Translations under genes and position numbers: made by a program
Notes under the pieces: generated by a model
What the model was told of the DNA's origin: nothing
Database searches by the model: none
The model's input: only the letters and a program-made list of their open reading frames with translations
Virus record (IMG/VR): IMGVR_UViG_2541047679_000008
Reading direction: 5' to 3' (one strand)
DNA from: a virus
Taxonomy: Duplodnaviria; Heunggongvirae; Uroviricota; Caudoviricetes
Length of the DNA: 8,600 bases
Part shown: one piece after another, positions 1 to 8,600 of the stretch
How positions within the stretch are numbered: the first letter of the stretch is position 1
How the letters are laid out: each line of letters opens with the position of its first letter

Positions 1-97
1 AAAATAATCTCGGTGTGAGATGCTTTACGTCTTCCAAGCCCCCTTCCTTGCCGTAAATGGAAAGATACATCTAATTATAGAATTTATATGTTTTACC

Positions 98-673
98 CTA
101 CGGCAGTGCTGGCCATTCAATATCCTGTGCAGTTGACGTATCAACACGGTTCAGCAACACCCGATACTTTTTCCAGGCTTCCAGCAATGAGGTTTCTTCC
201 TCCGTTGCGATTTCCAGATCTACAGCATCCTGAAGTGGCGCAATATGCTCACTGGCTACCTGCATCAGGCTGTTTTTTGTTTCTTCCGCCTCTCGGATCC
301 GGAACAGTTTTTCTGCTTCTGCATCTTTCACCCAGGCTGTGCCGTTCCACTTCTGAAACTCCCCTTCCGGCGATAACCAGGTAACATTTTCCGGTAACGG
401 ACCGAGTTCAGAAATAAATAACGCGTCCCCTGACGCTACGTCATAAACCGTTTTACCCCGATGGTCTTCAACGAGATGCCACGATGCCTTATCACTGTTG
501 AAAACAGCCACAAAGCCAGCAGGAATATCTGGTGGTGCAATATCGGTACTGTTTGCTGGCAGACCTGTATGAGGCGGAATATATGCGTCACCTTCACCAA
601 TAAATTCATTAGTTCCGGCCAGCAGATTATAAATTTTTATGGTCCGTGGTTGTTCACTCATTCTGAATGCCAT
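98..673 (-). CDS. tfa: Tail fibre assembly protein Tfa (lambda Tfa-like chaperone), 191 aa
   Basis: Translated ORF ([61 protein letters not shown]...) matches my memory of lambda Tfa almost residue for residue along its length. The ATG at 673-671 overlaps the stf stop codon (TAATG). A GAGG Shine-Dalgarno (plus-strand CCTC at 682-685) lies 8 nt upstream. Confidence 0.93.
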
Positions 674-3636
674 TATGCAAGCCTCACAATATAGTTAAAT
701 GCGATGTTTTTGACGGTGTTTTCCGCGTTACCAGCAGCGTTAACGGTGATGGTGTGTCCATGTGAACCAATCGCAACGGAGTGCGTATGAGCACCAATAC
801 CGACAGTATGCGCGTGTGCACCTGCAGATGCTGCTGTGCCGGACAGTGAATGGCTATGATTACCATCTGTACTGGTATTCGCTAACCACCCCGTAGACAT
901 ACCTACTGAGCCTTGTACACCCCAGGTATTTTGACCTGAGCTTGTATAACCATATTGATAAGTATCTTTAAAAACACTGGGGTTAAATCGACGGCCATCT
1001 CTATGGCTGTGATTACCAGCTGCATTCGTGCTGCCACTTAAACTATGGGTATGCGCACCAGTGTTATTCGTGGATTTAGTGCCGTAATCAAACGACGATG
1101 TGGTTTTCGTCCCCAAATCCGTACTGGATGCGCTGGCGCTGTGGGTATGCGATTTAATGCCGTCCTGTTCCTGAGACAATACGGCCCGACCACTGGCAGG
1201 TTTGCCCTTAATCGTCCAGCCACGCATATCAGGGATCACGCCTGACGGATAAGCGGCTGCAAGTTTCGGGTATGCAGATTTGTCAAAAGTCTGCCCCTGC
1301 ATCAGGGCATAGCCAGACGGAACGGTATCTGATGGCCACGGGATTGGTGCGCCAGGCGGATAAAACTGCTCTGATGGCGTATAGAGTGAATAAACTGTAC
1401 CGTCCGTTAACCCTTCCGGCTTATTAGCAGAATATGCTGGTGACGTATGAATCGTCACGCTGGCATTACTGGTATAATCCCATTGAATATTTACACCAGT
1501 CGCATAATTTCCGATTGCAACGTAAATATCGTAAGTATCACCAGATGTATTGACCCAGGCAAAATTTGTAAACCCTGTCGATGTGCGCTGCCATAAAGCA
1601 CCAGTAATCCCCTTCGGATTACCATTACCTGCACGTAAAACAAGTTCAGATATACCTGCCTGTTGAGGTGACCCCACGTTAAATCCAGCGCCACCAATCA
1701 ACGTAATTGAAACAACAGAACTCGCCTGTGGCATGGTTACCGTTGCTAATTTGAACCAACCAGCACCACCGCTGAATGACATTGTTGTTGAGTTAAGCGT
1801 ACCAATATCTTTCGGCGTCAGTGTTATATCCGCTGAAAGCGCCTTACCATTCACCTTACGGGCAGAAGGTACCCGACCATTCGCATTGTCATTAGCTGCT
1901 TTCACTGCTTTCGGTGTCGCAGCAAGCGTTTCAGATGTGCTGTTGGTTGCACTACTGAGCTGGACAATTCCTTTTTGTGCTGTCGTAGCGTCCTGTGCGG
2001 TGTATTTCCCGTTAGCCAGGTCATACGCGGCCTTAACGGCTTTTGGCGTTGCCGCCTGTGACTCGGAAGTGCTGTTAGTCGCACTGCTGAGCTGAACTAT
2101 CCCTTTCTGTGCTGTCGTTGCATCCTGTGCGGTGTATTTCCCGTTAGCCAGGTCATACGCGGCCTTAACGGCTTTTGGCGTTGCCGCCTGTGACTCGGAA
2201 GTGCTGTTGGTCGCACTGCTGAGCTGTACTATCCCCTTTTTCGTCGTGCTCGCATCCTCAAGCGCCACGGCGGATGCAATATCCTCTGCCCGTTTTGCCG
2301 CTGTCTCGGCGCGCGTTGCCGCGGATTCCGCCGTACTTTTGCTCTGTGCTGCCGCCGTCGCACTGCCAGCTGCCTCTGTCGCCTTCGTGGATGCTGTCGT
2401 GGCGCTGCCCTTCGCTGCGGACGCTTGTCTGGTCGCCTCATCTTTTGAAGCAGACGCAGATGATGCCGATGACGCCGCCGAACTGGCGGACGATGCGGCA
2501 GCCGTTTTTGAGGATTCTGCGCTGGTTTCCGACGCTTTCGCGTTCGTCTCGGATGTCTTCGCTGCGGAAGCAGACCTCGCTGCTGCGCTGGCCTGTACAG
2601 CGGCTTCGCCAGCCTTCGTTGTGGCTGTTGAAGCGGACGATGCAGCACTTTCTGCCGATTTTCCGGCGGCGGTGGCACTGGCTGAGGCCTGCCCGGCATT
2701 TGTTGACGCGGCGCTGGCAGATGAGGCAGCCGCTGTTTTTGAGTCTGCTGCTGCGGAGGCACTCTGTGCTGCTGCCGTCTCAGAAGACTTAGCGTTCGTC
2801 TCGGACGTTTTTGCCGCCTTCGCGGAATTTCCTGCCGCTGTTGCCGAGGAGGCTGCACTACTGGCGCTCGAGGCTGCGCTCGTTTCTGATGATTTTGCCG
2901 CCTCTTTTGAGGCCGCCGCATCCCGGGCTGAGGTGGCAGCTTCTGACGCCTTCGTGGTCGCGGCGGATGCAGAAGTGGCTGCTGATTGTTGTGACGCTGC
3001 CGCATTCGTTTCTGACGTTTTCGCCGCAGCGGCACTGGTAGCTGCCGCGCTTTTTGAGGACTCTGCAGCAGCAGCACTTTTCGATGCTTCACTGGCCTTT
3101 GTTGATGCCGTTCCTGCGCTGGAAGATGCTGACTGAGCCGACGACGCGGCCTGTCCGGCTGACGTGCTGGCTGCGCGTGCTGAGCCTGCAGCATCAGTCG
3201 CATGGGTTGCCGCCTCACGTGCTGATGTGCCGGCATCGCTGGCTGACTTCTTCGCGGCTGCCGTGTTCTGTGCCACCGCGGACGCGTTACGCGCCACCTC
3301 TTCCACCATCAGTTCAAAACGGCGCAGTGCCTCAGGACGGGCATCATCCTCCGTCATGGCACCGAGAAAATCATTCAGCGTACCGGGTCGGGAATCTTCA
3401 TACACGGTGATGGTCCCGGCATGTGACGGCGGGAATCCCTCCACCAACAGAATAACGCTGTACTGCCCGTACTCAACGTCCATGCTGTAACGCCCGGCTT
3501 CATCCGGATTTTCAGAAGCCACCGTGTTCACCAGTACCGTGGTGCTGTTACGCTTTGCCTTCAGTTGAATAGTGCAGTTCTGTATTGGTTTTCCCGCACC
3601 ATCTTTCAGCACACCTGAGATTTTTACTGCTGCCAT
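673..3636 (-). CDS. stf: Side tail fibre protein Stf, about 987 aa, intact and mosaic
   Basis: N-terminus [31 protein letters not shown]... and C-terminus ...[31 protein letters not shown] match lambda Stf as I recall it. The ORF track begins at a GTG at 3642; I prefer the ATG at 3636 because a GGAG (plus CTCC 3643-3646) then sits 6 nt upstream and the product begins like lambda Stf. Stop codon TAA at 675-673. Contains an Ala/Ser/Thr-rich shaft, a 3x 44-aa repeat, a central block with a [19 protein letters not shown] motif, and a C-terminal HxH-rich region. Confidence 0.9.
676..1155 (-). other. Stf C-terminal His-box region with repeated HxH motifs (SHTHS, GAHTHS, GNHSHR, GNHSHS, GAHAHT, GAHTHS, GSHGHT)
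   Basis: Seen directly in the translation of the last about 160 codons of stf. Equivalent HxH repeats in T4 gp37-type long tail fibre tips coordinate metal ions along the trimer axis. Confidence 0.7.
1360..1875 (-). other. Stf central block of about 172 aa ([45 protein letters not shown]...[12 protein letters not shown]) that I do not recall from lambda Stf; probable module swap
   Basis: Flanked on both sides by lambda-like sequence (44-aa repeat upstream, GAPIPWPSD...[24 protein letters not shown] downstream). The DNA here is visibly more AT-rich than the neighbouring Ala-rich shaft. The VNGKALSxDITLT motif is common in other coliphage tail fibres. Confidence 0.6.
1900..2240. repeat. 132-bp direct tandem repeat inside stf: two near-identical units at about 1971-2102 and 2103-2234, plus a diverged partial unit to about 1900
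   Basis: The string gtgcggtgtatttcccgttagccaggtcatacgcggccttaacggcttttggcgttgccgcctgtgactcggaagtgctgtt occurs at 1995 and again at 2127, a period of 132 bp. It encodes three consecutive copies of [44 protein letters not shown], the third diverged to ...[23 protein letters not shown]. Confidence 0.85.
2240..3310. repeat. Low-complexity, GC-rich Ala/Ser/Thr-rich coding region (Stf shaft) with dispersed imperfect repeats encoding KTSETNA-like motifs
   Basis: The translation is dominated by A/S/T/K/E (for example [38 protein letters not shown]). Similar DNA segments recur around 2541-2570, 2791-2820 and 3003-3030. The region spawns long spurious ORFs in other frames on both strands. Confidence 0.7.
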
Positions 3637-3642
3637 ATCCAC

Positions 3643-3646
3643 TCCA
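3643..3646 (-). promoter_or_regulatory. Shine-Dalgarno (GGAG) for stf
   Basis: Minus-strand GGAG lies 6 nt upstream of the ATG at 3636. Confidence 0.6.
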
Positions 3647-3674
3647 CAAAAAAGCCCGCCTGAACCGGCGGGCT
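3647..3674 (-). terminator. Rho-independent terminator downstream of lom
   Basis: Perfect 7-8 bp GC-rich stem (plus gcccgcc 3654-3660 and ggcgggc 3667-3673, loop tgaacc), followed on the minus-strand transcript by UUUUUU (plus A-run 3648-3653). It lies 27 nt past the lom stop and immediately before the stf ribosome-binding site. Confidence 0.65.
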
Positions 3675-3700
3675 GTCATAACACTGTGTTACCTGGCTAA

Positions 3701-4300
3701 TCAGAACTTATAACCGACACCCACGATGAAACCGTCAGTGCGCCAGTCGCCACTGCCGGAGCCTTCATAAGCAATATCAATGGCCACGGATTCGGTCGGG
3801 TTAAACTGCACGCCAGCTCCCCACGCCAGAGACGTGTTGCTGTGGCGACCGTCATCACTTCCGGTCAGCACATCGTGCTTTTTCCCCTTGTTGTCAGTTA
3901 CGCGAAGATAATCCCCGGAGAAAGTCGACACACGGCTGTAAGCCACACCTGCCATCGCATAAGCACTGAACCATTCATTCACGCGCACAGACGGCCCCGC
4001 CATTACGCTGAACCAGCGGTTACGAACGGAATCTTCATGCCAGCGGGTATCGCTGTAACGGGTCAGCTGGCGATTCTTGTCTCCTGCATAGCTGAATGAC
4101 GTCACCAGCCCCAGTGTGTCCGTAAACTCATAACGGTATTTCACGTTAATCCCGTTCAGATTTTCGCTGCCGGGAGCGTTCGTACGGGCATGAAGATACC
4201 CTGCGCTCAGTGTGGCCTGCTGCTCAGACGCCCATGCAGGCGCACCGGATACGGCCAGACAAATGGCTGCGGACAAAATTGCTGCACAAACTTTACGCAT
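3701..4300 (-). CDS. lom: Lom-family (Ail/Lom/PagC/OmpX) outer-membrane beta-barrel protein, 199 aa, with signal peptide
   Basis: The C-terminal half (...AWGAGVQFNPTESVAIDIAYEGSGSGDWRTDGFIVGVGYKF) matches lambda Lom as I recall it; the N-terminal half differs. N-terminus MRKVCAAILSAAICLAVSGAPAWA looks like a Sec signal peptide with an AxA cleavage site. It ends in the aromatic residue (F) typical of beta-barrel outer-membrane proteins. A GAGAGG Shine-Dalgarno (plus cctctc 4306-4311) precedes the ATG at 4300. Confidence 0.92.
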   Translation of the reverse strand: MRKVCAAILSAAICLAVSGAPAWASEQQATLSAGYLHARTNAPGSENLNGINVKYRYEFTDTLGLVTSFSYAGDKNRQLTRYSDTRWHEDSVRNRWFSVMAGPSVRVNEWFSAYAMAGVAYSRVSTFSGDYLRVTDNKGKKHDVLTGSDDGRHSNTSLAWGAGVQFNPTESVAIDIAYEGSGSGDWRTDGFIVGVGYKF

Positions 4301-4324
4301 AATTACCTCTCGCTTTTCTGCAAT

Positions 4325-4348
4325 AAAAAAGGCGTCATTCCTGACGCC
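4325..4348 (-). terminator. Rho-independent terminator downstream of J and upstream of lom
   Basis: Perfect 7-bp stem (plus ggcgtca 4331-4337 and tgacgcc 4342-4348, loop ttcc), followed on the minus-strand transcript by UUUUUU (plus A-run 4325-4330). A weaker T-rich stretch on the plus side suggests it may act in both directions. Confidence 0.55.
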
Positions 4349-4370
4349 CTTTATTGGGGTTATAAATATT

Positions 4371-7300
4371 TCAACGAATACTGATGCCGGAAGCGGCTTT
4401 TTTGGTCACAATCACCGTACAGTCGGTGATATTGCCTGCCCCCTGATTGCCTTTCTGGAAAATCTTAAACTCCAGAGTGACGCTTCCCCTGCCACTCGGC
4501 ATATCAATAACTGCACTGTAACTACCGGGAATGGCCCCTTTAGTTTCTCTGGATGCGATTAATACGCCGTTTTTGCGAACTTCAAAACCATAACCCGTGT
4601 ATCTTGTACCTCCCGGGTTATTACCACTTCCCGGATCGCTATACGCTATTCCGTTAAAGATAATGGGCGGAATAATGATTTGACGGTCAAAGTTATGATC
4701 ATCGCTGATGGTGACTGTAACCGTCCCGTTTGGTGTTTCCGTATTACCCCACGTACCAGCCTGTTTCGGGAATGATTTGGATACAGCTTTAACGAAGTCA
4801 CCTCTGACCTGAGTCGCCTCCAGCATGCCCTTAATCGTACAGTTTTCATTTACCGTGACATTGTTGAGCGTCCCGGAGTTCGCATTCACGTTACCGCTGA
4901 TATCCGCATTTTTCGCCGTCAGCCGCCCGTCCGGTGTCAGGGAAAATGCCGGCGGATTTCCACCGCTGGTAATGGTGGGAGCCGTCAGGCGTTTCAGGAA
5001 CACGTCATTCATGAATATCTGATCACCCTGACCAACAAACATCGGTTTTGTGTTGCCATTTGCAGGATTAATCATCGCAATCCTGTCTGCCGCCAGCAGC
5101 ACCTGACTCTGCATGCCGTCAGGGGTGTTCTCAATACCGGCACCGATACCCGCAATATAAAGGCGTCCGTCCTGCATCTGCTGCAGCTTCACAGCCCACA
5201 TGCTGTTCAGGTTATTATTTGTATCAACCTGAACCTTCTGTATCTGCTGAATTGCCGCACTCTGGTCTTCCAGTTTCTTATTGACGGTCTGTGTTATTTC
5301 ATTGCTGACATCCGTTATGGACGTCCTGATTTCAGTCAGGTCAGGCGCAAGCTGACCGTTATCAATCTGCGTCCACAGCTCCTGAGCCAGATGGGTTTTC
5401 CCTATCTCGCCTTTGAAAAAATCCAGATAGCCTGATGCATCATCACTCGGCTGGCCAACAGCCTCCACGAATGCAGATTTGCCAACGGTGTTCACACTGC
5501 GAACGTAAAAATAATAATCATGGCCCGGTTTGATATTGATACTGGCGGCTATCCAGTACAGTGCCGTACCAAGATAACGCGCGCTGGTTTCAACCTGCCT
5601 GATATCCGCAATCCGCTTTTCTGAGAACCAGAACTCAAACTGTACCGTCGGATCATAAACGGCAAGATGCGGCGTGGCGGTTATCTGAAAATAGCCCGGC
5701 GTCAGCTCAATCCGCGATGGCGCTGCCGGTGCGGCAATCCGGAACGATACCGACGCCGGATCGCCCTGCTGCCCCCACGCATTTACTGCCCGGACTGTCA
5801 GCCTGTAGTTCCCCAGAGCCAGTTGTGTGAAGCGGTAAGTGGTTTCCGTCGTCCGGGCCGTGCTGACCAGCCGCTCACTGCCGTCATCCGCTGTTACGGT
5901 CAGGCGAAGCATGAAACTCACGCCCTTCACCACCTTCGGCGTGTCCCAGCGGGCCAGTACCTGATACTCCCCGCTGTCTGCGGTGACTTCGGCAGTCAGG
6001 TGCTGCACTGCTGGCGGCGTGACACCATTCACCGTGCCGCTCTGGTCGCCGTCAAAGTGCGCCCCGTTATCCACGATAGCTTCTTTTTCCGGTACATGCT
6101 GCACGGCGGTGATAGCATACGTGCCGTCGTCGTTCTCACGGATACTCACACAGCGGAACAGGCGCTGGCGCAGCGTCGGCAGCTTCAGCCCCCATACGCT
6201 GTATCCGGCAACGCCGTCAGGAACACGGCTCACTTTTACCTTCACGCCGTCGGTGACGGACTGGACCTCCACGCTGACCGGATTGCCACTTCCGTCAACC
6301 AGGCTTATCAGCGTGGTACCGGAGGATGGCAGCGTGATTTCACGGTCGAGCGTCAGCGTCCGGGTCTGGCTGTTCACCGCCAGCACGCGCCCGCCGGTGC
6401 TGATCCCCGCATAGTCATCATCGCAGATTTCAATGACATCGCCCGGCACATGGCGAAGCCCTTCCGCACCCACGCTGAAGTCCACGGTCTGCGTTTCCAG
6501 TAGTTCCGTTTTAATCAGCCACAGCCCGGCGCGGTGCGCCTGCCCCCGGCTGGTACAGCCAAAGGCATCCATCTTCGTGACGTTACGACCGTAACGGAGA
6601 ATGGCCTGCGTATCTTCAACAAGCTCTGTCGCCGTCTCCCAGCCGTTATTCGGGTCAATCCAGTTCACCTCAACGGCATTATGGCGGTCCTTCAGGGCGC
6701 TGAAGCTGTAGCGGAACGGCGCGCCATCATCCGGCATCACCACATTACTGCGGTTATAGGTCCACACCTTATCCGACGGTCGGTCCTGCACGAACGTCAG
6801 CGTCTGCCCGTTCCATACCGGCATACAGCGCATCGCCGAGCAGAAATCACTGAGAACATCCCACGCCTTACGCTGTGTGGTCAGGTAGGCATTACAGGTG
6901 ATGCGCGGCTCCGTGCCACCAAAGCCATCCGGCACCGACTGGTCGCAATTCTGGCCGATGACATACAGCGCCCATTTGTCCACATCCGCCGCACCGAGAC
7001 GCTTCCCCATGCCGTAGCGCGGATGGGTCAGCATATCCCACAGACACCAGGCCATGTTGTTGCTGTATGCCGGTTTAAACGTCCCGTCCCAGATACCGCT
7101 GTATTGCCGCGTCTGCGGGTTATAGTTCGATGGCACCTGCAGAATGCGCCCGCGAAGATGATAATTACGGCTCACCTGCTGGCTGCCGAACTGTTCCGAG
7201 TCCACCTGCACGCCGACCAGTGCCGTGTTCGGGTAGCACTGTTTCACATCGATGATTTCGGTGTATGACGACCAGAGCGTTTTGTTCTGCAGCTGGTCTG

Positions 7301-7868
7301 TGGTGCTGTCCGGCGTCATTCTGCGCATCCGGATATTAAACGGGCGCGGCGGCAGGTTATCCACCACCACCGAGGCCAGATACTGCGAGGTGGTTTTGCC
7401 CTTAATGGTGATGTCTTTTTCCGTCACCCAGCCACCATTACGCTGTATCTGAACCAGCAGGCGAACTTCCGACGGATTCCGGTCCCCCTTTGAGGTGGTT
7501 TCCACCAGTGCCTGCACACCGAAGGTAAAGCGCAGTCGGTCGATGTTTGCCGACGTGATGGCGCGGGTGATCGGCGTGTCGTATTTCACTTCCGTACCCA
7601 GCACCGTCTCGGAACCGGAGGATTCAAATCCCTCCGGCGGAGTCTGCTCCTGCTCACCAGCCCGGAACACTACCGTGACACCGGCGATGTTGCTATTCCC
7701 ATCACTGTCCAGCACCGGCGTACTGTTCAGCAGCACGCTTTTTAATCCATCCACCGGACCTTCAATCGGCCCTTCGCTGATGGCATCGATCACACTCAGT
7801 AACTGCGTGGATTTCAGGTTGTCCTTCGCTTCGCGCGGGGTATGCCCCTTACTGCTGCCTTTACCCAT
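4371..7868 (-). CDS. J: Tail tip / central tail fibre host specificity protein J, 1165 aa
   Basis: N-terminus [54 protein letters not shown]... matches lambda J as I recall it. Length is close to lambda J (about 1130 aa). Fibronectin-III-like segments lie at about 5480-6030 ([31 protein letters not shown]...[14 protein letters not shown]). A GGAG Shine-Dalgarno (plus ctcc 7877-7880) sits 8 nt upstream of the ATG at 7868. Confidence 0.95.
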
Positions 7869-7888
7869 TCGTCATGCTCCATAAACGA

Positions 7889-7912
7889 CAAAACCGCCCG
7901 CAGGCGGTTTCA
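7889..7912 (-). terminator. Stable hairpin with a trailing U-rich tract in the I-J intergenic region; possible weak terminator or RNA-stabilising element
   Basis: Plus-strand aaaccgcc (7891-7898) and ggcggttt (7903-7910) form a perfect 8-bp stem with a cgca loop. On the minus-strand transcript it is followed by UUUUGUCGUUUAUGGAG, which leads straight into the J ribosome-binding site. Confidence 0.4.
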
Positions 7913-7928
7913 CATAAAACATTTTGCA

Positions 7929-8600
7929 TCAGCGACCAATCACCACAACCTGACCACCATCCCCTTCGTCTGCCGTGCTGATCTCCTGAGAAACCACCCG
8001 CGACCCCACACGCATTTCACCGTACAGAACAGGCAAAACATTGCCCTGGGCAACCATGTTATCCAGTGAGGAGAAATAGGTGTTCTGCTTACCGTTATCC
8101 GTTGTCTGTGTGCGGGGAGTTCTGGCTTTCGGTGCCAGCATCTGCGCCACACCACCGAGCACCATACTGGCACCGAGAGAAAACAGGATGCCGGTCATAC
8201 CACCGGCCCCAATGGCTGCCCCCCATGCTGCAAGGGTGGCTCCGGCGGTAAAGAATGATCCGGCAATGGCGGCAGCCCCCAGGACAATCTGGAATACGCC
8301 ACCTGACTTGGCCCCGGCGACTCTGGGAACGATATGAATCACAGCGCCGTCAGGCAGAGCCTCATGTAACTGCGCCGTTAACCCGGACGTGCTGACGTCC
8401 CGCCCGGCAATCCGTACCTGATACCAGCCGTCGCTCAGTTTCTGACGAAACGAAGGGAGCTGTGTGGCCAGCGCCCGGATGGCTTCAGCCCCCGTTTTCA
8501 CACGAAGGTCGATGCGGCGGCCAAATCGTTGTAAATCCCCGTAAAGGCAGATGCGCGCCATGCCCGGTGACGCCAGAGGGAGTGTGTGCGTCGCTGCCAT
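7929..8600 (-). CDS. I: Tail tip assembly protein I, 223 aa; apparently complete, with its ATG on the final bases of the window
   Basis: The translation MAATHTLPLASPGMARICLYGDLQRFGRRIDLRVKTGAEAIRALATQLP...VSQEISTADEGDGGQVVVIGR matches lambda gpI in sequence and length as I recall it. It has the ubiquitin-like N-terminal region and hydrophobic Gly/Ala-rich centre typical of gpI. The ribosome-binding site lies outside the window. Confidence 0.92.
   Translation of the reverse strand: MAATHTLPLASPGMARICLYGDLQRFGRRIDLRVKTGAEAIRALATQLPSFRQKLSDGWYQVRIAGRDVSTSGLTAQLHEALPDGAVIHIVPRVAGAKSGGVFQIVLGAAAIAGSFFTAGATLAAWGAAIGAGGMTGILFSLGASMVLGGVAQMLAPKARTPRTQTTDNGKQNTYFSSLDNMVAQGNVLPVLYGEMRVGSRVVSQEISTADEGDGGQVVVIGR

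Follow-up and report, generated by a model that had tools for sequence, protein, structure and literature searches.

The side tail fibre of Ur-lambda (Stf; UniProt P03764, 774 aa) and its partner Tfa are among the closest described relatives of the locus analysed here, and the domain plan of this fibre is available from cryo-EM combined with AlphaFold3 (PMC12617516). The lambda record J02459 annotates stf as two parts, orf-401 and orf-314, whereas the Ur-type record KT232076 holds one stf CDS of 774 aa, in agreement with the statement of an earlier, sequence-only reading that the gene is split in laboratory lambda and that the intact protein has about 774 residues. Working engineered fusions of lambda Stf were joined at R393 and S528. 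Two further relatives are StfR of the K-12 Rac prophage (b1372, 1120 aa) and the Stf protein of mEp460_ev081 (1023 aa). The tip of T4 gp37 (2XGF) belongs to the receptor-binding protein family of Magaziner and Salmond (2022), and the T4/lambda family is defined by a variable head set between conserved flanks (PMC9659904). The T4 tip contains seven iron sites with contact residues 933-953 in the head (PMC6957217), and all of the mapped LPS/OmpC contact residues of gp37 fall within positions 932-965 (PMC6957217, PMC9659904).

The window, i.e. the whole stretch of 8,600 nucleotides that was analysed, contains, in this order and on the minus strand, the genes I, J, lom, stf and tfa, all of which match Pfam families, and the order J-lom-stf-tfa is common to lambda, mEp460, IAI1 and K-12 Rac. 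The stf reading frame extends from 3642 to 673 on the minus strand when an upstream GTG start is used (989 aa), while the ATG at 3636 gives a protein of 987 aa with no internal stops in the translation. A ribosome site, GGAG, lies 5 nt upstream of this ATG, and 673-3636 was therefore taken as the right CDS. The TAA stop of stf and the ATG of tfa overlap by one base at position 673. Both the single uninterrupted stf frame, free of stops and frameshifts, and the intact tfa directly downstream were thus found as the earlier reading had described them. The features are as follows.

98..673, minus strand: tfa, tail fibre assembly chaperone, 191 aa (PF02413 Caudo_TAP, E=3e-44)
673..3636, minus strand: stf CDS, 987 aa plus stop (ORF list, translation, GGAG; GTG at 3642 as alternative start)
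676..858, minus strand: descending needle strand, aa 927-987 (HxH at 927, 941, 950 and 959)
859..1002, minus strand: head or tip, aa 879-926, predicted cassette for receptor contact; lambda, T4 and StfR have other segments in its place
1003..1365, minus strand: gp37-type collar and ascending needle strand, aa 758-878 (PF07484 Collar; HxH at 830, 862 and 876)
1366..1872, minus strand: central shaft block, aa 589-757 (169 aa), unrelated to lambda, predicted beta-sandwich, portable module
1873..2268, minus strand: three tandem 44-aa Phage_fiber_2 repeats, aa 457-588 (PF03406, three stretches, E=9e-55)
2251..3333, minus strand: Ala/Ser/Thr-rich proximal coiled-coil shaft, aa ~102-462, collinear with the lambda proximal coiled coil
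2410..2724, minus strand: 105-aa (15-heptad) coiled-coil stretch, aa 305-409, a gap in lambda only and present in StfR and mEp460
3352..3636, minus strand: N-terminal tail-attachment domain, aa 1-95, part of Pfam phage_tail_N (aa 3-135)
3653..3674, minus strand: terminator-like hairpin and T-run between lom and stf (8-bp stem with 7 GC pairs, then TTTTTT)

Antitermination is established lambda biology, and the strong hairpin upstream of stf suggests that the gene is expressed only from an antiterminated late transcript. Tfa has 95% identity with the Tfa of lambda and 96% with K-12 TfaR, and it shares 28-33% identity with the T4-type gp38 chaperones of the phages P896 and vB_EQ1. A scan of Stf and Tfa against NCBIfam gave no family at E<=0.01.

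Alignment with Ur-lambda Stf mapped the breakpoints of the gene and revealed both inserted and replaced segments, so that the two proteins are not collinear throughout. Residues 1-304 are collinear with lambda 1-303 (81-89% identity), residues 305-409 have no lambda counterpart, and residues 410-500 correspond to lambda 304-394 (74-83% identity). They are followed by two further copies of the Phage_fiber_2 repeat (aa 501-588) and by a block, aa 589-757, that is unrelated to lambda (20% identity over a forced alignment) and stands in place of the lambda hinge and distal coiled coil (lambda 394-529). Identity returns to 92-93% in residues 758-874 and 930-987, which flank a segment of just 33% identity (aa 875-929). 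The description of the gene as expanded and mosaic with respect to lambda (987 against 774 aa), with extra motif copies and a different central block, is borne out by this alignment. The lambda-like ends that were also proposed hold for the N-terminus and for the flanks of the tip at the C-terminus, but not for residues 879-926, which have been replaced.

The N-terminal domain matches PF08400 with E=2e-70 over profile positions 2-134 of 134, as well as lambda Stf residues 2-94 solved on the tail (9E7M, E=2.7e-50), and 84 of 94 residues (89%) are identical to lambda Stf. The coiled-coil shaft that follows is collinear with lambda 102-393, with 81-83% identity outside the 105-aa gap, and the collinear lambda residues form the proximal coiled coil (PMC12617516). 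Alanine and serine make up 39% and 24% of residues 120-462. In its N-terminal domain, gene position and coiled coil the protein therefore resembles a side tail fibre of the lambda Stf/StfR type. The first 493 aligned residues are 95% identical to StfR, including the stretch that lambda lacks, and this stretch alone shows 95-96% identity in StfR and mEp460 Stf. Since both of these longer proteins carry it, lambda is the short outlier form and the term 'expanded' holds relative to lambda only. When the 105-aa stretch was compared with residues 193-296, the gapless similarity score was 231 (shuffled sequences, 165 +/- 6.5). A recent duplication was rejected as its source, since at the DNA level the best local alignment covers only a short stretch (45/61); the clear protein signal together with this short DNA alignment points to an old duplication.

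The number of Phage_fiber_2 copies differs among the relatives, with three in the window, two in mEp460 and one each in lambda and StfR, and a two-copy allele of the 44-aa repeat is present in strain GF43. Tandem Repeats Finder (TRF) reports a 132-bp period at 1937-2241. The central block also occurs in T-even gp37 and Mu-S-type fibres, which makes it a portable module, and a low-confidence model predicts a beta-sandwich. A PDB profile search with the alignment of the block gave matches to the flanks of its homologues (Mu S, S16 gp37) and none to the block itself. The two engineered lambda junctions, R393 and S528, coincide with the two natural breakpoints in the window Stf.

The C-terminal 243 residues (Stf 745-987) match the T4 gp37 tip structure 2XGF with E=2.8e-85, and BLASTP against T4 gp37 gives 65.6% identity across the C-terminal 247 aa. 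Seven HxH motifs are present with exactly the T4 spacing (32 and 14 before the head, then 14, 9 and 9; T4 positions 883, 915, 929 and 966, 980, 989, 998), and in both proteins the variable head lies between the third and the fourth motif. Relative to lambda, the collar and ascending strand are 92% identical and the descending strand 93%, the latter with one 9-aa rung fewer, so that the needle has seven HxH motifs instead of eight (paired 10-aa and 9-aa gaps). Homology at the C-terminus, the HxH series, a variable head between conserved flanks and a dedicated Tfa/gp38-type chaperone gene immediately 3' of stf are all features of a T4 gp37-type tip. T4 gp37 is nevertheless a myovirus distal half-fibre without the central block, whereas the window protein is otherwise a siphovirus side fibre.

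Residues 879-926 of the window correspond to T4 gp37 932-965 and are unrelated to the heads of lambda, T4 and StfR. The head of the window is also the longest of these with 48 aa, compared with 45 aa in lambda, 34 aa in T4 and 36 aa in StfR, and contains seven aromatic residues against three or four. None of the head contact residues of OmpC-specific tips (T4 933-953) could be aligned in the window. The head is found with identical sequence in six plaque-forming lambdoid phages, namely mEp460_ev081, the ECOR-derived PhiR26_1, PhiR34_1, PhiR42_1 and PhiR68_2 (100% identical in mEp460 and these four), and Kati. It also occurs in gp37 of P896, a virulent T-even-like phage of the genus Gaprivervirus, where the head DNA is 95.8% identical (protein, 52/55 aa, 94.5%) while the flanks are of T4 type and only 69-72% identical at the DNA level; to lambda the same flanks are 83-86% identical. 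The cassette is bordered by GNHSH-coding repeats.

Comparison with the remaining relatives shows where the modules part. mEp460 Stf is 95-100% identical in N-terminus, coiled coil, collar, needle and head (97-100% in the collar-needle-tip region compared), but it has two repeats, another central block and a Mu-S-like 'KDQNGADIPGKDTFTKNIGA' junction. StfR shares the type of collar and needle at its C-terminus and has a pin-type recombinase gene downstream, but carries one repeat, a distinct central region (about 400 aa) and a different head. The gp37 of vB_EQ1, another T-even-like phage, is collinear over residues 781-1177 with window Stf 620-987 (55% identity), sharing the block, collar, needle and head; the N-terminal 800 aa of the P896 and vB_EQ1 proteins are unrelated to Stf. 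Segment identities to lambda, mEp460, StfR, vB_EQ1 and P896 thus differ sharply by module, and as judged from these alignments the gene is shown to be a nested mosaic of a StfR-type shaft, a portable central block, a lambda-type collar and needle, and a head shared almost identically with a virulent T-even-like phage. Conserved motifs mark the exchange points, namely the Phage_fiber_2 repeat, the start of the collar and the GNHSH 'His boxes'.

The exact Stf protein is present in NCBI assembly GCA_000456025.1. Of 5426 complete E. coli genomes, 1426 contain stf at a coverage of at least 80%, full-length copies with 97-99% identity occur in many E. coli genomes, and the head cassette is present in about a fifth of the complete genomes. 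No isolated phage with the exact full architecture was found in the phage collection searched (best coverage, 82%). Genes of this type have been described before, as have their modular evolution and structural plan, and the allele is widespread and already annotated. A pin-type recombinase gene lies directly after tfa, just past the left edge of the window. An invertible segment as in Mu G, P1 C or e14 P (Gin/Cin/Pin) was rejected, as stf contains neither a gix-core nor an e14 pix match, the source contig shows no suitable inverted repeat from stf to the resolvase gene, and an alternative tip or chaperone cassette is absent.

We consider it very likely that stf and tfa belong to a lambda-like E. 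coli prophage and encode an intact mosaic fibre with a tip unlike that of lambda; with both genes intact, functional side fibres would be expected. By analogy with the homologues, three Stf chains would form one fibre, which would dock on the tail above its tip through the N-terminal domain. The Ala/Ser-rich coiled coil would serve as the proximal shaft, and the three 44-aa repeats with the beta-rich knob (aa 589-757) would make up the hinge and the distal part of the shaft. With the assistance of Tfa, the C-terminal 230 residues would fold into a collar and a six-stranded needle of the T4 gp37 type, in which seven His-coordinated metal sites, predicted from homology, may hold the needle together. 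The loop of residues 879-926 would then form the head at the far end that contacts the cell surface, possibly providing an initial adsorption that is fast and reversible and precedes the binding of J to its own receptor. The Ur-lambda structure suggests that the virion would carry four such trimeric fibres.

The earlier reading held that a lambda-like specificity, for OmpC, cannot be assumed. This view stands, because residues 879-926 are replaced where the T4 contact residues map; the reason lies in this replaced 48-aa tip and not in the central block. Because neither lambda nor T4 has a related head cassette, recognition of the receptor probably differs from theirs, and the most likely candidate is a protein of the outer membrane or a sugar of the LPS core. 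Differing heads are, however, no proof of differing receptors, since lambda (45 aa) and T4 (34 aa) both use OmpC with unrelated heads. That the fibre still binds OmpC in spite of its new head is accordingly a possibility of some standing, if a doubtful one: the scaffold of collar and needle is the same, but other-headed members of the family bind LPS sugars (PhiNP ORF6 binds GlcII), the window head is longer and more aromatic, and not one T4 contact residue can be aligned. We regard it as very unlikely that the central block, rather than the head, acts as a second or main receptor site in the form of a lateral glycan knob for, e.g., O-antigen or LPS core. The least probable reading is a dual one, with a head for a receptor other than OmpC, the beta-sandwich block as a lateral glycan knob, and the number of repeats (two or three in near-identical alleles) tuning reach through O-antigen or capsule.

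It is also conceivable, though unlikely in our view, that stf is a relic of a defective Qin-like prophage, giving no virion fibre and kept by chance or for a use to the host such as blocking phage adsorption. The locus occupies the Qin site next to pinQ in both genomes inspected, and StfE2, a protein derived from a prophage Stf, blocks T2 adsorption (PMC12529663). The L gene of the homologous IAI1 prophage is frameshifted and the source contig breaks off within the tail genes, so the element may be defective and its fibre never assembled. Against this, the window has intact copies of stf, tfa, lom, J and I, RefSeq lists the full-length copies as ordinary coding genes (all among the matches listed), the absence of pix or gix sites and inverted repeats leaves no route to a chimeric product, and the upstream hairpin fits late expression. 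An intact mosaic side fibre remains the preferred reading.

The discovery value of the locus is little, and its value is to some extent practical. The head cassette is common in E. coli and occurs in several culturable lambdoid phages, and neither the papers nor the phage records that were searched for mEp460, the PhiR phages, Kati and P896 reported a receptor for it. Lambda Stf chimeras are in use for retargeting DNA-delivery particles. A natural fibre with breakpoints that match R393 and S528 and a tip flanked by His boxes is a ready-made swap template.

The database-supported long ORFs of the window are all located on the minus strand in the lambda order (ORF list and Pfam):

I, 7929-8600 (-), 223 aa, Lambda_tail_I
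J, 4371-7868 (-), 1165 aa, six J-specific Pfam domains
lom, 3701-4300 (-), 199 aa
stf, 673-3636 (-), 987 aa
tfa, 98-673 (-), 191 aa, Caudo_TAP

Translation of stf gave 987 codons with zero internal stops, in agreement with the single uninterrupted ORF of the sequence-only reading, and the intact tfa that it placed directly downstream was also found. The stf ATG is preceded by GGAG with a 5-nt spacing, and the TAA stop and the ATG of tfa have one base in common. A strong terminator-like hairpin of 7 GC pairs and a T-run lies between lom and stf (3653-3674, minus strand), about 10 nt ahead of the stf ribosome site. Such sites in lambda are read through by the Q-antiterminated late transcript, and we infer by analogy that this hairpin would be passed in the same way. 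The N-terminus of Stf is MAAVK (window 3628-3636) compared to MAVK in lambda, StfR of the K-12 Rac prophage and mEp460, and this one extra GCA codon accounts for the 987 aa found here against 986 aa in the E. coli IAI1 allele. Two other-frame ORFs of 334 and 335 aa (2132-3136, plus strand; 2229-3236, minus strand) overlap the coiled-coil region; no support for either as a gene was found, and we regard both as shadows cast by the GCN-rich Ala codons (GC 0.62).

The lambda reference facts of the sequence-only reading are correct, with stf annotated as orf-401 and orf-314 in the PaPa record J02459 and as a single 774-aa CDS in the Ur-type record KT232076. Alignment with lambda Stf mapped the breakpoints, and neither collinearity nor a missed stop was seen.

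Segments of the window Stf compared with lambda Stf, scored from an alignment of the window Stf, the 774-aa lambda Stf and phage mEp460 Stf
aa 1-95: 89% identity
aa 96-304: 81-85% identity
aa 305-409: no lambda counterpart
aa 410-500: 74-83% identity
aa 501-588: two additional repeat copies relative to lambda
aa 589-757: unrelated, 20% in forced alignment
aa 758-874: 92% identity
aa 875-929: 33% identity
aa 930-987: 93% identity

Over its last 243 residues, Stf matches the receptor-binding tip of T4 gp37 as solved by crystallography (2XGF, E=2.8e-85). Seven HxH motifs are present (830, 862, 876 / 927, 941, 950, 959) with spacing identical to that of T4 gp37 (883, 915, 929 / 966, 980, 989, 998), whereas lambda Stf has eight, its extra rung being matched by a 10-aa insertion in the ascending strand and a 9-aa insertion in the descending strand. 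The HxH histidines of the T4 needle coordinate seven iron atoms, and the residues contacting LPS and OmpC fall within 933-953, all of the mapped ones lying between the third and fourth HxH (PMC6957217). A variable head (T4 932-965) between conserved flanks is the defining pattern of the T4/lambda receptor-binding-protein family, in which binding to an LPS glucose was shown for a member whose head differs (PMC9659904). In the window Stf, the segment matching the T4 head is aa 879-926 (48 aa), which is unrelated to the heads of lambda (45 aa), T4 (34 aa) and StfR (36 aa). As this segment occupies the position of the T4 contact residues, a replaced predicted specificity determinant is hidden inside the C-terminal end that had been read as lambda-like; that description holds for the N-terminal part and the C-terminal flanks, but not for aa 875-929. 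The earlier conclusion that a lambda-like receptor cannot be assumed stands, although the decisive feature is the head cassette and not the central block. OmpC is used by both lambda and T4 despite their unrelated heads, and LPS core sugars by other family members; OmpC as the receptor for this head is less likely than not.

Six lambdoid phages (mEp460_ev081, PhiR26_1, PhiR34_1, PhiR42_1, PhiR68_2 and Kati) have the replaced head with 100% identity, and gp37 of the 170-kb Gaprivervirus P896 has it with 94.5% identity. The tip-cassette DNA (window 850-1014) has 95.8% identity to the P896 gp37 DNA (L005 4001-4165), whereas the flanking collar and needle DNA has 69-72% to P896 and 83-86% to lambda; the cassette flanks of P896 itself are T4-like. 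The same 15-mer GGTAATCAYAGCCAY, encoding G-N-H-S-H, occurs at both cassette borders. Together with this 15-mer, the contrast between cassette and flanks suggests that temperate and virulent phages exchanged the cassette fairly recently, P896 being a virulent, T-even-like phage. The nested-swap pattern in Stf is expected rather than new, since Tetart, Desplats and Krisch (J Mol Biol 1998) reportedly proposed that gp37 segments are exchanged at conserved 'His box' motifs, and Haggard-Ljungquist et al. (1992) and Sandmeier (1994) are said to have described tail-fibre mosaicism across phage families. Engineered lambda Stf chimeras have been joined successfully at the positions of the remaining two breakpoints, namely lambda R393, which follows the first repeat, and lambda S528, where the collar begins (PMC11338833).

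The different central block (aa 589-757) was borne out by the comparison with lambda, and neither a Pfam family nor a solved relative was found for it by sequence. Its homologues come from JL22, a phage with an annotated stf (85%), from Salmonella phages (57-63%) and from Felix-O1-like fibres (about 41-45%). Many T4-like phages also have one in gp37 (about 45%), but the block is absent from T4 gp37 itself. In the T-even-like phage vB_EQ1, gp37 781-1177 is collinear with Stf 620-987 (55% identity), the block directly preceding the collar as it does here. Among E. coli proteins, it is followed by a Mu-S-type C-terminus in P0017 and by a different shaft in P0005, and is preceded by an mEp460-type block in P0003. 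Judging from these varied flanks, the central block behaves as a portable shaft module. The GC content of the tip cassette and central block (window 859-1872) is 0.42-0.45 against 0.52-0.62 elsewhere in stf, which fits an origin in AT-richer phages.

The extra coiled-coil residues (aa 305-409) number 105, or exactly 15 heptads, and a gapless alignment pairs them with aa 193-296 within Stf with a score of 231 (shuffles 165 +/- 6.5). This stretch is an internal duplication of the coiled coil, and an old one, since even the best local match at the DNA level is short (45/61). It is also present in K-12 Rac StfR and mEp460 Stf with 95-96% identity; the long coiled coil is the normal form in E. coli prophage fibres and lambda has a short one. 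Stf is therefore expanded relative to lambda only, the expansion being normal elsewhere. The extra motif copies are Phage_fiber_2 units (PF03406) of 44 aa, found as three stretches in window 1873-2268 (Pfam) that contain a 132-bp tandem array. Copies 1 and 2 have near-identical cores; the DNA identity of copy 3 is about 73%. IAI1 also has three copies, whereas the allele of strain GF43 (L009 798-3626) encodes 942 aa, one 44-aa repeat unit below the 986-aa IAI1 allele; repeat number thus varies among otherwise near-identical stf genes.

The sequence relationships are established directly, whereas the working of the fibre is drawn from homologues on the basis of the Ur-lambda virion structure (PMC12617516). 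The collar at the gpV-gpM junction would be made up of the Stf N-domains and the proximal rod of the coiled coil, with the gp37-like needle on the distal part. We estimate that the 105 extra residues would make the rod roughly 15 nm longer, assuming about 0.15 nm per residue. Tfa, which has 95% identity to lambda Tfa and 28-33% to T4-type gp38, would act as the folding chaperone. The head would make the first, reversible contact with the cell, after which J would bind its own receptor. The C-terminal receptor-binding part of J (4371-4800, last ~130 aa) is far less lambda-like than the preceding region; the last 249 aa of J have 54% identity to lambda J overall, with differences mostly past residue 120 of that stretch, so that the central fibre cannot be taken to use LamB either.

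Over its full length, the window matches E. coli IAI1 and a further six complete genomes at 98.8%. Of 5426 complete E. coli genomes, 1426 have a copy covering at least 80% of the length of stf, the top matches being 99.3% identical and annotated as 'prophage tail fiber N-terminal domain-containing protein'. Taken alone, the central block occurs in 1298 genomes, and for the head cassette the figure is 1138. This stf is widespread and already annotated, and the family to which it belongs is well described. The exact 987-aa protein is on record in one NCBI draft assembly (GCA_000456025.1), where tfa is closely followed by a resolvase gene and the contig breaks off within the tail genes. Both this copy and the IAI1 element (ydfJ ... 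pinQ-tfaQ-stf ... nohA ... cspB) are located at the Qin prophage site. Minor tail gene L is frameshifted in the homologous prophage of IAI1, the closest complete genome (L003 29244-29943), so at least this copy is defective. The pin-type serine recombinase gene pinQ faces tfa in convergent orientation from about 100 bp outside the left edge of the window (L007 8795-9385; L003, the IAI1 locus, 19410-20000). No invertase crossover site was found inside stf and no suitable inverted repeat between stf and the resolvase gene, so that a switchable (invertible) fibre was ruled out. An alternative fibre cassette is likewise absent, and pinQ is thus an orphan invertase, as are its counterparts in K-12 Qin and Rac.

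Follow-up and report, generated by a model that had tools for sequence, protein, structure and literature searches.

Is the middle of the side tail fibre gene, stf, in this prophage a segment exchanged with other phages, and if so, what was exchanged and what would it do in the fibre? The window, i.e. the whole 8600-nt stretch of DNA analyzed here (IMG/VR record IMGVR_UViG_2541047679_000008), carries on its minus strand the genes I-J-lom-stf-tfa of a lambdoid prophage of the Qin locus; the closest relative of the window was found at that locus. The stf gene is situated between J and lom on one side and tfa (Caudo_TAP) on the other, collinear with lambda. The features used below are the following (window coordinates).

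98..673, minus strand: tfa, the chaperone gene for tail fibre assembly, partner of the needle tip (Pfam Caudo_TAP, E = 3e-44)
673..3642, minus strand: stf, the side tail fibre gene (open reading frame, Pfam, PDB)
676..1074, minus strand: His-rich T4 gp37 / lambda Stf-type needle and tip (PDB 2XGF)
1075..1360, minus strand: Collar region, the downstream conserved flank (86.7% DNA identity to lambda; Pfam Collar PF07484, aa 764-811)
1361..1900, minus strand: the entire non-lambda segment, Stf aa ~582-761, called here the block (blastn and protein alignment)
1372..1800, minus strand: all-beta domain of ~140 aa, aa 615-757, a portable unit (HMMER, alignment A2, DNA junctions, AF2)
1801..1860, minus strand: linker motif of 20 aa, aa 595-614 (HMMER and tblastn matches)
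1897..2277, minus strand: three Phage_fiber_2 repeats with a 132-nt period (Pfam)

Counted from the GTG at 3642, the open reading frame encodes a Stf of 989 aa, and this numbering is used throughout; judging from the GGAG placed ahead of it, the ATG at 3636 is probably the true start (987 aa). The Pfam content of the protein is phage_tail_N, Phage_fiber_2 (three copies), Collar and Phage_fiber. The N-terminal anchoring domain, phage_tail_N (PF08400, aa 5-137, E = 2e-70), also matches PDB 9e7m (E = 2.7e-50), while aa 747-989 match the T4-gp37-like needle of PDB 2XGF (E = 2.8e-85). A tandem repeat was detected at 1937-2241, within the Phage_fiber_2 zone; all three Phage_fiber_2 copies align by blastn to the single repeat of lambda, and they form the upstream conserved flank, at which the similarity to lambda ends.

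The initial annotation described a piece of ~172 aa at 1360-1875, non-lambda inside and lambda-like on both sides; read in frame on the minus strand it corresponds to Stf aa 590-761, ending in SEQFY. We compared the window with lambda (NC_001416) by blastn and saw matches upstream of the block at 3828-2726, 2418-2163, 2126-2031 and 1975-1901, and downstream of it at 1360-1075 (86.7%) and 822-108 (92.9%, the identity also seen between the two tfa genes); there was no match at all in 1900-1361. In a protein alignment with a reconstructed Ur-lambda Stf of 774 aa, aa 583-761 stand opposite Ur-lambda aa 386-529 with scattered identities only, so that 179 aa take the place of a central segment of 144 aa. 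Both comparisons agree with the description given initially, with the upstream limit ~25 nt further out: the downstream boundary is exact (1360), the upstream one lies at about 1900. The lambda-type central segment (aa 386-529, VVMDETNRKAPLDSPALTG...GAGENSAFP) has no DNA or protein similarity in 1900-1361, and, conversely, the block is absent from lambda Stf.

Outside the block, Ur-lambda Stf (orf-401 + orf-314) with its Tfa resembles the proteins of the window in the order J-lom-stf-tfa, the N-terminal anchor, the Ala/Ser-rich shaft, Phage_fiber_2, the collar and the gp37-type needle. The differences are the single Phage_fiber_2 repeat of Ur-lambda versus three here, 105 additional aa in the shaft of the window Stf, and the tip segment. 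The latter, 859-1074, showed no DNA similarity to lambda by blastn; a stretch of low GC3 (0.30; aa 861-940, window 823-1062) overlaps most of it.

GC content is not uniform along stf. The block has a GC content of 0.450 versus 0.62 in the shaft, in line with the initial statement that it is the more AT-rich of the two; the comparator chosen for that statement, 2300-2500, is confounded by Ala/Ser codons, as this part of the shaft is rich in Ala, Ser and Thr (GC2 = 0.805). Since GC values simulated from the amino acid sequences were 0.56 for the block and 0.655 for the shaft, amino acid content explains about half of the raw contrast. The difference in AT-richness itself held at third codon positions: GC3 was 0.349 in the block versus 0.559 in the fibre repeats (Fisher p = 4e-4) and 0.556 in the collar (p = 1.4e-3). 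The amino-acid-matched expectation was 0.658 +/- 0.035, which places the block at z = -8.7; in the central segment of lambda itself GC3 is 0.493. The dip in GC3 falls at the same points as the breaks in similarity to lambda. The block is a real foreign cassette in the stf of a lambda-like E. coli prophage.

The block consists of two units, a linker repeat and a beta domain, and it is the beta domain that moves. The linker is a tandem repeat unit in many other fibre proteins (P0153, P0157, P0169, P0172 and others): the first ~30 residues (query 1-33) gave 5-21 tandem stretches per protein in otherwise unrelated fibre-like proteins. Matches found by tblastn included fibres of Vibrio, Aeromonas, Salmonella and Escherichia phages, and, from a Mycobacterium phage, a protein of unclear type (hypothetical/peptidase in its annotation); the opening motif, initially said to be common to fibres of unrelated coliphages, is therefore spread wider than coliphages.

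The beta domain has the signature GWxK(I/L)ATVxMPQ...GGxG(F/Y)N...E(I/L)V(L/I)RxGNxxPKG...NTSGDxYD(I/V)Y (conserved columns of alignment A2), and the junctions of the mobile unit fall at aa 612/617 and 751/761. An exhaustive HMMER search found 593 cluster representatives at E <= 1e-3. The word-indexed protein search returned only proteins of at most 301 aa, often from partial or chimeric gene calls; full-length distant relatives came from HMMER. No Pfam family matched aa 615-757, and no PDB entry matched the domain either by single sequence or by the 30-sequence profile A2 at E <= 1; the PHROGs families matched were unnamed or named 'tail fiber' only. An AF2 monomer model built from 22 sequences was all beta, with a mean pLDDT of 58, and its fold matches were generic; Foldseek against viral models returned the same fibre relatives only.

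Carriers of the beta domain belong to unrelated phages. In T2, aa 822-924 of gp37, the distal subunit of the T-even long tail fibre, are 48% identical to the domain core (E = 4e-29) and lie, as here, at an internal position of the shaft; the sequence that follows them differs from the collar found after the domain in the window. T4 gp37 and gp34 are without the domain. We also found it in gp83 of the Felix-O1-like wV8 (aa 473-620, 41% aa identity), in HdSG1 (43%) and in Salmonella F1055 (58%), a 9g-like siphovirus being among the carriers. The copies closest to ours in isolated phages, at 85-86% aa identity, are those of the P1-like JL22 (Stf, 85%) and of the Mu-like Yersinia phage vB_YpM_6 (86%), where the domain is located in an invertible segment beside the invertase gene hin. 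With JL22 the window has a single cassette in common, made up of beta domain, collar, tip end and tfa (92% and 88% DNA identity); the 92% identity starts at 1807 and continues uninterrupted across the collar as far as 1075. Upstream, JL22 differs in having TINGVSFDGSKDIELNPRSIG in place of the VNGKAL linker. The DNA of vB_YpM_6 is 76% identical over 1794-1390 only, and its beta domain is followed by a StfR-type distal end, with no collar and needle.

Among carriers, the N-terminal anchors were phage_tail_N, the P2-H-type Phage_tail_fib and the T-even gp37 type; the C-terminal partners were of at least five kinds: Collar with needle, Gp34_trimer, Peptidase_S74, Gp10_C and the StfR-type end. Some representatives with a 99-100% identical block had odd N termini: that of J (P0109), of a terminase small subunit (P0008), of an antitermination protein (P0018) or other non-fibre sequence. 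These look like assembly or gene-call chimeras and were not counted as architectures.

In E. coli, being unlike lambda does not mean being unusual. The block is present in 1298 of the 5426 complete genomes and the lambda-type segment in 584; the block is the commoner allele, and lambda could therefore carry the derived one. Of the E. coli records with a match, 1219 out of 1419 had a block at least 99% identical.

The initial interpretation of the block as a product of modular fibre recombination is supported by the breaks in similarity, by the dip in GC3 and by the presence of the same domain in unrelated phages with different neighbours; neither of the outcomes initially named as speaking against it, the block in lambda Stf itself or an even GC along the gene, was seen. 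We propose to read the block as a portable cassette inside the trimeric side tail fibre, made of a short linker repeat and an all-beta domain of ~140 aa; its slot has the Phage_fiber_2 repeats on one side and the collar/needle tip on the other. The cassette would have entered by homologous recombination in conserved flanking DNA (upstream in the fibre repeat, downstream in the collar), displacing the lambda-type central segment or an equivalent. As a whole, i.e. a portable cassette recombined into a slot and forming a nodule of the shaft, we regard this explanation as quite probable. The low GC3 would point to an ultimate source in an AT-rich lineage of virulent phages (T-even, Felix-O1-like or 9g-like): GC3 values of the domain and of the rest of the gene are equal in T2 (0.22/0.23) and wV8 (0.30/0.30), and in temperate carriers the domain is below the rest of the gene (0.349/0.51, 0.343/0.446, 0.252/0.408). 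Base composition thus suggests transfer from virulent to temperate phages.

One could argue that no exchange took place, that the segment is the central region of lambda diverged beyond recognition, its low GC reflecting amino acid composition only. Fibre genes do evolve fast, and about half of the raw difference in GC from the shaft does go back to Ala/Ser codons; nevertheless, the two segments differ in length (179 versus 144 aa) and have no alignable similarity, fibres of unrelated phages carry the same domain at 40-86% identity, the DNA of a P1-like phage is 92% identical across it, and GC3, which is largely independent of amino acids, is 0.35 versus 0.56 in both flanks, 8.7 standard deviations under the matched expectation. 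We see hardly any chance for such a scenario. Exchange by site-specific inversion, with invertases of the Gin/Cin/Pin/Hin type encoded near fibre genes acting instead of homologous recombination in conserved flanks, has points in its favour: pinQ lies directly downstream of tfa in the prophage of E. coli IAI1 (whose annotation names the tfa counterpart tfaQ), the domain of vB_YpM_6 is in a segment adjoining hin, and DNA inversion systems have been cited as the probable driver of old stf exchanges (PMC3945230). Still, no gix-like site within 3 mismatches was found anywhere in the window, there were no meaningful inverted repeats around the block (one weak, distant pair was treated as chance), and the junctions with lambda are inside conserved coding repeats. 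This last position, along with the unbroken homology to JL22 over domain and collar, fits homologous exchange, and we consider inversion improbable at this locus. Recombination of lambda with the stf/tfa regions of Rac and Qin has been demonstrated experimentally (PMC3945230).

With regard to function, the homologous-exchange reading would have the cassette form a nodule in the distal shaft, which would set length and geometry of the fibre and would join the shaft to whichever tip comes next, while receptor binding would fall to the needle tip, with Tfa as its folding partner. Position and partners indicate that the block is probably such an internal nodule rather than the receptor-binding tip; the T4-gp37-like needle after it (aa 747-989) is expected to be the receptor binder. 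The initial annotation implied a more direct role, with exchange of the block altering host range, as would be the case if the block itself bound a receptor or a glycan co-receptor. Fibre shafts of some phages do bear lateral binding sites, and the domain occurs widely and passes from fibre to fibre. On the other hand, a receptor-binding domain would be looked for at the distal end, and the beta domain is internal: 228 residues follow it here, and the median was 232 in 100 full-length matches. Moreover, it is coupled to at least five distinct distal ends, a complete gp37-type needle and Tfa follow it in this fibre, and its fold matches are generic with AF2 confidence low. The variable stretch of the protein is in the tip (859-1074), and the near-identity of the block among E. 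coli records is not what diversifying selection on an adhesin would lead one to expect. Direct receptor binding by the block appears unlikely to us. We are similarly doubtful that the beta domain represents a large uncurated family of mobile domains with a function of its own, be it a lateral glycan-binding site conferring a second specificity or an adapter whose conserved edges promote swaps of tips.

Tail fibre mosaicism has served since about 1990 as a textbook example of horizontal exchange linking temperate with virulent phages; the classical mosaic fibre genes were reportedly described by Montag (1989), Haggard-Ljungquist (1992) and Sandmeier (1994), all cited in PMC3945230. As in those cases, phages that are unrelated, temperate and virulent alike, have segments of fibre genes in common here. 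In several fibre classes the RBPseg fibre atlas has internal domains that are mobile and of unknown function, under the name 'mobile pseudo-domains' (PMC12143355), and the beta domain is alike in this respect. Exchange of this sort is already known and the allele is very common, occurring in about one complete E. coli genome out of four; its significance beyond annotation is small. Within annotation, the beta domain is widespread and is covered by no curated family or structure, and defining the family would improve the description of many entries now named 'phage tail protein'. The junctions, at the end of the Phage_fiber_2 repeat (DIG|TLNS) and at ...QFYP|PGAPIPW, could serve as natural splice points when chimeric Stf fibres are engineered.

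The initial annotation had taken the central, non-lambda part of stf ('the block') for an exchanged fibre module, and this reading stands: similarity to lambda breaks at its edges, GC3 dips within it and unrelated phages carry it. Such exchange is already known, as part of classical modular evolution in fibre genes; internal fibre domains that are mobile and have no known function were described recently (PMC12143355), and Stf chimeras have been engineered (PMC11338833). The sole new point is an uncurated domain family.

All long ORFs with protein-family support (window ORFs and Pfam) are on the minus strand.

Genes of the window and units of the block
8600-7929, minus: tail assembly gene I, cut (ORF)
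7868-4371, minus: J (ORF)
4300-3701, minus: lom (Ail_Lom, E = 1e-119)
3642-673, minus: stf, side tail fibre gene, 989 aa (ORF)
673-98, minus: tfa (Caudo_TAP)
Stf aa 595-614, minus: linker (alignment with relatives, HMMER)
Stf aa 615-757, window 1372-1800, minus: beta domain, ∼140 aa (alignment with relatives)

The listed stf ORF starts with GTG at 3642, from which Stf residues are counted; the true start is likely the ATG at 3636, behind GGAG and just past the lom terminator hairpin. Between lom and stf, at 3648-3675 (minus), a GC-rich hairpin with a T run behind it (cccgccggttcaggcgggctttttt) immediately precedes the ribosome-binding site of stf and resembles an intrinsic terminator; were it to act as such, expression of stf would require read-through or antitermination. 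Compared with complete E. coli genomes, the whole window had a top match 98.8% identical. In E. coli IAI1, the nearest of the complete genomes, the matching region is at the Qin locus, ydfJ-ydfK-pinQ-tfaQ. There the invertase gene pinQ is immediately downstream of tfaQ (IAI1 region L009, 2410-3000, just past window position 1); the IAI1 prophage has a single stf-tfa set, hence no invertible pair.

By its N-domain, locus and tip the gene is of the lambdoid Stf kind; its central segment is not that of lambda, and stf here is therefore not the lambda allele. Matches to lambda in blastn covered 3828-2726 (84.7%), 2418-2163 (78.5%), 1360-1075 (86.7%) and 822-108 (92.9%), with 2126-2031 and 1975-1901 both landing on lambda's single Phage_fiber_2 repeat; 1900-1361 showed no blastn similarity to lambda. 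We reconstructed the side tail fibre of the original lambda, Ur-lambda Stf (774 aa), by fusing orf-401 and orf-314 over the known frameshift. In the protein alignment its aa 386-529 were opposite aa 583-761 of the present Stf, with merely scattered identities; the remainder aligned well except for three differences, in a shaft stretch, the fibre repeats and a tip segment. These breaks show that the block has lambda-like flanks and is itself missing from lambda, as the initial annotation held. Of the extent it proposed, 1360-1875 (Stf aa 590-761, in frame by translation), the downstream end is exact and the upstream end is ∼25 nt short.

As to the three differences, the Ala/Ser shaft has 105 aa more than that of Ur-lambda Stf (aa 307-411; 2410-2724, minus); this stretch, without a blastn match to lambda, looks like an expanded low-complexity coiled region. 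Lambda Stf has one Phage_fiber_2 repeat, whereas the present Stf has three of 44 aa each (1897-2277, minus), seen in DNA as a tandem array at 1937-2241 (132-nt period, 92% matches); since all three map to the one lambda repeat, the shaft was lengthened via tandem duplication. The divergent tip segment (859-1074, minus), within the His-rich needle, has DNA similarity to neither lambda nor the P1-like phage JL22. This makes two swapped cassettes in the fibre, of which the one in the tip is more likely to determine specificity.

Base composition had been offered as a further argument, from the lower GC of the block. The raw contrast with the shaft (0.450 versus 0.62) is insufficient without GC3: the shaft is 75% Ala+Ser+Thr, with its GC excess at codon position 2 (GC2 = 0.805), and codon simulation from the amino acid sequences, with codon usage of the window's lambda-like genes, predicted 0.56 in the block versus 0.655 in the shaft; the amino acid effect thus accounts for roughly half of the contrast. 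By GC3 the contrast holds. GC3 of the block is 0.349, compared with 0.559 in the fibre repeats immediately upstream (Fisher p = 4e-4), 0.556 in the collar immediately downstream (p = 1.4e-3) and 0.493 in lambda's own central segment; the value expected from amino acids was 0.658 ± 0.035 (z = -8.7). The block's synonymous-site signal is real. GC3 is also low (0.30) at Stf aa 861-940 (823-1062), covering most of the non-lambda tip stretch; losses of lambda similarity are thus accompanied by dips in GC3.

Alignment with relatives divided the block into the two units listed, a short repeat motif (linker) and an all-beta domain. In the exhaustive HMMER search many proteins without the remaining block had 5-21 tandem stretches each that matched the first ∼30 residues of the query. 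By tblastn, the linker motif occurs in proteins annotated as fibres from Vibrio, Aeromonas, Salmonella and Escherichia phages, and also in one from a Mycobacterium phage for which the annotation is hypothetical or peptidase. The beta domain carries the signature GWxK(I/L)ATVxMPQ, GGxG(F/Y)N, E(I/L)V(L/I)RxGNxxPKG and NTSGDxYD(I/V)Y; 3 of its columns in the alignment of domain relatives are invariant and 10 nearly so. As aa 615-757 have neither a Pfam model nor a solved structure, a new curated family of fibre domains could be defined from it.

Matches to the block comprised 593 cluster representatives (50% identity) at E <= 1e-3, 83 of them at E <= 1e-30 (exhaustive HMMER).

Selected carriers of the domain, with amino acid identity
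JL22 Stf, P1-like: aa 631-808 of 1006, 85%
vB_YpM_6, Mu-like Yersinia phage, ORF adjoining hin: aa 1-135 of 291, 86%
F1055, Salmonella phage: aa 131-273 of 520, 58%
HdSG1, 9g-like siphovirus: aa 133-307 of 562, 43%
wV8 gp83, Felix-O1-like: aa 473-620 of 848, 41%
T2 gp37: aa 822-924 of 1341, 48%

The domain is absent from T4 gp37 and gp34. In 100 full-length matches it lay inside the protein, with medians of 290 residues on its N-terminal side and 232 on its C-terminal side; lambdoid, P2-H-type or T-even N-terminal parts precede it, and a collar and needle, an StfR-type end, Gp34_trimer, Peptidase_S74 or Gp10_C follow. JL22 DNA is 92% identical from 1807 to 1075, across domain and collar, and matches again over 810-109, whereas vB_YpM_6 DNA is 76% identical over 1794-1390 only. 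As the junctions differ by partner, the beta domain is the moving unit. The linker is part of the upstream context; its position is taken by different sequences in JL22 and in the fibres of the Salmonella and Mu-like phages.

Some database proteins join a block 91-100% identical to unrelated sequence. P0109 begins with a J N terminus; P0008 is named terminase small subunit and P0018 antitermination protein, each in agreement with its Pfam domains. These and others look like chimeras produced at repeated prophage sequence during assembly or gene calling; surveys of domain architecture could be misled by them.

The block was present in 1298 of 5426 complete E. coli genomes (coverage of at least 80%), O157:H7 EDL933 among them, and the lambda-type central segment in 584; it is therefore the 'non-lambda' allele that is common. 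Identity of at least 99% was seen in 1219 of the 1419 records matching the block, and in only 96 for the lambda-type segment.

In the fibre, an N-terminal anchor (matching the solved lambda chain 9e7m) would be followed by the Ala/Ser-rich shaft, the three Phage_fiber_2 repeats and the linker; the beta domain would form a nodule with the collar after it, and the distal end would be a His-rich needle of T4 gp37 type (2XGF), folded with the help of Tfa. Being internal, paired with many tips and nearly invariant in E. coli, the block is most likely a structural and connecting module and not the adhesin, a role for which the tip, where the variable stretch sits, is favoured. An effect of this block on host range is unproven and unlikely.

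Exchange probably proceeded via homologous recombination within the conserved DNA on either side. In experiments lambda has been shown to recombine with the stf/tfa regions of Rac and Qin, and the same study describes stf as a well-documented example of old transfer between temperate and virulent phages (PMC3945230). Invertase-driven exchange is a minor rival, consistent with pinQ adjoining tfa in IAI1; however, a search of the window for gix-like sites gave none. Base composition suggests a donor direction, as an indication only, from AT-rich virulent to temperate phages, because GC3 of the domain equals that of its gene in T2 (0.22/0.23) and wV8 (0.30/0.30) and is below that of the rest of the gene in temperate carriers (0.349/0.51 here, 0.343/0.446 in JL22, 0.252/0.408 in vB_YpM_6).

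Elsewhere in the window, the C-terminal third of J (4371-5371, minus) departs from lambda J. The DNA is 95% identical as far as 5372; past it the sole lambda match is a 76% patch at 5202-4815, the last ∼150 codons are unmatched, and GC3 drops to 0.54 from 0.70. Thus J, too, has a receptor-binding end that is not lambda's. The lom gene (3701-4300, minus) encodes a full-length Ail/Lom protein (Pfam); its DNA matches lambda lom in short stretches only, at 4161-4103 and at the 3′-end, which makes it a different allele. Two ORFs of 334 and 335 aa (2132-3136, plus; 2229-3236, minus), antisense or out of frame to stf across the Ala/Ser-rich shaft, most likely arise as a side effect of the GC-rich, repetitive coding sequence; a comparable antisense ORF, orf206b, is annotated at the corresponding place in the lambda record.

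Follow-up and report, generated by a model that had tools for sequence, protein, structure and literature searches.

The side tail fibre gene (stf) of this E. coli prophage carries an in-frame repeat of 132 bp, which raises the question of how the repeat changes in length and whether its near-identical units reflect a recent duplication. The window, i.e., the whole 8,600-nucleotide stretch analysed here, holds the complete gene. Our analysis identifies the repeat as a Phage_fiber_2 (Pf2) array and makes it likely that the array gains and loses units by unequal recombination or slippage and is further shaped by gene conversion and mosaic splicing.

The gene encodes a lambda-type side tail fibre protein (Table 1). 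Its RefSeq start is the ATG at 3633, and the mechanically called ORF runs on to a GTG at 3642. In Pfam, the product matches the PF08400 N-terminal domain (E 2e-70), PF03406 three times and the PF07484 collar, and the annotation of E. coli IAI1 names it a prophage tail fiber N-terminal domain-containing protein. ORFs, Pfam matches and the IAI1 and lambda annotations give the gene order J-lom-stf-tfa, with the Tfa chaperone directly downstream. Side tail fibres of the lambda type are characterised by trimeric assembly on the virion and by faster adsorption. The shaft of the protein contains internal repeats spaced at multiples of 21 nt, corresponding to heptads (231, 105, 42, 126, 252, 84, 315, 567 and 420 nt); its description as PCoil follows PMC3368898. 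An Rfam scan returned IS009, inside tfa, as its sole match, and none in the Pf2 array. The host prophage, at the Qin site, may be defective.

Table 1. Features of the stf-tfa region, in window coordinates
Feature	Coordinates	Strand	Basis or remark
stf, lambda-type side tail fibre gene	673..3633	-	ORF list and Pfam
Prophage tail fibre N-terminal domain (PfN, PF08400)	3232..3630	-	Pfam, aa 5-137
Ala/Ser-rich shaft, probable coiled coil, between N-terminal domain and Pf2 array	2263..3231	-	heptad-spaced repeats
Lead-in (..EDASTTK)	2239..2258	-	partly homologous to end of inter-unit linker (QDATTAQ); in-register comparison
Pf2 unit 1 (u1)	2107..2238	-	aa 469-512; 32-codon core and 12-codon linker; Pfam best stretch aa 465-505
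Pf2 unit 2 (u2)	1975..2106	-	aa 513-556
Pf2 unit 3 (u3), core only	1879..1974	-	aa 557-588; followed by unrelated receptor-binding half of fibre
tfa, tail fibre assembly chaperone	98..673	-	PF02413 E 3.1e-44; annotated tfaQ in IAI1

The repeat in stf is genuine, with three in-register 44-codon units at 1879-2258 on the minus strand. The protein reads the 44-residue unit twice and then a 32-residue core, positioned between the N-terminal domain and shaft on one side and the C-terminal receptor-binding half on the other. A preliminary description of the window had placed the array at 1900-2240, which finds it and stops slightly short at the u3 end. The 132-bp periodicity that it proposed is present: on self-comparison, the best 100-nt window is 99/100 identical at offset 132 and 72/100 at offset 264, with at most 43/100 identity at offsets that are not multiples of 132. 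Tandem Repeats Finder places the repeat at 1937-2241, with a period of 132, 2.3 copies, 92% matches and a score of 531, and in-register similarity begins in the lead-in, ~20 nt before u1. The array was also correctly described as two nearly identical units and a diverged third. u1 and u2 encode identical protein and differ at 6 of 132 bases (95.5% DNA identity), all of them third-codon and synonymous, at unit positions 3, 12, 30, 117, 120 and 132; the example singled out earlier, ttagtcgc versus ttggtcgc, is the real synonymous difference at position 30. Between u3 and u1, 54 of 132 positions differ, with ~71% DNA identity across the first 93 nt. Despite this DNA divergence of ~30%, u3 retains the protein motif, and 20 of the 24 codons changed between u1 and u3 in the 32-codon core are changed synonymously.

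Membership of PF03406 is clear (E 9.4e-55, 182.4 bits against a cut-off of 22, over three stretches). This family consists of tandem units of ~40 residues in tail fibre proteins, and the window protein has three with an exact 44-aa period. The same period is constant across 80 IMG/VR loci with 2-7 units, as counted with an HMM trained on 96 distinct unit sequences. An AlphaFold2 monomer of aa 451-640 gives a mean pLDDT of 38.4 and a pTM of 0.18, with only a weak short helix per unit. In a PDB sequence search, the only proteins matching one unit were the phage Mu fibre proteins S and S'. Published Mu models span the fibre N- and C-termini, and the Mu cryo-EM paper models the fibre at its N-terminus only; no solved structure of the Pf2 motif was found in that search or that paper. 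Ghosh et al. 2012 noted Pf2 in lambda Stf and prophage fibres, described its structure and function as little known, and did not discuss variation in unit number (PMC3368898). Our literature searches found no paper containing the unit peptide strings and no study of variable Pf2 unit number. The Pf2 array belongs to a known, catalogued family and shows the expected, ordinary behaviour of a tandem repeat.

Comparison with known fibres separates what is shared from what varies. Lambda Stf (Ur-lambda, 774 aa) has the same J-lom-stf-tfa order, PfN, Ala/Ser-rich shaft, Pf2, C-terminal end and downstream Tfa. However, it carries exactly one Pf2 unit, as the preliminary description had stated, and a different segment behind it (VVMDETNRKAPL…). 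The window protein, with three units, is 215 aa longer, and 88 aa of this excess correspond to the two extra units. StfR of the K-12 Rac prophage and other cryptic-prophage Stf homologues belong to the same family, with the same lead-in and a Pin-type invertase gene beside tfa. In contrast to the window, StfR has a single unit and then a different distal half (NAEKRLQKDQNGADI…), and DNA homology between the two ends at unit position 87 of the first unit. In the EHEC EPclB collagen-like proteins, Pf2 lies between two collagen segments, whereas in the window it lies behind a coiled-coil shaft (Ghosh et al. 2012, PMC3368898). The phage Mu tail fibre protein S (gp49; PDB 5YVQ, 9KI1, 8JU3) has one unit (KGLVQLTSATDSPSETLAATAKAVKIAMDNAN), and a P2-like gpH-type fibre in one complete genome has five, with a 44-aa period. 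The Mu S and P2-like proteins differ from the window protein in being myovirus baseplate fibres with another N-terminal attachment domain.

Unit number also varies among close relatives of the window. Among complete E. coli genomes, alleles that share the same flanking sequence contain 1, 2, 3 or 4 units, and the steps between them are always whole multiples of 132 bp. Two units occur in AP025214.2, CP035817.1, CP048107.1, CP053080.1, CP148746.1 and CP083880.1, and one unit in CP139182.1. At least 15 finished genomes, ATCC 11775, S88, UM146 and APEC O1 among them, match a four-unit allele at 100% identity. The prophages L002 and L003 are separated by 19 substitutions in 5.8 kb and, apart from these, by a single clean indel of 132 bp. 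Hybrid units occupy the junctions and reveal five or more different crossover intervals, among them unit positions 121-131, 31-116 and 13-29 and a hybrid of O157-type u1 and u2. In the 2-unit alleles, the first unit starts as u1 and ends as u2, with several different crossover points, and the 4-unit allele includes a unit with the start of u3 and the remainder of u2. These alleles and their hybrid junctions bear out the earlier proposal that whole units are gained and lost without breaking the frame; related prophages do not share a single copy number with diverged units. The proposed term hotspot is supported by the natural variants and holds in a relative sense only. It may overstate the case, since three units remain the majority state (30/35 evenly sampled full-length alleles, the other 5/35 having two) and since the observations are static alleles and not rates. 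Among alleles 95-100% identical, three units is the stable majority state.

That either the repeat or the number of its copies arose as an artefact of assembly is barely conceivable. Short-read assemblies do break at Pf2 arrays, with many database proteins marked 'partial' at contig ends, and two IMG/VR draft alleles of 5 and 7 units (L026 and L030) were not found in complete E. coli genomes, where their best matches are 264 nt shorter. These two alleles may be assembly errors and are therefore not firm evidence. Against an artefact in the window, 7 complete genomes, the finished E. coli IAI1 among them, share its 801-nt region at 100% identity, and the three-unit span recurs in all of the best 60 matches and in 30 of 35 evenly sampled full-length matches. 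More than 1,100 complete genomes contain a full-length homologue. Assembly error is also unlikely for the alleles with two and four units, because several come from Sanger-finished genomes.

The edges of the units are recurrent mosaic junctions, P2-like fibres included. Partial matches break off at unit edges (query positions 212, 299, 431 and 568), and the window differs from L002 by 126 mismatches upstream of the array and by none from the array through the end of tfa. In the five-unit P2-like fibre, the last three units and the distal half match O157-type Stf at the DNA level. This match is in line with the horizontal exchange of fibre segments between unrelated phages described by Haggard-Ljungquist 1992 and Sandmeier 1992/1994, as cited in PMC3945230.

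The few differences between u1 and u2 had been taken as a sign of recent duplication, with u2 a fresh copy of u1 and the six differences mutations accumulated since. This reading has the high u1/u2 identity at the DNA and protein levels in its favour, together with the much greater divergence of u3 and the existence of 2-unit alleles that could represent the state before duplication. The pattern of the differences, however, speaks against it. All six are confined to the unit edges, flanking an 86-nt identical centre (clustering P about 0.008). Five of them recur, base for base and position for position, in the u2 of O157-type alleles despite its strong divergence, and independent mutation would not give such agreement. 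In addition, the hybrid first units of the 2-unit alleles fit deletions from three units to two and not an ancestral state. A recent duplication is thus very unlikely, and the shared edge variants largely refute it. Because these edge differences are shared with O157-type u2, the three-unit array predates the split of window-type and O157-type alleles.

An older array leaves the near-identity of u1 and u2 to be explained. Protein-level selection alone does not account for it, because synonymous sites are free to drift, as the codon changes between u1 and u3 illustrate. Between the window and O157-type alleles, divergence is concentrated in the centre of u2 (21/104, 20%) compared with 17/697 (2.4%) elsewhere (Fisher p = 1.6e-10), and the T at position 30 of window u2 is the u1 state in O157-type, phi80-like and P2-like arrays. 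Unit positions 13-116 of window u2 are probably a gene-conversion tract copied from u1. The direction is the parsimonious one, and a foreign patch introduced into O157-type u2 would yield the same pattern. In this alternative, the window-type array with its similar u1 and u2 is the older form, the centre of O157-type u2 was imported from another fibre gene, and the window lineage underwent no conversion. Patchy divergence itself gives no direction, and a short u3-like stretch at unit positions 39-50 shows that O157-type u2 is itself a mosaic. Nevertheless, the window-type patch has a donor in cis, namely u1, while the O157-type patch has no identified foreign donor. The u2 of O157-type alleles also occurs with many flanks, including the P2-like fibre and other downstream modules, whereas window-type u2 was observed only in the window-type clade. 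The O157-type triple of u1, u2 and u3 is the more widespread and probably the older form, because it is also found in the P2-like fibre. Import into O157-type u2 therefore appears unlikely, if less so than the other alternatives considered here, and conversion of window u2 by u1 is preferred.

Taken together, these observations point to a likely mode of evolution for the array. Its long, direct, in-frame units, with an 86-nt perfect match between u1 and u2, probably serve as substrates for unequal homologous recombination or replication slippage; such events insert or delete complete 44-residue modules and produce hybrids at the junctions. The molecular pathway may involve RecA, a phage recombinase or slippage. 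Units probably also undergo non-reciprocal gene conversion; the centre of u2 was most likely overwritten by u1, which would explain the near-identity even if the duplication is not fresh. The conserved core of Pf2 probably serves, in addition, as a shared patch of homology that joins different N- and C-terminal fibre halves, including exchange between lambdoid and P2-like phages.

Two other sources of variation were considered. A simple-sequence contingency locus is ruled out, as the unit is 132 nt and natural variants differ by whole units, in frame. The array consists of direct repeats and does not fit invertase-driven switching of the Gin/Cin/Pin kind. In IAI1, pinQ lies beyond tfa, but there is a single stf-tfa set and no alternative segment, and an invertase is unnecessary to explain the array. 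A closer parallel is the alpha C protein of group B streptococci, in which long, near-identical, in-frame units are gained or lost by recombination or slippage. The window array is alike in its frame-preserving change of unit number and is shorter. In bacterial surface arrays such as alpha C, which are longer, length variation has a demonstrated phenotype, immune escape.

Whether unit number matters to the phage is a separate issue. Unit number could affect fibre length or host range, and it might be a selected tuner of length and reach, matched to structures on the host surface, instead of a neutral by-product of instability. Every variant is in frame with its genes intact, particular unit numbers are fixed in lineages (e.g., four units across ST95-type strains), and arrays of 2-5 units recur widely among fibres of different types. 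Yet nothing in these data ties unit number to host or phenotype, purifying selection alone also predicts in-frame survival, and many such Qin-site prophages may be defective, which makes selection on the fibre uncertain. Adaptive tuning is thus improbable on present evidence. A broader proposal, that the array is a selected evolvability module, acting both as a universal splice point for exchanging receptor-binding halves and as a spacer tuned to O-antigen or capsule thickness, draws its splice-point role from DNA-level conservation across lambdoid and P2-like phages; as a whole it is more doubtful still.

How fast a phage adsorbs, and to which hosts, depends on its side tail fibres. For prophage annotation it is relevant that short-read assemblies break at the array, with partial and misnamed proteins as a result. 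Chimeras of lambda Stf are now being engineered for use in delivery vectors (PMC11338833). Because whole Pf2 units come and go naturally, the unit edges provide practical, nature-tested fusion points for fibre engineering, and the number of units is a candidate parameter for adsorption.

The window belongs to a lambdoid prophage, of which it covers the tail-fibre end, and every gene of the window lies on the minus strand as judged from ORFs and Pfam matches. Within stf, Tandem Repeats Finder detects a period of 132 at 1937-2241 (2.3 copies, 92% matches, score 531), and self-comparison of the window gives 99/100 identity at offset 132 versus at most 43/100 at offsets that are not multiples of 132. 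The in-frame 132-bp repeat proposed in the preliminary description is thus borne out, as is the single-base difference between units that it gave as an example. The first two units in coding sense, u1 and u2, have identical translations of 44 residues; the six bases that distinguish them are all at third codon positions (unit positions 3, 12, 30, 117, 120 and 132). The third unit, u3, keeps the protein core, yet 24 of its 32 codons are changed relative to u1, 20 of them synonymously. Partial linker homology of ~20 nt precedes u1.

Genes of the window and units of the stf repeat array
Feature	Position	Strand	Basis
tail assembly gene	7929-8600	-	ORFs, Pfam
J	4371-7868	-	ORFs, Pfam
lom	3701-4300	-	ORFs, Pfam
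stf, 986-989 aa	673-3633 (3642 for the mechanical ORF)	-	ORFs, Pfam
u1	2238..2107	-	in-register comparison
u2	2106..1975	-	in-register comparison
u3, 32-codon core	1974..1879	-	in-register comparison
tfa, Tfa chaperone gene, after stf	98-673	-	ORFs, Pfam

The units belong to Pfam PF03406 (Phage_fiber_2; three matches, 182 bits, cut-off 22), the "Pf2" domain of Ghosh et al. 2012, of whose structure and function little is known (PMC3368898). The Stf protein also features a PF08400 prophage tail-fibre N-terminal domain, an Ala/Ser-rich shaft, a PF07484 collar and a lambda-like C-terminal end. In contrast to the three units of the window, K-12 StfR has one, as does Ur-lambda Stf, in agreement with the single lambda copy given in the preliminary description. 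Among PDB entries, only the phage Mu fibre proteins S and S' are related by sequence, with one unit in each, and an AF2 monomer model of the array (pLDDT 38) gives no usable unit structure. His-rich boxes (SHTHS, GAHTHS, GNHSHR, GNHSHS, GAHAHT, GAHTHS, GSHGHT), of a type also present in lambda Stf, recur in the C-terminal region at 680-1060, with only a borderline PF03335 match (20 bits, equal to the cut-off).

The repeat region is 100% identical in IAI1 and six other complete E. coli genomes. In IAI1 the prophage occupies the Qin site, with tfaQ, pinQ, ydfK and ydfJ past the window's start. The serine invertase gene pinQ adjoins tfaQ at 8451-9041 of the IAI1 locus (L001), just past window position 1. 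This locus holds a single stf-tfa set without an alternative inverted fibre segment, and looks like a remnant of an invertible host-range switch. An Rfam RF02111 (IS009) match at 132-330 on the minus strand (226.7 bits, gathering score 117) lies wholly within the tfa coding sequence; the IS009 family itself may have been derived from a conserved segment of coding sequence.

Unit number varies among relatives. An 801-nt query spanning the array and both flanks is matched over 80% or more of its length in 1,118 of the 5,426 complete E. coli genomes. The best 60 of the 1,118 matches span exactly 801 nt, or three units. In an even sample of 35 full-length alleles from across the ranking, 30 spanned 801 nt and five spanned 667-669 nt, corresponding to two units; a separate sample contained two units in 2 of 18. 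Among fetched loci with the same flanks, L003, L005 and L092-L095 have two units and L006 has one. At least 15 finished genomes, including ATCC 11775, S88, UM146, IHE3034 and APEC O1, carry a four-unit allele that aligns in one piece at 100% identity. Comparison across related prophages therefore gives one to four units at the same flanks in complete genomes. The 44-aa period holds throughout 80 IMG/VR loci with two (6 loci), three (44), four (24), five (5) or seven (1) units, a set biased by its selection for similarity to the three-unit query. The five- and seven-unit draft alleles (Stf-flank, P2-like) were not found in complete genomes, which do hold P2-like fibres with five and four units.

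Short-read assemblies are broken by the array, which also propagates wrong protein names. The best database protein matches are mostly 'partial', and Pf2-unit fragments at contig ends (P0013, P0027, P0031, P0052, P0072, P0091) are publicly named 'short-chain fatty acid transporter, partial' or 'antitermination protein, partial'. The C-terminus of another match, P0005, RKLSRLHMTWLTG…, is an out-of-frame repeat reading resembling the window's spurious 60-aa ORF (1902-2084, minus strand, …RPRMTWLTG…), which suggests that an array on this ~97-kb contig, itself perhaps a P1-like phage-plasmid, contains a frameshift or a sequencing error.

Every two-unit allele opens with a chimeric unit that begins as u1 type and finishes as u2 type. 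The crossover interval lies at unit positions 121-131 in L003, 13-29 in L058 and 31-116 in L060, the last also in L005, L061, L063, L092 and L095 on a different parental background; in L093 the chimera joins u1 and u2 of the O157-type array. These alleles represent at least five independent three-to-two contractions. In the four-unit allele, one unit begins like u3 and continues like u2, as predicted for a reciprocal product of unequal exchange. L003 differs from the three-unit locus L002 (CP128877.1) by 19 substitutions in 5.8 kb and one clean 132-bp indel, so unit changes arise within the time in which sequences diverge by some tenths of a percent. Between u1 and u2, a run of 86 nt matches perfectly in register, more than the ~25-30 bp that RecA needs to recombine DNA efficiently. 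Rearrangement of tandem repeats this long also proceeds without RecA, through replication slippage or sister-strand exchange. Diverged homology is tolerated by phage Rad52-like recombinases (PMC3945230). The natural hybrid alleles and the varying unit number support the proposal that the array is, in a relative sense, a rearrangement hotspot. Repeat family, gene and mechanism are all of kinds already known.

A second repeat system able to alter protein length is present in the Ala/Ser-rich region of stf (2263-3231), where diverged direct repeats are spaced 42, 84, 105, 126, 231, 252, 315, 420 and 567 nt apart, all multiples of 21 nt (7 codons). This pattern fits a putative heptad coiled-coil shaft varying in heptad steps, as described for PCoil domains (Ghosh et al. 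2012, PMC3368898).

The similarity of u1 and u2 had been attributed to recent duplication, which is probably wrong. Their six differences fall in codons 1, 4, 10 and 39, 40, 44, leaving a difference-free run of 28 codons (P ~0.008 for six third positions drawn at random), and at five of the six positions the window u2 shares its base with the strongly diverged O157-type u2. Between the two allele types, 21 of 104 sites differ at u2 positions 13-116, versus 17 of 697 in the rest of the 801 nt (Fisher p = 1.6e-10). The shared edge bases and patchy divergence argue that u2 is orthologous in both types, and thus that the array already had three units before the two types diverged. A patch of ~100 nt in u2 was replaced in one lineage. 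This patch could possibly have been imported from a foreign source into the O157-type u2. It is nevertheless more likely that u1 converted u2 in the window lineage, because the donor is in cis, T at position 30 of the window u2 is the u1 state in O157-type, phi80-like and P2-like arrays, and the O157-type u1-u2-u3 triple is known from more contexts, including a P2-like fibre.

The array also coincides with module boundaries. Partial matches in other genomes stop at query positions 212, 299, 431 and 568, corresponding to the u1 start, u1 position 87, u2 position 87 and u3 position 92. When the window is compared with L002, the ~2.05 kb upstream of the array, in lom and the 5' half of stf, contains 126 mismatches, versus zero in ~2.15 kb from the array through the end of tfa; a sharp recombination breakpoint lies at ~2240-2299. 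In CP113486.1 (L090, 1126-3258), a P2-like myovirus fibre carries five Pf2 units, of which units 3-5, with the distal half, match units 1-3 and the distal half of O157-type lambdoid Stf at the DNA level, a case of fibre parts being exchanged between phages of different types. Together, the match ends, the L002 breakpoint and the P2-like sharing indicate that the Pf2 core is a recurrent joint for swapping fibre halves, in agreement with older work on horizontal exchange of tail-fibre parts, as cited in PMC3945230 (its references 72-74).

Follow-up and report, generated by a model that had tools for sequence, protein, structure and literature searches.

The terminator-flanked lom gene of a lambda-like Escherichia coli prophage: a predicted resident upstream terminator and an apparently promoterless 673-nt cassette

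Described lom loci and the position of the window

In phage lambda, Q-modified RNA polymerase reads through downstream terminators. The lambda genes J, lom and stf (orf-401) stand in this order (NC_001416, 18,903-19,650), as they do in the DNA analysed here, and plaque formation does not require lom, stf or tfa (PMC10695390). Transcription of lambda lom in lysogens has been reported (PMC1151598, PMC7067206, PMC3594210), the expression data being those of Reeve & Shaw (1979) and Barondess & Beckwith (1990) as cited in PMC1151598 and PMC7067206, but it was undetected in one array study (PMC2147009). Strong expression of Lom in the lytic cycle is attributed to Liu (2013) in PMC9836094. No transcription start of lom was found to be mapped in the literature searched. 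Terminators around lom are not annotated in the lambda GenBank records; in those of mEp460 (JQ182728) and Ayreon (MF807953), lom is flanked by annotated rho-independent terminators, whose positions are exactly those of the hairpins described below. Because of these annotations, and because lambda has homologous hairpins, a terminator-flanked lom is nothing unusual among lambda-like phages and, having been annotated before, is not a new arrangement. The modest additions made here are the exact boundaries of the lom insertion/deletion (indel) and the promoterless nature of the lom cassette.

Gene 15 of HK97, a moron in the sense of Juhala et al. (2000; reviewed in PMC3594210), shares with lom the character of a dispensable extra gene that only some collinear relatives have, with its own terminator within the late operon. 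Ail/Lom-family genes followed by an intrinsic terminator are also found in the short-tailed Stx phages 933W and phi24B, with different neighbour genes and a Lom that is only about 40% identical. In this podovirus context, the 933W lom is preceded by a 90-nt AT-rich region with better promoter candidates than the window's (scores 9.9 and 8.6) and by no upstream terminator, and the phi24B lom, of the same 933W-type context, was found to be constitutive in lysogens and uncoupled from induction (PMC3342100, PMC4651098). The small RNA 24B_1 located downstream of phi24B lom (PMC4426718) was considered for the present locus and set aside, since it belongs to the 933W-type context and is stated in that paper to be absent from the lambda-type region. 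Gifsy-2 (NC_010393) likewise has cargo at its J-stf junction, where a hairpin follows J and a G+C-rich terminator immediately precedes the stf ribosome-binding site, although its cargo is an unrelated 80-aa ORF and its hairpin after J has an interrupted T-tract.

The window, that is, the whole 8.6-kb stretch of DNA that was analysed, carries all its real genes on the minus strand in the order I-J-lom-stf-tfa. The features are as follows.

8600-7929, minus strand: tail assembly gene I (ORF list; Pfam).
4371..7868, minus strand: host-specificity gene J, tail tip, 1165 aa (ORF list; Pfam J domains).
4356..4366, minus strand: conserved TTTATAACCCC motif between the J stop and hairpin 1, present in relatives with and without lom and not in lambda.
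4322..4348, minus strand: hairpin 1, the J-side candidate terminator, GGCGTCA-GGAA-TGACGCC then TTTTTTATT (sequence, fold energy, covariation, lom-less relatives, GenBank annotation).
4301..4321, minus strand: lom leader GCAGAAAAGCGAGAGGTAATT, with Shine-Dalgarno GAGAGG at 4311-4306 (sequence; 80 related loci; PWM scan).
3701..4300, minus strand: lom, 199-aa Ail/Lom outer-membrane beta-barrel precursor, cdtI/mEp460-type allele (Pfam, PDB relatives, BLASTP).
3679..3691, strand not assigned: perfect palindrome of 13 bp, TAACAC-N-GTGTTA, within the 3'UTR of lom and conserved in lambda.
3648..3674, minus strand: hairpin 2, the stf-side candidate terminator, AGCCCGCC-GGTTCA-GGCGGGCT then a T-run (T6) (sequence, terminator scan, fold energy, conservation).
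3649..4321, minus strand: 673-nt lom indel unit (pairwise alignment to Tritos, 4C10 and ev017; junction sequences).
3634..3647, minus strand: stf ribosome-binding site GGAG (3645-3642) and true ATG (3636-3634) (sequence; alignment to lambda and mEp460 stf starts).
673..3636, minus strand: stf, side tail fibre (Pfam phage_tail_N, fibre repeats and collar; PDB match to the T4 gp37 tip).
673-98, minus strand: tfa, tail fibre assembly (ORF list; Pfam).

Pfam agreed with the identity of each of the five genes, and the identity of the DNA was 98.8% to prophages of several E. coli strains, IAI1 among them, and about 95% to lambdoid phages such as IdasGreatGrand, cdtI and mEp460. On these two grounds, the window is assigned to the distal late-operon end of a lambda-like E. 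coli prophage. Over the J end, lom and the stf start, mEp460 and Ayreon were about 94.5% identical to the window and differed by point changes only, apart from one extra Ala codon at the start of the window stf. In the ORF list the stf start is placed at an in-frame GTG (3642), upstream of the true ATG.

The lom product matched PF06316 (Ail_Lom) over residues 1-199 of 199 with E = 1e-119 and 397.7 bits against a cut-off of 23, and its PDB relatives were Lom 9wso (4e-51) and OmpX and Ail (both about 1e-19), which are solved 8-stranded beta-barrels. The C-terminus, GVGYKF, ends on an aromatic residue, and the N-terminus, MRKVCAAILSAAICLAVSGAPAWA, is a putative signal peptide as judged by eye. 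The family assignment made for this gene in an earlier note, drawn from the sequence alone, is thus borne out, whereas its identity as lom needs the qualification that it is not the lambda allele, the two proteins being only 44% identical (BLASTP).

The two hairpins flanking lom

On the minus strand, the J stop (4373-4371) is followed by AATATTTATAACCCCAATAAAG, the stem-loop of hairpin 1 (4348-4331), TTTTTTATT, the leader GCAGAAAAGCGAGAGGTAATT and the lom ATG at 4300. Positions 4348-4342 of hairpin 1 pair with 4337-4331 in a 7-bp stem with five G-C pairs, closed by the 4-nt loop GGAA and followed by TTTTTTATT at 4330-4322. Beyond the lom stop (3703-3701) come TTAGCCAGGTAACACAGTGTTATGAC, the stem-loop of hairpin 2 (3674-3653), its T-run to 3648, GTGGAGTGGAT and the stf ATG at 3636. 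In hairpin 2, positions 3674-3667 pair with 3660-3653 in an 8-bp stem with seven G-C pairs and the 6-nt loop GGTTCA; TTTTTTG stands directly after the stem, with the T-run at 3653-3648, and the stf ribosome-binding site begins directly 3' of this run. Both elements have the geometry of intrinsic terminators, with free energies of -11.4 kcal/mol for hairpin 1 and -17.6 kcal/mol for hairpin 2, and the 61-nt contexts of both folded better than shuffled sequences, with z = -3.3 (hairpin 1) and z = -1.9 (hairpin 2). The hairpin and U-tract that the earlier note had placed on each side of lom in the minus-strand orientation were recovered exactly, in both coordinates and orientation, by the sequence and by a stringent scan.

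The stringent scan, which required a perfect 7-bp stem with at least five G-C pairs and at least five T in the next six bases, returned only hairpin 1 and hairpin 2 from both strands of the 8.6 kb, with a mean of 0.01 sites expected per window in first-order Markov simulations. These are therefore not chance hairpins. A loose terminator scan showed no overall enrichment in the window (11 sites vs 7.8 ± 2.9 expected); its strongest minus-strand site was hairpin 2, and hairpin 1 was reported only in the plus-strand reading. An Rfam scan of 3400-4700 gave only sub-threshold chance matches.

The stem of hairpin 1 was found to covary. Double changes occur in 3 of its 7 pairs, 97.3% of cells are paired across 16 distinct variants, and the covariation score was reached by none of 500 shuffles. 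Among 80 IMG/VR loci, the stem variants were GGCGTCA/TGACGCC, GGCGCCA/TGGCGCC and GGCACCA/TGGTGCC; in a phage carrying the other lom allele the stem is GGCACCT/AGGTGCC, and in lambda CGTCCG/CGGGCG, and the compensatory cores comprise GCGTC/GACGC, GCGCC/GGCGC, GCACC/GGTGC and GCACCT/AGGTGC. Mismatched variants were singletons among about 400 copies, and the minus-strand T-tract was invariant across relatives. For hairpin 2, the stem was invariant and the loop variable in relatives, a pattern of conservation only, with no covariation. Selection on both stems together with invariant T-tracts points to terminators rather than generic hairpins, and both hairpins, which are conserved, canonical in form and oriented with the late operon, are predicted to be intrinsic terminators; expression of stf would then need read-through of the two.

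Lambda has homologous hairpins at both positions. Its J-lom hairpin, CGTCCG-GGAA-CGGGCG TTTTATT, is shorter and weaker than that of the window (-9.0 vs -11.4 kcal/mol), and the TTATAACCC motif is missing there. The lambda counterpart of hairpin 2 is near-identical, with one G-U pair in its stem, and the two phages hardly differ in the lom 3'UTR, the terminator and the start of stf. Lom itself, for all its 44% overall identity, is nearly identical to the lambda protein over the last 27 residues, as is the 3' flank, which argues that the lambda-type and window-type genes are two old alleles at one site. The parallel with lambda drawn in the earlier note thus stands for the arrangement of the hairpins, and for expression in lysogens it stands with the reservation that one array study did not detect it.

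That hairpin 1 is bidirectional and serves mainly to stop plus-strand antisense transcription into J is very improbable: the loose scan did rate its plus-strand reading (GGCGTCATTCCTGACGCC then CTTTATTG) as terminator-like and an A-rich 5' flank lengthens its stem in the window, but the T-rich tail on the plus strand lacks conservation (CGTATTGGG and CGTATCTGG being common variants), the minus-strand T-tract is invariant, and no evident plus-strand promoter or gene was found within lom by the ORF list and PWM.

The lom cassette and its lom-less relatives

When the lom-stf junction was searched, some phages were found to match only from the T-run of hairpin 2 onward. In Tritos (OV696610), Lambda_4C10 (LR595861) and ev017 (NC_049948), J is followed directly by stf, and lom is absent. 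The 58-nt gap between J and stf in these phages reads J-stop, TTATAACCC..., GGGCGCCAGAAATGGCGCC, TTTTTTATT, TGTGGAGTGAATATG (stf); that is, hairpin 1 and its T-tract are joined straight to the stf ribosome-binding site. The J end, hairpin 1 with its T-tract and the stf ribosome-binding site are the same as in the window, but the 673-nt cassette is missing, so that a single terminator stands between J and stf. Compared with the window, Tritos is 94% identical in the J receptor-binding domain and 92% at the stf start, and lacks exactly 673 nt, placed by pairwise alignment at about 4321-3649 in window coordinates. This unit consists of the 21-nt leader, lom, its 3'UTR, the stem-loop of hairpin 2 and the first five T of the T-run, the last T (3648) being kept in the lom-less relatives. 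Both joints lie inside T runs, which leaves about 2 nt of ambiguity at the ends, and beyond these T runs no direct or inverted repeats were found at the lom flanks as transposition scars. The palindrome of the lom 3'UTR is present as a single copy and is not significant by itself. Two apparent copies of the lom left joint occur in each of contigs L298 and L329; those of L298, which has an N at the join, represent an assembly scaffold artefact.

The lom-less joint was found in 86 IMG/VR contigs and the joint with lom in at least 120, with at least 600 matches to lom. Six identical 56-nt variants of the J end plus hairpin 1 were common to contexts with and without lom. The retention of hairpin 1 in phages that lack lom argues that this hairpin belongs to the J-stf junction: it is, on this comparison, the resident J-stf terminator, independent of lom, and does not belong to a lom moron. 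The lom-less joint goes with a single stf 5' haplotype (MAVQIS), that of Tritos, Lambda_4C10 and ev017, and no haplotype was found in both states; this tie to one haplotype suggests a single origin, whether by insertion of lom or by its loss, and is consistent with a single deletion event.

Other rearrangements were observed at the same place. In phage D2, lom is deleted at its 5' side and fused to J, Lambda_4B5 has an IS4 inserted within hairpin 1, and in contig L162 an unrelated ORF is joined at the lom 3'UTR palindrome. With two lom alleles, the Gifsy-2 ORF and an IS4 in one phage, the J-stf junction appears to be a place where cargo cassettes have docked repeatedly.

Measured against a moron in the sense of Juhala et al. 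(2000), lom is an extra gene missing from collinear relatives, and its own terminator, hairpin 2, lies directly downstream with the stem-loop inside the indel unit. No promoter of its own was found immediately upstream among sigma-70 matches in the gap and the J 3' end, and its base composition (GC 0.52-0.565) is like that of its flanks, the outlier of the window being the C-terminal region of J (0.43-0.47). With no promoter of its own found and a GC content that is not distinct, lom lacks two classical moron hallmarks. Compared with HK97-type morons as the review (PMC3594210) presents them, the window lom thus differs in three respects: no promoter was found, the GC content is not distinct and a terminator, instead of a promoter, lies upstream. 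The description of lom in the earlier note as a terminator-bracketed moron consequently holds for the extra gene and its downstream terminator; it does not hold for the upstream hairpin, which is assigned to the J-stf junction.

Source of lom transcription

From the T6 run of hairpin 1 to the lom ATG there are exactly 24 nt (4324-4301), in line with the approximate figure given earlier, and the leader from the T-tract to the ATG was invariant in the 80 IMG/VR loci with the window's lom allele. With a gap of 24 nt and a leader of 21 nt, both too short for a promoter downstream of hairpin 1, the lom cassette has no room for one. The 24-nt gap contained no sigma-70 candidate by PWM, an approximate matrix for sigma-70 only, and a separate promoter scan found no minus-strand sigma-70 site near lom, in agreement with the earlier reading that this gap holds no convincing one. 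A sigma-70 promoter in the gap or over hairpin 1 was rejected, the possible -10 hexamers TTTATT and TATTGC being without key -10 bases and the lambda TATTAT not being conserved. Since the matrix is approximate and covers sigma-70 only, other-sigma or activator-dependent promoters would escape it.

We consider it probable, at roughly 70%, that the locus comprises a resident hairpin 1 and a promoterless 673-nt lom cassette that is read by Q-antiterminated late transcription, with expression in the lysogen arising from leakage or from an unmapped promoter. Hairpin 1 would be an intrinsic terminator placed where the essential tail genes end. In lytic growth, both terminators would be ignored by RNA polymerase modified by Q, and the late transcript would yield J, lom, stf and tfa. 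In the absence of Q, most transcription arriving from upstream would halt at hairpin 1, and hairpin 2 would prevent any transcription that reaches lom from extending into the tail-fibre genes; the source of Lom in a lysogen would then be a low-level leak past hairpin 1 from weak sites in J, or the unmapped promoter. We infer termination itself, the read-through by Q and the source of prophage expression from the sequence. What lom looks like, in short, is a promoterless cargo cassette for Q-antiterminated late transcription. The reports of lambda lom expression in lysogens fit a dedicated promoter better than leakage, and this counts against the explanation preferred here.

Three other explanations were ranked lower, the antisense one dismissed above being among them. 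The best placed of the three, itself unlikely, is that of a classical moron, in which a sigma-70 promoter in the J 3' end would give constitutive expression of lom in the prophage, with inefficient or regulated passage of hairpin 1, and hairpin 2 would be the moron's terminator. Besides the reported expression of lambda lom in lysogens (PMC1151598, PMC7067206), it draws on the base composition of J, which at its 3' end is richer in AT than any other part of the window: its last ~430 nt, encoding the receptor-binding domain, form a low-GC, mosaic section (GC 0.43-0.47 at 4300-4800). It also draws on a -35-like TTGATA some 215 nt before the lom ATG, which recurs in many J types (TTGACA in lambda) and is accompanied in one allele by a good -10 partner, TGTAAT (11.5). 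In the window, however, the -10 partner is AAGCGT, which scores a poor 6.0. TTGATA was rejected as a promoter element, because it represents codons of the conserved J peptide VIDMP and is broken by a synonymous change in cluster L006. The best PWM candidates in the J 3' end scored 7.55 and 7.39, at 534 and 360 nt upstream of lom, and the best of them is equalled or exceeded by 22 sites in the window. Moreover, a transcript starting within J would have to cross the conserved, covarying hairpin 1; the same lom allele is joined to at least 13 different J 3' clusters, the J ends being highly mosaic against a constant lom; and the same J ends occur in phages that have no lom. No support was found for a conserved sigma-70 promoter in the J 3' end, the candidates there being weak, and the suggestion in the earlier note that the promoter may lie inside the 3' end of J thus fared poorly.

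Somewhat less likely again is that the hairpins act mainly as RNA stability or processing elements in the Q-antiterminated late RNA, where they would be exonuclease barriers setting the levels of J, lom and stf. Q-modified polymerase is expected to ignore the hairpins, yet both are under selection; hairpin 1 is kept in lom-less phages, though lytic transcription must pass it anyway; and Lom is strong in the lytic cycle according to the citation of Liu (2013) in PMC9836094. Nevertheless, an invariant U-tract after each stem is a terminator feature that would be unnecessary for a stability hairpin, and such a role is in any case compatible with a promoterless cassette read by late transcription.

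The position of a promoterless siphovirus lom cassette directly behind a covarying terminator also allows a bolder and quite doubtful conjecture, namely that Lom is essentially a Q-dependent late protein with a lytic role (for example, an outer-membrane function at lysis or in blocking the re-adsorption of progeny) and that its expression in lysogens is leakage set by the upstream allele of the J receptor domain. If this were true, swaps of the receptor-binding domain would incidentally retune the virulence-associated lom.

The practical value of these results lies in annotation and interpretation, and nothing in them would surprise a lambda specialist. Clean pairs with and without lom, such as the window prophage and Tritos, offer a straightforward way of testing where lom expression in lysogens originates, and the lom of a lambda-like siphovirus should not be assumed to be a self-contained moron of promoter, gene and terminator.

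The J 3' end and the gap before hairpin 1

Four features of the window are considered here:

4371-4800, the receptor-binding end of J, the lowest in G+C of the whole window (0.43-0.47)
4356-4366, TTTATAACCC(C), a motif in the gap that separates the J stop codon from hairpin 1, the intrinsic terminator lying between J and lom
3679-3691, TAACAC-N-GTGTTA, a perfect palindrome of 13 bp within the lom 3'UTR, immediately preceding hairpin 2, the terminator at the 3' end of the lom cassette
667-695 (+), ATGCCA-17-TATAGT, a sigma-70-like match

The receptor-binding end of J was found to be highly mosaic among the relatives compared, with at least 13 distinct J 3' sequence clusters joined to one and the same lom allele. 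The motif in the gap was nevertheless kept in nearly all relatives, both those with and those without the lom unit, although the J 3' ends of these relatives differ strongly. Lambda, in contrast, lacks the motif of the window.

The lom 3'UTR and the stf gene

The palindrome preceding hairpin 2 is identical in lambda. In one of the compared contigs (L162), the 5' edge of the palindrome is the exact point at which an unrelated upstream ORF meets stf. At the start of stf (3631-3642), the GTG at 3642 given in the ORF listing was rejected; the true start was placed at the ATG at 3636, on the basis of the alignment with lambda and mEp460 and of a GGAG located 5 nt upstream. The stf of the window carries one additional Ala codon, its product beginning MAAVKIS, whereas those of the relatives begin MAVKIS or MAVQIS. 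This extra-Ala haplotype is the minority form, being present in 24 of the 231 lom-containing loci. The sigma-70-like match, the highest-scoring of the whole window (11.2 with the approximate promoter matrix), lies at the stf/tfa junction and is antisense to the late genes.

Other arrangements between J and stf

Further arrangements were observed at this junction. In the lom-less phage Lambda_4B5 (LR595863; 1-1535), an IS4 element lies inside hairpin 1 and splits its stem. Phage D2 (OM475427; 1118-1327) holds a lom remnant of the lambda allele, comprising its 3'-terminal ~40 codons, fused in-frame behind J sequence and with hairpin 2 still there; the fusion is annotated as 'host specificity protein J', and an N occurs nearby in the record. 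In Salmonella Gifsy-2 (NC_010393; 1229-1525), the J-stf gap is occupied by an unrelated 80-aa ORF (STM1049.2n), with a hairpin after J and a G+C-rich terminator directly 5' of the stf ribosome-binding site. An apparent tandem of lom, J 3' end and lom in one IMG/VR contig (L298; 4953) was discarded, since an N is found at the join, and is most likely a scaffolding artefact joining two prophages.

Structural matches of Stf and Lom

The N-terminal 95 residues of Stf matched lambda tail structures (PDB 9e7m), and residues 745-987, the C-terminal tip (window 673-1400), matched the tip of gp37, the long tail fibre protein of phage T4 (PDB 2xgf, E = 3e-85). PDB entry 9wso, to which neither the J nor the Stf query gave a match, contains two Lom chains, chain C being the lambda-type 'Outer membrane protein lom' of 206 aa.
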